From contig JBJMMD010000016.1 in assembly GCA_045804965.1 (NCBI GenBank), positions 293,642-357,641 on the forward strand: DNA of 64,000 bases. The letters are read 5' to 3'. The notes under the pieces are model-generated. The model saw only the letters and a program-made list of their open reading frames with translations. It was not told the DNA's origin and did not search any database. Both the position numbers and the translations under genes were made by a program. Origin of the DNA: Thermomicrobiales bacterium (GTDB lineage Bacteria; Chloroflexota; Chloroflexia; Thermomicrobiales; UBA6265). Positions 1 through 64,000 of this stretch are shown piece by piece; the stretch's first letter is position 1; each line of letters starts with the position of its first letter.

Positions 1-1
1 C

Positions 2-181
2 GAAGGGGCAACAGGGTCCTCGGGAGAGCTCTTTTTCCACCACTCGGCGGTTGCGGATGGCGGTTTCGACCAGTTGCGAGAAGGTCAACGGGTGAGCTTC
101 GACGAGGAGCCAGATCCTCGCGATAGCAGCCGCCGTCGCGCCGTCAATGTCAAGCCCGCTGCTGAAGGCGAAGAAGAGTAG
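2..181 (+). CDS. cold-shock (CspA-like) domain protein, C-terminal fragment; 5-prime end outside the window
   Basis: Frame +2 reads ..GELFFHHSAVADGGFDQLREGQRVSFDEEPDP..AVNVKPAAEGEEE, then TAG at 179-181. This fits the CspA pattern DVFVHFSAI..G(F/Y)..L.EGQ.V.F. It is absent from the ORF track because it has no start in the window. Confidence 0.6.
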   Translation, partial: EGATGSSGELFFHHSAVADGGFDQLREGQRVSFDEEPDPRDSSRRRAVNVKPAAEGEEE

Positions 182-211
182 CCCTCAAGATAGGCAATCT
201 GTCCGACTCAT

Positions 212-243
212 GCCCTCTCCTGCGCTTGCGCGCAGGAGAGGGC
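212..243. repeat. GC-rich perfect hairpin (14-bp stem, 4-nt loop), related to repeat family B
   Basis: gccctctcctgcgc ttgc gcgcaggagagggc. It has the same ccctctcc..ggagaggg hairpin theme as the elements at 4452-4607 and 48152-48279. Confidence 0.7.
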
Positions 244-381
244 GACCCCTTAAGGCCAGGCAAGTAGTCTTCCAGACCTTAGGTTAATCTCCACTCATGA
301 TCCAAATCGGATGCATCCCCTCGCCGATCTTCTTCGGCGTGCCGCCCGCGGGTATCCGCACGCGGCGAGGATCCTGGAGAA

Positions 382-1581
382 CTACCTACTTGATCGGTCC
401 TCGCTAAGCGCGACCGCCAGAGCTGAAATTAATTCGTCAACTTGTTCTTCTTGCCAAACCAGCGGCGGGAGCAAGCGGAGAGCCAGGTTCCCCGCCGGCA
501 ATGCGAGGACGCCGTTTTCTTGCAGGCCCCGCAGTGTTGGCGTCACGCGCTCTTTGAGCTCAATCCCGATCATCAAGCCCCGGCCGCGAACTTGACGGAC
601 CTTTTGGCTGTTGAGGGTTTCAATCCGGCCGATGATCTGGGCCCCGAGTACCTCTGATCGCGTGCAAAGATTGCGCTCTCGGAGCGCGGTCAGCGTTGTT
701 ACAGCCGCCCGGCAGGCGAGCGGATTGCCGCCGAAGGTCGTGCCGTGCGCGCCGCTCGGCATGGCACTGCTGACGGCGTCTGTGACGAGGGTGAGACCGA
801 TGGGGAATCCGTTCGCCAGCGCCTTGGCTGTGGCCAGGATATCGGGCGTGACGCCGGAGCGGGAGATCGCGAATGGGACGCCGGTCCTGAATGCCGTTTG
901 AACTTCGTCGGCAATCAAGAGCGCGCCGTGGCGCGTTGTCAGATCGCGGGCGGCCTGAAGGTAGGCGTCGTCGGCCGGATAGATGCCCGCTTCGCCCTGG
1001 ATCGGCTCGATGATGACGGCGGCGGTTTCGCCGTCGACCGCCGCTTCGAGCGCCGCGACATCGTTGAAGGCAACATGCGTGGCCGGCAATGGCAGAGGCT
1101 CGAACGGCGTCCGGTATTTCGGGTCGGCGGTCGCGGAGAGTGCGCCGAGGGTTCGGCCGTGGTAGGCGCGGCGGGCGGCGACAATGTTGGGCCGACCGGT
1201 AGCCGCGCGGGCGAACTTGAGCGCGGCTTCGATCGCTTCCGCGCCCGAGTTGCTCAGGAACGCGCGCGGCAATCCAGCGGGCGCGATCTTGGCGATTTCG
1301 GCCAGCAGCTCGGCCCGCACGTCGCTGTAGAAGCTCTGGTGGCAGGTTGATAGCGTCGCGAGCTGTTCGGCGAGGGCAGCAGTAAACTCTGGGTCGGCAT
1401 GACCGAGAACCGCAACCCCGTAATTGCTCATCGCGTCGAGGTAGCGGCGGCCCTCGCTGTCAAACAGGTAGGGACCTTCGCCGCGGAGCAGGGCGATTTC
1501 CCGCTTGGCGTAGAGCGGGAGTTGATGATCGTGCTCGATCCGCTGAATCTCGTCGAGCGCCATCGTGGCGGTCGTGGTCAT
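382..1581 (-). CDS. lysJ: class-III PLP aminotransferase, [LysW]-aminoadipate semialdehyde / acetylornithine aminotransferase type
   Basis: 399-aa ORF with SNSGAEAIEAALKFAR, LLIADEVQTAF and TTFGGNPLA motifs. It is the last gene of the LysW operon. Its ATG overlaps the stop of the upstream gene (ATGA at 1578-1581). Confidence 0.85.
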   Translation of the reverse strand: MTTTATMALDEIQRIEHDHQLPLYAKREIALLRGEGPYLFDSEGRRYLDAMSNYGVAVLGHADPEFTAALAEQLATLSTCHQSFYSDVRAELLAEIAKIAPAGLPRAFLSNSGAEAIEAALKFARAATGRPNIVAARRAYHGRTLGALSATADPKYRTPFEPLPLPATHVAFNDVAALEAAVDGETAAVIIEPIQGEAGIYPADDAYLQAARDLTTRHGALLIADEVQTAFRTGVPFAISRSGVTPDILATAKALANGFPIGLTLVTDAVSSAMPSGAHGTTFGGNPLACRAAVTTLTALRERNLCTRSEVLGAQIIGRIETLNSQKVRQVRGRGLMIGIELKERVTPTLRGLQENGVLALPAGNLALRLLPPLVWQEEQVDELISALAVALSEDRSSR

Positions 1582-2108
1582 ATGGACTCCTTGGTCATGA
1601 GCGGTCGGATAATCTGTTCAATCCAATCTTGGATCGGCTCACCCGAGTGATATATCACTTCACCTTCATCGGCTGACGGAGGTTGCATCTCGCCAGAAAC
1701 CAGGGCGAAATCCTCGTCTCGCACGTGCGGCCGCGCGTTCGTCGTTCGGTTTTCGTCGCGCCGTTGCTTGGCCTCTGCCTCCGAGACGTCGACATAGACG
1801 ATCGTCGCCGGCACGCCCTGTCGGGCCGCGATCCGCGTCAAGCGCTGGCGGTGAATCTTCCGATAGCTCGTCGCGTCGAACACGGCTGAGTTTCCCGCCG
1901 CCAACACCTCGTCCAGTTTCTGAAATGACGCGCGATACGCCTCGATCCAGTCTTCGCGAGTGGGTGCCTCTGCATTCAAATCCAATCCGCGCTCGCCATG
2001 GACCGAATCGAGCTCAACATGCGCGAGATCAAGCTGTTCCGCCATCGCCTTCGCCAGCGTCGATTTACCGGAGAACGGCAGACCGCAAAGGATGAAGAGC
2101 CGTTGCAC
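1578..2108 (-). CDS. P-loop ATPase/kinase-like protein (AAA_33-like)
   Basis: Walker A motif GLPFSGKST. I chose GTG at 2108 because the ORF-track N-terminus (to 2213) runs into the palindromic repeat at 2148-2277. It is translationally coupled to lysJ. Confidence 0.65.
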   Translation of the reverse strand: MQRLFILCGLPFSGKSTLAKAMAEQLDLAHVELDSVHGERGLDLNAEAPTREDWIEAYRASFQKLDEVLAAGNSAVFDATSYRKIHRQRLTRIAARQGVPATIVYVDVSEAEAKQRRDENRTTNARPHVRDEDFALVSGEMQPPSADEGEVIYHSGEPIQDWIEQIIRPLMTKESI

Positions 2109-2147
2109 GCAATGAAATTCCTGTCCATATTCGCCCGGGGCTGAAAT

Positions 2148-2277
2148 CACCCAGAGGGTACCCGGGGCTACAAATGACGAAGCCCTTCCAGGGCTGAACA
2201 CGACGCTTTCCACACGGGCCGTCGTCAGCCGGTCTTGAGCCGGCTTCGTAGGTTGAGCCCCGGGTACCCTTCGGGTG
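2148..2277. repeat. 130-bp palindromic MITE/REP-like element (family C)
   Basis: The 21-bp terminal arms cacccagagggtacccggggc (2148-2168) and gccccgggtacccttcgggtg (2257-2277) are inverted repeats with 2 mismatches. Internal segments also pair (acgaagcc/ggcttcgt, ggctga..cgacg/cgtcgtcagcc). Confidence 0.75.
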
Positions 2278-2329
2278 CTTGAGGCCCGCGCACGCGGCCC
2301 AGGCGCTCAGGCTCTATGCGTTTCCGCGT

Positions 2330-3157
2330 CTACTCTCTTTGGGCCACTACTGCCCGCCGCACGACTGTCCCCTCGCCCGCCAGCGCTCTTTGCACCGGAT
2401 GTTCAACCCGCGCGTCCGCAAATTGGACGCGCTCGACACCGCGCTCGACCGCGCCGACCGCGGCTTCGACTTTGACTTTCATGCGGCCGGCCGCGGCTGC
2501 GAGCGCCGTATGCGGCGAAGCGGCATCGATTTCGTGAATCAGCGTCGATTCATCCACTTTGTCGGCGAGGAGACCTGGCGTGTCGGAGAAGAAGATGAGC
2601 GTCTCGGCCCCGAGCGCGATTGCCAATTCGAGCGCCAATTTGTCGCCGTCGACGTTGATGGGAATCCCGCCCTCACTCAGTGCCGGAGGGGTCAATACCG
2701 GCAGGTAGCCGCCGTCGAGCACGAGCCGAACCAGGCGGGTATCGATCGCTTCCAAGGTACCGGCGTGATCGTCGCGGAGCACTTTCGGTTTGCCGTCTTC
2801 CGCGCCACGAATGACGGCCTTGCGGCGGCCGAAGGCAATGCGACCGTCGAGACCGGCCAGGCCGACGGCATTGACACCGGCCGCTTGCAGCTTGCCGACG
2901 AAGGTCTTGTTGACCTTGCCGCAGTAAGCCATCAACATAGCATCCATCGTTTCGCGATCGGTGTAGCGGGTGACGCGCCCCTTGTCATTCGTGATCATCC
3001 GCGGCGGCATCCCGAGCGCGGCGCTGAGGCGACTGAACTCAGTGTTGCCGCCGTGGACGAGCACGATCGGTTCGCTGATGGCCGCCAGGTCGGCCGCGAA
3101 CCGTTCATAGACGGTCTCATCGATTGCGGCTCCGCCGCCGATCTTGAGCACGAGCAT
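2330..3157 (-). CDS. lysZ: amino-acid kinase family: [LysW]-aminoadipate kinase / acetylglutamate kinase
   Basis: MLVLKIGGG.., VLVHGGN and INVDGDKLA motifs. ATG at 3157 is preceded by GGAGAAGGAAA. The ORF-track extension to 3292 covers an inverted repeat. Confidence 0.85.
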   Translation of the reverse strand: MLVLKIGGGAAIDETVYERFAADLAAISEPIVLVHGGNTEFSRLSAALGMPPRMITNDKGRVTRYTDRETMDAMLMAYCGKVNKTFVGKLQAAGVNAVGLAGLDGRIAFGRRKAVIRGAEDGKPKVLRDDHAGTLEAIDTRLVRLVLDGGYLPVLTPPALSEGGIPINVDGDKLALELAIALGAETLIFFSDTPGLLADKVDESTLIHEIDAASPHTALAAAAGRMKVKVEAAVGAVERGVERVQFADARVEHPVQRALAGEGTVVRRAVVAQRE

Positions 3158-3247
3158 CGAGTAAGTTTCCTTCTCCTTGTCATTCCGAAGGTCTTCCACC
3201 GTCGTCCTGAGCGCAGATCCCCCATCAATCCGTGCGTATACCCCCTC

Positions 3248-3330
3248 GTCATGCCGAGCGAAGTCGAGGAATCTAGTCGTTTTTAAGGCCAAAGAAGAAC
3301 ACTAGATGCCTCGACATCGCTCGGCATGAC
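3248..3330. repeat. inverted-repeat element, family A (30-bp arms, 23-nt spacer)
   Basis: gtcatgccgagcgaagtcgaggaatctagt (3248-3277) versus the reverse complement of actagatgcctcgacatcgctcggcatgac (3301-3330): 28 of 30 positions match. It lies between lysY and lysZ. Confidence 0.8.
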
Positions 3331-3354
3331 GAAGACGGTCAAAGTCGAACCTGA

Positions 3355-4401
3355 TCAAATAGGATGCAATCCCGCGAAATCGATACCGCACGTTTCTTCG
3401 TAGCCGCAGCGGATGTTGAACGCCTGCACCGCTTGACCCGCCGCGCCTTTCATCAGGTTGTCGAGAGCCGCGATCACGACGACGCGATGGGAATGCGGAT
3501 CGCGCTCGAAGCCGACATCGCAATAATTGCTGCCCGAGAGGATCTTTGGTTCCGGATAGCGATGAATTCCCGACGACTCCTTGACGATCCGCATGAACGG
3601 CTCGTCCTTGTACGCCGCGCGGTAGATCAGCCAGAGGTCTTTCTCGGTCAGCGGCTCGCTCAGGAAGACGTGCGATGTGGCGACGATCCCTCGCACCGCT
3701 TCGATCGATGTCGCCGTAAACGCGATTTCCGGCTTGACGCCGTTGAAGGTCAACTCCTGGATGATCTCGGCGCTGTGCCGGTGGCCGGTCGGCTTAAACG
3801 AGCGAATCACGCCGCTGCGCTCAGGGTGATGGGAAGCCAAGCCCGGTCCGCCGCCTGAACCGGACGACCCCGTCTTCGCCTCGATCGTCGTTGGAATCCG
3901 GCGATCGACCACGCCCGCCCGGTAGAGCGGATAGAGCCCGAGGATCGATGTCGTGGCCATGCAACCGGCGCTCGAGATCAGGTCGGCGGAGCGGATCTCT
4001 TCCCGGTGCAGCTCCGGAATGCCGTAGACGAAGTTGCGGAGTTCACCAGCGAGCGTGTGTTCGTGGCCGTACCATGTCGGATAGGCGTCCGGGTTGTTGA
4101 GGCGGAAGTCGGCGCTGAGGTCGATGATGATTCTCGCCTTTTCCCGGAGCTCGGTCATTTTGTTCATCGACACCCCATGCGGGAGGGCGATGAAGAGGAC
4201 ATCGACCGGCGCCAGCGTTTCGACGCTCGTAAACTTCAGGTCGGTGCGCTTGCGCAGATTTGGGTGGATCGAGCGGACAAATTTACCGGCGCTTCGCTCC
4301 GACGTGACTTGGGTGAGACTCGCGCCAGGATGGTCGAGCAGGAGCCGCACCAACTCCCCTCCCGCGTACCCCGACCCCCCAACGACGGCGACATTGAACA
4401 T
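3355..4401 (-). CDS. lysY: [LysW]-aminoadipyl-phosphate / N-acetyl-gamma-glutamyl-phosphate reductase
   Basis: MFNVAVVGGSGYAGGEL Rossmann N-terminus, SSAGCMATT Cys motif, 348 aa. AAGGAG lies 10 nt upstream of the ATG. Confidence 0.85.
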   Translation of the reverse strand: MFNVAVVGGSGYAGGELVRLLLDHPGASLTQVTSERSAGKFVRSIHPNLRKRTDLKFTSVETLAPVDVLFIALPHGVSMNKMTELREKARIIIDLSADFRLNNPDAYPTWYGHEHTLAGELRNFVYGIPELHREEIRSADLISSAGCMATTSILGLYPLYRAGVVDRRIPTTIEAKTGSSGSGGGPGLASHHPERSGVIRSFKPTGHRHSAEIIQELTFNGVKPEIAFTATSIEAVRGIVATSHVFLSEPLTEKDLWLIYRAAYKDEPFMRIVKESSGIHRYPEPKILSGSNYCDVGFERDPHSHRVVVIAALDNLMKGAAGQAVQAFNIRCGYEETCGIDFAGLHPI

Positions 4402-4451
4402 TGAACCTGAACTCCTTAGTTTTCATCGACCGAGCTGTTGGCCAGCCCGGA

Positions 4452-4607
4452 TATTCCCTCAACCTCTGACCCCTTCTCCCTCGCGAGGGAGAAGGGGCAC
4501 CCTCGTAGCGGCTGGTATAAGACGAGGAGGACTATTCTTTATGCCTCATTAGCCGTCCCTCTCCCTTGCGAGGGAGAGGGTGGCGCGAAGCGCCGAGTGA
4601 GGAAGTT
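4452..4607. repeat. palindromic element, family B (degenerate copy)
   Basis: Hairpins ccccttctccctcgcgagggagaagggg (4470-4497) and ccctctcccttgcgagggagaggg (4557-4580), followed by tggcgcgaagcgccgagtgagg. It is collinear with the element at 48152-48279 and fills the lysX-lysY gap. Confidence 0.7.
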
Positions 4608-4610
4608 CCC

Positions 4611-5507
4611 CTAATCCGCAGCCGCCGCGGCCCCAACCTCGACCCGCCTCTCCCGACCCGCGCGGCCGACTTCGAGCACATAGTCGATGATGCGCGCGGG
4701 AATGTTGACACCGGTCGTGTCGATGCTATTGCGGAACTCCATCGTGTAATTCACTTCGTTGACGAGCAAGCCCCGATCGCTTTCGAGGAGGTCGACCGCG
4801 ACGACTCCGCCCCCAACCGCGCAGGCGGCTGCTCGCGACAACTGGTCGAGTTCGGGCGTGACCGGGCAATTACTGGCCAGTCCACCACGTGCGGTGTTCG
4901 TGATCCAGTGCGGTGAGTCGCGGTAGATCGCGCAGATCGTCTCGTCGCCGACGACGAATGAGCGGATGTCGCGACCTGGCTTGTGGACGTACTCCTGGAT
5001 GTAGAACGCGCCATGGTGGAACGAGCCGAGCGTCACTTTGTGTTCCAAAATCGCCTCCGCGGCGTCCCGGTCATTGACCCGTGAGAGCAGCCGGCCCCAG
5101 GAACCGATGGCTGGCTTCAAGACGACCGGATAACCAATCTCCTCGATTGCCTCCAACGCCGCTTCCGGCGTGAAAGCGATGATCGTGCGCGGGCTAGGCA
5201 CACCGCCGCGGACAAGCGCGGTTGTCGTCAGCAGCTTGTCGCCGCAGGTGTTGGCGACGTCGTAGGTGTTGACCGTCGGCACACCCCAGTCGTTCAACAC
5301 TTTCAGTGAATAGAGCGCGCGCAAATGGTTGATGCAACGTTCGATCACGACGTCGCAGGCGATCGATGGCCGGAGCAGATCGAGCTTCAATGCACGGTCG
5401 TCGAAGCGGACGACGTGCACACCCCTGCGCTCGAACTCGGTCAGGAGCAGCTTTTCTTCGACCCGGACCCGCGAGAGCAGGATGCCGACAGTTACCTGAT
5501 CGTCCAC
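4611..5507 (-). CDS. lysX: RimK/LysX-family ATP-grasp ligase (alpha-aminoadipate--LysW ligase type), paralog 1
   Basis: [25 protein letters not shown] and [15 protein letters not shown] motifs. GTG at 5507 has GGAGG 5 nt upstream. The ORF-track extension to 5657 covers the T-box leader. Confidence 0.8.
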
Positions 5508-5846
5508 GGATGCCTCCACGTTGCGCCGAGTGGCTGGTGAGCCTGATTCGTCTGTTCGACGCGCTTGCAACAATGCACAAAGCCCCCGTCCAAAGGACGG
5601 AGGGCTTCGCTCCGTGGTACCACCTTTGTTCGCCGGCCCTCGCGGGAACGGCCTCACCGGGCGCCAACACGCCCTGGCTCGGTAACGGGAGCACCCGGCC
5701 GGTTCTAATCCGGTGAGCTACTAGCTCATCGTTTCTTCCGGCGGCTCGGGGGTCTTCTTCAGAATCGGATCTCTCCGCGGACCTTGCACCAATCGTCCGC
5801 TCGCTGGGGCGCTTCCCCGTTCCTAGTCTGTCCCCGTCATTGCCTC
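5508..5846 (-). promoter_or_regulatory. T-box riboswitch leader (candidate Lys specifier AAG at 5754-5756)
   Basis: Read on the minus strand. K-turn GGC-AAU-GA-C-GGGG pairs with CCCC-C-GA-GCC. AG bulge AGCGA is followed by stem GCGGAC/GUCCGC with distal loop GAUUGGUGCAAG. T-box core AAAGGUGGUACCACGG lies at 5612-5627. The antiterminator is CAAAGG[UGGUACC]ACGGAG..CUCCGUCCUUUG. Confidence 0.85.
5568..5604 (-). terminator. intrinsic terminator of the T-box leader
   Basis: CCCUCCGUCC-UUU-GGACGGGGG stem followed by CUUUGUGCAUUGUUG. It competes with the antiterminator because both use the CUCCGUCC segment. Confidence 0.7.
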
Positions 5847-5855
5847 GTTGGTTCG

Positions 5856-5884
5856 ATTATCGCTACCGAGCCGCTCAGACGCAA
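5856..5884 (-). promoter_or_regulatory. candidate sigma70-type promoter for the T-box/lysX unit
   Basis: Minus strand reads TTGCGT (5879-5884), 17 nt, GATAAT (5856-5861). The predicted start falls a few nt before Stem I (about 5844). The -35 overlaps the stop codon of the upstream gene. Confidence 0.4.
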
Positions 5885-6792
5885 GGTGCGGCTGGTTGCA
5901 GATGGTTCACTTCCGCGATGTGCAGTGCCTCGCTCACGATCTCCGCAGCGATATCGATCTCAGTCGTCGACATCAGTCCTTTGAACTCGCCGCCCGTGTT
6001 GACTTCGACGATTTCCAGTCCTTCCTGTGTTTCGACGATGTCGACTCCGGCCAATCGAGCGCCGACCGCGGCGCACGCCCTGAGCGCGATCTCTTCGATC
6101 TCAGGCGTGATTTCGCAGGCGACCGAGATCGCCCCGCGGGCGGCGTTGGTGATCCAATGCTCGGAGGTTCGGTACGACGCCGCGAGCACGCGATCGCCGA
6201 CGACATAGGCGCGGATGTCGCGATCCGGTTTCTGGATGAACTCTTGAACGTAATAGATATGGTGATGAAACGAACCGAGCTCCGCCTTTTGGTCGAGAAT
6301 CGCTTTGGCCTGCTCGGGCCCGTTCGCCTTTGCCAGCAACCTGCCCCAGGACCCAGTCACCGGCTTGAGCACGACTGGATATCCGAGTTGCCCACACGCC
6401 TTCATCGCCGATTCGACCGAGAACGCAAGCAAAGTGCGCGGCGTGGCGATGCCGGCGGCTTCGAGGGCGAGCGAGCAGGCCGCCTTGTCGTCGCACGTCG
6501 TGGTCGCGGCCGAGTGATTGAGCGTGGGCACGCCCCAGCGCTCGATCGTGCGCAAGGTGTACTCCGCGCGGCTGTGGACGACACAGCGGTCGAGGACGAC
6601 GTCGACGCCCAGCCCAGCGGAATCGGCGGACCGAGCCGAGAGATCGAGCACGAGCTCGCGGTCGAAGAGCGGCTTCACTTCGATGCCGCGGTGGCGCGCC
6701 GCGTTCAAAATCAGTTTTTCTTCGTCCCGCAAATGGGAGACAAGAACCCCGAGGCGGACACTTGCCCGGCCGTTGGAGGCGTGGGTGCTCAT
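5875..6792 (-). CDS. RimK/LysX/ArgX-family ATP-grasp ligase, paralog 2
   Basis: [24 protein letters not shown] and GVDIVET..EIVEVN motifs. ATG at 6792 overlaps the lysK stop (ATGA). Whether the substrate is Glu or aminoadipate cannot be told from sequence. Confidence 0.8.
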
Positions 6793-7871
6793 AGCGCCGC
6801 CAGTACCTCCGTCAACACCCGTACGCCCCTCAGGTATTCGTCGAGCACGATGTGCTCGTCGGGCGTATGGTCGAGCGTCGCATCGCCCGGACCATAGGCG
6901 ACGATAGGGCAGCGCCATACCGGACCCACGACCGTCATGTCGGACGTGCCGAGCTTGACGGTGAATCGCGGCTCGCCGCCGGCGGCGCGAATTGCACGCA
7001 GGAACGGCGGGACAAGCCGCGAACGCTTGTCGGAGCGGTAACCTTCTTGCACACCGTCAAAGGTGAGCACAGCGTCACCCGCCAGCTCTAATATTTCGGA
7101 TTGCAATTCCCGAGTGTCCACATCGGGCGGCAGTCGCAAACCAATCGCCATTCGCGCTTCGTCGTAGAGCCCATCGCTCTCGGTCCACATGCCGCGAACC
7201 GACGGCGTGACGGCGTTGAACAGACCGCTCACGCCTTCGTTTCTGGCGGCGCAGGCAGCGGCGAAGGCGTTCCAAAATGCTATCGCCCGCTCGCCGACCG
7301 ATGCGCCGGGACCAGCCGCGTGGCGGCATGCCTGGCGTAACCTGTAGGCGATCGGCATGGAGCCGCGGTAGCCGAGGCAAACGGCGTCCCAGCCACTCGG
7401 CTCGCCGATGATGCAGAAGTCAGGCGCGGGCCAGGTCGCGACCGCGGACGCCCCGGGCGAATTCAACGATTCCTCGCCGACCGCACCGACGACCGTGACC
7501 GTCGCGTTCAATCGTTCGGCCGCCATCGCCGCGGCCGCGACGAAGGTGGCCAGCGGACCCTTGGCATCGACCGCGCCGCGACCGTGAAGCACGCCGTTTT
7601 CGATCCGGACGGGGATGTTGCCCGGCACGGTGTCGATATGCCCGAGGAGCACGACCGATTTCGGCCCTTCGCCGATTACGCCAACAGCGTTGCCGGCTTC
7701 GTCCCGGTAAGCGCGGAATCCGCGCGCGTCCATGTGCCGGCAGAGGTACGAGACCGCTTCGGCCTCGCCGCCGCTCAGGCTCGGAATGGCAACCATACCG
7801 CGCAAGAGATCGACATGGTCTTGGTCGGTCAACGTGGCGCCGGCGACTTCAAGCGGAGAGAGCGACGTCAT
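6789..7871 (-). CDS. lysK: M20 metallopeptidase, [LysW]-lysine/[LysW]-ornithine hydrolase type
   Basis: [10 protein letters not shown] and [11 protein letters not shown] motifs, about 360 aa. ATG at 7871 has GGGAGG 6 nt upstream. The ORF-track start at 8000 overlaps the upstream gene too far. Confidence 0.8.
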
Positions 7872-8760
7872 CTGGCACCTCCCGCCCGAGGGCTCCGCCC
7901 TGCCCGTCGTCGAGCAGTTCGACCGCAATCGCGTCAGGTCGCAATGAGCCTGCCCATTCGACGGCCAATTTCGCAATCGCCTCGGCGACCGTCGTCTCAC
8001 CGAGTGCGATGGCGTCCCGGAAATCGGGAATCGGATTGACGTTCCAAACGACGGCTCCGGCGGCCATGTGCGCCACCTCGATCCCGATCAGCGACGCGCC
8101 GAGCGCCTTCGCGGCCAGCTCGGCTAAACCGTAGGCCGCCTTGGGTACATCATGGTCATGGCTGTCGACAGCCACGGCGACTCCATCGACGACGATAACG
8201 GTGACCCGGTCCGAACCGAGCGCGATCCCGGTCTGCACGAGCCCAATCAGATCCGCCTTGGCGCCGAGCACGTGGCGGTGCTCGAACACGGCCTCAGCTG
8301 TGTCTTCATCGATCAGCACGATCTCTTTCGATCCGGGTGCCAGCGGCAAGAACGTCGCCGGATAGCCACAGCGGTCGAGCGCGAGCAAGGCCGCATCTTC
8401 GGCGCAGACCAAATCGGTCAAGGGCCGAGGGATGCCGGCGGCGGCAAGCGCCATCGCGGTCGCGAGGCGGTCAGATATCGCCGCCACGCCGGCGTCGATT
8501 ACGCGGACGCCTTTCGCCCGCCAGACCGGGAGCAGGGCCGCTGCGACAGCGCGGTTCTGGCAACGATCGATCATCACCTCGGCCACAGTGCCGTCGTTCG
8601 CCGGGGCGAAGAACGGCTTCGGCGGGCCCGGACAAATGGGGAGTGGCAAGCTAGTAGGGGCGAGCGGAAGCGCCGGAACGCCGGCGTCCGCCAGCGTCTT
8701 GATCAGCTGCTTCTCTTCGACTCGCACGCGCGTGCAGAGCACGCCTACCTTCGCTATCAC
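7849..8760 (-). CDS. divergent RimK/LysX-like ATP-grasp paralog 3, catalytic motifs apparently degenerate
   Basis: The N-terminus [15 protein letters not shown] parallels Lys[16 protein letters not shown]. However, it has [15 protein letters not shown] in place of [15 protein letters not shown], VVWNVNP in place of LVNEVN, and no HWITN. GTG at 8760 has GAGGAG 6 nt upstream; an alternative ATG is at 8793. Confidence 0.6.
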
Positions 8761-8814
8761 CGTTGTCTCCTCAATCCTAACGTTCATCCTCATTCGTTCG
8801 CGTTCGATCGATTC

Positions 8815-8948
8815 CGCCGGACTGAAGTCCGGCGCTGAAACGACGAAGTCCCATTCGGGACTGAAATCGTCATTCCGAGCCTGCCGAGGAATCTCGTGCT
8901 CCTACTACTGTAGAACGAACAAGATTCCTCGACTTCGCTCGGAATAAC
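8815..8948. repeat. cluster of three palindromic units, including a family A inverted repeat
   Basis: Hairpins cgccggact-ga-agtccggcg (8815-8834) and agtccc-attc-gggact (8847-8862). Family A arms gtcattccgagcctgccgaggaatct (8869-8894) and agattcctcgacttcgctcggaataac (8922-8948). It fills the lysW to RimK-paralog gap. Confidence 0.75.
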
Positions 8949-8950
8949 GG

Positions 8951-9114
8951 TTACTCACCCCAGTCCTCGCCTTCTTCCGGCGCCAATCCGAGCGTTAACG
9001 GACTCGTCCCGATGACTTCCAGCTCCGCGCCGCAGTCTGGGCAGGGCACGATTTCGCCCTGCTCGACCCCGCTCAATTCGATTTCCGCCCCGCATTCAGG
9101 ACATGCCGCCATTT
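8951..9114 (-). pseudogene. lysW: LysW amino-group carrier protein, reading frame broken by an apparent 2-nt insertion
   Basis: ATG at 9114 (GGAGAGGAA upstream) gives [18 protein letters not shown]. The frame then shifts at CTCT (about 9059-9062). The next frame reads [35 protein letters not shown]-stop, with the hallmark C-terminal EDWGE. The span is 164 nt, which is 162 plus 2. Confidence 0.75.
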
Positions 9115-9152
9115 ACTCGTTCCTCTCCGCTCGTTTAGATCGAATCGACCCC

Positions 9153-10196
9153 TCAGCACAACGTATGCAGCAGCAACGCTTTATGGACATGTAGGCGGTT
9201 TTCCGCCTGGTCGAAAATGATCGACTGCGGGCCGTCTGCGACCTCGGCCTCGACTTCTTCTCCCCGTCGCATCGGCAGACAGTGCATGAAGACCGCGGTC
9301 GGTTTCGCCATTGCCATCACGCCGGTCGTCACCCGGTAGGCTGCCAGCCTGGTCGCCTTCTGCGTGCTCTCGTTCTGGCCCATGCTCTGGTGGACATCGG
9401 TGTAGACGGCGTCGGCTCCGGTCACGGCCTCCTCGAGGCGCTCAGTGACGGTAATCTTCGCCCCGCTCGTCGCGGCCAGTCCCTGAGCGATGCGGACAAT
9501 TTCTTCCACGGGATGGTAGTCAGCGGGGGCGGCCACGTTGACGTTCACGCCCATCGCCGAGCAGGCGAGGAGCAACGAGTTGCACATGTTGTTGCCATCG
9601 CCGAGGTAGGCAAAGGTCTGGCCCTTGAGATCGCCGAACCGTTCTTGGAGCGTAAACAGATCGCCCAGCGCTTCGATCGGGTGAGACTTCTCGGTCAGAC
9701 CGTTGAACACGGGCACCGATGCGCCCGCCGCAAAATCGAGCAGGTCCTGGTGCCTCGCGATGCGGCAGGCAACGGCATCGAGATACAAGCTCATGATCTC
9801 GGCGGTATCCTCGATCGTCTCGCCCCGGCGCAGTTGCAAATCGTCGGTACCGAGGAAGATCGTGTGCCCGCCGAGTTGCTCCATTCCGACCTGGAACGCC
9901 GTCCGGGTGCGCGTGCTCGGGTGCTGGAAAACGAGGCCGAGCGTCTTGCCGGTCAGAAAAGTGTGCGGCAGACCACTCCGCCGCATCCCTTTCAGCCGAG
10001 CCGCGGTGCCGAGCAGCTCGTCGATCTCGTCCGGCGCCAGGTCGGTGTCGAAGAGGACGCTGCGGCCGCGCAGACGCAGGCTGATCCCCGTCGGACCGTA
10101 CTCGCCCCGCGTGAAGCGATCGTCCGGCAATGCCTCGCCATCCCACCCTTGACTATCGTGTTGTGTCGTCGCGTCTACCACATCGGTCCCTAACAC
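9153..10196 (-). CDS. ornithine carbamoyltransferase-family protein, paralog 1
   Basis: FQHPSTRTR, DVHQSMG, HCLPMRRGEEV and FDQAENRLH motifs. It has HPIE where the family has HPxQ. The start (GTG at 10196) is uncertain. There is a roughly 40-aa N-terminal extension before LRGRSVLFDTDL. Confidence 0.75.
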   Translation of the reverse strand: MLGTDVVDATTQHDSQGWDGEALPDDRFTRGEYGPTGISLRLRGRSVLFDTDLAPDEIDELLGTAARLKGMRRSGLPHTFLTGKTLGLVFQHPSTRTRTAFQVGMEQLGGHTIFLGTDDLQLRRGETIEDTAEIMSLYLDAVACRIARHQDLLDFAAGASVPVFNGLTEKSHPIEALGDLFTLQERFGDLKGQTFAYLGDGNNMCNSLLLACSAMGVNVNVAAPADYHPVEEIVRIAQGLAATSGAKITVTERLEEAVTGADAVYTDVHQSMGQNESTQKATRLAAYRVTTGVMAMAKPTAVFMHCLPMRRGEEVEAEVADGPQSIIFDQAENRLHVHKALLLHTLC

Positions 10197-11278
10197 ATCG
10201 TGTGGAGCAGGAGCGCCTTCGACAGATGCAGCCGGTTTTCAGCTTGCTCCCAAATGATCGATTGCGAGCCGTCGGCAACCTCCGCCGTGACTTCTTCTTC
10301 CCGGTGCATCGGCAGGCAGTGCATGAAGATCGCACTTGGCTGCGCCGTCGCCATGATCTCTTGGGTCACTTTGTACGGAGCGAGCGCGACCGCGCGGGCT
10401 GCGCCATCGGTTTGGCCCATGCTGACGTGAACGTCGGTATAGACTGCGTCCGCATCCTTCGCCGCGACGTAGGGATCGTCAGAAACGGCGATCTTCGCGC
10501 CCGAGGCGCTGCCGAGCCACGTCGCGTGCTTCACCACGTCCGGAGCGGGCTGGAATTTCTCAGGCGCCGCCACCGAGACGCTGATCCCCATCGCCGCACA
10601 CGACAGCAGCAACGAACACACGACGTTGTTGCCGTCGCCGAGATAGGCGAGCTTCAGCCCTGCCAGCGTGCCGAACTGCTCTTGCAGGGTCAGCAGATCG
10701 GCCAGCGCCTGCAACGGGTGGCTCGTGTCGGAGAGCCCGTTCAGCACTGGAATCGAGGCCGATGCATGCAACGTCTTCAGATCGTTGTGGTCGGCTACGC
10801 GGGCGACAATCGCATCAACGTACCGGCTCAAGATCTGCGCCGTGTCGCCAATCGTTTCGCCCCGCTTCATTTGCAGGTCGTTGACGCCGAGAAAGATCGC
10901 CTGACCGCCAAGCTGGGCCATGCCGGCTTCCAAGGCAACCCGCGTTCGCGTGCTGGGATGTTGGAAGAGCATGCCGAGCGTTTTACCCGGCAAGTACGGG
11001 TGCGGCTCGCTCTTTTTGTGCAATCGCTTCAGCCGGGCCGCGGTTTCCAGCAGCTCGTGAATCTCGTCGGGCGTCAGATCGGTGTCGACCAGCACACTTC
11101 GCCCGCGGAGGCGGGTCGAGAGACTAAACGTCGCGATCTTGGACGTGGTCTGACCGCCGAGGGACACGGTGCGCGCGGCCGCCGGCATATCCGGCGTGAC
11201 CACCGGCGCGGTCGGCATCGTATGCAGGGCAGGACTATCAACAATAGGGGGCTGTTTGGCAGTCGAGAAGTCTTCCAT
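10190..11278 (-). CDS. ornithine carbamoyltransferase-family protein, paralog 2
   Basis: FQHPSTRTR, HPLQALADL, DVHVSMG and HCLPMHREEEV motifs. ATG at 11278 has GGAGGG 8 nt upstream. The ORF-track extension to 11641 is the T-box leader. Confidence 0.8.
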   Translation of the reverse strand: MEDFSTAKQPPIVDSPALHTMPTAPVVTPDMPAAARTVSLGGQTTSKIATFSLSTRLRGRSVLVDTDLTPDEIHELLETAARLKRLHKKSEPHPYLPGKTLGMLFQHPSTRTRVALEAGMAQLGGQAIFLGVNDLQMKRGETIGDTAQILSRYVDAIVARVADHNDLKTLHASASIPVLNGLSDTSHPLQALADLLTLQEQFGTLAGLKLAYLGDGNNVVCSLLLSCAAMGISVSVAAPEKFQPAPDVVKHATWLGSASGAKIAVSDDPYVAAKDADAVYTDVHVSMGQTDGAARAVALAPYKVTQEIMATAQPSAIFMHCLPMHREEEVTAEVADGSQSIIWEQAENRLHLSKALLLHTMC

Positions 11279-11625
11279 GGTGGTTTCCCTCCGGCTCTCG
11301 TCCGAGACGAGACGCTTCGCGCCTGCAACGTCCATTCGTCGCGGGCCGAAGGGGCGAGAGGCGTCAACTCCCGCGGTACCACCCTTCTTGCGCTGGGTTG
11401 ACCGAAGATCGGTCTGAGCGGCAAAACCCTGCGCATCTCTCGGTTGTTGCTCGCTTGGGAACCACCCAACCGGACCTACTTGCCATCCATCACCGACGTG
11501 CAGGACGCTTTCTTCGGCCGGCCGCTCAGGGGCGCGTTCCGGGTTCGGGCGCAGTTCCTGGACTTCCACCGTCTCCAGGTCGCTTCGGCGCGCGAGCCCC
11601 GTACTCCTCCCCGTCAATGCGGGCT
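11279..11625 (-). promoter_or_regulatory. T-box riboswitch leader (candidate Arg specifier CGC at 11534-11536)
   Basis: Read on the minus strand. K-turn CCGC-AUU-GA-C-GGGG pairs with CCCC-U-GA-GCGG. The 5-prime specifier-loop strand is AGGAGUA. AG bulge AGCGA is followed by stem CCUGGA/UCCAGG with distal loop GACGGUGGAAG. T-box core GGGUGGUACCGCG lies at 11372-11384. The antiterminator is GAAGGG[UGGUACC]GCGGGAG..CUCUCGCCCCUUC. Confidence 0.85.
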
Positions 11626-11785
11626 GGATGAGCGACAACACTGCCGCCCGTCCGTGAATACCTAAAAATTCAACTGTCAGGCTGTGGGTGAGCGCTGGCG
11701 GGCGACCGTCAGCGCGCGGTACGGAACCGTCGCGTCGGTCGCCCGAGCGGAGAGCGGGAGAGGCTCTCCGGGTGTGTTGTCAGCC

Positions 11786-13045
11786 TCATCGCATGACCTC
11801 CGCGTCCTGATGCAACCGCCGGTCCCGCTGCGCGGCGACCTTCTGTCCGAGTCCGAAGAGCCGGATAAAGCCCTCCGCGTCCGCCTGCCGGTAGACGTCA
11901 TCGGCTCCGAACGTCGCCAGGTCCTCTTCGTAGAGGCCGAATGGCGATTTTCGCCCGACCGCGACGCACGTGCCTTTGTAGAGTTTCAGCCGAACATCAC
12001 CGCTAACTGGTTCTTGCGTCTTCTCCACGAAGGCATCAAGCGCGGCTTTGATCGGCGTGAACCAGAGGCCATTGTAAACCAGATCGGCATAGTTAATTGC
12101 AAGCTGATCTTTTTGTCGCATGGTGAGCTTGTCGAGCGTCAAGTGCTCAAGCTCGCGATGGGCGGTCGCCAAGATCGTCCCACCCGGCGTTTCGTAGATG
12201 CCCCGGCTCTTCATGCCGACAAGTCTGTTCTCGAGCAGATCGACCCGGCCGACACCGTGCTTGCCGCCGAGCTCGTTCAGCAGCGCGAGCAGTTCCAGCG
12301 GTTGCAGCGGCTGCCCATTAACCGCCACCGGCCAACCTTGGTCGAACGCCACGGTGACGTATTCGGCCTCATCCGGCGCGGCTTCGGGCGCCACGGTCAG
12401 TTCGTAGGCATCGCCCGGCGGCTCGTTCCACGGGTCCTCGATTGCGCCCCCTTCATGTGAGAGGTGCCAGAGATTGCCGTCGATTGAATAGATCTTTGCC
12501 TTCGTCGCCGAAACCGGCACGCCGTGCGCTTCCGCATAGGCGATCGCGTCTTCTCGCGATTTGATTTCCCAGTGCCGCCAAGGGGCGATGACCTTCAGCT
12601 GCGGGGCGAGCGCCTGATACGTCAGCTCGAAGCGAACCTGATCGTTCCCCTTGCCGGTGCAGCCGTGAGCGACGGCGTCCGCGCCTTCGAGCATGGCGAT
12701 CTCGACCTGATGCTTCGCAATCAGCGGCCGCGCCATCGAGGTCCCGAGCAGGTACTTGCGCTCGTAGATCGCGCCCGCCCGCAGCGTCGGGAAGGCGTAT
12801 TCCTTGAGGAACTCCTCGCGCGCGTCGACAACGTAGGCCTTCGATGCGCCACTCGCGAGCGCCTTCGCCTCGATGCTAGAGAGATCGTCCGGCTGGCCAA
12901 CGTTGACCGCGGTCGCGATCACTTCGCAGTCGAAGTGTTCTTTCAACCAGGGAATGATGCAGGACGTATCGAGCCCGCCGGAATAGGCGAGAACGACTTT
13001 ACCGAGTGTTTGTTTATCAGTGGAAAAAGCGACCGGCGCGCTCAC
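11786..13045 (-). CDS. argG: argininosuccinate synthase
   Basis: [13 protein letters not shown]-type ATP-PPase motif, 419 aa. GTG at 13045 has GGGAGG 6 nt upstream. Confidence 0.9.
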
Positions 13046-13087
13046 GTGGACCTCCCGAGGTGCGGTTCAACCAAACACGAAACGAGG

Positions 13088-13180
13088 CGCCCGCAGAGCG
13101 GGCGGATCCGATCATGCCGAACGGGGTTCGCCCGTCCGGCTGGTACGTGTACGGCTGATTCGCTTCGGAAGCGGCGCCAT
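13088..13180 (-). promoter_or_regulatory. candidate argG leader: 22-codon Arg-rich ORF plus a terminator-like hairpin
   Basis: The minus-strand ATG at 13180 gives MAPLPKRISRTRTSRTGEPRSA, with TGA at 13112-13114; 5 of 22 codons are Arg (CGA, CGT, CGT, CGG, CGT). Hairpin CGCCCGC-UCU-GCGGGCG (13088-13104) is followed by CCUCGUUUCGUGUUUGGUUG and sits 42 nt before the argG start. Confidence 0.3.
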
Positions 13181-13316
13181 GGATCAGTCCAAGAAATGCA
13201 CAACAAAACACGTGACCGACGTCACAATCTGCTGAGAGGGTAGAGGTTCTTGCCGAGGATTGTCAAGAGGAAGCGTCGAATGCGGACCGCTGCCGAACCA
13301 GATGTCCGCCAGTGAT

Positions 13317-13405
13317 ACGACGAAGTCCTTCCCAGACTAGGGGAGCGCGCTTGGGGTTCAGTGTCGAAGAGACTTCGTCGTGTTAGCCTGGACTTCTAGT
13401 CCGGG
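13317..13405. repeat. palindromic element, family C-related
   Basis: Perfect 11-bp arms acgacgaagtc (13317-13327) and gacttcgtcgt (13371-13381), then hairpin cctggact-tct-agtccggg (13387-13405). The same acgacgaagtc and ggact..agtcc modules occur at 8815-8862 and 22837-22853. Confidence 0.65.
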
Positions 13406-13555
13406 ATGCCACTGCCAACATCGCGCGCAAAATGAGTCACGACCTCCCACAAGAGGCCAGAATTCCCAACTCCAACAGCGCTGCTCTCGTATCTAAGTAA
13501 TTCCTGTGGCAAACTACCGCGCGATTTCGCAATGCTTTGCGAGGGCCACACCCAA

Positions 13556-15344
13556 ATGCTCCGGCTTGTTCGTTACCTTAAGCCCTATTGGATCCCGCTT
13601 CTCGCGATGTTGGTTCTGTTGTTTGGCCAGACAACGGCCAACCTCGCACTACCCGACTACATGGCAAAAATCGTGAACGACGGGATTGCGAAACGGGACA
13701 CGAGTGTGGTCTGGCACACCGGACTCAAGATGCTCCTCGTGACGCTGATCGGCGGATCATGCGCAATCGGTGTCGGGTTCATGGCGTCCCGCGTTGCAAC
13801 TGGGGCCATCCGCAACCTCCGAGATGATCTCTTCTCAACAGTTGAAAATTTTTCGTTGCTCGAGTCAGTTCTCGACGGCATCGTTGATCACTCGCTGCAC
13901 AAACGACATGCAACAGATCCAGATGGTGCTGGTGTTGCTTCTCCGTCTTGGGCTGTTGGCGCCGTTCATGGGCATAGGCGCGGTGTTCAAGGCGTATCAA
14001 CTCGCGCCGTCAATGACGTGGATCATGGCGATCGCAATCGGTATTCTCTTCATCATCATCGTCACGCTCTTTACAATCACGATCCCAAGGTTCACGCGAC
14101 TGCAACTCCTTGTCGACAACTTGAGCCTCGTGACTCGCGAAACCCTCAGCGGCGTGCGAGTGATCCGCGCCTTCAATCGGGAGAATTACGAAGAAGCGAA
14201 GTTTGAGCGCGCAAATGAGGACCTGACTCACCTCAATCTCGTTGTCAATCGACTGACGGCGGTGATGCAACCGGTGATGTTACTGGTACTCAACTTCACC
14301 TCGATCACGGTGATATGGGTCAGCGCGCACAAGATTGAGGAAGGCACGCTCCAGATCGGCGATATGATCGCTTTCTTGCAATACGCGACGCAGGCGATCT
14401 TCTCGTTTCTCATGATTTCGATGATTTTCATCATGGTTCCGCGCGCCGCGGTTTCCACGAAACGCGCTGGCGAAGTGCTTGATACGCTATCAAGCATCCG
14501 CGATCCCGACCGGCCGCAGACAGTTCCGAACCATGGCGGGATCGTCGAGTTTCGTGACGTCTCATTTGCCTATCCCGGCGCCGAAGAGCCTGTCCTGCAC
14601 AACGTCTCCTTTGCTGCCCTGCCAGGCCAAACGACAGCGATCGTTGGTCCGACCGGAAGTGGTAAATCCACGCTGATCGGTCTCATCGAGCGCTTCTATG
14701 ACGTAACAGAAGGGCAGGTTCTCGTTGACGGCGTCGATGTCCGTAAGATGCAGCAACAAGAACTGCGCGCAAGAATCGGCTATCTCTCTCAGCGAGCCGT
14801 GCTCTTCTCCGGCACGATCGAAAGCAACATCCGCTACGGAGGTGGGACCTCGCCTGTCGAGCAAATCGAACGTTCAGCAGAGATCTCGCAGGCCACCGAG
14901 TTTGTTGAAAAGCTCGAGCAGCGGTATGGACACGCGATTGCTCAGGGTGGCGCTAACGTGTCAGGTGGGCAAAAGCAACGCTTGGCGATCGCCCGTGCAG
15001 TCGCACGCCAGCCCGAGATCTACATCTTTGACGACAGCTTCTCCGCTCTCGACTTCCGGACCGACTCGATCCTGCGCGCGGAGCTCGCTAACGAGACAAA
15101 GCATCGTACAGTGCTGATCGTGGCACAGCGCATCAGCACAGTCATGCGTGCGGAAAAGATCATCGTTCTCGACGCCGGAAAGGTCGTCGGGGAAGGAACG
15201 CACGAGGGATTGCTGCGGACTAGTCCGATCTACCGCGAGATCGCCGCTTCTCAGCTCTCTGAAGCCGAACTTGCAGTTTCTGGGGTCAGCAAGAACGGCG
15301 GTTCGGCGATCGAGTCTGACGGTCATGGGGAGGGAATTACTTGA
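13556..15344 (+). pseudogene. ABC exporter (fused permease/ATPase, YheI/LmrC-like), frameshifted near 13865-13868
   Basis: The frame from ATG 13556 gives MLRLVRYLKPYW..RDDLFSTVENFSLLE (TM1-2). The family sequence then continues in another frame (ORF 13770-15344) as ..QFSTASLITRCTNDMQQIQ.., with Walker A GPTGSGKST and signature SGGQKQR. Confidence 0.75.
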
Positions 15345-17362
15345 GTTCCCAACGGCCTTCAGCGCAGTCGAATGGACCTGCCCGGCCGACGTTCTTCGGA
15401 CGCGGTCCTGTCGCGATGATGGGAGGTCCGGCGGAAAAACCAATGAACTTCGGACGAACGATCCAGCGTCTCGTTTCCTACCTGCGACCCTTCTGGTTCA
15501 CGCTCATAGTGGTGCTGATTTTCGCAATCGCGAGCACGGTCTTTGCCATTCTCAGCCCTCGCATACTCGGCAATATCACCAACACGATTGTCAGCGGCTA
15601 TACCCAGGAATGAGTCTACGACCAGGTCAAGGCAAGACTACCCCCCGGCACTCAGATCCCTCCAGGAACGACCGGCGCCGATTTCCTGGCCAATCTGCCG
15701 CCAGAAGTTCTCAAGCAGATTCCAGAATCGGAGCAAGCTGATATCGCGACGATGGATCTTTCGCACCGTCCCGGTATCGATTTCGCAGCCATCCGCATGT
15801 CGATCGAGCTCCTGATCGGTCTCTTCTTGCTCAGCGCGCTCTTCAACTACGTTCAAGCGTGGCTGATGACAGGCGTCTCGCAACGAGTGACATTCGATCT
15901 CCGTCGAGGAATCTCGGAGAAGATCGACCGCTTGCCCCTGCGCTACTTCGACACCCGAACTCATGGCGAAGTACTGAGCCGGGTCACCAATGATGTTGAG
16001 ACCATCAACCAAACGCTGAATCAGTCGCTCGCGCAGATTGTGACGTCGGTGACTACGATAATCGGCGTTCTCATTCTGATGATCTCGATCAGCTGGCAAC
16101 TGACGATTGTCGCGTTGCTCGTGCTATCGCTCAGTTTCTTCTTTATGCGCCTGATCATTGGACGGTCACAGGGCTACTTTGTTCAGCAACAGGTTTCTCT
16201 CGGCCAGATTCATGGCCATGTCGAGGAGATATTCTCCGGTCACACGATCATAAAAGCGTTCGGCGGCGAGAAGCAGTCCATCGACACATTCCGAGGTCTC
16301 AACGCGAGCCTCTACGACTTCGTCAACAACCTCGGCTATGTCGCGGTAGCGGTCTTCGGCGGTTGGCCCGCCATCCAAGGCAAGGTGCGCATTGGCGATA
16401 TTCAGGCATTCATCCAGTACATGAACCAGTTCACTCAGTCGATCACGCAAACCGCTAACGTGGCGAACGTGATGCAGTCGACTGCGGCGGCAGCGGAGCG
16501 CGTCTTCGAATTCCTCGACGAACCAGAAGAACGCGCGGATCCGGTAGCACCGGTGCGGCTGACCGACGTCCAGGGCGAGGTCGCGTTTGACCACGTCGTC
16601 TTCGGTTACGACCTCGAGCGGACGATCATCAAAGATTTCTCCGCCCATGTCCAACCCGGACAGCGAGTTGCAATCGTCGGTCCGACCGGCGCGGGCAAGA
16701 CCACAATGGTGAACCTGCTGATGCGCTTCTATGATCCCGATCAGGGGGAAATCCGGATCGATAGGACGTCGACAAAGGAGATGACGCGCGCCGACGTGCG
16801 CCGGCTCTTCGGCATGGTGCTCCAGGACACCTGGCTCTTCACCGGAACGATCGAAGACAACATCGCTTATGGAAGTGACACCGCGACGCCAGAAGCGGTC
16901 CGTGCAGCCGCCGAAGCGGCGCACGCCGACCACTTCATCCGCGCGCTCCCAGGCGGCTACCAGATGGAGCTGAATGAGGAGGCGGACAACGTCTCGGCGG
17001 GTGAAAAGCAGTTACTGACGATTGCCCGCGCCATGCTCGGCAACGCACCGATGTTGATCCTCGACGAGGCGACGAGCTCGGTCGACACGCGAACGGAAGC
17101 GGTGATCCAGCAGGCGATGGACCGCCTAATGATGGGCAGGACAAGTTTTGTGATCGCGCACCGCCTATCGACAATCCGGAACGCCGATCTCATCCTGGTG
17201 ATGTGTGACGGCAACATCGTCGAGCAAAGCACGCACGACAATCTGCTCGCCCAAGGCGGTTTCTACGCTGCGATCTACAACAGCCAATTCACCCCGCCTC
17301 TAATTTCAAATGAGGAACAAGCGACTGTTCCCGCCGAAGCCGCAGCCCAAGCGAGCGATTGA
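15341..17362 (+). pseudogene. ABC exporter partner (YheH/LmrD-like) interrupted by an in-frame TGA at 15611-15613
   Basis: TTG start at 15341 (GGAGGG 6 nt upstream, TTGA overlap with the upstream stop). ORFs 15341-15613 and 15752-17362 are in the same frame, and the stretch between them reads through cleanly (..GYTQE*VYDQVKARLPPG..). Walker A GPTGAGKTT and signature SAGEKQ are present. Confidence 0.75.
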
Positions 17363-17640
17363 GGTTGGGACCCGACCCCTGTTCGTTGTAGGCGTGAACG
17401 GCGTCCGCCCTGGGTCGAAAGCAAACCCGGTACACACGTTGGAACGGCCCTTGTCAGTACGAGGGCGGATGTCCTCCAGCGTAACGAACCATGCAATTCG
17501 CGAATGCGCTTGGTTCCCGGGCGTTCGGGCGATCCAATCCGACATTGCCTGAGGATGCGACAGGTCCGCAATCCGGAATTGACGGTGCGGTAGGCGTTAT
17601 CACTTTCTGAAGAGAAGTTGGCACGCCTTTTGCAAACTGT

Positions 17641-17671
17641 CGATCCAGTCCGAATCGATCGGACTGGATCG
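17641..17671. repeat. perfect 13-bp inverted repeat with a 5-nt spacer
   Basis: cgatccagtccga atcga tcggactggatcg. It lies 130 nt upstream of the sugar-binding protein gene and has no U-tract. Confidence 0.7.
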
Positions 17672-17799
17672 CGCTTCGCGCATGCGTTGGGGCCAATCCC
17701 TATGTCGGCATCTGTAACCGGCGTGCGTTAGACCGCTCGGGGCGGCCCGGGGCCGAGTGTTGCGTTGCGTTCTTTGACGTCCCAAGAAAGGATCCAGCG

Positions 17800-19224
17800 A
17801 TGACCAAGTCATTCAACGCCGAATCGACGTCGCTTGGCGCCAGGATTTCCCGGCGCGAACTGCTGCGGGGCGCCGGGACTGCGGGCGCAATCGCTCTCGC
17901 CGGGCGAGGAACGAGCAGGGCGTTCGCCCAAAACGCAACGCCGTCGCCGAGTGCTCCACCCCTCCCTTCATTCAGTGGCAATGCCAAGATCACCTCCTGG
18001 GGATTCGGCGTCGAGGAAACGAATCCCATGGCCTTTTCCCGGGTCGATGCCTTCAAAAAGCAATATCCAAACATCGAAATCGAAATCGTTCCCCAGTTCG
18101 ATTCGCAGAAACTGCTCACCGGCGCCGCATCCGGCAATGTCCCGGATGTGCTCTGGCTGGACCGGTTTTCAGTGGCCAGTTGGGCGGCGCGAGGAGTGCT
18201 TACATCGATCGACGATTTGAACGCGAACGGCGCGATCGACTTCAGCCAGTTTTATGACGCCGCAGTCACTGAAGCCAAATACAACGGCAAACTGTATGCC
18301 GTGCCCCAGTTCATGGACGTCCGCGCGCTCTACGTGAACAACGATGCGCTCAGCGCAGCTGGAATCGATCCGGAATCACTCGATACCAGCAATTGGGATC
18401 AGCTCAGCCAGTTCGGCGGCAAGCTCGTGAAGAAGAACGGCGACAAGGTTGATGTCTGGGGATTCGACCACAAGATGGAAGCCCGCAACATCTGGATGTG
18501 GGGCTTCGGCGACGGCGGCAAGTTCATTAGCGATGACGGCAAAACGTTGTCGTACAACGATCCGAAAGTAGTTGAAGTCCTCGACTGGGGCGCGAAGGCA
18601 TATGACGCGCAGGGCGGAATGAAACTGCTTGAGGCGGTGGCGACGACCTGGCAAGGCGACGAGCAATTCGCTCGTGGACAGGTCGCGATGACGATCTACG
18701 AAAGTTGGATGCTCGGGATCGTTGCGCGAGTCGCTCCCGATCTGAATTTTTCGGTCGTACCAGTGAAGGTCAAAGGCGGAAAGGACGACGTCAGTTTCAC
18801 TGGTGGACCGGCCTGGGCAATTCCAGCGAAGGCCAAGAACCCGGACGCCGCCTGGGTCTTCATCCAGTTCATGAACCATCCAAACACCTGGATGATCGGC
18901 GCAAATGCCGTCAAGGAAGCGCGGAAGCAAGCCAATCAGCCATATATCCCATCGCTCACCGGCAACAAGCAGGCCGATCAAATGCAGATCGATCAGGTCT
19001 ACGAGTCGATCGATCCGAAGTTTGACAAGGCGGTGAAGCTCTTCCCGCAGTTGCTGAACTACAGCTACAACCGCCCGATATCGGTGTCACCGGTCGGTCA
19101 AGAACTCGACGACATCCTCGACGCCAGTGTGAAATCGGCGCTGCGTGGAGAGAAGTCGGCCAAAGACGCGATGGACGACGCCAACAACAAAGGACAGCAA
19201 GCGATCAACGATTTTCAGCCGTAG
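17800..19224 (+). CDS. ABC sugar transporter substrate-binding protein (family 1) with a Tat signal
   Basis: 474 aa. ISRRELLRGAGTAGAIALAG twin-arginine signal. It is followed by two MalF/MalG-type permease genes. Confidence 0.8.
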   Translation: MTKSFNAESTSLGARISRRELLRGAGTAGAIALAGRGTSRAFAQNATPSPSAPPLPSFSGNAKITSWGFGVEETNPMAFSRVDAFKKQYPNIEIEIVPQFDSQKLLTGAASGNVPDVLWLDRFSVASWAARGVLTSIDDLNANGAIDFSQFYDAAVTEAKYNGKLYAVPQFMDVRALYVNNDALSAAGIDPESLDTSNWDQLSQFGGKLVKKNGDKVDVWGFDHKMEARNIWMWGFGDGGKFISDDGKTLSYNDPKVVEVLDWGAKAYDAQGGMKLLEAVATTWQGDEQFARGQVAMTIYESWMLGIVARVAPDLNFSVVPVKVKGGKDDVSFTGGPAWAIPAKAKNPDAAWVFIQFMNHPNTWMIGANAVKEARKQANQPYIPSLTGNKQADQMQIDQVYESIDPKFDKAVKLFPQLLNYSYNRPISVSPVGQELDDILDASVKSALRGEKSAKDAMDDANNKGQQAINDFQP

Positions 19225-19234
19225 CTGTAGCGGC

Positions 19235-19269
19235 GCGCGGGCCGGCACTGCGCCGGCCCGCGCAATTTT
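19235..19269 (+). terminator. GC-rich stem-loop with a short T-run after the binding-protein gene (partial terminator or mRNA stabiliser)
   Basis: gcgcgggccggc actgc gccggcccgcgc, then aatttt. Confidence 0.55.
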
Positions 19270-19281
19270 GGCGCCGCGTCG

Positions 19282-20232
19282 ATGAAAGGTTTAGCGATGG
19301 CGCAGGCAACCCTTTCAGCAGGTTCCACGCAGACCATTCGGCGCCGTCGATTTTCGGAAGAAACGGTCGCGGGCTGGCTCTGCATTAGTCCATGGATCAT
19401 CGGCTTCTTCATCTTTACGGCCGGTCCGATCGCCGCCTCGGTCTATTTCAGTTTTACCGATTACGACGTGCTGACGCCGGCGCGATGGGTTGGGTTCGAA
19501 AACTACCGCCGGCTGTTCACGAACGACGACCTCTTCCCGAAGTCGTTATGGAACTCATTTGTCTATACGATGCTGTATGTGCCGCTGCACGTGGTAACGG
19601 CGCTCGGGATCGCGTTGCTGCTGAACGAGGCCAGAAAATTTACCGGCGTGTTCCGCACGCTTTTTTATCTCCCGTCGATCACGCCCCTTGTTGCCACGGC
19701 CTACCTCTGGATTTCGATCATGAACCCCAACGACGGTTTGGTGAACCGCACGTTGCGGGCGCTGAATTTGCCCGCCCCGGCCTGGACCGTCGATCCCTTC
19801 TGGACCAAACCGACCATCGTGATCTCCCAACTCTGGCTCCTTGGCGGCGCCATGATCATCCTCCTTGCCGGTCTGAAGGATGTCCCCGAGGATTTGTACG
19901 ACGCGGCACGGCTCGACGGCGCGAATGCCTGGAATCGGCTGCTCAACGTGACGCTGCCAATGTTGTCGAGCGTGCTCTTTTTTGTCGCCACGGTCGCCCT
20001 GATCAACGCCCTCCAAGTCTTCACTCAAGGTTATGTCATGTACGATCGTGACGGCGGGCCGAGCAATTCCGCGCTCTTCGTCATGATGTACCTCTTCAAG
20101 CAGGCATTCGAGTATTTCCGCATGGGCTACGCCTCGGCTATTGCCTGGCTCTTGTTCCTCTGCATCGTGATTGTGACCGTCATTCAATTCCGGCTTTCAC
20201 GGCGCTGGGTCTACTATGAGTCCGGAACATAA
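19282..20232 (+). CDS. ABC sugar transporter permease (MalF-like)
   Basis: 316 aa, multi-TM. EAA-like loop DAARLDGANAWNRLLNVTLP. An alternative ATG at 19297 has GAAAGG upstream. Confidence 0.8.
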   Translation: MKGLAMAQATLSAGSTQTIRRRRFSEETVAGWLCISPWIIGFFIFTAGPIAASVYFSFTDYDVLTPARWVGFENYRRLFTNDDLFPKSLWNSFVYTMLYVPLHVVTALGIALLLNEARKFTGVFRTLFYLPSITPLVATAYLWISIMNPNDGLVNRTLRALNLPAPAWTVDPFWTKPTIVISQLWLLGGAMIILLAGLKDVPEDLYDAARLDGANAWNRLLNVTLPMLSSVLFFVATVALINALQVFTQGYVMYDRDGGPSNSALFVMMYLFKQAFEYFRMGYASAIAWLLFLCIVIVTVIQFRLSRRWVYYESGT

Positions 20233-20243
20233 GGGGGGAGATC

Positions 20244-21125
20244 ATGGCGTTGACCGCGCGCTCAATTGCGCTTTCCCGCCCGCTCACACGTCCACAACAG
20301 AAGAAACATCGACTCGACGTCGGCCGGATCGCCGTTTACCTTGCCTTGATCGGGCTTTCGATCCTTTTCTGCATTCCCTTCCTCTGGCTCGTCGCGACAT
20401 CGCTCAAACCGCCGGACGAAGTCTTTTCCAACGGTTGGATCGGCTCTGATATCCACACCAAAAACTACACTGATGTTTTCCGCTACGCCCCGGTCTGGAC
20501 GTGGCTCCGGAACAGCCTGTTTGTCGCCGCGCTGTCGGTGATCACGGTCGTGTTTTCGAGCGCCCTCATAGCCTACGGCTTCGCCCGGTTGCGCTTCCGC
20601 GGGCGCAATCAGCTCTTTGCCTTCGTGATTGCCACGTACATGGTGCCGTCGGCCGCGACGATGGTGCCGACGTTCCTGATTTGGAACCACTTTCACCTCG
20701 TCGGCACCTTTTATCCGTTGTGGGCCACCAACATCTTTGGCTCCGCCTTCTACATCTTTCTCCTTCGCCAGTTCCTGATGGGTATCCCGCAGGACCTCGT
20801 CGACGCAGCCCGGGTCGACGGCGCCAGCTATCTGCGCATCTTTTGGTCGATCACCTTGCCGTTGATTCGGCCCGCGCTGATCGCGGTGGCGATCTTCGAG
20901 TTCCAAGCCAAATGGAACGACTTCATGACCCCGCTGATTTATTTGAACAAGCCATCGATGTACACCATGTCACTCGGTCTCGGCCTCTTCAAATCTGATT
21001 ATGAAACCCAATGGGCGCTCTGGATGGCCGCTTCTGTCATCTTCACACTGCCGATGGTCGCCCTCTTCTTTGTTGCCCAGCGATTCTTCATTCAAGGCGT
21101 CTCGAGAACCGGCCTGAAAGGATAA
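20244..21125 (+). CDS. ABC sugar transporter permease (MalG-like)
   Basis: 293 aa. EAA loop DAARVDGASYLRIFWSITLP. Confidence 0.8.
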   Translation: MALTARSIALSRPLTRPQQKKHRLDVGRIAVYLALIGLSILFCIPFLWLVATSLKPPDEVFSNGWIGSDIHTKNYTDVFRYAPVWTWLRNSLFVAALSVITVVFSSALIAYGFARLRFRGRNQLFAFVIATYMVPSAATMVPTFLIWNHFHLVGTFYPLWATNIFGSAFYIFLLRQFLMGIPQDLVDAARVDGASYLRIFWSITLPLIRPALIAVAIFEFQAKWNDFMTPLIYLNKPSMYTMSLGLGLFKSDYETQWALWMAASVIFTLPMVALFFVAQRFFIQGVSRTGLKG

Positions 21126-21417
21126 ACCCGCTCGCCGGCGGTCTCCGCCGCTGGTCGCCGCGCCGGTGTCAGGCCATGCCGAGTGGCGTATAGTTGCACC
21201 ATGGCGACTTCCTTGGCGGCGTCGATCGGCGCTGCACGCCGCATCGATTGTGACTGGCGGCGTGCGGCCGCGAATGCGGCGGTCTGCTCCCACGTCTGGC
21301 ATCCGTGAGTCCGCTCGGCGATCTTGACAACGGCATCGTCCGGCCGGTGCAACCGCCTATCTCGTCGGTCCGCCGCCGGGCAAGGGCAGAAGCTTTCGGT
21401 CGCGTTCAACAGGCATC

Positions 21418-22722
21418 GTGGGCACGTTGTTTCAGGGCCAGGCGGTTGAGTTGAAGACCGCGGATGAGTTTGGTTCCCAGGGCGAAGCGATTGCAGTCGG
21501 CGATTTTCGGCGCTATATCCGAGATCTCTCGGCCGTGCTCGCGTTGCCCGCGCGGTGGAGTGGGATGTCCCCACGCGAGATCGGCGAGGGACTGCTCAGC
21601 GCGTTGCTTGATATCCTCCGTCTCGATATCACCTTCGCGCGGTTCGAAGATCCAGGCGGTCAAAACGCATTCGAAGCCTGGAGGCCGGCCAGCGATACGA
21701 TGCCCGTCGCAGTCTCCGTACTGTTTACCGCGAATCACGATCCAACGCTCGCGCTGGCGACGCGATCGATGCCAGTGGCGCCACCAGACCAGCAAGCTCG
21801 CATGATGACCTGTTATCCGGCGTTGGTCGGCGAACGGTCGCTCGTCATCGTGGGTTGCACTCGCCCTGATTTCCCAACTGACTTCGAATCGACCCTGGTG
21901 CAGGCCGCGGTCGACCAGGCAGCCGTCGCGATTCGCGCGGCGCGCCAACTCGAAGCAGTTAAGGCCGATCGGGAACTGGCGGAAGCTGGCGTCACCGAGG
22001 GCCAGGACTTTATCGCGACCGTGTCGCACGACCTCAAGAACCCGCTCGGCGCGATCAAGGCTCAGGCTCAGCTCTTGCACCGTCATGTACAACGCGCAAA
22101 CCCACCTGACACCGAACGATTGCTCGGTGGTCTCGAACAGATCGACGCCACGGCGACGCGGATGACGGCGCAAATCGACGAGCTGCTCGACCAAACGCGC
22201 TTGCAAGCGGGAAAAGATCTCGACTTGCAGCGGCAAGCGGTCGATCTCGTGATGCTGACGCGCCAGGCCGTAGAAGAGGCCCAGCAGACGAGCGACCTCC
22301 ATCTGATTCGAATTGCGAGTCCGGTGAGCACCCTGGTCGGATATTGGGACCCGATTCGACTGCACCGCGTCCTTGCAAATCTGCTCTCGAACGCGATCAA
22401 GTACAGTCCGCGCGGCGGGACGATCAGAGTCACGATTGCGCTGGGGCGGGACGAGCGTCCGGGTAGTCATTGGGCGTCAATTGCTGTGACCGACGAAGGG
22501 ATTGGCATTCCCGAAGCGGACTTGCCCGAGATTTTCGAGCGTTATCGCCGGGGCGGCAATGTGGCCGGTCTCATCGCCGGCAGCGGCGTCGGTCTCGCGG
22601 GTTCGCTCGAAATCGTCGAAGAACACGGCGGCTCGATCACGGTCGAGAGTAGTGAAGGCGCCGGCAGCACGTTCAAGGTGATCCTCCCCCTCGTTCCCCC
22701 ACGCCGGGACTCGGCCGAGTAA
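21418..22722 (+). CDS. cytoplasmic sensor histidine kinase (GAF-like N-terminal region)
   Basis: H-box ATVSHDLKNPL, N-box LLSNAIKYSP, G-boxes DEGIGIP and GSGVGLA. GTG start. No response regulator is adjacent. Confidence 0.8.
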   Translation: MGTLFQGQAVELKTADEFGSQGEAIAVGDFRRYIRDLSAVLALPARWSGMSPREIGEGLLSALLDILRLDITFARFEDPGGQNAFEAWRPASDTMPVAVSVLFTANHDPTLALATRSMPVAPPDQQARMMTCYPALVGERSLVIVGCTRPDFPTDFESTLVQAAVDQAAVAIRAARQLEAVKADRELAEAGVTEGQDFIATVSHDLKNPLGAIKAQAQLLHRHVQRANPPDTERLLGGLEQIDATATRMTAQIDELLDQTRLQAGKDLDLQRQAVDLVMLTRQAVEEAQQTSDLHLIRIASPVSTLVGYWDPIRLHRVLANLLSNAIKYSPRGGTIRVTIALGRDERPGSHWASIAVTDEGIGIPEADLPEIFERYRRGGNVAGLIAGSGVGLAGSLEIVEEHGGSITVESSEGAGSTFKVILPLVPPRRDSAE

Positions 22723-22836
22723 GACCGAGCGTTGCCACAGTGCCTAGGTTTTCAATTTCGAAGTCATCGCGCTGCCGCCGCTTTCAGGCTGCGTAGAATC
22801 ACGTGCAATAGTCGTTTCCGTCCTTAGCCTCGGAGA

Positions 22837-22960
22837 GGCTTCGTCGTTTCAGCGGGGTACTCTCCGGGTCACTTTCAGCCCGGCGTCGCGGCGCAACTCC
22901 GTACGTGCGGGCAACGCACCGGACTCTATAGAGTCGCGGTGTCGCCGCGGGGGTACGGAG
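22837..22960. repeat. palindrome-rich intergenic block with a family C module
   Basis: ggcttcgtcgtttcagc (22837-22853) is the reverse complement of gctgaaacgacgaag at 8835-8849. ctccgtac (22897-22904) pairs with gtacggag (22953-22960). There is a perfect 14-bp palindrome gactctatagagtc (22922-22935). Confidence 0.6.
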
Positions 22961-23008
22961 AACGTTGGGTCTCTCTCAAATCCACCATCTCGCACTAACG
23001 CTGGCCCA

Positions 23009-23037
23009 TTGACATGGGCAGAACGCACCGCTAGACT
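23009..23037 (+). promoter_or_regulatory. candidate sigma70-type promoter of the LacI-sugar ABC operon
   Basis: TTGACA (23009-23014), 17 nt, TAGACT (23032-23037). Confidence 0.5.
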
Positions 23038-23045
23038 GCCGGTCA

Positions 23046-23059
23046 TCGAAACGCTTCGA
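23046..23059 (+). promoter_or_regulatory. candidate LacI-family operator
   Basis: tcgaaacgcttcga is an imperfect palindrome with a central CG. It resembles the TGnAAnCGnTTnCA class and sits just downstream of the -10. Confidence 0.4.
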
Positions 23060-23105
23060 CAATTCGCTCGCGCCCCTTCGTTACTCGCGCTTGTGAGGAC
23101 ATGCT

Positions 23106-24143
23106 GTGGCGACGATGGACGACATCGCCAGGCGCGCAGGCGTCTCCTTGAGCACCGTCTCCTATGTGCTCAGCGGCAAACGACCCATCTCCGAAGCAAC
23201 CAAGCAACGCGTTCGCTCCGCGATCGCGGAGCTCGACTTCCACCCGCACGAAATCGGCCGCGCCCTCGCCCGTAAGCGCAGCAACACGATCGCCTTGCTC
23301 TACCCGACCGGCTCCTATGGGCTCGCCGAGACAACCCTCGAAATCATCCTCGCCGCCGTCGACGAGGCGTCCAGCCGCGGGTATTCGACGCTGATTTCGA
23401 CTTCCCCGCCGGAGGAAGTCGAGGTGCTTCGCCTCATCCGCAACGGGCTCATCGACGGGCTCGTTCTGATGGAGGTTCGGCTGCGCGACGCCCGTGTTGG
23501 GCTCCTCCGCGCGCGCAAGTTTCCATTCACGATGATGGGGCACTGTGACCACAACGATGGCCTGAGCTTCGTCGACGTCGACTTCGAGCAGGCTGCGGCC
23601 ACCGCCGTCCATCACCTCTATGACCTCGGGCATCGACGCATCGCCTGTCTCACACGCCGGCAATTAATGGCGGACGTCGATTACGGTCCATCGATTCGCA
23701 CCGCGTGGGGCTTTGAAGCGGCGATCGCGGACCGTGGAATTGAGGGTGATATTTTGTCCTGCGACCCCTCGCCGGAGGGAGGCTATGACGTCGTCGACGC
23801 GCTGCTCAGAGCAGATCCTGAGGTGACGGCGATCGTCACCGTCAATTCGGAAGCGCTGGGCGCGATTTCCCGCGCAGTCCAAGACCACGGTCTGCGCATT
23901 CCCGAAGATGTGTCGCTCGTGGCCATTACCTCGTCCCGCACCGCGGAGTTCCTCACCCCGCCACTGACATCTCTCGACTTCCCGGCCGCGGAAATGGGCC
24001 GGGTTGGCACCCGCATGCTTATTGATCAGCTCGAGAAGGGAGGTGACTTCGAGCCGACGCAACACTTGTTGCAGGCACCGCTTTCGATCCGTCGCAGTTC
24101 GGGACCGGCCCGAACACGACATTGCGTGCCGGAAGGACGCTGA
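23106..24143 (+). CDS. LacI-family transcriptional regulator
   Basis: HTH MDDIARRAGVSLSTVSYVLSG plus a periplasmic-binding-fold C-terminus. Start is GTG 23106 or ATG 23115. Confidence 0.85.
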   Translation: MATMDDIARRAGVSLSTVSYVLSGKRPISEATKQRVRSAIAELDFHPHEIGRALARKRSNTIALLYPTGSYGLAETTLEIILAAVDEASSRGYSTLISTSPPEEVEVLRLIRNGLIDGLVLMEVRLRDARVGLLRARKFPFTMMGHCDHNDGLSFVDVDFEQAAATAVHHLYDLGHRRIACLTRRQLMADVDYGPSIRTAWGFEAAIADRGIEGDILSCDPSPEGGYDVVDALLRADPEVTAIVTVNSEALGAISRAVQDHGLRIPEDVSLVAITSSRTAEFLTPPLTSLDFPAAEMGRVGTRMLIDQLEKGGDFEPTQHLLQAPLSIRRSSGPARTRHCVPEGR

Positions 24144-24165
24144 TCGTTCGTTCTTCTGAGCAAGG

Positions 24166-25437
24166 ATGCGAGGAGACGAAACTATGCAGGCCAAAATCAC
24201 GCGCCGAGACGTTTTGAAAACCACCGCTGCTGGGGCCGCAGGGGTCGCGCTGACATCAACCATGGCGCGCCGCTCGTTCGCCAAGCAAGACGCGCCGGTC
24301 AAAATCACATGGTGGGACTACTACAACGTCGATGATGCCAACGGCAAGGCCACCGACGCGAACCATAAGAAATATATGGCGGCCCATCCAAACGTCACCA
24401 TCGAACGTACGCCGATCCCGTTCGCCGATCTCAAGCAGAAGCTGCTCCAGGGCGCGGCGGCCGGGCAATTACCTGACATCGCGGTCATCGACAATCCCGA
24501 TCATCAAGCCTTTGCCGCCCTCGGCGTACTCGAAGACTTGACCGACCGTGTAACTACTTGGGGCCAGGCAAAAAGTTACTTCGAAGGTCCCTGGTCATCA
24601 ACCGTTTTCCAGGGTAAAAACTACGGCATCCCTGACAACAGCAACTGCCTCGTGCTCTGGTACAACACCGATCTCGCGACCGCTGCGAATGTGAAACCGC
24701 CGACGAATTGGGACGAATTGAAAGCGGCCGCCGCGTCGCTCACCTCCGGCAATACCTTTGGCCTCGCCGTCTCGGGCGTCAAGAGCGAGGAAGGCACATT
24801 CCAGTGGCTTCCCTTCCTGTGGGAAACGGGCGAAGATATCCCGACCATCGACAGCGACGGCGGTCACCGCGCGCTACAGTTGTGGGTCGACCTGGTGAAT
24901 GAAGGCAATATGTCGAAAGGCATCCTCAACTGGACGCAAGGTGACGCGAAGGATCAATTTGTCAACAAGCAAGCGGCAATGATGATCAACGGCCCGTGGC
25001 AAATCCCGGTCATCAAGCAAAACAATCCCGACTTGAAGTGGGACGTAGTCACGCTGCCGAAGGACAAGCAGGCCGCCTCGATTCTCGGCGGCGAGAACTA
25101 CAGCATCATCAAGGGCGGCAAGAACGTCGACACCTGCTGGGACTACTTGACGTGGACCCAAGAGCCGGACAACCTGCTGCCATACCTCACGGCGGCTGGC
25201 AAATTGCCGAGCCGGCAGGACTTAGCGGACGATTCGGCCTTTACGAGCGACCCAGTGATCAAGGTCTTTGTTGAACAGCTCAAGGTCGCCAAGGCGCGCG
25301 CTTACGGCGACAAGTACCCCGAGATCTCGACCGCGATTCAAGAGGCGATCCAGGCCGCGGTGAGCGGACAGAGCGATGCCGCATCTGCCCTGAAGAAAGC
25401 ACAATTGACCATAACACCCCTCCTTCCGCAGAGCTAG
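24166..25437 (+). CDS. ABC sugar transporter substrate-binding protein (family 1) with a Tat signal
   Basis: 423 aa. ITRRDVLKTTAAGAAGVAL signal. Confidence 0.8.
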   Translation: MRGDETMQAKITRRDVLKTTAAGAAGVALTSTMARRSFAKQDAPVKITWWDYYNVDDANGKATDANHKKYMAAHPNVTIERTPIPFADLKQKLLQGAAAGQLPDIAVIDNPDHQAFAALGVLEDLTDRVTTWGQAKSYFEGPWSSTVFQGKNYGIPDNSNCLVLWYNTDLATAANVKPPTNWDELKAAAASLTSGNTFGLAVSGVKSEEGTFQWLPFLWETGEDIPTIDSDGGHRALQLWVDLVNEGNMSKGILNWTQGDAKDQFVNKQAAMMINGPWQIPVIKQNNPDLKWDVVTLPKDKQAASILGGENYSIIKGGKNVDTCWDYLTWTQEPDNLLPYLTAAGKLPSRQDLADDSAFTSDPVIKVFVEQLKVAKARAYGDKYPEISTAIQEAIQAAVSGQSDAASALKKAQLTITPLLPQS

Positions 25438-25460
25438 GAAGGCGAGGCAGCGGGACAGCA

Positions 25461-25490
25461 TCAGGCCGGATTAGTCACGATCCGGCCTGA
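25461..25490 (+). promoter_or_regulatory. intercistronic stem-loop after the binding-protein gene
   Basis: tcaggccgga (25461-25470) and tccggcctga (25481-25490) form a perfect 10-bp stem. There is no U-tract. Confidence 0.45.
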
Positions 25491-25523
25491 CAGCCGCCGG
25501 CCGGCAGGGTTCGGAGCACAGCG

Positions 25524-26465
25524 ATGGCAATCACCGCCACTGGAACCGAGCAGGTTTACGCTAAGACGCGTGCCGGCACGCGGGTGCGCCGTCGGCTTGT
25601 TCCCTATCTCTTCCTCTTGCCCGCGATCGCGTACATGTCAGTGACCATGCTCTATCCGGTCTATTCCAATATCCGGATGAGCCTGCACGATGTGACGGTC
25701 GGGACGTTCTTGGCGAACAACGCGCCGTGGAGCGGTCTCGACAACTATCGGACCTTGTTCAATGATCCCGCGTTCTGGAAAGCGGCGCGCCTCTCCCTCG
25801 AATTTACCGCCGGTTCGATCGTGTTTCAGTTCACGATTGGCTTTTTGCTGGCGCAATTGTTTAACCAGCCGTTTCCAGGCGCCAACGTCTTTCGTTCGCT
25901 CTTCCTCCTCGGCTGGATGATTCCAACCGTCGTCAGCGGCAGCATCTTTCGCTGGTTGCTCGATGGCGATTACGGCGTGCTCAATTGGATGTTACTCAAG
26001 GCCGGCGTCATCGACGAAACGCGCTATTGGTTGATCGACCCTGCCACCGCGCTTACAGGCACCATCATCGCCAATATCTGGGTGGGCATCCCGTTCAACA
26101 TGTTGCTGATCCTCGCCGGTTTGCAGCATATCGATCCCACCCTCTACGAGGCGGCCGCAATCGACGGCGCCGGCGCATGGCGGCGATTTTGGTCGATCAC
26201 GCTGCCGCTGATGCGCCCAGTTTCGCTGAGCATCATCGTGCTCGGCTTCATCTACACCTTCCGCGTGTTTGACCTGATCTATGTGATGACCAAGGGCGGA
26301 CCGGTCGACGCCACGACCGTGCTCCCGATCTTCACCTATCAGCTCACGTTCCAATTCTTCCGGTTCGGGCAGGGCGCGGCCGGGGCAACCCTGCTGCTGA
26401 TTGGCTTGCTTGGGGTCGCGCTTGCGTATCTCTGGCTGAGCCGGCGCGAGGAGGTAGGTGGATGA
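25524..26465 (+). CDS. ABC sugar transporter permease
   Basis: 313 aa. EAA loop EAAAIDGAGAWRRFWSITLP. Confidence 0.8.
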   Translation: MAITATGTEQVYAKTRAGTRVRRRLVPYLFLLPAIAYMSVTMLYPVYSNIRMSLHDVTVGTFLANNAPWSGLDNYRTLFNDPAFWKAARLSLEFTAGSIVFQFTIGFLLAQLFNQPFPGANVFRSLFLLGWMIPTVVSGSIFRWLLDGDYGVLNWMLLKAGVIDETRYWLIDPATALTGTIIANIWVGIPFNMLLILAGLQHIDPTLYEAAAIDGAGAWRRFWSITLPLMRPVSLSIIVLGFIYTFRVFDLIYVMTKGGPVDATTVLPIFTYQLTFQFFRFGQGAAGATLLLIGLLGVALAYLWLSRREEVGG

Positions 26466-27304
26466 ACCGAGTACGCAGTCTCCAGCGCCGAGGTTATGGG
26501 CGAACCGTCATTGCCGCGGTCATCGTCATCATCTACCTCTTTCCCGTTTATTGGATGGTCGCTTCTTCCTTGAAGACACAGACCGATATTTTCGCCAAAC
26601 CGCCGCAATTCGTCCCCACCCACCCGACCTTGCAGGCATATCGCGACGCGGTCCTCAACAACCATGTGGCCTTGCGGTCCATCGGCAACAGCGTGATTAT
26701 CGCCCTCGGAACCATGCTACTGACGCTGATCCTAGCCCCGCCCGCAGCCTATGCGCTCGCTCGGCTTCGCTTGCCCGGAGCGGGCATATTCTTGCTCGCC
26801 CTCCTGATCAGTCAATTGTTGCCGGCGGTGGTCGTCGCTGGCCCATTGTTCGTGATGTTCAGTCGCATCCATCTCATCAACTCGTATCAGGCGATGATTG
26901 TGGCCGACGTTACGAGCACTTTGCCCTTCGCCGTCATCATCCTCCGGCCCTACTTCTTGGGAATTCCGCGAGAGCTTGAATCAGCCTCGCTCGTCGACGG
27001 CAGCACTCAATTTGGCGCCTATTTCAAGATTGTTCTGCCTCTCATCCGGCCGGGGCTGGTCACGGTCGCGGCCTTCTCGTTCTTGATCGCTTGGGGCGAA
27101 TTCATTTTCGCCCTTTCCCTCAATCTGAACACGAAGATCGAACCGATTACGGTCGCGATCAACCAATTCATCGGTCAATACGGCACGCAGTGGAACAACC
27201 TGATGGCGGTCTCGACCGCGGTCGCCATCCCGATCGTAATCGTCTTCCTCGCGCTCCAGCGGTACATCGTCGGCGGCTTGATTACCGGGGCAACCAAAGA
27301 GTAG
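26462..27304 (+). CDS. ABC sugar transporter permease
   Basis: 280 aa. EAA loop ESASLVDGSTQFGAYFKIVLP. It overlaps the upstream gene by 4 nt. Confidence 0.8.
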   Translation: MNRVRSLQRRGYGRTVIAAVIVIIYLFPVYWMVASSLKTQTDIFAKPPQFVPTHPTLQAYRDAVLNNHVALRSIGNSVIIALGTMLLTLILAPPAAYALARLRLPGAGIFLLALLISQLLPAVVVAGPLFVMFSRIHLINSYQAMIVADVTSTLPFAVIILRPYFLGIPRELESASLVDGSTQFGAYFKIVLPLIRPGLVTVAAFSFLIAWGEFIFALSLNLNTKIEPITVAINQFIGQYGTQWNNLMAVSTAVAIPIVIVFLALQRYIVGGLITGATKE

Positions 27305-27346
27305 CGCGTCAACCGATCCGCGCGTTGCCCAAGAGGACTGCATCCC

Positions 27347-28408
27347 ATGGGACAAACGTTGAAGGTAATCCAAGTCGGCGCGGGGTCTTTTGGCCGAAGT
27401 TGGGCCGGAATCGTTGCCGCGGCGCCGGGCATCGCACTGGTCGCGATCGTGGAACCGTTCGCCCCGGCACGCGACCAGGTCCGCGCCGCGCTGAATGGCT
27501 GGAGCGGTCCGCTCGTCGCTTCACTCGACGAAGCGCTCGGCCAGGTGGACGCCGACGCAGTTCTCGTGATCACGCCGCCTGATTCTCACCACGCCGTCGT
27601 CACGAACGCATTGCGGGCGGGCAAACACGTGCTCGTCGAGAAACCCTTGGCGACGACCATTGCCGATGCAGCCGACCTGATCGCAACCGCCGACGCCACA
27701 AGGCGGACCCTAATGGTTAGCCAGAACTACCGCTTCCGGCGCTATGCGCGGACGATCCAGCAGCTGATCGCCGAAGGTCGACTGGGCGATCTTATCAGCG
27801 TCCGGATTGCCTTCCAACGCGACACACGCATGCTTTTCGGCGACGGCAACTTCCGCTATACGATGCGGCACCCGCTTGTGCTCGACATGTCGATCCATCA
27901 CATGGACCTGCTCAGGGCGTTCACCGGACAAGACGTCGCTCATATTGACGCCCGCAGCTGGCGCATCCCCGCCAGCAACTATCTCCACGATCCGGCCGCG
28001 GTCGCGCTGATCGAGCTCGAGTCGAGCATCTCCGTTGTCTACGAAGGCACTTGGGCGTCGTTCGGCCCTGAGACCTCGTGGAACGGCGACTGGGAATTCA
28101 TCGGCGAGGACGGTCGTCTCACCTGGACCGGCGGCGCCTCCGAAGGCGCGGTGGTCGATCTCGTGCTGACCAGATGGGGCGAAGAACCGGTCAGGCTCGA
28201 ACCGATCGAACTAGACCTCGTGGACCGTGCCGGTTCGCTCGACCATTTCCGGCAATCCATCGCCTCGGGAACCGAACCGGAGACTACCGCCCGCGACAAC
28301 ATCCGCAGTCTTGCCGCCGTTCTCGGCATCGTCGAATCGATCGACAGCCGACAGGCCGTCAACGTCGGAACCGAGTTCGAGCCCGCGCCAGTTTCGACTC
28401 AACCCTAA
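27347..28408 (+). CDS. Gfo/Idh/MocA-family oxidoreductase
   Basis: N-terminal Rossmann IQVGAGSFGRSWA and the EKP motif VLVEKPLA, 353 aa. Confidence 0.75.
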   Translation: MGQTLKVIQVGAGSFGRSWAGIVAAAPGIALVAIVEPFAPARDQVRAALNGWSGPLVASLDEALGQVDADAVLVITPPDSHHAVVTNALRAGKHVLVEKPLATTIADAADLIATADATRRTLMVSQNYRFRRYARTIQQLIAEGRLGDLISVRIAFQRDTRMLFGDGNFRYTMRHPLVLDMSIHHMDLLRAFTGQDVAHIDARSWRIPASNYLHDPAAVALIELESSISVVYEGTWASFGPETSWNGDWEFIGEDGRLTWTGGASEGAVVDLVLTRWGEEPVRLEPIELDLVDRAGSLDHFRQSIASGTEPETTARDNIRSLAAVLGIVESIDSRQAVNVGTEFEPAPVSTQP

Positions 28409-29997
28409 GGCCGACGTTTGGCTGTGGTCGCCTGGAAGGCGGCGTAGGACGGATAGACGATAAGACGCGCGCCGCCGATGGCGATCTCACGCGGGAGGCC
28501 ATCGGCCGGCGGGCGGATCTGCAGAGCGTCGGTCGTCAAGCGGCTAAACAGCGAGGCAAGCGGGTTGGCGTCGGTGGACCGGAACGCCTGCCCATCGAGC
28601 AGACGCAAAACCTGCGGCCAGGTTCCCCAGGCGGCGCGACGGTCTGGCTCGGGGCCATCGTTGAAGTGGACGAGGTAGCGACCAAGCACGAAGGGGAAGA
28701 CTTTCTGCACCCGAAAATTCTTGGCGGTCCGGGTGTCGACGCGATTGAGGAGATCGTCAGCGCCATGACGATTCAGCCAATCAAGCACTCCGGAGACCTG
28801 GCGGTTGGCGTAGAGGACGTTGTCGCGCTGGCGCGCGAGTTCGATAGGTGATCGGGCAAACGGGTCCTGCGATTTCAGCTCGAACACACCGAGGGTGCCC
28901 GTCTTGCGATCGAAGACGACCGCGTCAATGTCCGTACGAACGTCACCATCAGCTCGCCGCAGCGCGATCCTGCCGGCGCTGGTCACGAACCGCTTATCTG
29001 CAAAGAGCCCGTAGAGATCTTGGCGGAAGACATCCTCACGGAGATAGCCCGTGTTGTGATACTCCGGCCCGGCGCGTCGCCTGAGCTCGCGCGTCAAGAA
29101 GAATAGCGGCTCCGATGTCAGCCCGCGGACCGACCACACGAGCCGGGTTGGGTCGATTCGAACAACGGGCGCGGCCGCGACGCCGGGCACGGCCGCATGA
29201 TAGGACGCATTCTCAAAATCGAGGGTGAAGGCGGCGACGGCCCGGCCGATCCTCGCTGGATCGGCGGCGAGGGCGGAGGCGATCGCGGTAACGAGTGCTT
29301 GCTCAGATTGCGGTTCCTCAACCTCACCGCGGTCGCGTGCTTCAAGTGCCCGCGCGATGAGTTGCCGCAGGACCTTGCAGTAGGTCTGGATCGTGCAGCC
29401 GTCGAGCATTGCCTGGGGCGGATAGCCGAGTTGATACGCCATCATCGTCAGGTAGACACCGGCTTCCCGGAAGTAATCTGCCGGGCGGTGTGGCTCGCCG
29501 TGCTCAGAGCGCAAGGTACGTAGTTCAGGCTCGTGTTGCTTGGCCAGCGTGGCGGCCCACCAACTTATGTCCGCGCGCTCTCGCCAGCTCGTTGGCGTCC
29601 GCTTCGTCGCGATCCAGACCTCGAACGTGCCTTCGTCGCCTTCGACCATCCGCATGAAGCCGGTCTCACAGTGAGCCAAGACCAACTCAGCCTCGGTCAG
29701 ATGTCCGCAGTCTTCGAGAAACTGCTCCGCCCACCGGTTCCACGCAACAGCAGTCGAAGCCGAGTCTGACGCGGCGGATGCTTCGAAGCAGAGCTGAAGC
29801 GCCATGTTCCCGCCCAGGTCGGCGACGCGACGACCGGTCACGAGGTCGGGCGGCGACTTGTTTTCGGAGGCGGACGTCTGTCGCTCCCGGGCGCGGAGCA
29901 GGGCAAGGATGGCCGCCTCCCGGGCGGGCGGAACGCTCATGCGAAGGCGGCCCTGCTGGCGGCCGATCAGTTCGCGAAATCGTTCGTGGACGTTCAT
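28405..29997 (-). CDS. hypothetical protein with a C-terminal PD-(D/E)xK nuclease-like motif
   Basis: TDIDAVVFDRKTGTLGVFELKS fits D..(D/E)xK. I recognise no other family. ATG at 29997 is preferred over 30057, which overlaps the DinB gene. Confidence 0.5.
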   Translation of the reverse strand: MNVHERFRELIGRQQGRLRMSVPPAREAAILALLRARERQTSASENKSPPDLVTGRRVADLGGNMALQLCFEASAASDSASTAVAWNRWAEQFLEDCGHLTEAELVLAHCETGFMRMVEGDEGTFEVWIATKRTPTSWRERADISWWAATLAKQHEPELRTLRSEHGEPHRPADYFREAGVYLTMMAYQLGYPPQAMLDGCTIQTYCKVLRQLIARALEARDRGEVEEPQSEQALVTAIASALAADPARIGRAVAAFTLDFENASYHAAVPGVAAAPVVRIDPTRLVWSVRGLTSEPLFFLTRELRRRAGPEYHNTGYLREDVFRQDLYGLFADKRFVTSAGRIALRRADGDVRTDIDAVVFDRKTGTLGVFELKSQDPFARSPIELARQRDNVLYANRQVSGVLDWLNRHGADDLLNRVDTRTAKNFRVQKVFPFVLGRYLVHFNDGPEPDRRAAWGTWPQVLRLLDGQAFRSTDANPLASLFSRLTTDALQIRPPADGLPREIAIGGARLIVYPSYAAFQATTAKRRP

Positions 29998-30034
29998 ACG
30001 CTGGCGCCGCTCCGTACAGGCTTGACGGTCGGCG

Positions 30035-30559
30035 TTAGCTCCTAGCCTCCACGTCATGGGCAGCGAACTCGGGCCGCCACACGCTCGTACCGGGAATGAA
30101 GGCCTGCATCAACGCCTCTTCCGCCTGCATCGTATGCTGAAGGTCATGCGCGGCCCACAGGTTAAGCAAGTTATCGAGCGTGATCTCCACGCCATACTGA
30201 GGATGAACGCTCGAGCGGTCCAAATCCTCAGGCTTGAAACCAGCAAGAACCGCTCCGTTCTCCCCGCGGAGTTTCACAAACTCCGCCAGCAACTCTTTCG
30301 ACGAGCGATCGGATCTCGGATTCGCGAACGCATCGTCGGCAAACGGGACCAACTCGGATCGGCCTTCGAGGATGTGACGGAGCCGTACACTGAACAAGTC
30401 TCGCTCAACCGTGAGAAGATGCAGCAGGCAATCAACCGCAGACCATTCGCCGGATGTCGACGGCCGCTGCAGCAAACCCTCCGGCACGGTCTCGATCAAA
30501 CTCGTCCATCGTTGCGGTGTCGTTGCCAGGATCGCCCGGGTCATCTCCAGTTCCATCAA
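30035..30559 (-). CDS. DinB-family protein
   Basis: 174 aa. Spaced His residues (LLHLL.., ..AAHDLQH) typical of the DinB four-helix bundle. Confidence 0.65.
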   Translation of the reverse strand: MMELEMTRAILATTPQRWTSLIETVPEGLLQRPSTSGEWSAVDCLLHLLTVERDLFSVRLRHILEGRSELVPFADDAFANPRSDRSSKELLAEFVKLRGENGAVLAGFKPEDLDRSSVHPQYGVEITLDNLLNLWAAHDLQHTMQAEEALMQAFIPGTSVWRPEFAAHDVEARS

Positions 30560-30682
30560 CGTCTCCCTTCAGAAGTGCGAGCAGCGGTCGAGTTAAATGC
30601 CGTAATGATGCGTCGCTTTCCAGGTTCTTGACATCCTAGCCACGTGTTCTGTAGATTCTTGGTCAACAACTGAAATGAACTG

Positions 30683-30782
30683 CCTTATCACGAGAGGTGG
30701 AGGGAAACGGCCCTGTGAAGCCCGGCAGCCTGCGCGACGAGCGCAAGGTGCCAATTCCGGCAGAGTGATCTGCGAGATAAGG
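30683..30782 (+). promoter_or_regulatory. SAM-I (S-box) riboswitch
   Basis: CCUUAUCACGAGAGGUGGAGGGAAACGGCCCUGUGAAGCCCGGCAGCC...AAGGUGCCAAUUCCGGCAG...GCGAGAUAAGG matches the S-box consensus blocks. It lies upstream of metX and metY. Confidence 0.9.
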
Positions 30783-30804
30783 GTTAGGCGTTGCTACCCC
30801 GGCG

Positions 30805-30830
30805 CCCCCTGCTCAGGCAGGGGGTTTTTC
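30805..30830 (+). terminator. riboswitch intrinsic terminator
   Basis: CCCCCUGC-UCAG-GCAGGGGG followed by UUUUUC. Confidence 0.85.
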
Positions 30831-30899
30831 ATTGAGTTCTTGTGCCACGGTTCGCCGTAACTCACAGTGCTCGTCCTCCACGTCACCATCCTAGCTGCA

Positions 30900-32123
30900 A
30901 TGCCCGAGTCGAGGATAGAACGAGTGAAAAAGCACACCGCGCGCCAGATGGAACATTTCGTTCCTTCCCCCGCTGAACAGGAGGGAAAAGGAAAACGCCT
31001 CCGTGTGGTCCCGTCCGCGGACGAGATCGAGGACGGCGCTCTGCGCTCGTTCGCCATCGGAGGTCTCGATCTCGAGCTCGGCGGCCGGCTCGAGACCGTG
31101 ACCGTGGCCTTCCGCACCTGGGGCAAGCTCAACGAAGCCGGTGACAACGCCGTGCTCGTCGTCCACGCCTTGACCGGCGATTCGCTAGCCGGTGGTCCCG
31201 ATGGCTGGTGGGAGCCACTGATCGGTTCTGGCCGCGCGCTCAATAGCGATACCCAGTTCATCATTTGCTCGAATATTGTCGGCGGCTGCCAAGGAACGAC
31301 AGGGCCGTCCTCAATTGATCCGCTTACCGGTCGGTCCTATGCGATGCGCTTCCCGCTCATCACCATTGGCGATATGGTCGCCGCCCAACGCCGAGTGGTC
31401 GAGCGCCTCGGCGTCACAAAGACCGTCGTCATCGGCGGTTCGATCGGCGGCTTCCAAGCGCTCGATTGGGCAACGCGCCACCCTGATCTCGTGTCGGCTG
31501 CCGTGCCGATCGCGGCGACGGGCGCGCTCGGTGCTCAAGGCATCGCGATTCATAGCGAGCTCGGGCGGCGCGCGATCATGGCCGATCCCGAATGGCGCGG
31601 CGGCGAATATGCGAGCGAGGGCGTTTTTCCCGCCAACGGGCTCTCGATCGCGCGGATGGCGGCGATGACCGCGTACCAGAGCCGGGAGAGCATGGCGATG
31701 CGATTTGGGCGCAATCCCGCGACCCGTCCCGGTCTCTTCCCAAGCTTCGGCGGCACGTTCGATATCGAGGGCTATCTTCATTACCAGGGCGCCAAGCTCG
31801 TGCGCCGCTTCGACGCCAACTCCTACCTCTATTTGACGCGGGCAATGGACCTCTACGATGTCGGTCGCGACGGCGGCGAGGATTACTGGCTGGATAACAT
31901 CTCTTCCCCGCTGCTCTTCATCGGGATTCGCAGTGACTGGCTCTTTCCACCGAACGAGGTTCGTGACCTTGCCAAGCGTTTGACAACCATGGGCAAGGAT
32001 GCAAGCTACGCCGAACTCGACTCTCCGCACGGACACGACGCGTTCCTCAAAGAATGGGATCAACTCGAGGCCATTATCGGACCGTTCCTCGCACGGGCGA
32101 CTGCCGGGCAGCGCGGGTGGTGA
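30900..32123 (+). CDS. metX: homoserine O-acetyltransferase
   Basis: AVLVVHALTGDS and GGSIGGFQALDW (nucleophile elbow) motifs in an alpha/beta hydrolase. The start is uncertain (30867 GTG, 30900 or 30948 ATG). Confidence 0.8.
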   Translation: MPESRIERVKKHTARQMEHFVPSPAEQEGKGKRLRVVPSADEIEDGALRSFAIGGLDLELGGRLETVTVAFRTWGKLNEAGDNAVLVVHALTGDSLAGGPDGWWEPLIGSGRALNSDTQFIICSNIVGGCQGTTGPSSIDPLTGRSYAMRFPLITIGDMVAAQRRVVERLGVTKTVVIGGSIGGFQALDWATRHPDLVSAAVPIAATGALGAQGIAIHSELGRRAIMADPEWRGGEYASEGVFPANGLSIARMAAMTAYQSRESMAMRFGRNPATRPGLFPSFGGTFDIEGYLHYQGAKLVRRFDANSYLYLTRAMDLYDVGRDGGEDYWLDNISSPLLFIGIRSDWLFPPNEVRDLAKRLTTMGKDASYAELDSPHGHDAFLKEWDQLEAIIGPFLARATAGQRGW

Positions 32124-32269
32124 TTTCCGGGTACGAGCTGCGGCCTCCCCGGGGACCGAAGGACGGCACACCTAAGGCGACCGCGAGCCGGTCGCCATGT
32201 GCAAACGCATGAGCTACAAATCGTAATCTTTCGTCACCAATTGCATTGTCGACACGAGAGAGAGGATGA

Positions 32270-33580
<1,311 letters not shown>

Positions 33581-33819
33581 GCATGTCGGTTAGCGCTAAC
33601 CTCTCCAGCTTGGACCTCCGCGAGTTGACGAACGCGCCAACGCGCGGCCGGAACTAAGGAGGCGCGTCGGCATAACGGCGGTCGTGGTGCTGACCAGCGG
33701 CGAGCGGCACGAGCAGACGATCCTGCCCGCATCGACGGAGCGCGGGCAGGAACGCCGATCATCGGCCATGGCGCGGTGCACGGCAACGACCCACGTGAGT
33801 ACTTGCCAAGGAGAGCTGG

Positions 33820-34689
33820 ATGGATCGTGGTCAGCGGCAGGGCATCGTCGCAGCTTTGTTGGCCGGCGACCACGCCGACGCCGAGCGGCTCCTCGAAACG
33901 TGCAATCGGTACGAGGGGCTTGACCTTCCGATCTTTCTCGGCCTGACGGCCGGGCTGGGAGATGCCGTCACCGAGTTTTGCTTCTACGACAACGGAGCCC
34001 TGGTCGGGTTCGCCTGGCTCCCGGACGACCCGGAGCCCGAGGCGTGCCTCATGGTTGACCCCGGCCACCGCCGCCAGGGGATCGGGCGGGCCCTCGTGGC
34101 CGCCGTACGGATCGAGTGCCAGCGGCGCGGCCTGCCCGGCTGCTTGCTCGTCTGCGACGATTCCGCCCGATCGGGCCCGATATTCGCCACAGCGGTCGGA
34201 GGTCGTTACCTCTCTTCGGAGTACCGGCTGGAGCTCGATCCCGAAGCCATCGACCGCTCCCGACCGCGTCAAGCGGTGGCGCTGCGACCTGCCCGCGTGG
34301 ACAACGCGGCGACCTTGGCCCGCATCCAGGCAGCTTCATTCGGGTTGTCGGAGGAAGAAGCGCGGGAGCAGGTGGGCCGGGGGCTCGACAAGCCGAAACG
34401 GCGCTGTTACCTGGCCACTGTGGGCGGGGAGCCGGTTGGTATGCTGCAGGCCGGCGAGTGGGAAGGAGAGGGAGCCGCTGGCATCAACGCGTTCGTTGTG
34501 CTACCCGAGTACCGCGGGCGCGGGATCGGGCGTCAGATGCTGGTCGACGCGGTCGATGCGCTGTTGGCCGACGGATGGGCGCGCGTCTTGATCGAGGTGG
34601 CGACCGACAACAAGGGGGCGCTGGCGCTCTACCGGTCCTGCGGCTTCAGGGAGGTGACGGCCTATGTCTTCTACGACCTTGCGGTGTGA
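33820..34689 (+). CDS. tandem GNAT N-acetyltransferase (MshD-like architecture)
   Basis: Two acetyl-CoA motifs, HRRQGIGRAL and YRGRGIGRQM. AAGGAG lies upstream. Confidence 0.7.
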   Translation: MDRGQRQGIVAALLAGDHADAERLLETCNRYEGLDLPIFLGLTAGLGDAVTEFCFYDNGALVGFAWLPDDPEPEACLMVDPGHRRQGIGRALVAAVRIECQRRGLPGCLLVCDDSARSGPIFATAVGGRYLSSEYRLELDPEAIDRSRPRQAVALRPARVDNAATLARIQAASFGLSEEEAREQVGRGLDKPKRRCYLATVGGEPVGMLQAGEWEGEGAAGINAFVVLPEYRGRGIGRQMLVDAVDALLADGWARVLIEVATDNKGALALYRSCGFREVTAYVFYDLAV

Positions 34690-34775
34690 GCTGGACGGCG
34701 ATCGGCGCAAGACAGGCGAATGAGGTCAGCCCGACTTTGCCGAGACGCTCGAGTCTGCCTGAACGAAGCAACCTG

Positions 34776-34821
34776 AAAACAACGGCCTCGCCAAGTTGAA
34801 ACTTGGCGAGGCCGTTGTTTT
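34776..34821. terminator. bidirectional intrinsic terminator
   Basis: Perfect 21-bp stem aaaacaacggcctcgccaagt / acttggcgaggccgttgtttt with loop tgaa. The A-run and T-run lie between convergent genes. Confidence 0.8.
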
Positions 34822-34845
34822 CGCCTAAGGTCGTCTGAAGTCGAT

Positions 34846-35196
34846 TTAGGAGGAGACGCCGGTTGATGTGGCGGCTTGCCCAGATGGGGCCTCGCGTTCG
34901 CCACGAGCTGGTTTCTCGGCGCCGGTCGGTCTGTCTGAGGTCGTCAGCCACTCTTCACGGAACCATTGGGCTTGCCAGGGGATGGCAACGCGATTGTCTT
35001 GACCGCGGAAATCGACGAGGAACTGCGGGATGGCGTTTGGTCCGCGGGGGTTGATATCGCTGATTTTGCCGATCGCGCCATCAAAGCGCGCCTCCGGCCA
35101 GGTGGTGTACATCACACTGATGCCGGGTACGCCACGTTTGCTGAATCCCTTGGGCATTGCCACCCGTACGACGTCGCCCACTTGGAACTGCGCCAT
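34846..35196 (-). CDS. hypothetical protein
   Basis: MAQFQVGDVVRVAMPKG.. with a basic, low-complexity C-terminus. No family recognised. An alternative start is at 35223. Confidence 0.4.
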   Translation of the reverse strand: MAQFQVGDVVRVAMPKGFSKRGVPGISVMYTTWPEARFDGAIGKISDINPRGPNAIPQFLVDFRGQDNRVAIPWQAQWFREEWLTTSDRPTGAEKPARGEREAPSGQAATSTGVSS

Positions 35197-35317
35197 GTTC
35201 GGTCCTCGTCTCGTCCGGCTCACTTGTGGCCAATTACCGTCCGTTTAGTACGTTTGAAGTATAGCGGAGCGCTGGACTCCCCGGCCCCAGCGCGTAGGCT
35301 TGCGAGAATCGCACGCC

Positions 35318-35365
35318 ATTGCACTGAGATACAATTTTATTGCACAAGAGTTGACATTAATTGCA
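35318..35365 (+). promoter_or_regulatory. three phased ATTGCA direct repeats (candidate operator array)
   Basis: ATTGCA at 35318, 35339 and 35360, each exactly 21 bp apart. The third lies inside the promoter spacer. Confidence 0.4.
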
Positions 35366-35379
35366 TTTAGGTGTAATCT
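35351..35379 (+). promoter_or_regulatory. candidate sigma70-type promoter of the DUF2089 cassette
   Basis: TTGACA (35351-35356), 17 nt, TAATCT (35374-35379), in the most AT-rich patch of the window. Confidence 0.55.
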
Positions 35380-35431
35380 CCTTGCCGTCAGGGCCGGTGA
35401 TGACCAGTCCCGGGTGGTAAGGAGACTCAGT

Positions 35432-35848
35432 GTGGCACTCCCGAATGTAATTGGCCGGTGTCCGGTTTGCGCAAATGAATTAACGATTACTCGTCTCCAC
35501 TGCCCAGCATGCGACACGACGATTGAAGGGCACTTTCTGCTTGGGCGCTATGCCAGCCTCCCCAATGAGCAGCTCGCCTTTCTCGATACCTTCGTCCGCA
35601 ACCGCGGCATCATCAAAGACGTCGAGGCCGAGCTCGGTATCTCGTACCGAACCGTCGTTTCCCGGCTCGACGATCTGCTCCGCGCGCTCGGCTATCCCGC
35701 CGGTGACGACAGTCTGCGCCCGCGCCAGGTTCGCGAGATCGCGCGGGAAGAGCGCCGGCAGATCCTGGAAGATTTGCGGGAGAAGCGGATTTCCGCCGAT
35801 GAGGCGGCTCGCCGCATGGCCGGCAGCGCGAGGGAGCTTGAATCGTAA
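35432..35848 (+). CDS. DUF2089-family Zn-ribbon/HTH protein
   Basis: CPVCANELTITRLHCPACDTTIEGHF, then LPNEQLAFLDTFVRNRGIIKDVEAELGISYRTVVSRLDDL. GTG at 35432 has AAGGAG 7 nt upstream. Confidence 0.7.
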   Translation: MALPNVIGRCPVCANELTITRLHCPACDTTIEGHFLLGRYASLPNEQLAFLDTFVRNRGIIKDVEAELGISYRTVVSRLDDLLRALGYPAGDDSLRPRQVREIAREERRQILEDLREKRISADEAARRMAGSARELES

Positions 35849-36261
35849 TGAACGAACAACCAACCCGTCCCATCCGGCGCGGCTCCTCCGTTGAGGACGA
35901 TCGGATCGAGATTCTGAAGATGGTCGAAGCGGGCACGATCACCGCAAACGAGGCATCGACACTGCTCGATGCGCTCGACCAGGCGGAGCGCTCGTTCGGC
36001 CCGGCCGAGCCTGCGCACCGCACGACCTCGGCGGTCAGCCATGTACGGATTCGCGTCAGTGATGCCAAATCCGGCCGACCGCGAGTCAATGTCGTCGTCC
36101 CGATCGGGCTGGTCGATGCGGGGCTGAGTGTCGTTCGTCGCTTCGTGCCAAACGCGGAAAACAACATGGGCGCCGTGCGTGACGCGCTCTTGTCTGGGAT
36201 ACGCGGTCCGCTCGTTGACGTGGCTCAAGACGATGAGCGGGTCGAAATCATCGCCGAATAA
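35848..36261 (+). CDS. hypothetical protein with a YvlB/LiaX-like N-terminal helical motif
   Basis: ILKMVEAGTITANEASTLLDAL motif. TAATG overlap with the upstream gene. Confidence 0.5.
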   Translation: MNEQPTRPIRRGSSVEDDRIEILKMVEAGTITANEASTLLDALDQAERSFGPAEPAHRTTSAVSHVRIRVSDAKSGRPRVNVVVPIGLVDAGLSVVRRFVPNAENNMGAVRDALLSGIRGPLVDVAQDDERVEIIAE

Positions 36262-36287
36262 CGGGTCGTTGGAGGGAGCGAGTTCAA

Positions 36288-37481
36288 ATGGCAAACGAGT
36301 ATCAGCATCAGAAGATCCGACACGCGGGCGAGCAGGACGAAACCGAGTTCCAACTCCAGTCCGGCGCGCCGGTGTCGCTGATAGTATCGAATTCGAACGG
36401 CGACTTGCGCGTCTTCGCCAGCGATCGCGCGAACGCCGTCGTGCGCACGACCAAGCAAGGTTCCGGATCCGGGCGACCTTTCCAAGAGTCTTTTGCTTGG
36501 ATCGATCAACACGGCAATTCGCTGACGGTCGGCGTCGAAAACGTTCATTGGACGAACATCGGCGATCTCGGCCGCTCGATTGTCGATCTCGTCAAAGGGC
36601 AAGGATCGTTCGACGATTTCGGCGATGTCGCGATTGACGTCGAGGTCGAGCTACCGCGTGATCTCGCCGCGCAAACGACCAACAAGGCAAAACTGAACTC
36701 GGCCAGCGGCAACATCGACGTGGTGGGGCTGAGCGGAAAAGTGGATGTCAACTCCGCCTCAGGCGATGTCAGCATGGCAAACGGGGCGGTAGACCTCACC
36801 GTCAACACCGCCAGCGGCCAAGTCGACATCAAGGACGCCGAAGGCCGGGTGACGGTGCGAAGCGCGAGCGGTGACACCGATGTTCATGGCGGACGATTGA
36901 GCCGCATCTCCGTCAATACCGCCAGCGGCGATGTCAATGTCGAGTCGGCAGTAACTGGTAGCGAGACCTCAAGTATCAACACCGCGAGTGGCGATGTGCG
37001 CTTGCGCTTGGCGTTGCCGGCGGCGCGCTTGACACTGAAGACCGTTTCCGGTGACGCCAAAGTCAAATCGCCGTTTGAGCGAGAAGGGCGCGGCGAGTGG
37101 CGGTTGGGTCCGGCCGGAGCGTCCTCGCCAACGTTCAACGTCAAAACCGTCAGCGGGGATCTCGAAGTCACTGGGACGGTTACCGAGATCGTCGCCGAGA
37201 GCCAAGACGAGCGTTCGACATGGACATCGCAGCCGGCTACACCGCCGACGCCGCCCACCCCCCCGACGCCGTCGACACCGCCGACACCGCCGACGCCATT
37301 CATGCAGCCTGTCGGCGAGGCCGCGAACGCCGAGGCGCCAACCGACCGCGTGATCGAAGAATCCGACCCGGCGACTGATGCTGAACGCTTGAATGTGCTG
37401 CAAGCGCTCGAGCGCGGAGAGATCGATATCGACGAGGCCATGACCAGGCTCGACGCCCTCGAAGGGCCGCCTGCCGACTGA
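36288..37481 (+). CDS. DUF4097-like beta-helical repeat protein with a Pro/Thr linker
   Basis: Repeated N(S/T)ASGDV units, a PTPPTPPTPPTPSTPPTPPTP linker (about 37240-37300), and a C-terminal LNVLQALERGEIDIDEAMTRLDAL motif. Confidence 0.65.
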   Translation: MANEYQHQKIRHAGEQDETEFQLQSGAPVSLIVSNSNGDLRVFASDRANAVVRTTKQGSGSGRPFQESFAWIDQHGNSLTVGVENVHWTNIGDLGRSIVDLVKGQGSFDDFGDVAIDVEVELPRDLAAQTTNKAKLNSASGNIDVVGLSGKVDVNSASGDVSMANGAVDLTVNTASGQVDIKDAEGRVTVRSASGDTDVHGGRLSRISVNTASGDVNVESAVTGSETSSINTASGDVRLRLALPAARLTLKTVSGDAKVKSPFEREGRGEWRLGPAGASSPTFNVKTVSGDLEVTGTVTEIVAESQDERSTWTSQPATPPTPPTPPTPSTPPTPPTPFMQPVGEAANAEAPTDRVIEESDPATDAERLNVLQALERGEIDIDEAMTRLDALEGPPAD

Positions 37482-37549
37482 GTATCCGAGACAGCTGATT
37501 CGATCGTGGACTAGCCGCCCGGCGATATGCCTGGCAGGAGGGGAAAGCT

Positions 37550-37789
37550 ATGTTCCGTCTTCCCTTGGAAATCGAGATCTTCGCCGATGCGCGCAGACAG
37601 GAAGTCGAGTGGATGTTTCGACAGTCACAGAAGCACTCGCCAGGGCCGAATGATGGCGGTATCCTCGGGCGGGCCCGGCATTTGATCGGCGTGGCGTTGA
37701 TCGTCATCGGCGACCACATCGCCGGCGACAGCTCCCTCGTCGACCGGGCACAGGCCCGGGACCAAACGTCGCCCGCGATCTCGGCATAA
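37550..37789 (+). CDS. small hypothetical protein (one predicted TM helix)
   Basis: GGAGGGG 6 nt upstream of the ATG. LIGVALIVIG hydrophobic segment. It ends 5 nt before the MFS gene. Confidence 0.4.
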   Translation: MFRLPLEIEIFADARRQEVEWMFRQSQKHSPGPNDGGILGRARHLIGVALIVIGDHIAGDSSLVDRAQARDQTSPAISA

Positions 37790-37794
37790 GGACG

Positions 37795-39077
37795 ATGGAA
37801 CTCAACGTGACCGAAAGCACGTTTCCGACGGCACAGAGCGCTTCCGCATCGCGACAACGACTTCCCGTCGTCGGGCTCCTGACGGCGCAGGCAATCTCCG
37901 ACATTGGAAACCGGATCACCGCCTTGGCGATCCCCTGGTTCGTCTTCGTGACGACCGGGAGCGCCGTGAAAACCGGCGTCATCGCCTTCGCCGGTCTCGT
38001 TCCGGTCATCATTTCCGCGATCCTTGGCGGTGCCCTCGTCGATCGCGTCGGCAACAAGCGGATGAGCGTGATCGCCGATGTCATGAGCGGGATTACCGTC
38101 GCGGTCGTGCCACTGCTCTATCTGACGATTGGTCTCGAATTCTGGGAGCTGTTTGTCCTGGCCTTCCTCGGGGGATTCTCGATTCGCCGGGCAGTACCGC
38201 GCGAATGGCGCTGGGTCCCAATCTCGCTGAGCTTGCTGGCTGGCCGCTTGAACGCCTCAACAGCGCGTCCCAAGCAATCACCAGTTCGTCATTGCTCGTG
38301 GGACCGGCGATCGCCGGTGGACTGATCGCACTCATCGGCCCAAGCAAAGTGCTCTGGGTCGATGCTGCCTCGTTCGCGTTCTCCGCCGTCATGGTGGCGG
38401 CCCTCGTGCCGAGCACAAAGACGGTCGCGAGCGAGCACGGTAACTATTTCGAGGATGTGCTCGCCGGTCTCCGATTCTTGAAAAACGACCGGTTGATGCG
38501 GACGATCTTGATCGCCGCGGCTTGCACAAACTTTCTCGACACGCCCCTCTTTTCGGTCGTGCTTCCTGTCTTTGCGAATGAGCAATACGGCCACGCCAGC
38601 GATCTCGGGTTGATGTTGGCCGGCATGGGAGCCGGTTCCGTCGCCGGCGCGCTCCTCTTCGGCTCCGTGGGCGCGCGGTTTCCGAAACGGCCGCAGTTGA
38701 TTGCCTTTTTCGTTCTGTTCGGACTCCCGCTCTTCATCCTCGCTTTCTCGCCGCCGCTGCTCGTTTCGGTTGGCGCGATGGCGCTCGTCGGACTCGCCAC
38801 GGGCGGCATCAATCCGCTGGCGATTACGGCGATCCAAGAGCGGACACCGGCAGAGATGCTCGCTCGCGTCTTTGGCAGCGTCATTGCCGCCGCGTTGATC
38901 GCCGCCCCGCTGGGCGCGCTCCTCGGCGGAGTTGCGGTCGACGCCTTCGGCGTGACGAAAGTGATCGTGCTGATCGGCGCCTTGATCTTCGCTGCTGGAG
39001 TCTGGCTCGGATTCCAACCGGCATTGGCCGAACTTGACGAACCAAAACTCAATCAACCCTCGGAAGAGCTGGTCTAG
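37795..39077 (+). pseudogene. MFS transporter (EntS/MFS_3-like), frameshifted near 38179-38180
   Basis: The frame of ORF 37795 reads ..WELFVLAFLGGF. The family sequence continues in the frame of ORF 38205 as DSPGSTARMALGPNLAELAG.., which is consistent with a 1-nt deletion. Confidence 0.7.
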
Positions 39078-39166
39078 GATCGATTTCTCACGAGATGAGC
39101 TATCGTATGTCCAAGCCGACCGTGTCGACGCATCCGGCGCAGCTGAAAACGGCAGTGGGCAAGGAC

Positions 39167-39193
39167 AGATTCTTCGACTTCGCTCAGAATGAC
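39167..39193. repeat. solo half-site of repeat family A
   Basis: agattcttcgacttcgctcagaatgac compared with agattcctcgacttcgctcggaataac at 8922-8948. Confidence 0.6.
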
Positions 39194-39223
39194 GGGGTGG
39201 TGCGCAGAGTGAGCGGTGGGGGT

Positions 39224-40453
39224 CTAGACCGTCCGTTCCTGACCGCGCAGGAATGCCGAAACCGCCCGTCCTAACCGGCGGACGCCTTCAACTAATTCGT
39301 CGTCTCTCAGGCAGGAATAGCTCAAGCGCAACGATGAATGCTCTTCCTGGTTTGGGTAGAACCACGCTCCGGGCAAATAGACAACCCCGTGATCGGCCGC
39401 CAATTCGAGCATGTGTTCCGCCGCCAGGCAATCGGGCAGCGTCACCCAAACGAAAAAACCGCCGCGGGGAACGGACCAGGTCACGCTGGGCGGCATGTGC
39501 TCCTCGAGTTGCCCCAACATCAGATCGCGGCGCCGGCGGTAGAACGCGCGGACGGCGACGAGATGTTCGTCGAGGAAATCCTTGGCCGCGTGATAGACGG
39601 TCCGCGTCAGAATCCGGTCCCCGTGAATGTCCGACGCTTCCCGCGCCATGAGTGATAAGGCGACGATGTCTCTAGGCGCGGCCATCCAGCCGACGCGCAA
39701 TCCAGGCGCGATCGTCTTCGAAAAGGTGCCGAGGTAAACCACGCCCGGATCGAGCGCGCGCAACGGCGGCTCCGGCAGCGTCTCGTCAAAGAAGATTTCG
39801 CCGTATGGATCGTCCTCGAGCACGAGCATGTCGTACTCGCGCGCGAACTCGAGAAGCGCTTCCCGGCGAGCGCGCGTCATCGTGTACCCAGTCGGATTCT
39901 GAAAGGTCGGAATCGTGTAGATCACCTTGGGCGGACGTGCTATCTCCGCGACAGCCGATTTCAGCGCCTCAACTCGCATCCCCTCGTCATCAACCGGAAT
40001 CGCCAGATAGTTCACCTCAAAGGGATTGATCGCTTGCAAGGCGCCGAGGTAGGTTGGGCCTTCGACTACCACCGTGTCGCCCGGTTGAAGGAAGAGCCGG
40101 GAGATGATGTCGATCCCCTGCTGGCTCCCGTTCGTGATCACGATCTCATCCGCCGGCACAACCATCCCCATGGCGGCCATGCGCGCGCTGATCAGTTCGC
40201 GGAGCGGCGCGTATCCGGCAAGTTCACCGTAATCGAGGGCATCGCGCGCGTTCGCCCAGGCGATCTGGGACGCTTCTTGCAGCCGCTCGTACGGCATCAT
40301 TTCTCGATTTGGAGCCCCGCCTCCAAAATAAATGGCATCCGGATGGGCATCGAGGATCGCGGCCACCTCGTCCCAAAAGAATGGTTTGTAGACAGCGGCC
40401 CGCTTCGCAAACCGCCTCGACTTCATCTCACCGGCAGTCTTCCCTGTTGTCAT
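39224..40453 (-). CDS. class-I/II PLP aminotransferase (LysN / 2-aminoadipate transaminase-like, no HTH domain)
   Basis: 409 aa. TFQNPTG and the PLP-Lys motif TFSKTIAPGLRVGW. Confidence 0.7.
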   Translation of the reverse strand: MTTGKTAGEMKSRRFAKRAAVYKPFFWDEVAAILDAHPDAIYFGGGAPNREMMPYERLQEASQIAWANARDALDYGELAGYAPLRELISARMAAMGMVVPADEIVITNGSQQGIDIISRLFLQPGDTVVVEGPTYLGALQAINPFEVNYLAIPVDDEGMRVEALKSAVAEIARPPKVIYTIPTFQNPTGYTMTRARREALLEFAREYDMLVLEDDPYGEIFFDETLPEPPLRALDPGVVYLGTFSKTIAPGLRVGWMAAPRDIVALSLMAREASDIHGDRILTRTVYHAAKDFLDEHLVAVRAFYRRRRDLMLGQLEEHMPPSVTWSVPRGGFFVWVTLPDCLAAEHMLELAADHGVVYLPGAWFYPNQEEHSSLRLSYSCLRDDELVEGVRRLGRAVSAFLRGQERTV

Positions 40454-40574
40454 CTGCTCAAGATCATTCCCGCTAACTTCAATATTCCGTCATCCTACGC
40501 AGCTATCCTACGCGGCCGCACCCCATCTTTTCTGCGCGCGCCCCATCCCATCATGCCGAGCGCTCTCCCCCTCC

Positions 40575-40659
40575 GTCATTCTGCGCGAAAGCGAAGAATC
40601 TCGCCCTGCCCACCACCGTCTTCGTCTAAACTAGATGCCTCGACTCAGCTCGGCTTGAC
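40575..40659. repeat. repeat family A inverted-repeat copy, with further degenerate half-sites upstream
   Basis: gtcattctgcgcgaaagcgaagaatctc (40575-40602) and actagatgcctcgactcagctcggcttgac (40630-40659). Upstream half-sites are gtcatcctacgcagctatcctacgc and atcatgccgagcgc (40484-40563). Confidence 0.65.
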
Positions 40660-40727
40660 CGGGCTAGCGGGCTCGGCAGGACAACATGCGCTCTCGCCTT
40701 AGACCGAGACAACAAAACCTGAACGGA

Positions 40728-41504
40728 CTAGCGAGCGAACACATCTGGCAGCGCCGGATCCCCTTCACCACCTGTCAACACGATTTCCAGGCGCTTGTTG
40801 CTCTTCCCCTTGGACCGTGTGCCCACGACCCGCAACCCGCCGACTTCGCGCGTGTTCGCCACGTGCGTCCCACCGTCGGCCTGCAAATCAAGCCCGACGA
40901 TCTCAACGGTCCGCACTTTTGTGATGCCTGCCGGCAGTAAGTTGATCTTGGTCCGGATCAGATCGGGAATCTGAAACGCCTCGGCCCGCGGCAGGATTTG
41001 CACGCGCACATCTCGTCCCTTCGCGATCTCGTCGTTCGCGCGACGTTCGATTTCGGCGACCCGCTCCGGCGTGAACTCCTCCATCTCGAAATCCATCCGC
41101 GCCTTGTCCGGCCCCATGTTGCCGCCGGTGACGAGTGCCCCGTAGTCGCGGAAGACAACACCACACAGCACGTGCAGCGCGGTGTGCGTGCGCATGAGCC
41201 GGTACCTGTGCTCCCAATCGATTTCACCCCGCACTACATCACCAGGCATAGGGAGCCGGTCGCGTGATTCGACTGCGTGCACGACCGTTCCGCCGTCCTT
41301 GCGGACCGCGGTCAGCGCCCAGGTCTGACCGTCCATAGTCCGAGTCAGCGTGCCTACGTCATGGGGCTGACCACCGCCGCCCGGGTAAAAGGCTGTGCGA
41401 TCGAGTGTGATTTCGCCCGTCGCGTCGGCGACAGCGGTCACGACCGCCTCGAACTCGCGCACGTATGCATCGCGCTGGAAAAGCAACTCAGTCATCACCG
41501 CCAT
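40728..41504 (-). CDS. alanyl-tRNA editing protein AlaX-like (SAD domain)
   Basis: TAFYPGGGGQPHD and the HxxxH motif MRTHTALH. The second zinc motif reads ADGGTH rather than CGGTH. Start is ATG 41504 or 41495. Confidence 0.7.
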   Translation of the reverse strand: MAVMTELLFQRDAYVREFEAVVTAVADATGEITLDRTAFYPGGGGQPHDVGTLTRTMDGQTWALTAVRKDGGTVVHAVESRDRLPMPGDVVRGEIDWEHRYRLMRTHTALHVLCGVVFRDYGALVTGGNMGPDKARMDFEMEEFTPERVAEIERRANDEIAKGRDVRVQILPRAEAFQIPDLIRTKINLLPAGITKVRTVEIVGLDLQADGGTHVANTREVGGLRVVGTRSKGKSNKRLEIVLTGGEGDPALPDVFAR

Positions 41505-41746
41505 GGCTCCTTCGACACGACGGCAGACCCGCCGCGCCGATCGGCCCGCTTCCATACTCGTCCGCTTGGGCAGCGATGATAGAAGGGTGCGAATCGCCCG
41601 TCAAACCAAGCCTTCTTCATGCCCAATTTAGAGAATTTCAGTCAAAGCCACTTGCGACGCAGAGTCACAGTTGCTATGCTAGCGTTGAGTGTACGTACAC
41701 CGCCGTTGACTGCCGTGTCCTTTCGCCCCGCGCTGGCGAAGAGCAC

Positions 41747-43249
41747 ATGACCGAACAACACTCGCCGAAAGCTCCTGCTGTCGCATCGAACGGGCGGCGG
41801 ACGCTGCTTATTGCGCAGTCGTTCGCGACAACCGAACCGAATCGTGAAAGCGAATGGGCAGATGGGGCGCGAGTAGGCCACCGCGACCTCGTCGCGCTCT
41901 ACGCTCGCCGGCTGGCGCTGCTGTCGACTAGTCAGGATCCGCAAAGTCAACTTCGCTATCAAGCGCGAGTCCTCACCAAGTGGACGACAATCGAGCCCGT
42001 GCAATTCGGCAAGACAAGCGCAGAACGTGCGCGCCCCGCCGTTGAACCGGAGGCGCTGGCGCCGGTCGCCGCCTCGACACCGGCGTACATCCTACCTCGT
42101 CGCCATCGGCAGTTTCGGTTTCCGGCCCGGGTCTATCGGCTGGTCACCGCCGCGTTCATCGCCACGCTGCTGCTCGGCGGCGCTTTCGGGCAGTCGCTCG
42201 CGCAACAACGTTATCGCGTACGCGACGGGGACACGCTTGCCAGTATCGCGGCTGAGTTCAACGTCGATCCAGATGCAATCCTACGTTCGAGCTGGATGGC
42301 GAATCCGCCCAATCCCGCGGCCGGCGATGTTCTCGTCATCCCTGATCCCGAGCAATCGCCGAGCGACGCGGCCGATGAAGCGGCCCAACTCGAAGGAACA
42401 AGCCCGTGGGTCAGCGAGGCTTACTACGTAGAAGCGGGCGACTCAATCGAGGCAGTCGCCAACGCCTACGGCGTCGATCCCGATGCCCTCCTGAGCATCA
42501 ACAATCTGACCTGGGCGTCAGAACTCGAGGTCGGGCAGCGGATCCTGATTCCGGCGTCACGGGAAGCGGTCAGTGGCGAGGACATCACTAACGACGCAGC
42601 AGGCGGCGAATCTGCCACCAATTCAACGCTTGCCGACGATACAGCCGCCAGCGAATCCACCACGAATTCGACGGTTGCCGACGATTCGGCGGCGGCCGTT
42701 GAAAATGGGGCGAACATCTGGGTGCCGGCATACGTCCAGCAGCGGAACCTGAGCTGCGAGTACGCCTCAACCTATATCGCGACCGCGGCGTTCGGCGACG
42801 GCATCCCCGAGTGGGCGTTCTGGGATAGCATTCCCGAGACGCTGAACCCCCACTATGGCTACCGAGGCAACATCGACGGCTGGTGGGGCAACTATGACGA
42901 CTACGGCATTTACCCCGAACCGCTCGTCCCGATCCTCAACAACTACGGCTTCAACGGCGATGTCTTCTACAGCGAAGGCGATACGTCTCAACTCACCGCC
43001 GAGCTCGATGCCGGTCACCCGGTCATCGTTTGGCTGGCGCTCTGGGGCGACACCGGCGTCGTGTATGCCGACGAAGGAACATATCGGGTCTTCGCCGGCG
43101 AACACGTGATGACCGCCTACGGCTATGACAACAACGGGGTCTCTCTCTCGGACCCGGCGACCGGCGGCTACGTCTTCTACGATTGGGGCACCTTCATCAG
43201 CATGTGGTCTACCAGCGACGGCATGTCGCTCGCTGTTTACCCTGCCTGA
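41747..43249 (+). CDS. membrane-anchored LysM (x2) protein with a C39-like cysteine peptidase domain
   Basis: TM segment LVTAAFIATLLLGGAF. Two LysM units (YRVRDGDTLASIA.., YVEAGDSIEAVA..). C-terminal QQRNLSCEYAS (Cys) and GEHVMTAYGYD (His). The ORF-track start at 41465 overlaps alaX. Confidence 0.65.
   Translation: MTEQHSPKAPAVASNGRRTLLIAQSFATTEPNRESEWADGARVGHRDLVALYARRLALLSTSQDPQSQLRYQARVLTKWTTIEPVQFGKTSAERARPAVEPEALAPVAASTPAYILPRRHRQFRFPARVYRLVTAAFIATLLLGGAFGQSLAQQRYRVRDGDTLASIAAEFNVDPDAILRSSWMANPPNPAAGDVLVIPDPEQSPSDAADEAAQLEGTSPWVSEAYYVEAGDSIEAVANAYGVDPDALLSINNLTWASELEVGQRILIPASREAVSGEDITNDAAGGESATNSTLADDTAASESTTNSTVADDSAAAVENGANIWVPAYVQQRNLSCEYASTYIATAAFGDGIPEWAFWDSIPETLNPHYGYRGNIDGWWGNYDDYGIYPEPLVPILNNYGFNGDVFYSEGDTSQLTAELDAGHPVIVWLALWGDTGVVYADEGTYRVFAGEHVMTAYGYDNNGVSLSDPATGGYVFYDWGTFISMWSTSDGMSLAVYPA
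42605..42694 (+). repeat. 2 x 45-nt imperfect tandem repeat inside the coding region
   Basis: ggcgaatctgccaccaattcaacgcttgccgacgatacagccgcc / agcgaatccaccacgaattcgacggttgccgacgattcggcggcg, encoding (G/S)ES(A/T)TNST(L/V)ADD(T/S)AA. Confidence 0.7.
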
Positions 43250-43536
43250 ATTTAGAAGTGCCGCTCATACTCTAGCTCCGAGCACGCGCCCGGCCCTCAT
43301 TGCCCAATTCCGCTTGGGATGTCCACCTACCTGGTCGGGCAGGAAACTCGCGCCCAAAATCTGCCCGGATTGGGGGACACGCAGTCGTTCGGCTTGGCTA
43401 TACTTTCCTCGTATGGTACGAGCATTAGGATAATCGATCGGGGTTTCATCGCCACGCTGACAGCCACTGACCAACAACGCCATTCCACGTCGCCTCGCTC
43501 TCGACTATCCAACGATTTTCCAGCCGGAGTAAGCCG

Positions 43537-45525
43537 ATGATGGCTCGCGGCGGCGGGTTCCACGGCCGGCAGTTAACACCTCGGCCGGGTGACGACCAGC
43601 CGATCAATCCGAAAACACTGCGCCGTGTCGCAGGATTCTTCAAACCGTATCGACGCCAAGTCGGGATCACGGTTTTCGCGATCCTGGTCACGGCGGTCTT
43701 GGGTCTGATCAATCCTTATCTGCTCAAGCTCCTCATCGACGACGCCATCCCCAATCGCGATCTCGACAAGCTCTATCTCTACGTCGGGTTGATGATCGCG
43801 ATCCCGATCGTCACCGGTCTGATCGGGGTCGGCCAGACGTACTTGAACACGGTGATCGGCCAGCGCGTGATGCGCGACCTGCGCGACGCGCTCTATCGGC
43901 ATCTGCAACGTCTTCCGCTCCGTTTTTTCACGGCGACTCGAACCGGCGAAATTCAATCTCGTCTTTCCAATGACGTCGGCGGTGTGCAACAGGTCGTCAC
44001 CGACACCGCCACGAGCATCGTCAACAACGTCGCGGTTGCGCTCTCGACGATCGTGGCAATGTGGTTGTTGAACTGGCAGCTCGCACTGCTGTCGCTGGGC
44101 TTGCTCCCGTTTTTTCTCATTCTGACCTACAAGGTCGGCGCCGTCCGCCGGGAACTCGCGGGCACGACGCAGCGCACGATTGCCGATATGACCGCGCTCA
44201 TCGAAGAGACGCTCTCCGTCAGCGGCGTGCTGCTCACCAAGGTATTTGGGCGCCAGGACTACCAGGCCGCCCGCTTCCAAGACGAAAACACGAGGCTTGC
44301 CGGACTTCAGGTCCGCCAGCAGATGGTGGGACGATGGTTTTTCATGATCATCGGCACGTTCTTTTCGATCACCCCTGCCTTTGTCTATCTCCTCGCCGGC
44401 TCCAAGATTATTCATGGCGACAACGGGCTGACCATCGGCGATATCGTCGCGTTCACGACCCTACAAAGCCGCCTCTTCTTCCCAGTCGGGCAATTGCTTG
44501 GCGTGCAAGTCGAAATTCAAGGCGCGCTCGCGCTCTTTGACCGCATTTTTGAGTACCTCGATCTTCCGACCGAAATCAGCGATCGGCCCAACGCCCTGAC
44601 CCTCGATCCCGCCACGGTTCGCGGCAAGATCCGGTTCGACGACGTCTCGTTCCACTATGACGAGCTGGCCCCAGTGGCGCTCGCCGCCGTGCCTTCGGCC
44701 AACGGGCGCGACAAATCGCCCGATGTTCTTGACGGGCTCGAAAGTAGCGAGACGCAAGCGATCAACCCAATCGAGGTCAAGCCGTTCACGCTGAACGGCA
44801 TCGACTTCGAGCTCCAACCTGGTCAACTGGCGGCGCTGGTGGGGCCGAGCGGATCGGGCAAAACGACTATCTCGCTCCTCGTGCCCCGGCTCTACGACGT
44901 GACCTCAGGCGTCGTCAGCATCGACGATATCGATGTCCGCGACATCTCCCTGGCCAGCCTCGGCGAAATCATCGGCATGGTCACGCAGGAGACGTATCTC
45001 TTCCACGCCACGATTCGCGAAAATATCGCGTATGGCCGGCTCGGCGCCTCGGAGGAGGACATCATCGCCGCGACCAAAGCCGCCGCGCTCCATGATCGAA
45101 TCATGCAGCTTCCAGATGGGTACGACACGGTCGTCGGCGAGCGCGGATACCGTCTCTCGGGCGGGGAAAAGCAGCGGATCGCCATCGCCCGCGTCATCCT
45201 CAAGGACCCGCGCATCCTGATCTTGGATGAAGCAACGAGCGCGCTCGATACCCACTCCGAGCGCTTGATCCAGTCGGCGTTAGAGCCCTTGATGGCTGGC
45301 AGGACGACGATCGCGATTGCCCACCGGCTGAGCACGATCCTCGCCGCCGACCAAATCTTAGTCATCGAACGCGGGCACATCGTCGAACGCGGCACCCACC
45401 GCCAATTGCTGGCGCTGAACGGCCTCTACGCTCGCCTCTTCCGCGAGCAGTTCGCCGCAGGCATGATCGAATCTTCCGGCGCCGTGGAAACCATCGAGGA
45501 AGCCGAGATCGCTTCGCCATCGTAA
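43537..45525 (+). CDS. ABC exporter, fused permease/ATPase (MsbA/MdlB-like), intact
   Basis: 662 aa. Walker A GPSGSGKTT, signature LSGGEKQRIA, Walker B ILILDEATS. Confidence 0.85.
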   Translation: MMARGGGFHGRQLTPRPGDDQPINPKTLRRVAGFFKPYRRQVGITVFAILVTAVLGLINPYLLKLLIDDAIPNRDLDKLYLYVGLMIAIPIVTGLIGVGQTYLNTVIGQRVMRDLRDALYRHLQRLPLRFFTATRTGEIQSRLSNDVGGVQQVVTDTATSIVNNVAVALSTIVAMWLLNWQLALLSLGLLPFFLILTYKVGAVRRELAGTTQRTIADMTALIEETLSVSGVLLTKVFGRQDYQAARFQDENTRLAGLQVRQQMVGRWFFMIIGTFFSITPAFVYLLAGSKIIHGDNGLTIGDIVAFTTLQSRLFFPVGQLLGVQVEIQGALALFDRIFEYLDLPTEISDRPNALTLDPATVRGKIRFDDVSFHYDELAPVALAAVPSANGRDKSPDVLDGLESSETQAINPIEVKPFTLNGIDFELQPGQLAALVGPSGSGKTTISLLVPRLYDVTSGVVSIDDIDVRDISLASLGEIIGMVTQETYLFHATIRENIAYGRLGASEEDIIAATKAAALHDRIMQLPDGYDTVVGERGYRLSGGEKQRIAIARVILKDPRILILDEATSALDTHSERLIQSALEPLMAGRTTIAIAHRLSTILAADQILVIERGHIVERGTHRQLLALNGLYARLFREQFAAGMIESSGAVETIEEAEIASPS

Positions 45526-45590
45526 CTAGCGCCCGTCGGAGGGCTGGCTTGAGAACCGGGCCCGCGGCTGCGCCGCGGAGAGTCGTGCCT

Positions 45591-46127
45591 TCAATACACG
45601 ATCAAACTTCGCACGTCGTATTCGGCGAGGCGGGTGCGGCCGCCGAGATCGGCCAGTTCCGCAAGCACACTGATACCCGCGACCGTTGCGCCGAGGCGTT
45701 CGACGAGATTCACCGCGGCCCGAACCGTGCCGCCGGTCGCGAGCAGATCGTCGACGATCAACACGCGCTCTCCAGGGACGATCGCATCGCTGTGAATCTC
45801 CACCGCGTTGGCGCCGTATTCGAGCGCGTACTCTTCGCGAAGCGTGGTGAACGGCAACCGGCCAATCTTCCGCACCGGGGTGAGCCCAGCCTTCAGTACA
45901 TAGGCGACGGGAGCGCCGAGGATGAAACCGCGGCTTTCAATCGCCACCACCTCGTTGACTCCACGAAATGGAGCCGCCATCGCATCGACCGATTGCCGAA
46001 AAGCCTCATGGTCCGCCAACAGGGGCGTGATGTCGCGAAAAAGAATGCCGGGAGTGGGAAAGTCTGGAATATCGCGGACAAACCGCTTCAGCGCCTCGAC
46101 GTCGACTTGACTGCCGCGCTCCGCCAT
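45591..46127 (-). CDS. apt: adenine phosphoribosyltransferase
   Basis: DFPTPGILFRDITP and the PRPP motif VLIVDDLLATGGT. ATG at 46127 has GGGGGAG 6 nt upstream. Confidence 0.85.
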   Translation of the reverse strand: MAERGSQVDVEALKRFVRDIPDFPTPGILFRDITPLLADHEAFRQSVDAMAAPFRGVNEVVAIESRGFILGAPVAYVLKAGLTPVRKIGRLPFTTLREEYALEYGANAVEIHSDAIVPGERVLIVDDLLATGGTVRAAVNLVERLGATVAGISVLAELADLGGRTRLAEYDVRSLIVY

Positions 46128-46336
46128 CGCTGCTCCCCCACTGGCTTCATCACGTCGTAAAACCACTACTGCTCCTCGCGCCGTTGAGTGTACCGCGCCG
46201 GTCATCGTGACCGGTTCCGCCTGCTTATTGACACTTAGGCATCAGTTACAATAGATCGGTAGAGAAGATCATCTGGCCCCGCCGGCTGGCCATGGAGTCC
46301 GTTGGCTTCCCGCGAGCGGCATAGGAGCATGCGCGC

Positions 46337-48151
46337 ATGTCATCGGGGCGGTTTCGGTTGGCCAAGCCGATTCGGTTGTTCATGGTTTTCGCTATCTTCG
46401 TCAGCGCCGGCAGTCTTTCAGTCAAAGGCCAAGATGCAGCCGGAGCGCCGCTTTACCCCGATATCAGAACCGCAAAACCATCGGGTCTCTACATCCAGGC
46501 ACCCAACGCCGAACATCCGCATTGGGTGCTCCGCTTCGACAATACGATCGGGAATTGGGGCAGTGGGCGCCTCGAGCTCGAAGCGATCGCGAACTCCGAC
46601 AACTCGAAAACGATCTATCAAAATGTCTACGATGCGCCAACCGGCGGCAACCTGGTCACACACATAAAGGTAAACGCAGACTTCATCTACCACCCAACCC
46701 ACAATCATTTCCACTTCACCGATTTTGCCAGTTACGACCTCCTCATCCGAGATTCCAAGGGCGCCTATCGACCAACCGTGAAGAAGGGCAACAAGACGAG
46801 TTTTTGTATCATCGACTCGATTCCCGTTTCCTTTCTTGGTTCGAGCTACAGCGGTTTTCACGGCAGCTACGACTTCTGCGACGCTCACATGCAAGGCCTG
46901 TCGGCCGGATGGGCGGACGTCTACACGGCGGTGCTTCCCGACCAATGGATCGATCTCGGCTCGACATCGCTCGCCAACGGTCAGTACGCGATCCTCACCG
47001 TCGCCGATCCCATGAATCACCTGCGAGAGTCAAACGATCAGAACAACGCGAATGAAACCTTTTTTACGGTCGCCAGCGGCCACATCACCATCACCACCGC
47101 CCCGCCGACCTGCATAGTGACGCCGGCAATTGCCACGGTCGATCAAACGCTCGTGCTCAATTGCAGCGGGTTCGCCAATGGTGAGCAAGTGAATCTCTAC
47201 TGGGGCAGCGTGAACACAACGCCAAAGCAAATCGTGACGGCAACCTCGACCGGCGCCGTGACCGGTTCGTTCAAAATACCCGAAGCAGGCTCCGGGATTC
47301 ATTACGTCATCGCCACTGGTCAGACCAGCCACTCAGCGGCCTATGGCGCGATGCAAGTGATCCCGCGCATCTCCATTACGCCAACGCTCGGCAAAGTCGG
47401 ATCGACCCTGACCGTCTCCGCTCATGGTTACGCCTCGGGCGAAACGGTCCGCTTCAGCTTCTGCAAAGTGCCGGGAGTGTCAACGCTGATGGCGACCGCA
47501 CCGGCCGACAAATATGGCCGGGCCGAGGTGTCCTTCACGGTGCCTGCCAGCCAACTCGGCAGCCACCTCATTGCCGTCAAGGGCGCGAGCAGCGGCCTGT
47601 CCTCAGCGCGCACGTATACCGTGCAACCGAGCGTCCAGCTCTTCCCATCTGCGGGCGTTCCGGGCGCGGCCATCGAATTGTCACTGCGAGGATTCCAAGC
47701 CGGGGAAGTGGTCGCGATCAAGCTCGAAGGCCGCAGCACCCCGGTGAAGATGATCACGGTCTCGTCAACCGGCAGCGCCGTCGCGAGCTCGGCGACGTCG
47801 TTCAAGATCCCAGCGTCATATGGCGGCGGAGATTACCAAGTCACGGCCATGGGCCAAACGAGCAACGTCAACGCCTTCCGAACGCTTACCGTCCTCGCGA
47901 AGAGCGGGGCCAATGCGCCGTCGCCAACGCTCACCGCGACCTTGACGACCACAGCCACGCCAACCGAAGTCGCGTCCCCCGGAGCGACGGGACCCGTCAT
48001 TCCGGTTGCGACCGCAACGGAAGGACCGACTGACACGCCAACCGGAACTTCGACCGCTGCTCCCACGGAAACTCAATCCTTGGCGCCGACTTCAACGCCG
48101 ATCGACACCCCGACCGAGGTGCCAACGGAGACCTCAACGGTGTCACCGTAA
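46337..48151 (+). CDS. secreted lysyl-oxidase-like (LOX catalytic domain) protein with Ig-like repeats and a Thr/Pro-rich tail
   Basis: Signal peptide. HPTHNHFHF (His-x-His-x-His), KTSFCIIDS, QGLSAGWADVY, DQWIDLGS and GQYAILTV parallel animal LOX HKASFCLED / QGLSPGCYDTY / CQWIDITD / GNYILKV. Confidence 0.65.
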   Translation: MSSGRFRLAKPIRLFMVFAIFVSAGSLSVKGQDAAGAPLYPDIRTAKPSGLYIQAPNAEHPHWVLRFDNTIGNWGSGRLELEAIANSDNSKTIYQNVYDAPTGGNLVTHIKVNADFIYHPTHNHFHFTDFASYDLLIRDSKGAYRPTVKKGNKTSFCIIDSIPVSFLGSSYSGFHGSYDFCDAHMQGLSAGWADVYTAVLPDQWIDLGSTSLANGQYAILTVADPMNHLRESNDQNNANETFFTVASGHITITTAPPTCIVTPAIATVDQTLVLNCSGFANGEQVNLYWGSVNTTPKQIVTATSTGAVTGSFKIPEAGSGIHYVIATGQTSHSAAYGAMQVIPRISITPTLGKVGSTLTVSAHGYASGETVRFSFCKVPGVSTLMATAPADKYGRAEVSFTVPASQLGSHLIAVKGASSGLSSARTYTVQPSVQLFPSAGVPGAAIELSLRGFQAGEVVAIKLEGRSTPVKMITVSSTGSAVASSATSFKIPASYGGGDYQVTAMGQTSNVNAFRTLTVLAKSGANAPSPTLTATLTTTATPTEVASPGATGPVIPVATATEGPTDTPTGTSTAAPTETQSLAPTSTPIDTPTEVPTETSTVSP

Positions 48152-48279
48152 GAGTTCCCTCACCCCCAGCCCCTCGCCCTTGCGAGGGCGAGGGGAGACG
48201 CTCGTCTGAGTTTGTGCATCCATCCTTCCTTCTCTCACGCATGGGAGAGGGTGACGCGAAGCGCCGGGTGAGGGAACTC
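48152..48279. repeat. 128-bp MITE-like element, family B, with perfect 14-bp terminal inverted repeats
   Basis: gagttccctcaccc (48152-48165) and gggtgagggaactc (48266-48279). Internal hairpin cccctcgcccttgcgagggcgagggg (48170-48195), then ggtgacgcgaagcgccgggtgaggg. Confidence 0.8.
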
Positions 48280-48288
48280 CCTACCGAT

Positions 48289-49266
48289 TTACGGCTTATC
48301 CCGGTACATCTCGGTCAGCAAACGCACTGACTCGGCCATCCGTTGCCGAAGCTCGCGCGGAGCAATTACTTCCGCTTCCTTCCCGAATTTGAACAACGCG
48401 TGTTCGCTGACGTGGATCGACTCGATCGGGATCGTTACTTCAGTCCAGCCTGTTTTGTCTGCGGCACGGGCGCTGGCCAGCGCGGCCTCTGAGACGAATG
48501 GCTCGAAGAAAATCGGCAACAACTCGAGACCGTGCGGCGAAAGACGCACGATCGCTTCCCGGTTAAATAACCGCGATTGGAAATGTCCGAGCCACGACTG
48601 CCAGTAGGTTCCGAGGTCGAAATCTTTGGGCCGTTCAAAGTGCTCGCCAAGCACCTTAATGTCAAACACGCGGGAAATGCGGTAGGTTCGGGGCTGGTCA
48701 TTGGCGGCAGCCACGAGGTACCAGACGCCGGCCTTGAGCACTAACCCGAGTGGATTGAGCGTCCGCGTGACATGCTGCCGGCCCCATCGTTCGTAACCGA
48801 TTGCTAACGACCGCTGGTTCCAGACCGCGTCCGCGATCTCAGCGAGGTATTCAGGACGCTCTTGTTCGTGGAACCAGCCCGGAGCATCGAGGTGAAAACG
48901 CTCGCGGATTCGACCGGCGCGCGTACGCAATTCCGGCGGGAGCGCGGCAAGCAGCTTCAACTGCGCCGCCGCAAGCACTTCGCCCAGACCAAGCTCGGCT
49001 GCCGGACCAGGCACGCCGGCCAGAAACAGGGTATCCGCCTCGTCAGCGGTTAGACCGGTCAACCGCGTGCGGTAACCGTCGATTAACTGGTAGCCGCCGG
49101 CGGGCCCCCGATCGCCGTAAAGCGGGATGCCCGCGGCGCTGAGCGAATCGACGTCGCGGTAAACCGTTCGCAGCGAAACTTCGAGCTCATCCGCGAGTTC
49201 TTGCGCGGTCATCCGTCCGCGGGTTTGGAGCAGGAGAAGCATCGAAAGTAGCCGGCTTGCTCGCAT
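48289..49266 (-). CDS. YafY-family (HTH plus WYL domain) transcriptional regulator
   Basis: MRASRLLSMLLLLQTRGRMTAQELADELEVSLRTVYRDVDSL, 325 aa. Confidence 0.8.
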   Translation of the reverse strand: MRASRLLSMLLLLQTRGRMTAQELADELEVSLRTVYRDVDSLSAAGIPLYGDRGPAGGYQLIDGYRTRLTGLTADEADTLFLAGVPGPAAELGLGEVLAAAQLKLLAALPPELRTRAGRIRERFHLDAPGWFHEQERPEYLAEIADAVWNQRSLAIGYERWGRQHVTRTLNPLGLVLKAGVWYLVAAANDQPRTYRISRVFDIKVLGEHFERPKDFDLGTYWQSWLGHFQSRLFNREAIVRLSPHGLELLPIFFEPFVSEAALASARAADKTGWTEVTIPIESIHVSEHALFKFGKEAEVIAPRELRQRMAESVRLLTEMYRDKP

Positions 49267-49286
49267 AAAGGTAGTGTCTCACATTT

Positions 49287-49317
49287 CTTGTCAATTTCTG
49301 TCAGGAATAGCTGTCAG
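49287..49317. promoter_or_regulatory. TGTCA repeats in the divergent yafY/DUF3224 intergenic region (candidate operator)
   Basis: cttgtca (49287-49293), ctgtcag (49298-49304), ctgtcag (49311-49317). Confidence 0.3.
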
Positions 49318-49389
49318 CATGGACCGAGTGCGGGATGTCGATGCGACCTGCGGCTCGGAATTTGAAATTTCCTTGAAGGAGCACGCGCG

Positions 49390-49785
49390 ATGAGATCACA
49401 CGCGACTGGTACGTTCGCTGGCAAGAGCTGGGATGAAGAGACGTACGATGAAGCAGAGGGCCGGCCGAAGCTCTCCCGCGCCTCCGTGACCAACGCCTAC
49501 TCAGGCGACCTTGAAGGTGAAGGCAAGTTGGAATACCTCCTCGCCTATCAACATGATGACGCGGCCAGCTTCGTCGGCATCGAACGCGTTGTCGGACGCA
49601 TCGGCGACAAGTCTGGCAGTTTCGTCTTGCAGCAGAGCGGGACCTACGAAAACGGCGTTGCCAAAGGCGAATGGTTCGTCGTGCCCGGCACTGGAACCGA
49701 GGAGCTGACTGGATTACGCGGGGAAGGTGATTTCGAAGCAAGCCATGAGAGCGCGGCGTTTACCCTCGATTATGAGATAGGTTAG
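49390..49785 (+). CDS. DUF3224-family protein
   Basis: 131 aa. GDLEGEG..EYL and VPGTGTEELTGLRGEG motifs. AAGGAG lies upstream. Confidence 0.6.
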   Translation: MRSHATGTFAGKSWDEETYDEAEGRPKLSRASVTNAYSGDLEGEGKLEYLLAYQHDDAASFVGIERVVGRIGDKSGSFVLQQSGTYENGVAKGEWFVVPGTGTEELTGLRGEGDFEASHESAAFTLDYEIG

Positions 49786-49791
49786 GGTCAT

Positions 49792-50484
49792 ATGACGCTG
49801 TACAAGCTCTATCTGCAATCCGGCCCCAAGTTCATGAAAACGGAAGTGCGGGTGCTCGAACTCCTCGGCTGCACCACCAACGGGCCGACGACCGAAGAGG
49901 CGCTCGCCATGACGCCCGAAGCGATTCGCGATTACCTCCGTTTTCTGGAGCGCCACGGCGAAGCGGTCGATGTCAATCAGACGATCGAAACGGAAGTCGC
50001 CCTTCACAACACCGAAGGTCTAATGAATCCCGCGCTGATATTCGAACCGGATCGCGAACCGGTCAGCAAAGCCGACGTCGAGATCTACATCGAACGTCTG
50101 ATCTGGATGCGATCGGACACGCTCGACCTGATCGAGGGCCTCAGCGAGCGCCAGCTCACTGAAAAACCGGAGCCTGGACGGTCGATCCGCCGCATCCTCG
50201 AACATATCTATGGCGCCGAGTACAACTATGTGCGCCGATTCGGAAAGATCGACGGCGTGGCAGGACCGGGCAACGTCGAAGACCTTGCCCTGCCTGAGCT
50301 CTTGGACTTGATGGACTACGTGCAGGAAAAAGAGATCGTCCACCTGCGTTCGCTGAGCGACGCGAAGCGTTCCGAACCCATCATCCACAAGAGCTACAAC
50401 AACACGCCGCGCCAGTATTTCCGTTTCATGGTCGAACATCACTGGGAGCACATGAACGAAATCAGGGACCGGCTTGGGGCTTGA
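49792..50484 (+). CDS. HicB-like N-terminal domain fused to a DinB-family domain
   Basis: LELLGCTTNGPTTEEALAMTPEAIRDYLRFL (UPF0150/HicB-like), then RRILEHIYGAEYNY .. HHWEHMNEI. Confidence 0.55.
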   Translation: MTLYKLYLQSGPKFMKTEVRVLELLGCTTNGPTTEEALAMTPEAIRDYLRFLERHGEAVDVNQTIETEVALHNTEGLMNPALIFEPDREPVSKADVEIYIERLIWMRSDTLDLIEGLSERQLTEKPEPGRSIRRILEHIYGAEYNYVRRFGKIDGVAGPGNVEDLALPELLDLMDYVQEKEIVHLRSLSDAKRSEPIIHKSYNNTPRQYFRFMVEHHWEHMNEIRDRLGA

Positions 50485-50553
50485 GCCGAGGTCCATCTCG
50501 CCGCGGAACGCACCTTCTGCGATCATGTGTAGTGCCAATTCCTCGCCAGCCTT

Positions 50554-50584
50554 GCGCAATGTGGCACGGCAAGGGCGCAATGTG
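50554..50584 (+). promoter_or_regulatory. direct repeat GCGCAATGTG x2 at 21-bp spacing immediately upstream of the aminotransferase start
   Basis: Copies at 50554-50563 and 50575-50584. The second abuts the GAAGGGAG ribosome-binding site. Confidence 0.3.
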
Positions 50585-50597
50585 AAGGGAGTTCGCG

Positions 50598-51920
50598 ATG
50601 CCCAGCGAGGCCGTCATCACTGCCACGCATGACCAGACCATCGCCAAGTACAAGGAATTCGTCACTACGAGTTTCGTGGCGTCGATCGAGCCGGTTGTCG
50701 TCGACCGGGCGGAGGGCGCGAAGGTCTGGGATGCGGACGGCACGGAATACATCGACTGTTTCGCGGGGATCGCGGTCGTCAACGCCGGCCATCGCCATCC
50801 GCGCGTCGTCGCCGCGGTGCGCGAACAACTCGACAAGGTCATTCACGCCGCGACCTACATCTATTACCTCCCCATCGTCGCGGAATACGCGGAGAAGATC
50901 GCCGAGATCGCGCCCGGCAGTCTCAGCAAGACCTTTTTCGGCAATTCCGGCGCGGAAGGCATCGAAACCGCGCTGCGCCTCGCCAAGGCCTACACCGGTC
51001 GCAGCGAGTTCATCACCCTCACCCATTCCTTCCACGGCCGGACCAACGCAACGCTCTCCATCACCGGTAATAAGGCCCGCAAAACGCGGGGTGGACCCTA
51101 TCTCCCCGGCGTCGCCTTCGCGCCCGCGCCGTATATCTACCGCAACCCATTCGGCACGGACGATCCCGAAACCGTGGCCGAACGTTGCGCGGAGATGGTC
51201 GAATGGGCGATCAATTATCAATCAAGCGGCGACATCGCCGCCTTCATTGCCGAACCAGTCATGGGCGAAGGTGGCATTCTCGTCCCGCCTGCCAAGTACT
51301 TCCGCCGCGTGAAGGAGATCCTTGACCGCCATGACATCCTCTTTATCGCCGACGAGGTTCAGAGCGGCTTCGGTCGCACCGGCAAGATGTTCGCGATCGA
51401 GCATTTCGGGGTAGAACCGGACATCATGGTCATGGCGAAGGGTATCGCGGACGGCTTCCCGCTCAGCGCGACCGTTTCCCGGCCCGAAATCGCCGATTCG
51501 CTGAAACCGGGCGAACACCTCTCAACCTTCGGCGGGAACCCAATCTCTTGCGCCGCCGCTATCGCCAACATCGACGTCGTGCGCGACGAACGCCTGCCCG
51601 AGGAATCCGCGCGCAAGGGCGCGCGAGCGATGGAACGGCTCAGCGAGTTGCAATCACGCCACGCCTTGATCGGCGAGGTCCGCGGTCTGGGCCTCATGAT
51701 CGGCGTCGAATTGGTCACTGACCGCGCCACCAAGCAACCCGCGACAAAACAAGCAGGCCAGGTTCGCCGCCTTTGTCGCGAAGCAGGCGTCCTCGTCGGC
51801 GTCGGCGGTCAAGCTGGAAACGTCGTCCGTGTCCAACCGCCCCTCGTCATCGCCGATGCGGACCTCGATCGTGCGATAGATGTCCTCGATCGCGCGTTGG
51901 CTGAGGTTGAGGCGGAATAA
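50598..51920 (+). CDS. class-III PLP aminotransferase (GABA/omega-amino-acid type)
   Basis: 440 aa. GNSGAEGIETALRLAK, ILFIADEVQSGFGRTG and STFGGNP motifs. Confidence 0.8.
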   Translation: MPSEAVITATHDQTIAKYKEFVTTSFVASIEPVVVDRAEGAKVWDADGTEYIDCFAGIAVVNAGHRHPRVVAAVREQLDKVIHAATYIYYLPIVAEYAEKIAEIAPGSLSKTFFGNSGAEGIETALRLAKAYTGRSEFITLTHSFHGRTNATLSITGNKARKTRGGPYLPGVAFAPAPYIYRNPFGTDDPETVAERCAEMVEWAINYQSSGDIAAFIAEPVMGEGGILVPPAKYFRRVKEILDRHDILFIADEVQSGFGRTGKMFAIEHFGVEPDIMVMAKGIADGFPLSATVSRPEIADSLKPGEHLSTFGGNPISCAAAIANIDVVRDERLPEESARKGARAMERLSELQSRHALIGEVRGLGLMIGVELVTDRATKQPATKQAGQVRRLCREAGVLVGVGGQAGNVVRVQPPLVIADADLDRAIDVLDRALAEVEAE

Positions 51921-51946
51921 GCGCGCCTCAGCCTCTGAAGCCAAGC

Positions 51947-52017
51947 ATTCCCTGAATCCCTGACCGCTTTTCCCGCGCACGGGAAGGGACGGTGCGGACC
52001 GCCGGGTGAAGAAACTC
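51947..52017. repeat. short variant of repeat family B
   Basis: attccctgaatccctgacc ... ttcccgcgcacgggaagggacggtgcggaccgccgggtgaagaaactc is collinear with the right half of 48152-48279. Confidence 0.55.
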
Positions 52018-52064
52018 TTGGCGGGTCTGTACATACTATTTCCCACCACCTGCCATAACCCGCT

Positions 52065-54683
52065 ATGATGGGGGCGCCACGGCTTCTCGAAGAAGCTAGA
52101 AAGTTTTGGGACAGGATGTCAAGGGTGGCGACCGCCGCTCGTCCAGATGTGGAACGCACGCCAATCGTGCCGTTTTCGCGGCCGCGGCACGACCGCCGCG
52201 CCTTGCCCGAGCTTCCCGTTCCCCTCACCCAACTCATCGGCCGCGAGCACGAAGTCATCTCGGTCATCGAACTGCTGCGGAAGCAAGACGTGCGCCTCGT
52301 CACCATCACCGGTCCCGGTGGTGTCGGCAAGACTCGCTTGGCCATCGAGGTCGCGAATGGGCTGGCGCCCGACTTCAACGACGGCGTTGGCTTCATCTCC
52401 TTGGCGTTGTTGCGCGAGCCGGAGCTCGTTGGCGCCGTTCTTATTCAGGCGCTCGAATTGCCAGACGCCGGCGGCCGTACGCCACTCGACCGTCTCATCG
52501 ATGAGCTGCACGATCGCAACGTGCTTCTCGTGCTCGACAATTTCGAACAGATCACGCCCGCGGCGCCGCTGATCACGTCGCTGCTCGCCGCCTGCGCGAG
52601 TCTGAAGTTTCTTGTCACCAGCCGCGCCCGCTTGCACGTCCGCGGCGAGCAGGAAGTGCCGATCAATCCCTTGCCCCTGCCCGCCGCGAATGTGCGGTTA
52701 ACTGCGGAAGCACTCAAAGACTACCCCGCCTTAGCGCTGTTTCTGAAGCGCTCGACTGAGGTCTACCCAAATCTGAACGTCACCGAGGCGAATATCGCCG
52801 CAATTGCCGAAATCTGCCGCCGACTCGACGGCCTGCCGCTCGCCATCGAGCTCGCCGCCGCCCGCTCGAAACTCCTCACCCCGACTTCGATGCTCTCTCG
52901 CATCGAACGGCGGTTGCCGCTCCTCACCGGAGGCGCGCGCGATCTGCCGGTGCGCCAGCAAACGATGCGCGATGCCATCGCCTGGACTCATGATCTCCTC
53001 CGTCCGGAGGAGCGCACCCTCTTTCATCGCCTCACCGTCTTCGCGGGCGGCTTTTCGCTTTCCGCGGCCGAGGCCGTGTGTGGCGATTGGCCAATCGATG
53101 GCAAGACCGGCGCCTGCGATGTTCTCAACGGGGTCGAATCATTGGTCGACAAGAACCTCTTGCGGCCGGTCGACAGCACGCTGCAACGAAGCGAAGAACC
53201 GCGGTTTGCATTCCTCGAAACGATCCGCGAATACGGCATCGAACAGCTTGCGGAATCGGGGGAACAGGACGAGGCGAGGCAACGGCACGCCATGTGGGCG
53301 CTTGCGCTCGCGGAGCAAATCGATGCCGTGTTCATCGGTCCGAACCAATCGCTCTTTCTCGATCAGCTCGACGACGAACTCGAAAACATGACTGACGCGT
53401 TACGCTGGGCACACGAGCAGCAAAACGCCGAAATCTGCATGGGGCTTGCCAACGCGCTCTGGCGCTACTGGTACATTCGAGGGTATCAGCGGCAAGGGCG
53501 GGATTGGCTCGATCGTGCCCAGAGTATCCCCGGCGCGGACAAGGTCGAGCCCATAGTCCGCGCTCGGACCTACAACAATCGCGCCAATTTCGCCCTTGAC
53601 ATGAGCGATTTCCCGGCGGCGCGAGATTTGTACGAGCAAGCGCTCGCGATTCGCCGCGAGATTGGCGACGACGGCGGCGCGGCAGATTGCCTCAACAACC
53701 TCGGCATTCTTGCCGCTTGCCAGGGCGACTTCAAGCGCGAATGTGCTTTGATGAGCGAAGCAGTCAGCATCTACCGTACCGCTCAGAGCCCGGACAAGCT
53801 TTCGAACGGTCTCTGCAACTACGGCGCGACACTCAACAGCAACGGTAAGTATGAGGAAGCGATCGCCCGCCTGAACGAAGCGATCGAGATTCAACGCGTG
53901 CGTGGCGATCATCTCGGCGAGGCGTATTCCCTGCTCCATCTCGCGGAAGTTGCGCGCGACACTGGAAACCTCCCGAGCGCGATTGCCCAATTCGAGCAAG
54001 CCCTGGCCCAGATGCGGCGCTTGGGCGACAAGCGCGGCATGGGCGTGGTGTGCAGCAGCCTCGGCCGCATCGCGGGTTCGTCCGATCCCCGCCGCTCCGC
54101 TGCCTACCATGGCGAAGCGCTCGGCTACCGGTGGGACATCGGCGACCGTCGTGGCATTGCCGAGGATCTCGAAGGGCTGGCCGCGATTGCCGTGACGAAG
54201 GGCCGCGCCACCCGGGCCGCCGAGCTGATCGCCATCGCCACCGCAATTCGCGACGAGATCGGATCGCCGGTCGCGGAGCCGCATCGCGACGCGCTCGAAC
54301 AAACTTTATCGGCCGCGCGCGAGGCGCTTGGGGCGAACGCCTTCGCGGCGGCCATGTCCGCCGGGAGACTGATGTCGCTCGAACGCGCGGTCTCAGAAGG
54401 CATGCTTGAAGCAGCCGAAATCGACAGCACTTCCCCGATGCAGGTCGACGTCGCTCCGCCTCCCATGCCGGTTCGCGTTCCCGATGCCGCCGGGCGCTTG
54501 ACCCCGCGCGAACGCGAGGTCTTGAAACTGCTGGCAGAGGGCAGCACCGACCGCGAAGTCGCCGACCGCCTATTCATTAGCCACCGCACCGCAATGCAGC
54601 ACGTGGCCAACATCCTCGGCAAGCTTGAAGTTAGTTCTCGCACTGCCGCCGCCGCCTTTGCCCTCCGCCACGGGCTCGCTTAA
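52065..54683 (+). CDS. large ATP-binding LuxR-family (LAL/MalT-like) regulator with TPR repeats
   Basis: Walker A GPGGVGKTRLA, a central TPR-like region, and the C-terminal HTH LTPREREVLKLLAEGSTDREVADRLFISHRTAMQHVANILGKL. Confidence 0.8.
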   Translation: MMGAPRLLEEARKFWDRMSRVATAARPDVERTPIVPFSRPRHDRRALPELPVPLTQLIGREHEVISVIELLRKQDVRLVTITGPGGVGKTRLAIEVANGLAPDFNDGVGFISLALLREPELVGAVLIQALELPDAGGRTPLDRLIDELHDRNVLLVLDNFEQITPAAPLITSLLAACASLKFLVTSRARLHVRGEQEVPINPLPLPAANVRLTAEALKDYPALALFLKRSTEVYPNLNVTEANIAAIAEICRRLDGLPLAIELAAARSKLLTPTSMLSRIERRLPLLTGGARDLPVRQQTMRDAIAWTHDLLRPEERTLFHRLTVFAGGFSLSAAEAVCGDWPIDGKTGACDVLNGVESLVDKNLLRPVDSTLQRSEEPRFAFLETIREYGIEQLAESGEQDEARQRHAMWALALAEQIDAVFIGPNQSLFLDQLDDELENMTDALRWAHEQQNAEICMGLANALWRYWYIRGYQRQGRDWLDRAQSIPGADKVEPIVRARTYNNRANFALDMSDFPAARDLYEQALAIRREIGDDGGAADCLNNLGILAACQGDFKRECALMSEAVSIYRTAQSPDKLSNGLCNYGATLNSNGKYEEAIARLNEAIEIQRVRGDHLGEAYSLLHLAEVARDTGNLPSAIAQFEQALAQMRRLGDKRGMGVVCSSLGRIAGSSDPRRSAAYHGEALGYRWDIGDRRGIAEDLEGLAAIAVTKGRATRAAELIAIATAIRDEIGSPVAEPHRDALEQTLSAAREALGANAFAAAMSAGRLMSLERAVSEGMLEAAEIDSTSPMQVDVAPPPMPVRVPDAAGRLTPREREVLKLLAEGSTDREVADRLFISHRTAMQHVANILGKLEVSSRTAAAAFALRHGLA

Positions 54684-54729
54684 CGGCGCCTCCTCCTTTT
54701 TGCGTACACGGCTACGTGAAATTGCCTAT

Positions 54730-54754
54730 CGGGCCTACGTACGGCCCGTTTTTT
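54730..54754 (+). terminator. intrinsic terminator after the LAL regulator
   Basis: CGGGCC-UACGUAC-GGCCCG followed by UUUUUU. Confidence 0.7.
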
Positions 54755-55230
54755 GAAATCAGTAATTTGGAGGATGCCCGACCATCAGCGACCGGGCATC
54801 ATGGCATTGTGCTCGGTAATGGTTCCGGGCTCGTAAGTGGAACCTCGGCGCCGGGGATAGCGATGGCGCGATAAGGAGCAGAGAAACGGTGGAGAGCAAC
54901 GTTGTGGATACGCGCGTATTTGGCAGTCCGACCGCGATCGCGGGACATGAGACCCGCCTGCTGGATCGAATGAGCGGTCTCGTGATTCGGATGAAATCGC
55001 TGCGATTGCCGAATTTCGCGGCATCGAGTTGGTTTCGCCTAGCGGCTGAGGGCGCGACGGACAAGGAATTGGAAGCGATGCCGGCGCACTCGGCAAATCG
55101 AGCGCTGGAAACAGCCAAAGCAAATGCTTACAAGTACGCAGGTTTCGGACTCAACTAAGTGGAGTTTTGGTTTTCGAGCAGACTGGGTCGGCCGCAGACC
55201 TGAATTGCGAGCGGCGATAAGGAGCCTGCG

Positions 55231-55398
55231 ATGTTGTGGATTGAAATGCTGATGGCGCTCATGGCGATCGTCGCGCTGGACCTGGCGAATTCTGCCCGTC
55301 CAGTCGTGGTTCGCCGCCGCGCCAGCGCCCAGGCGAAAGACGCGCGTGGACGACGAGGAGCGAGCGATGATCGCATTCGATCGGCCAGAAATTCTTGA
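55231..55398 (+). CDS. candidate small ORF (55 aa, hydrophobic N-terminus, Arg-rich tail)
   Basis: AAGGAG 6 nt upstream of the ATG. MLWIEMLMALMAIVALDLA.. It is below the ORF-track length cut-off and competes with an antisense ORF at 55259-55591. Confidence 0.3.
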   Translation: MLWIEMLMALMAIVALDLANSARPVVVRRRASAQAKDARGRRGASDDRIRSARNS

Positions 55399-55672
55399 GC
55401 CTGAAGTCGAGGAAACCGGAAGCGGGGCAGGGCAAGATGCGCCAGACGAAGGCGCTCCCGCCCCGGATGATGAAGACAGCGACGACTAGAACGGCAGCCG
55501 CCACGGAAGCTCGGGATTTCTGTCGATCTCTTTGGGACTTGCCACCCTCCTCGATTTGCCCATAGTGTTTCAGCGCCACGGCTAGCGCCATTCCACGCCG
55601 TTATTTTCCGCGGCGCTCGGCGCTCGGTGGTACTATCGCTCTCCAGACTTTGACGCCAGTGGAGGATCGGCG

Positions 55673-56203
55673 ATGGCCAAGTCGAACAATGCAGCATCGC
55701 AGGACGACCAGCACCGTCCTTTACTCACCCATTTCGACGAATCCGGCCGCGCCCGCATGGTCGACGTCGGCGCCAAACCCTCGACCCAGCGTGTTGCCGT
55801 CGCCAGCGGCCGCATCGTCATGCAGCCCGATACAATCACCGTGATTCGCGAGGGCCGCGCGGCCAAGGGCGATGTCCTTGCCGTCGCCCAGGTGGCCGCG
55901 ATCATGGCCGCTAAGAAAACCCATGACATCATCCCCATGTGCCACCCGTTGCTGTTGACCAAGATCGCGGTCAACTTCGAACTCGACGACATCGGCGTGA
56001 ATATCACCGCTCAAGTCGAGACCCGCGGCCAAACCGGCGTCGAAATGGAAGCGCTCACCGCCGTTTCCGCCGCCGCCCTCACGATCTACGACATGGTCAA
56101 AGCCATCGACCGCGGTATGACGATCGAATCGATTCGCCTCGAACATAAATCTGGCGGCAAGAGCGGGAATTGGGAGCGAGGAGAGAACGGACCGTCATCC
56201 TGA
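55673..56203 (+). CDS. moaC: cyclic pyranopterin monophosphate synthase
   Basis: [40 protein letters not shown] and GVEMEALTA motifs. Confidence 0.85.
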
Positions 56204-56294
56204 AGAACCCTTCTCGCGCTCACTTCGACGGAGCACCTTCTGGGATGTGAGGTCTGTTGCGCACCGCGGTTTCTGTAGGGTCGCGCGGTCGGAA

Positions 56295-56939
56295 TTATCC
56301 GCGGGGTAAACCGAAATGTCTCTCGACTAACCCGACCGTGTCGTCAATCGATCGCATTCCGTCAGTCGTCATGACCTTCAATCCTAAGGCCGTCGCTTCC
56401 GCCACAACTGCCTTCGCAAACGCCGCGTCTCGTGCCATCCAGTTTTCCCAGGCTTGTTCAGGATCAGAACAGTCTTTGACCACGTCATGGCGCCACGGAC
56501 GCTTTGCGTACTGCTCGCGCTGAAACGCCTCAGTCGGCACGATCCAAACAGCGCGATCTCTCGGGGTTCCAGCTTTGGCGAGCGAGGCTGGCAGGAGCGC
56601 CGCGCCCTCAGCGATGACCGCCGGAGCTGCGGGCAGGGATTGCACGTCGTTGACGATGAGCGGGAATTCCTCCCGGTAGAGTGTCAGCTCATCCGCAACT
56701 TGTTGCTCGACGCTCCGGAGCAGCCACACCTCTTCGGGCGTCGCGCGGCCGGCGCGATAAAGGCGTGGAAATTGGTCGGGAGAAGCTACCTCAAGGTGGC
56801 GAAAATAGGCTTCATCGCAGTTGTAGAGCGTGAACGCGTACTTCGCCGCAATTGTCTCGGCGACCGTACTCTTTCCCGAGCACGGCGATCCGCCGATCCA
56901 GTACACGGGAAGGCGCCCATTAGCCTGCGAGTCGTTCAT
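56295..56939 (-). CDS. P-loop NTPase/kinase-like hypothetical protein
   Basis: Walker A GGSPCSGKST, 214 aa. Confidence 0.55.
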   Translation of the reverse strand: MNDSQANGRLPVYWIGGSPCSGKSTVAETIAAKYAFTLYNCDEAYFRHLEVASPDQFPRLYRAGRATPEEVWLLRSVEQQVADELTLYREEFPLIVNDVQSLPAAPAVIAEGAALLPASLAKAGTPRDRAVWIVPTEAFQREQYAKRPWRHDVVKDCSDPEQAWENWMARDAAFAKAVVAEATALGLKVMTTDGMRSIDDTVGLVERHFGLPRG

Positions 56940-57147
56940 CGTCGGCGATCATAACCTGGATGATGCGGCGAGGGCTTGCAATCTCAGCCGAGCATTCGAC
57001 TTCGAGGCTGCGAGAATCGGGCTTGCTTCTCGTGGGCGAACGCGCGCAAACCTTGGTACCATCCGTTTGTCCTCTGGATCCGAATCATGGCCGCCGATGG
57101 CCGGCGGCACCAACGCGGCCGTTTGACCTGAACAAGGGAGGGAGCGA

Positions 57148-58236
57148 ATGGACATGGATCAGATTGCGCGAGCGCGGATGAATCGTCGCCGGCTCGTCGG
57201 CACCTCACTTGCCATTCCGGCGCTGGCGGTGCTTCCGCTCAGCGTTCGCCGCGCACTTGCGCAAGACAAGATTTCCGTGACGATGGTCACCGACACCGCG
57301 GGTCTCGGCGACCAGAACTTCAACGACCTCGCGGACTCAGCCGGCAAGAAGGCAGCCGCTGACTTCGGCATCACCTGGAAAGTCATTGAGTCGCAGAATG
57401 CAGCGGATTATGTACCTAATCTGACCGCTGCCGCTGAGCAAAGTGGGCTGTCGATCGGGGTCGGTTACCTGCTGACCGACGCGATAGCTGCCGTCGCTAC
57501 GCAGTTCTCCGACAACAAATTCCTGCTCATTGATTCAGTAGTAGAGCCGACAAACGTCCGCTCCGTAACCTTCAAAGAGCAAGAAGGCGCCTTCCTTGCC
57601 GGGGTCGCCGCCGCACTTACCACCAAGACCAACAAGCTTGGCGTCGTCGGCGGTGAGAAGATTCCGCCAGTCATTCGGTATCAAGTCGGCTTCCAGGCTG
57701 GCGTGAAGTCGATCAATGAAGACGCTGAGGTCACCGTCAGCTACGTGAACTCCTTCGACGATGTACAGCTCGGGAAGGAACTTGCGCTTGCGCAATTCAA
57801 TCAAGGCGCGGACATCGTCTTCCCAGTCGCGGGCAGGAGTGGCATCGGGGGATATGAAGCGGTCAAGGAGAAGGGTCAGGGCTTCTGGGTGATCGGCGCC
57901 GATGTCGATCAGGATCACCTCGCGCCCGGATTCCAACTCTGCGTTTCTCGGAAGGGCGTCGATACCGCGGTCTATGACACGATCAAATCGGTGGTGGACG
58001 ACGAGTTCGCGGGTGGCCCGGCGAACCTCGGCATCAAGGAGGGATACATTTCGCTGCAGACACCGGGCAATCGAGTCGATTCCGAGACGCTCGCGCTCGC
58101 CGGTGGCTATCAAAAGGCGATCGTCGAAGGAACGATCGTCGTGCCGACGACTGAAGACGAGCTGGCTTCGTTCCAGGTGCCTCCGCAGCCGTCTCCGGTG
58201 CCGGTCGCCTCACCAGAAGGCACGCCAACATCCTGA
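57148..58236 (+). CDS. BMP-family (PnrA/Med-like) ABC substrate-binding protein with a Tat signal
   Basis: MNRRRLVGTSLAIPALA signal. TDTAGLGDQNFND and GVGYLL motifs. Confidence 0.8.
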   Translation: MDMDQIARARMNRRRLVGTSLAIPALAVLPLSVRRALAQDKISVTMVTDTAGLGDQNFNDLADSAGKKAAADFGITWKVIESQNAADYVPNLTAAAEQSGLSIGVGYLLTDAIAAVATQFSDNKFLLIDSVVEPTNVRSVTFKEQEGAFLAGVAAALTTKTNKLGVVGGEKIPPVIRYQVGFQAGVKSINEDAEVTVSYVNSFDDVQLGKELALAQFNQGADIVFPVAGRSGIGGYEAVKEKGQGFWVIGADVDQDHLAPGFQLCVSRKGVDTAVYDTIKSVVDDEFAGGPANLGIKEGYISLQTPGNRVDSETLALAGGYQKAIVEGTIVVPTTEDELASFQVPPQPSPVPVASPEGTPTS

Positions 58237-58343
58237 TCGCTTAATCAATGCGAGGAGGCGGGAAGCGAACCATGAGCGTAGTATCTTGAGACTGCGCCCG
58301 TGACCAATCTTCTCGCCTCTACGCGTTTGTTTGAGGTTGTGGT

Positions 58344-59891
58344 ATGAGCCAGGCGCCAACGTCGCCGCCAGCCGTCGAGATGCGGGGAATCGTCAAGCGC
58401 TTCCCCGGCGTCGTTGCCAATGACGGCGTTGAGCTGAGCATCAGCAAGGGCGAAATTCACGCGCTACTTGGCGAAAATGGCGCCGGCAAATCGACGCTGA
58501 TGAACATCCTCTTCGGCCTGTATCACCCCGATGAAGGCGAGATCTTCATCGATGGCCGTCCGGTCAGATTTCATGGACCGCGTGACGCGGTCAATGCCGG
58601 TCTCGGCATGGTCCATCAGCACTTCATGCTCATCCCGCGCTTTACGGTGACCGAAAACGTCATCCTCGGCTCGGAAGGCGACGCGGTCCGCCTCGATCGC
58701 GACGCGGCCGCAACACGAGTCAACCGCATCGCGGAGGATTATGGCCTCCGCGTCGATCCCGATGCGGTCTTGGGCGATTTGCCGGTTGGGATGCAGCAGC
58801 GAGTTGAAATCCTGCGCACGCTCTATCAGGGCGCGCGCACACTCATCCTCGACGAGCCCACCGCCCTGCTCACGCCCCAGGAGGTCGACGAGCTCTATGG
58901 AATCCTCGGTCGCTTGCGTGAGGGTGGTGGGACGATCATTTTCATTACTCATAAACTCCGCGAAGTCGCCGCGATCAGCGATCGGGTCACGGTAATTCGC
59001 CGCGGCAAAACCGTCGGTACCCGCATCACACGCGACACGACCGCGCCCGAACTCGCCGAGATGATGGTCGGGCGCGAAGTTTTGCTTCGCGTCTCACGTC
59101 CTCCTGCCGTGCCGGGCGAGCCGATCTTGGTCGCCCGCGAGCTGACGCTGCGCCGGGATGGCGGAGTGAATGCGCTCGATGGGCTCAGCCTCGAGGTTCG
59201 CCGCCGCGAGATCGTCGGCATCTGCGGCGTCGAGGGGAATGGGCAAACCGAACTTGTGGAAACCCTCGCTGGTCTCCGCCGTCCGGATTCCGGCATGGTC
59301 CACCTCAACGGAGTCGACGTTACCGGCTTGGGACCCCACGAGTTGCGCCTTGCTGGACTCGCGTACATCCCGGAGGACCGGCATCATCGCGGTCTGGTGT
59401 TGCCGTTTTCGCTGACCGAAAACGTGCTCCTCGGCAACGCCGAAGACGAGCCGTTCAGCAAGGGTGGGCGTATCGACTACAACACGAGTGAGAAGATTAC
59501 GACTCAATTGATGTCCGAGTACGACGTCCGCGCGCCGTCGGCCAAGGTCACGGCAGCGACGCTTTCAGGCGGGAATCAACAGAAACTGATTATTGCCCGC
59601 GAGCTTCATCGCGAACCGGACGTGTTGCTGGCCGTGCAACCAACGCGCGGTCTCGATGTCGGCGCGATCGAATTTGTCCACAAGCAGCTAGTCAGCGAAC
59701 GCGATAAGGGCCGCGGCGTGTTGCTCATTTCGTTCGATCTGGATGAAATCTTGGATCTGAGCGACCGTCTGTTGGTGCTCTTCCAGGGGAAGATCGTGGG
59801 CGATTTCGTCAGCGGCGGCGTCTCGCGCACCGAGCTAGGCCTGCGGATGGGAGGCCGGAGCAGCGATGAGCATGCGGCCGTCGAGGTCTAG
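58344..59891 (+). CDS. ABC transporter ATPase with duplicated nucleotide-binding domains (nucleoside/simple-sugar type)
   Basis: 515 aa. GENGAGKST, then a second NBD with GVEGNGQ, and LSGGNQQK. Confidence 0.85.
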   Translation: MSQAPTSPPAVEMRGIVKRFPGVVANDGVELSISKGEIHALLGENGAGKSTLMNILFGLYHPDEGEIFIDGRPVRFHGPRDAVNAGLGMVHQHFMLIPRFTVTENVILGSEGDAVRLDRDAAATRVNRIAEDYGLRVDPDAVLGDLPVGMQQRVEILRTLYQGARTLILDEPTALLTPQEVDELYGILGRLREGGGTIIFITHKLREVAAISDRVTVIRRGKTVGTRITRDTTAPELAEMMVGREVLLRVSRPPAVPGEPILVARELTLRRDGGVNALDGLSLEVRRREIVGICGVEGNGQTELVETLAGLRRPDSGMVHLNGVDVTGLGPHELRLAGLAYIPEDRHHRGLVLPFSLTENVLLGNAEDEPFSKGGRIDYNTSEKITTQLMSEYDVRAPSAKVTAATLSGGNQQKLIIARELHREPDVLLAVQPTRGLDVGAIEFVHKQLVSERDKGRGVLLISFDLDEILDLSDRLLVLFQGKIVGDFVSGGVSRTELGLRMGGRSSDEHAAVEV

Positions 59892-61008
59892 TTTCGGTCA
59901 TTTCCTCCGCGGGACCGCGCTCGGCGCGATCCTCAGCTCGTTGGCGGCAGTAGTCGTCGCCCTCCTGATCGGCTTTCTCATCATTCTCATTTCCGGCGAC
60001 GATCCGGTCGAGGCCTATCGCGCGCTCTTCCACGGCGCCGTCGGCGACAAGCGGGGTATTGGCGAAACGCTCGTGCTCTCGACGCCTCTGCTCTTGGCGG
60101 GACTTGCCTTCGCGATCCCGTTCCGCGCCGGGATGTTCAACATCGGCGCGGAAGGACAGCTTGTGATTGGCGGCCTGGCCGCGGGACTCGTGGGCGCGGT
60201 CGATCTTGGCCTACCCATATATCTCCACCTACCGCTGGCGTTGCTCGCGGCTGCCGTGGCGGGCGGACTTTGGGGGGCGATTCCTGGCGCCTTGAAGGCC
60301 TGGTCCGGCGCGCACGAAGTCATCACCACGATCATGCTCAATTACATCGCGTTCCGCGTGGTCGCGTACACGTTGAATGAGGCAGATAGCTGGTTGCCGG
60401 TCAACCCGATGTTGCAAGCGTCCGATCCCGTCGAAAAGTCCGCCAAGTTGCCGATTATCTTGCACGGCACGCGTTTGCACGCCGGCTTCTTGCTTGCGCT
60501 CGCCGCGGCCGCGGTGCTCTGGTATCTGCTCTTCCGGACAATATTTGGTTATCGGATTCGCACCGTCGGCTCTAGCCGAGGAGCCGCCGACTACGCCGGT
60601 TTCTCCTGGAAGCGCACGATCATCGTCGCGATGTTCACCGGCGGGCTGATGGCCGGTCTCGGCGGGGCCGCCGAAAACCTCGGCTTGCAAGGGCGCGTCT
60701 ACAACATTTCACCCGGCTATGGATTCACCGCGATTGCCGTCGGTCTCGTCGGCCGCAATCATCCCCTTGGGATCGTGCTCGCCGCGTTGCTCTTTGGCGC
60801 ATTGCGATCGGGCGCGACTGAGATGCAAAACACCGCCGGAACTTCGAAAGAGCTCGTTCAAATCCTACAAGGACTGGTGATTTTGTCCGTGTCGGGATTC
60901 TCGTCGATCGGGTACTTGATGCGAAGACGAACGACGCGGCGGCGGGCCGAACCCGCGGTCACGACGACCGTCGGCGTCGAGCCTGGATATGAAAATCCGG
61001 CGATCTAG
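59866..61008 (+). CDS. ABC transporter permease (BPD_transp_2 type)
   Basis: 380 aa, multi-TM. It overlaps the end of the ATPase gene. Confidence 0.75.
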   Translation: MSMRPSRSSFGHFLRGTALGAILSSLAAVVVALLIGFLIILISGDDPVEAYRALFHGAVGDKRGIGETLVLSTPLLLAGLAFAIPFRAGMFNIGAEGQLVIGGLAAGLVGAVDLGLPIYLHLPLALLAAAVAGGLWGAIPGALKAWSGAHEVITTIMLNYIAFRVVAYTLNEADSWLPVNPMLQASDPVEKSAKLPIILHGTRLHAGFLLALAAAAVLWYLLFRTIFGYRIRTVGSSRGAADYAGFSWKRTIIVAMFTGGLMAGLGGAAENLGLQGRVYNISPGYGFTAIAVGLVGRNHPLGIVLAALLFGALRSGATEMQNTAGTSKELVQILQGLVILSVSGFSSIGYLMRRRTTRRRAEPAVTTTVGVEPGYENPAI

Positions 61009-61038
61009 CGCTCGCGAGCGGATGAACGGGAGTCGACG

Positions 61039-61920
61039 TTGGGGGATTTCTTTACTGTAGCTCTGCTCACCGCGACGTTGCGGTTCACGACGCCGCTGCT
61101 CTTCGCGGCGATGGGCGGGTTGCTCTCCGAACGCTCGGGCGTGATGAATATCGCGCTCGAAGGCTTCATGCTCGTCGGCGCGTTCTCGTCAGTCATTGGC
61201 ACGTATTACCTGCATAGCCCCTGGCTCGGATTAGTGTGCGGACTGCTCGCCGCAGGCGCCTCCGCCGGGATCCATGCCTTTTGGTGCATTACGCTGCGGG
61301 CCGATCAGATCGTGGCGGGCACTGCCATCAATCTCCTCGGCGCGGGCGTTCCGGCTTTTCTCTTGCAGCGCCTGTTTGGCGTCTCCGGGCGCTCACCGCA
61401 AGTCGAGAAGCTGCCGAACTTCGCAAATGGCGTCAACGTGCTCGTGCCCGTGGCCTTCATCCTTGTCCCGGTCATTCACTACCTGCTCTTCTCGACCAAA
61501 CCTGGTCTCCGAATCATGGCCTCGGGCGAGCACCCCCAGGCGGCCGAAGCGGTCGGCATCAACGTGACCATCTTCCGCTACACCTGCGTGATCGCGAGCG
61601 GTGTGCTCGCCGGCGCCGGCGGCGCGTTTCTCTCGATCGGAGATGTCCCGATCTACACAACCGGGATGACCCAGGGCCGCGGCTTTATCGCCCTGGCGGC
61701 GGTGATTTTTGGCAACTGGACCCCCATCGGCACGTTAGGCGCGTCGTTTCTCTTCGGCGCTTCGCAGGCGTTCCAGGTTCAGGCGCAAGCGGCCGGGTTG
61801 CCGATCTCGAAGGACCTGCTAGTGGTGCTGCCGTACGTCTTGACCCTCGTTGCCATCACCGGGCTCGTCCGCCATTCACGGCCGCCCGCCGGTCTCGGCC
61901 AACACGCGACCGCGGAATAA
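61039..61920 (+). CDS. ABC transporter permease (BPD_transp_2 type)
   Basis: 293 aa. TTG start with GGGAG 6 nt upstream. Confidence 0.75.
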   Translation: MGDFFTVALLTATLRFTTPLLFAAMGGLLSERSGVMNIALEGFMLVGAFSSVIGTYYLHSPWLGLVCGLLAAGASAGIHAFWCITLRADQIVAGTAINLLGAGVPAFLLQRLFGVSGRSPQVEKLPNFANGVNVLVPVAFILVPVIHYLLFSTKPGLRIMASGEHPQAAEAVGINVTIFRYTCVIASGVLAGAGGAFLSIGDVPIYTTGMTQGRGFIALAAVIFGNWTPIGTLGASFLFGASQAFQVQAQAAGLPISKDLLVVLPYVLTLVAITGLVRHSRPPAGLGQHATAE

Positions 61921-62067
61921 TCAAGCGACGTAAGCCCTGTCATACCCAGCACCCGCGCCATCAGCGCCCGCTCGTCATCGTTGGTTGAGAAACATTGGCG
62001 TCACGCATGCCCGCCCTCCGCGAACGCCTCGGTGCACTCCGGCGAAAAGTGCGACGCAGACGCAAGC

Positions 62068-62095
62068 TAGACCGTTCCGCTCCGAATGCTAGAAT
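62068..62095 (+). promoter_or_regulatory. candidate promoter upstream of the alcohol dehydrogenase
   Basis: TAGACC (62068-62073), 16 nt, TAGAAT (62090-62095). Confidence 0.3.
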
Positions 62096-62152
62096 CGGCC
62101 AATTCTGCCAGTGTCTCGATGCGGCCGGGCTTAGACAGAGACGGAGCGGCGC

Positions 62153-63424
62153 ATGACGGAAACTCTCCTCAATTTGGTCTCCCGCGATCTCTTGCTCGAC
62201 ATTCCGCCCATGCCGCGCGCTTTGATCGGCGCCGGGCTTTATCAACGCGCCGGCATCGAAGCAAAAGAGATGGGCTTCAAGCGGGCGTTGATCGCGACAA
62301 CGGGGCTGCGCGGCACGGGCATCGTCGAGGAAATCGCGGCGCTGCTCAAGACCGAAGGTGTCGAGCCAATTATCTACGACCAGATTGAGTCGAACCCTAA
62401 AGACACGAACGTGATGGACCTGTACCAGCTCTACACCAGCGAGCGCTGCGATGGCTACGTTTCGATCGGCGGGGGCAGCGCGCACGATGCGACGAAGGGT
62501 GCGCGCTTCGTCGGCGCGCACGACGGCCGGGCAATCAACGAGTTCCGCGGCGCCCCGCATGCCCAGCGCGCGCCAACCCCGCCCCATATCGCGATCAACA
62601 CCACGTCCGGCACCGGCTCCGAGACGACCAAGATGTCAGTTCTGACTGATACAACCTCCGACGATGCGCCGCGCAAGTGGGTCATACGCTCGGATGCAAC
62701 CGTGCCCACCATCGGAATCAACGACCCCGTGCTGCACATGACCATGCCAGAAGATCTCACCGCGTTCTGTGGCTACGACGTGATCGCGCATGCCAGCGAA
62801 ACCTTCTTCTCGCCACACGCAAATCCTCATTCGCGCGCTCTGGCCACGGAATCGCTGCGGCTCGTCGCGACCAACTTGCGCGAATCCGTTGCCAATCCGA
62901 ACAACTACGAGGCGCGGACGAACGTGATGTGGGCGCAGTGGATGGCAGCGATGAGCTTCATGAGTGGCAAACTCGGAATCGTCCACGGTATCTCGCACGC
63001 TGTCAGCGCCTACTATGACACGCACCACGGGCTGAACTGCGGCATCATCTTGCCGCGTGCGTTGGCGGATGCGGCGGCAGTGGCGCCGCGGGCGGTTGCG
63101 GAAATCGCGCGCTGCATGGGCGAGGAAACGACCGGGCTTTCGCCGTCGCGCGCAGCCGATAAGGCGGTCGAGGCGATGGCCAGATTACTGACCGATCTCG
63201 AAACGCCGCAGAATTTCACATCGATCCGCAAGTACACGAATTCGCGCATGGGCATGGGCCCGTATGTCGACTGGGGGGGCGAGCAGATCACGGGCGATGC
63301 GACGGACATCGAGCGCGTGACGAGGCACATCATCGAGGAGGGCCCATTTCAATTCAGCGCTCGCCCGATGACGCCGGAACGGATCCGCGCGATGGTGACC
63401 GAGACGATGACCGAAACGCTCTAG
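62153..63424 (+). CDS. group-III (iron-type) alcohol dehydrogenase, resembling nicotinoprotein NDMA-dependent methanol/alcohol dehydrogenases (Mno/ThcE type)
   Basis: 423 aa. FPRALIGAG.., FKRALIATTGLRGTGI, ESNPKD, SIGGGSAHDATKGAR, AHDGRAINEF, PPHIAINTTSGTGSETT and GIVHGISHAVSAYYDTHHGLN. The subclass call rests on recalled similarity and protein length. Confidence 0.7.
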   Translation: MTETLLNLVSRDLLLDIPPMPRALIGAGLYQRAGIEAKEMGFKRALIATTGLRGTGIVEEIAALLKTEGVEPIIYDQIESNPKDTNVMDLYQLYTSERCDGYVSIGGGSAHDATKGARFVGAHDGRAINEFRGAPHAQRAPTPPHIAINTTSGTGSETTKMSVLTDTTSDDAPRKWVIRSDATVPTIGINDPVLHMTMPEDLTAFCGYDVIAHASETFFSPHANPHSRALATESLRLVATNLRESVANPNNYEARTNVMWAQWMAAMSFMSGKLGIVHGISHAVSAYYDTHHGLNCGIILPRALADAAAVAPRAVAEIARCMGEETTGLSPSRAADKAVEAMARLLTDLETPQNFTSIRKYTNSRMGMGPYVDWGGEQITGDATDIERVTRHIIEEGPFQFSARPMTPERIRAMVTETMTETL

Positions 63425-63438
63425 AGGCACGTGCTCGG

Positions 63439-64000
63439 ATGACGACCCAATTCGATCGCCCGGAAGACGTCCAACATGCCCTGCTGGCGCAGGGGTATCT
63501 CGCTGATCTCGCAACCGCGACCGTCGTTCTCCTTGGTCTGAAGCTCGACAAGCCATTGCTCGTCGAAGGCCCGGCCGGTGTTGGCAAAACCGCGCTCGCG
63601 ACCTCATGGGCGCAGGCGACGGCTCGCGACTTGATTCGGCTCCAATGCTATGACGGACTGGACGAAGCCCGAGCACTGTATGAGTGGTCCTACGGCAAGC
63701 AGTTGCTGGCAACCCAACTCGTGCGCGAACGCTTAAGCAAGGACCTTGCGGAAGCCGTGTCGCTGACCGACGCGCTCGCTCATCTCGAAGAAGGCGGCGC
63801 GGTCGACGCGTTCTTCTCCGAGCGCTTTCTCGTTCCCCGGCCGCTCTTGCAAGCGATCCGCTCGCCCACGCCCGTGCTGCTTCTGATCGACGAGGTCGAC
63901 CGCGCGGACGAAGCGTTCGAAGCGCTTCTGCTGGAAACGCTCAGCGATTATCAGGTCTCGGTGCCCGAACTCGGTCCCTTGCGCGCGACCCATGTGCCGG
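63439..64000 (+). CDS. MoxR-like AAA+ ATPase, N-terminal part (3-prime end outside the window)
   Basis: ATG at 63439 gives MTTQFDRPEDVQHALLAQGYLADL..LLVEGPAGVGKTALA (Walker A) and ..VLLLIDEVDRA (Walker B). It is absent from the ORF track because no stop lies in the window. Confidence 0.75.
   Translation, partial: MTTQFDRPEDVQHALLAQGYLADLATATVVLLGLKLDKPLLVEGPAGVGKTALATSWAQATARDLIRLQCYDGLDEARALYEWSYGKQLLATQLVRERLSKDLAEAVSLTDALAHLEEGGAVDAFFSERFLVPRPLLQAIRSPTPVLLLIDEVDRADEAFEALLLETLSDYQVSVPELGPLRATHVP

Follow-up and report, generated by a model that had tools for sequence, protein, structure and literature searches.

An arginine T-box leader that probably controls translation of tandem ornithine carbamoyltransferase genes in Thermomicrobiales

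Introduction

Does the RNA leader in front of two tandem ornithine carbamoyltransferase (OTC) genes in a Thermomicrobiales bacterium sense tRNA-Arg, and, if so, does it act on transcription or on translation? Translational T-boxes have so far mostly come from Actinobacteria, and TBDB models only Ile leaders there. An initial annotation of the window, i.e. the whole stretch of 64,000 nt analysed here, had proposed a translationally acting arginine T-box inside a LysW cluster and regarded this arrangement as undescribed. Here, we examine the leader, its platform and the genes behind it by covariance-model searches, RNA folding and comparison with orthologous loci. The features are collected in Table 1.

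Table 1. Positions of the features discussed in the text, numbered from the first nucleotide of the window
Feature	Position	Strand	Basis
T-box leader core: Stem I, Stem II, IIA/B pseudoknot, Stem III, antisequestrator helix	11347..11626	-	RF00230
Stem I with K-turn, AGUA/GAA S-turn, AGCGA bulge and GGUGGAA distal loop	11518..11620	-	RNAalifold
K-turn and AGUA strand UUGACGGGGAGGAGUA	11617..11602	-	sequence
Specifier CGC (Arg)	11536..11534	-	Rfam alignment; orthologs
Stem IIA/B pseudoknot: UGGG..CCCA, loop GGUU with AACC	11442..11469	-	comparative pairing
Antisequestrator: A1 AGGG:CCCU; A2 GCGGGAG:CUCUCGC; loop UUGACGC	11350..11385	-	ortholog pairing
AGGG/UGGUACC/GCGGGAG	11385..11368	-	sequence
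7-nt bulge UGGUACC	11381..11375	-	sequence
Anti-SD strand CCCUUCGGC	11353..11345	-	sequence, fold, orthologs
Two inner hairpins and conserved GCGUC within the sequestrator-closed three-way junction	11296..11344	-	minimum-free-energy fold
SD strand GCCGGAGGG of OTC1	11295..11287	-	pairs with 11353..11345
Stop-free stretch in the OTC frame: uORF, spacer, entire T-box	11279..11779	-	stop counts
uORF, 26 codons, -1 frame relative to OTC	11709..11789	-	SD, stop, synonymous variation
Near-invariant UCC-CGC-UCU-CC in the uORF; Arg CGC at 11756..11754	11749..11759	-	ortholog alignment
Long conserved hairpin H1; uORF stop in its 3' strand	11699..11745	-	fold, orthologs
OTC1 ATG	11278..11276	-	sequence
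OTC1, 362 aa, N-terminal low-complexity extension of ~55 aa	10190..11278	-	TIGR00658, 371 bits
OTC2, 347 aa	9153..10196	-	TIGR00658, 355 bits
LysW carrier protein, 53 aa, CxxC..CxxC, C-terminal EDWGE	8951..9112	-	sequence
Second (Lys) T-box of the LysW cluster	5590..5849	-	RF00230, 75.2 bits, E 1.8e-14
Lys specifier AAG	5756..5754	-	Lys T-box
Terminator-type hairpin, then UUUGUG	5605..5582	-	Lys T-box platform
lysX GTG	5507	-	downstream of Lys T-box

Results

A complete T-box precedes the OTC genes

Sequence and comparative structure confirm 11626..11279 on the minus strand as a complete T-box leader. Positions 1-219 of the Rfam covariance model RF00230 align in full to 11626..11347 (-) with 52.2 bits, at an E-value of 1.6e-10 in a local search and of 1.5e-8 over the whole window. 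The element is well beyond chance expectation. The score lies below the gathering score of the family (52.2 vs 93 bits), a point that counts against the SD-sequestration model developed below; as the Lys T-box is below the gathering score too, a default Rfam gathering search misses both elements and E-value mode is needed. We attribute the low scores to long GC-rich insertions in Stems II and III. A leader occupies the same place upstream of the orthologous OTC gene in 74 of 80 Thermomicrobiales loci. Every T-box hallmark that had been listed for the minus strand was found at its site, in agreement with the RF00230 alignment and with the comparative structure.

Stem I is of full length (103 nt), and RNAalifold, applied to 44 orthologs, finds compensatory two-sided changes in 15 of its 21 predicted pairs. 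Its AGCGA bulge and its GGUGGAA distal loop align to the AGAGA and UGGUGAAA positions of RF00230, and 64 gapless orthologs retain both. The segment with the IIA/B pseudoknot has a constant length of 39 nt in the orthologs; IIA is 98% paired, and in IIB the pair 20-37 is C-G in 54 leaders, U-A in 16 and broken in none, with slid controls for IIB reaching 1-46%.

The specifier is an arginine codon

In the RF00230 alignment the specifier loop reads GAA-CGC-G-CCCC-UGAGC, i.e. CGC is followed by the purine G11533 and then by the CCCC strand of the helix above the K-turn. The reading GAA-CGC-G of the initial annotation is upheld by this Infernal alignment, which puts CGC and no other triplet in the specifier, and by the orthologs: with the register anchored on the K-turn side, ~67 leaders carry CGC, seven carry the synonymous CGG, both of them Arg codons, and none carries anything else. 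Three leaders have an extra base after GAA and still retain CGC and its purine directly adjoining the helix, which fixes the register of the specifier.

That the codon lies in another register and that a different tRNA is sensed strikes us as very improbable. Read one base earlier, the triplet is ACG (Thr), which has the attraction of being constant across the CGC and CGG variants; however, this register puts a pyrimidine after the codon in most leaders and turns the codon into CCG in two of them (L039 and L056). Read one base later, it is GCG or GGG, and the amino acid differs between the variants. The K-turn-anchored register, in contrast, yields an Arg codon, CGC or CGG, with a purine after it in all leaders and agrees both with the Rfam alignment and with the glyQS architecture, and the genes behind the leader make arginine, which speaks against the sensing of another tRNA.

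The antisequestrator and the Shine-Dalgarno sequence compete for one strand

The antisequestrator helix has 96% of its cells paired over 69 orthologs, with compensatory changes in three A2 pairs, and GGGUGGUACC(G/A)CG is present in 74 of 74 orthologous leaders. The four 5' bases of CCCUUCGGC, C11353..U11350, are at the same time the 3' strand of A1, and the A1 and sequestrator helices are therefore mutually exclusive. For the sequestrator, the test structure as a whole is 86.8% paired in the orthologs vs 42-59% in slid controls; pair 42-71 is C-G in 53 leaders and U-A in eight, and pair 45-68 occurs as five pair types. The five core pairs CCCUU:AAGGG are invariant and all covariation comes from the outer four, which counts against SD sequestration; we ascribe the invariance to the T-box constraining one side and the SD the other. 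The interior of the junction that the sequestrator closes ranges from 34 to 73 nt among orthologs, and, by the anchor used for the segment lengths, 55 of 73 loci have the SD 12 nt ahead of the start codon.

Folding of the window sequence places the SD-pairing helix in the minimum-free-energy structure (-56.7 kcal/mol, vs -50.4 kcal/mol with the antisequestrator enforced), suggesting that OFF is the default state. Thus, the pairing of the antiterminator 3' strand with the SD, as originally proposed, is recovered by folding and backed by compensatory changes in orthologs. Against the SD-sequestration model it counts that enforcing the antisequestrator still leaves the SD in a weak predicted pairing with the early coding sequence. 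A pseudoknot between the conserved GACGC of the antisequestrator loop and GCGUC of the platform is not supported: the longest complementary run averages 4.9 nt vs 4.3 nt in shuffled sequences, and its variants do not covary.

The absence of a U-tract terminator, also part of the original proposal, is borne out by a terminator scan that found no terminator-like site on the minus strand and by the U-poor platforms of the orthologous Arg leaders. The leader could nonetheless act on transcription, by way of a terminator lacking a U-tract or of Rho-dependent termination in the long platform, with the SD complementarity being incidental. GC-rich bacteria may use atypical terminators, and the platform does contain stable hairpins. 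Moreover, most known T-boxes are transcriptional (PMC7583486). We nevertheless consider a transcriptional leader unlikely, given that (i) a hairpin followed by a U-tract is absent from the strand and the orthologous platforms are poor in U, (ii) it is the SD that the antiterminator 3' strand pairs with, and this pairing covaries, and (iii) the Lys T-box 5 kb downstream in the same genomes has a normal hairpin and U-run, which indicates that canonical terminators are in use in these genomes.

This Lys T-box serves as an internal control. AAG plus a purine is kept in ~21 of 25 of its orthologs. The simple terminator scanner left its hairpin in the window unflagged, with 4 U in the first 8 nt, and the terminator call is based on the visible hairpin together with stronger U-runs in orthologs. 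The initial annotation, whose account of the T-box, specifier, platform and genomic context stands, had overlooked this second T-box as well as the uORF and the frame lock described below.

A model for tRNA-Arg-dependent control of OTC1

Combining the comparative and folding data, we suggest that 11626..11279 (-) is most likely a T-box riboswitch that senses tRNA-Arg and thereby governs the initiation of OTC1 translation. For the Arg leader we infer tRNA binding, discrimination of the charging state and the effect on translation from its anatomy. In this model, the CGC specifier of Stem I would be offered to the anticodon of tRNA-Arg, the tRNA elbow would find a stacking partner in the platform of distal AG-bulge and loop, and the 7-nt bulge would recognise uncharged tRNA by pairing of UGGU with its ACCA-3' end. 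When uncharged tRNA is lacking, CCCUUCGGC and GCCGGAGGG would pair, closing the three-way junction and blocking the 30S subunit, with the anti-SD bases CCCUUCGG as the proposed repressing strand for OTC1 expression; uncharged tRNA-Arg would stabilise AGGG:CCCU and GCGGGAG:CUCUCGC, such that CCCU leaves the SD and the ribosome-binding site becomes free. The UGGU bulge predicts A73 as the discriminator base; a tRNA search found no tRNA genes in the window or in 60 loci.

Both OTC genes, annotated as a tandem pair from the outset, are past the curated cut-off of the TIGR00658 OTC equivalog (281 bits), OTC2 overlaps the end of OTC1 by 7 nt, and the LysW cluster is confirmed, including the gene for LysW itself. 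OTC2, lysW and the genes behind them are probably under the control of the leader as well, via overlapping or closely spaced genes. In the spacer between argG and OTC1, a promoter scan found no promoter consensus. The same spacer has an AT-rich patch near 11675..11655.

The leader is locked to the OTC reading frame

In the OTC frame, stop codons are absent from just after the TGA at 11782..11780 up to the OTC ATG. Over 72 loci and 140 upstream codons in each, the OTC frame contains 0 stops, and each of the other five frames contains 119-219; the spacer, Stems I-III and the platform, counted one by one, are each free of stops. Every leader segment between anchors varies in length by multiples of three only, the 20 spacer lengths are all 2 mod 3, and in 75 of 76 loci the T-box is separated from the start codon by a length of 1 mod 3. 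In the same genomes, the Lys T-box has neither a stop-free frame nor triplet-only lengths. A simple 5'-UTR switch does not predict such a frame lock, which in this respect counts against the SD-sequestration model, and we conclude from it that ribosomes probably traverse the leader.

Three explanations for the frame lock were discarded or found wanting. An antisense gene is rejected, as all three antisense frames contain 119-142 stops over the 72 loci and lack a GC3 signature. An ordinary N-terminal coding extension is rejected as well: the GC content at the three codon positions is flat in the leader (0.70/0.63/0.68) vs 0.69/0.45/0.86 in OTC, and the OTC frame of the leader lacks a start codon conserved across the orthologous loci. 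Finally, UGA readthrough of the upstream gene is unlikely, since many loci have a further stop, TAG and TAA among them, in tandem or close by; in ~12 of 68 loci a second in-frame stop follows within 1-4 codons of the upstream stop.

A short uORF may deliver ribosomes into the OTC frame

Upstream of the T-box lies a uORF whose ATG overlaps the argG stop codon (ATGA). An SD-like motif precedes it in 61 of 64 loci, its stop is fixed in position and is TGA, TAG or TAA, and its Pro, Ser and Arg codons vary synonymously in the uORF frame; from these sequence features it looks like a genuine short translated ORF. Throughout the main length class, which comprises 40 loci, NCC-CGC does not vary. The surrounding RNA (11795..11640) folds with -67 kcal/mol (z = -2.8), and alternative H1/H2 pairings are visible by eye, with no U-tract terminator in the window. 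Arg codons make up 6-7 of the final 16 codons of the uORF at conserved positions; spurious ORFs in the same frame of GC-rich DNA reach ~30% Arg, and we have discarded Arg-richness as stand-alone evidence because neighbouring coding DNA is equally Arg-rich in that frame.

Together, frame lock and uORF raise the possibility, to which we assign a weight slightly short of even, that ribosomes enter the OTC frame upstream and translate the spacer and the T-box into OTC1, adding to or partly replacing the SD switch. The T-box would then have a dual use as RNA and as coding sequence, with a ribosome-based arginine sensor laid over the tRNA sensor. What speaks for a translated leader is the complete lack of OTC-frame stops combined with indels in triplets only, neither of which the Lys T-box displays, and the set of uORF features, namely the SD-like motif, the overlap with argG, the fixed stop and the synonymous variation. 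What speaks against it is that the GC content by codon position lacks an ordinary coding signature, that an OTC-frame start codon is not conserved, that the second stops make readthrough of the upstream stop unlikely, and that a passing ribosome would unfold the T-box.

As to the point of entry, the most likely one is a +1 shift within the uORF, somewhere in the 16 codons that follow NCC-CGC and precede the uORF stop, a purely inferred mechanism. The uORF is in the -1 frame, from which such a shift reaches the OTC frame, and NCC-CGC is invariant at the nucleotide level; in addition, one locus (L067) has an OTC-frame stop 6 nt before the NCC-CGC block, implying that any entry into the OTC frame occurs at or after this block. 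Incidental frameshifting in the pheL leader peptide gene provides a precedent (PMC3082878). On the other hand, the re-pairing from UCC to CCC would be imperfect for the majority P-site codon, and as the OTC frame of the leader is rich in Arg codons a shift induced by starvation would stall again. We tentatively put forward, with somewhat more doubt than for a translated leader as such, that uORF initiation is coupled to the upstream gene and that a partial +1 shift after NCC-CGC leads ribosomes through the T-box into OTC1.

Discussion

The closest functional parallels of the Arg leader are the translational ileS T-boxes of Mycobacterium smegmatis, M. tuberculosis and Nocardia farcinica (Sherwood et al. 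2015, reviewed in PMC7583486). Shared with them are the discriminator, the logic by which the antisequestrator 3' strand opposes the SD, the lack of a terminator, and Stem II with the IIA/B pseudoknot. However, in most actinobacterial leaders Stem I is truncated and carries the specifier in its apical loop, and the leaders respond to Ile and precede an aminoacyl-tRNA synthetase gene, whereas the Arg leader has a full Stem I with K-turn, AG bulge and distal loop, an Arg codon and a biosynthetic operon behind it, and belongs to Chloroflexota; moreover, its sequestrator closes a three-way junction instead of a simple hairpin, and the leader is frame-locked. The Arg leader, as modelled here, works like the ileS subfamily and is not a member of it, given its full Stem I and its Arg specifier.

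Arginine T-boxes as such are already catalogued: in Clostridium difficile and C. bartlettii they precede argG, argF, argCJBD(F), argH and artPQM (PMC3766115 supplementary file 2; PMC11477304). The claim of novelty made for the locus is thereby narrowed, in that T-boxes on arginine-pathway genes were known (PMC3766115, PMC11477304); what remains new is confined to the translational form, the taxon and the LysW context. The clostridial elements share with the Arg leader the RNA family, the amino acid and the pathway, including the OTC gene argF; they serve the classical acetylated arginine pathway with platforms assumed to be transcriptional from the Firmicutes norm (PMC7583486), whereas the Arg leader, by our model translational, heads a LysW-carrier cluster with tandem OTCs in Thermomicrobiales.

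With T-boxes of the Bacillus subtilis glyQS/tyrS type the Arg leader has in common the Stem I order GAA-codon-purine-helix-K-turn, the T-box sequence AGGGUGGUACC and the antiterminator bulge. In canonical T-boxes, here represented by the Lys T-box at 5849..5590, the competing helix is a terminator with a U-tract directly after the antiterminator; in the Arg leader, in contrast, the competing strand is the SD, ~55 nt further on.

The uORF invites comparison with the leader-peptide attenuators of trp, his and pheL and with the Bacillus subtilis rtpA (anti-TRAP) leader, which carries both a Trp T-box and the leader peptide rtpLP. As in the attenuators, a short ORF rich in codons for the regulated amino acid precedes biosynthetic genes, with alternative hairpins extending into its 3' half; as in rtpA, T-box and leader peptide occur in one leader. 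Unlike these systems, the uORF lies upstream of the T-box, no clear terminator comes after it in the window, and its Arg-richness does not exceed the background of the frame in GC-rich DNA. We know of no attenuator with 150 codons open in frame with the structural gene.

A second comparison is with autoregulatory +1 frameshifting as in prfB/RF2 and in Ty1, where CUU-AGG-C depends on a scarce tRNA-Arg. Common to these systems and the Arg leader are two frames offset by +1, the upstream one short and the downstream one long, a slow codon at the candidate site, which is Arg as in Ty1, and a product that would relieve the shortage. The likeness to prfB has its limits, since the SD-like GGAG is 6 nt and not 3 nt before the candidate P-site codon and the re-pairing is imperfect.

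If our model holds, translational T-boxes extend to Chloroflexota, to another amino acid, to a biosynthetic operon and to a full-length Stem I, and ~75 natural leader variants are at hand for structure-function work. The LysW-carrier cluster is divided by end product, with the Arg T-box at the head of OTC, LysW and ArgX and the terminator-type Lys T-box at the head of LysX-Y-Z-J. A structured RNA of ~350 nt together with its upstream spacer evolves like an open reading frame, with 0 stops in ~10,000 codons and indels in triplets only, and offers a testable case in which a constraint on RNA structure overlaps with a constraint on the reading frame. If ribosomes do traverse the leader, tRNA sensing by RNA and codon sensing by the ribosome would be joined in one element; to our knowledge, the superposition of a tRNA-sensing RNA and a ribosome-sensing frame has not been described for any riboswitch. 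In a genome-wide search with the pattern GGGTGGTACC-N15-21-CGCCCCTT, T-boxes of many phyla are among the matches listed.

Identity and specificity of the leader upstream of the OTC genes

Each T-box motif that the initial annotation had described on the minus strand in front of the tandem ornithine carbamoyltransferase genes OTC1 and OTC2 was found at its position. The default Rfam search of the window did not report this Arg T-box, its sole match being a SAM riboswitch; under E-value thresholds, RF00230 (T-box) aligned over the whole model to 11626..11347 (-) with 52.2 bits (E 1.6e-10 in a local search and 1.5e-8 over the whole window), a score under the curated cut-off of 93 bits because Stems II and III contain long GC-rich stretches of inserted sequence.

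With OTC1 as query and one genome per species, 80 loci were collected, all of them MAGs labelled Thermomicrobiales, Chloroflexia or Sphaerobacteraceae and the closest OTC1 match being 89% identical. The motif GGGUGGUACC(G/A)CG lies 100-250 nt 5' of the OTC match in 74 of the 80, and the Arg T-box leaders of about 75 species form a well-defined natural alignment. Stem I aligned without gaps in 64 leaders, and RNAalifold analysis of 44 of these predicted the expected helices, with 15/21 Stem I pairs maintained by two-sided changes. Among the orthologs the stem of the Stem IIA/B pseudoknot is 98% paired, the pseudoknot pair occurs as C-G in 54 sequences and as U-A in 16 and is broken in none, and the antiterminator-type helix (A1 + A2; here the antisequestrator) is 96% paired with compensatory change in A2. 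By its anatomy as read from the sequence, the Arg T-box is complete and canonical.

The RF00230 alignment shows GAA-CGC-G-CCCC-UGAGC on the 3' side of the specifier loop, with CGC (11536..11534) at the codon position, in agreement with the Arg specifier proposed initially. Anchored from the K-turn side, the orthologs carry only CGC (about 67) or CGG (7), with a purine after the codon in every case; this synonymous switch between codons of different isoacceptors is as predicted for an Arg sensor. A -1 register (ACG or CCG) is ruled out by three leaders in which one additional base follows GAA and CGC-purine still adjoins the helix, and a +1 register was rejected because the amino acid would differ between variants. 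From the UGGU bulge, the cognate tRNA is predicted to carry A73 as its discriminator; no tRNA-Arg gene was found within the window or in 60 loci.

Features of the window (minus strand (-), plus strand (+))
Feature	Position	Strand	Remarks
Arg T-box	11626..11279	(-)	ahead of OTC1
argG	13045..11786	(-)	upstream of Arg T-box
uORF, 26 codons	11709..11789	(-)	ATG overlaps argG stop (ATGA); conserved
Hairpins H0 (CGGAGAG..CUCUCCG) and H1 (GGGCGACCG..CGGUCGCCC)	11699..11770	(-)	conserved
OTC1	ATG 11278	(-)	passes curated OTC equivalog cut-off
OTC2	10196..9153	(-)	7-nt overlap with OTC1; passes curated OTC equivalog cut-off
LysW carrier protein, 53 aa	8951..9112	(-)	two CxxC pairs, C-terminal EDWGE; between OTC2 and divergent LysX-like gene
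Weak LysX/RimK-like protein	7849..8793	(-)	72 bits vs cut-off 276; within LysW cluster
Lys T-box	5849..5590	(-)	RF00230 75.2 bits, E 1.8e-14; unreported by default Rfam search
Terminator-type hairpin of Lys T-box	5582..5605	(-)	visible hairpin and U-rich tract
Small P-loop kinase-like ORF	1578..2213	(-)	weak PSTK match; within LysW cluster
SAM-I riboswitch	30682..30783	(+)	RF00162, 77.1 bits, above gathering score

The expression platform

No hairpin with a U-tract follows the discriminator, as had been claimed, and the platform is U-poor in the orthologs. In the minimum-free-energy fold CCCCUUCGGC is paired with GCCGGAGGG in the closing helix of a three-way junction, whose other two arms are inner hairpins. 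Folding the leader sequence of the window with and without the antiterminator constraint, a comparison proposed in the initial annotation, favoured pairing of the SD: the fold with the sequestrator (the helix of the anti-SD strand with the OTC1 SD strand) is 6 kcal/mol more stable than the fold with the antisequestrator enforced, so that OFF is the predicted default state.

When 69 leaders were aligned at fixed anchors without gaps, the five core pairs of the sequestrator did not vary; one strand is constrained by the T-box and the other by the SD. At pair 42-71, C-G occurs in 53 sequences and U-A in 8, five types of pair are seen at 45-68, and the whole test structure is 86.8% paired compared with 42-59% for slid partner strands. 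With the anchor from the segment-length analysis, the SD is placed 12 nt 5' of the start codon in 55/73 loci. The covarying SD pairing, the SD position and the lack of a terminator make the proposed translational control well supported on sequence grounds. Taken with its specifier, the leader is classed as an Arg-specific, SD-sequestering T-box. According to a review (PMC7583486), translational T-boxes form a small class that is found mainly in Actinobacteria and in which Stem I is usually truncated, and the translational models in TBDB comprise actinobacterial Ile leaders only (10.1101/2020.06.17.157016).

The antisequestrator loop GACGC (11361..11365 (-)) and GCGUC of the platform (11311..11315 (-)) are both conserved and mutually complementary; this complementarity scarcely exceeds that of shuffled controls, and its variants are without covariation.

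Two T-boxes divide the LysW cluster

The placement of the tandem OTC genes inside a LysW cluster is borne out by the equivalog assignments and by the LysW gene behind them. Also behind the OTC genes are a divergent LysX-like protein, a [LysW]-lysine hydrolase (LysK-type) and two LysX/ArgX ligases, together with LysY/ArgC, LysZ and LysJ. Each OTC paralog (9153..11278 (-)) carries an N-terminal extension of about 45-55 aa, and OTC2 has HPIE in place of the HPxQ motif.

The ORF listed at 4611..5657 begins with the peptide NKGGTTE, and its resemblance to KKGGTAG, which is obtained when the first T-box sequence is translated in frame 0, led to a second T-box, the Lys T-box, conserved in about 25 loci. 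In the K-turn-anchored register its specifier is AAG (Lys) followed by a purine, which is kept in about 21/25 orthologs. The 3' strand of its antiterminator folds directly into GCCCUCCGUCC-UUU-GGACGGGGGC, followed by a U-rich tract; a simple terminator scanner left the window copy of this hairpin unflagged. lysX (GTG 5507) lies downstream. The cluster is divided between two sensors: a translational Arg T-box precedes OTC1, OTC2, LysW, LysK and one ligase, and a terminator-type Lys T-box precedes LysX-LysY-LysZ-LysJ.

The novelty claimed initially stands in part. Arg T-boxes on argG, argF, argCJBD(F), argH and artPQM are catalogued in Clostridium difficile and C. bartlettii (PMC3766115 supplementary file 2; PMC11477304); the same catalogue lists five Chloroflexi genomes without an Arg or Lys T-box, and Thermomicrobiales lie outside its coverage. 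No report linking T-boxes to LysW biosynthetic clusters was found in a limited literature collection.

The Arg T-box leader is locked to the OTC frame

The T-box motif and the SD-associated start codon are 97-133 nt apart, a spacing that is 1 mod 3 in 75/76 leaders. In about 75 species every inter-anchor segment varies in length by multiples of three only, including the spacer (20 lengths, 74 to 197 nt), the specifier-to-Stem II segment (18 lengths) and Stem III (12 lengths). In the 420 nt 5' of the start, 72 loci have no stop in the OTC frame and 119-219 in each of the other five frames; OTC-frame stops are likewise zero in the spacer (1,920 codons), stems I-III (5,123) and the platform (2,557) taken separately, and the argG-OTC intergenic region (11279..11779 (-) in the window) is stop-free throughout in this frame in about 75 species. 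The sole exception to the frame lock (L068:5894-6000) comes from the nearest relative of the window, with 89% identity; there a TTTT run after the antisequestrator contains one additional T, which we suspect to be a homopolymer sequencing error. The Lys T-box in the same genomes has neither frame feature, its distances being 0, 1 and 2 mod 3 in 6, 10 and 8 loci and in-frame stops lying 6-450 nt upstream except in one locus (L067).

The leader lacks an ordinary coding signature (GC1/2/3 of 0.70/0.63/0.68 vs 0.69/0.45/0.86 in OTC), the orthologs show no conserved start codon in its OTC frame, and no antisense frame is open across it in 72 loci. Because translation is the only process known to read in triplets, our inference is that ribosomes pass through the leader in the OTC frame, and that selection would act only on keeping this frame open and not on the peptide. 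The frame lock is statistically overwhelming.

An upstream uORF and possible ribosome entry

The last OTC-frame stop is nearly always the TGA of the upstream gene (argG in 29 loci, other genes elsewhere). This TGA overlaps an ATG or GTG (ATGA or TGATG), and an SD-like motif, most often GGAGG, precedes the overlapping start in 61/64 loci. The uORF opened in this way mostly has 24-34 codons (range 20-46) and is in the -1 frame relative to OTC. TGA, TAG and TAA all serve as its stop, at a fixed position; each of two conserved Pro positions shows three synonymous codons, with four overall, Ser and Arg codons vary synonymously too, and from the conserved block to the stop synonymous changes account for a fraction of 0.55 of the differences in the uORF frame vs 0.34-0.36 in the others. 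The stop position and the synonymous variation provide evidence for translation of the uORF.

The final 16 codons read S-R-S-P-x-(G/R)-R-P-A-R-R-x-R-x-T-R, with 6-7 conserved Arg codons; they lie across a long conserved hairpin, the 3' strand of which could also pair further downstream. In the orthologs the H1 3' strand GCGCUGACGG could pair instead with a downstream CGUUAGCGC/CAGCGC repeat. This arrangement resembles an attenuator, although a U-tract terminator is absent from the window.

The NCC-CGC block of the uORF, in which CGC is also the T-box specifier codon, is nucleotide-invariant, and in one locus an OTC-frame stop lies 6 nt 5' of it, so that a +1 shift within the 16 codons would reach the open frame. 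We put forward, purely as a hypothesis, that ribosomes start on the uORF, shift +1 in its last 16 codons and enter the open OTC frame; against this, UCC-to-CCC re-pairing is imperfect and the open frame is itself Arg-rich. Alternatively, ribosomes might enter by reading through the stop of the upstream gene, which is unlikely given the frequent tandem stops at this place. Both the uORF and the frame lock are new; no report of a riboswitch frame-locked to its gene was found in the same limited literature collection.

An AT-rich patch (GUUGAAUUUUUAGGUAUUCAC, 11655..11675 (-)) lies just 5' of Stem I amid otherwise 66% GC DNA and may be a promoter; a consensus promoter scan of the argG-OTC spacer returned no site. 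Further upstream, the invariant block of the uORF includes CUCCCGC (11754..11760 (-)), the perfect complement of the A2 5' strand GCGGGAG (11368..11374 (-)) and thus a candidate for long-range pairing, and its CUCCC is complementary to the OTC SD GGGAG.
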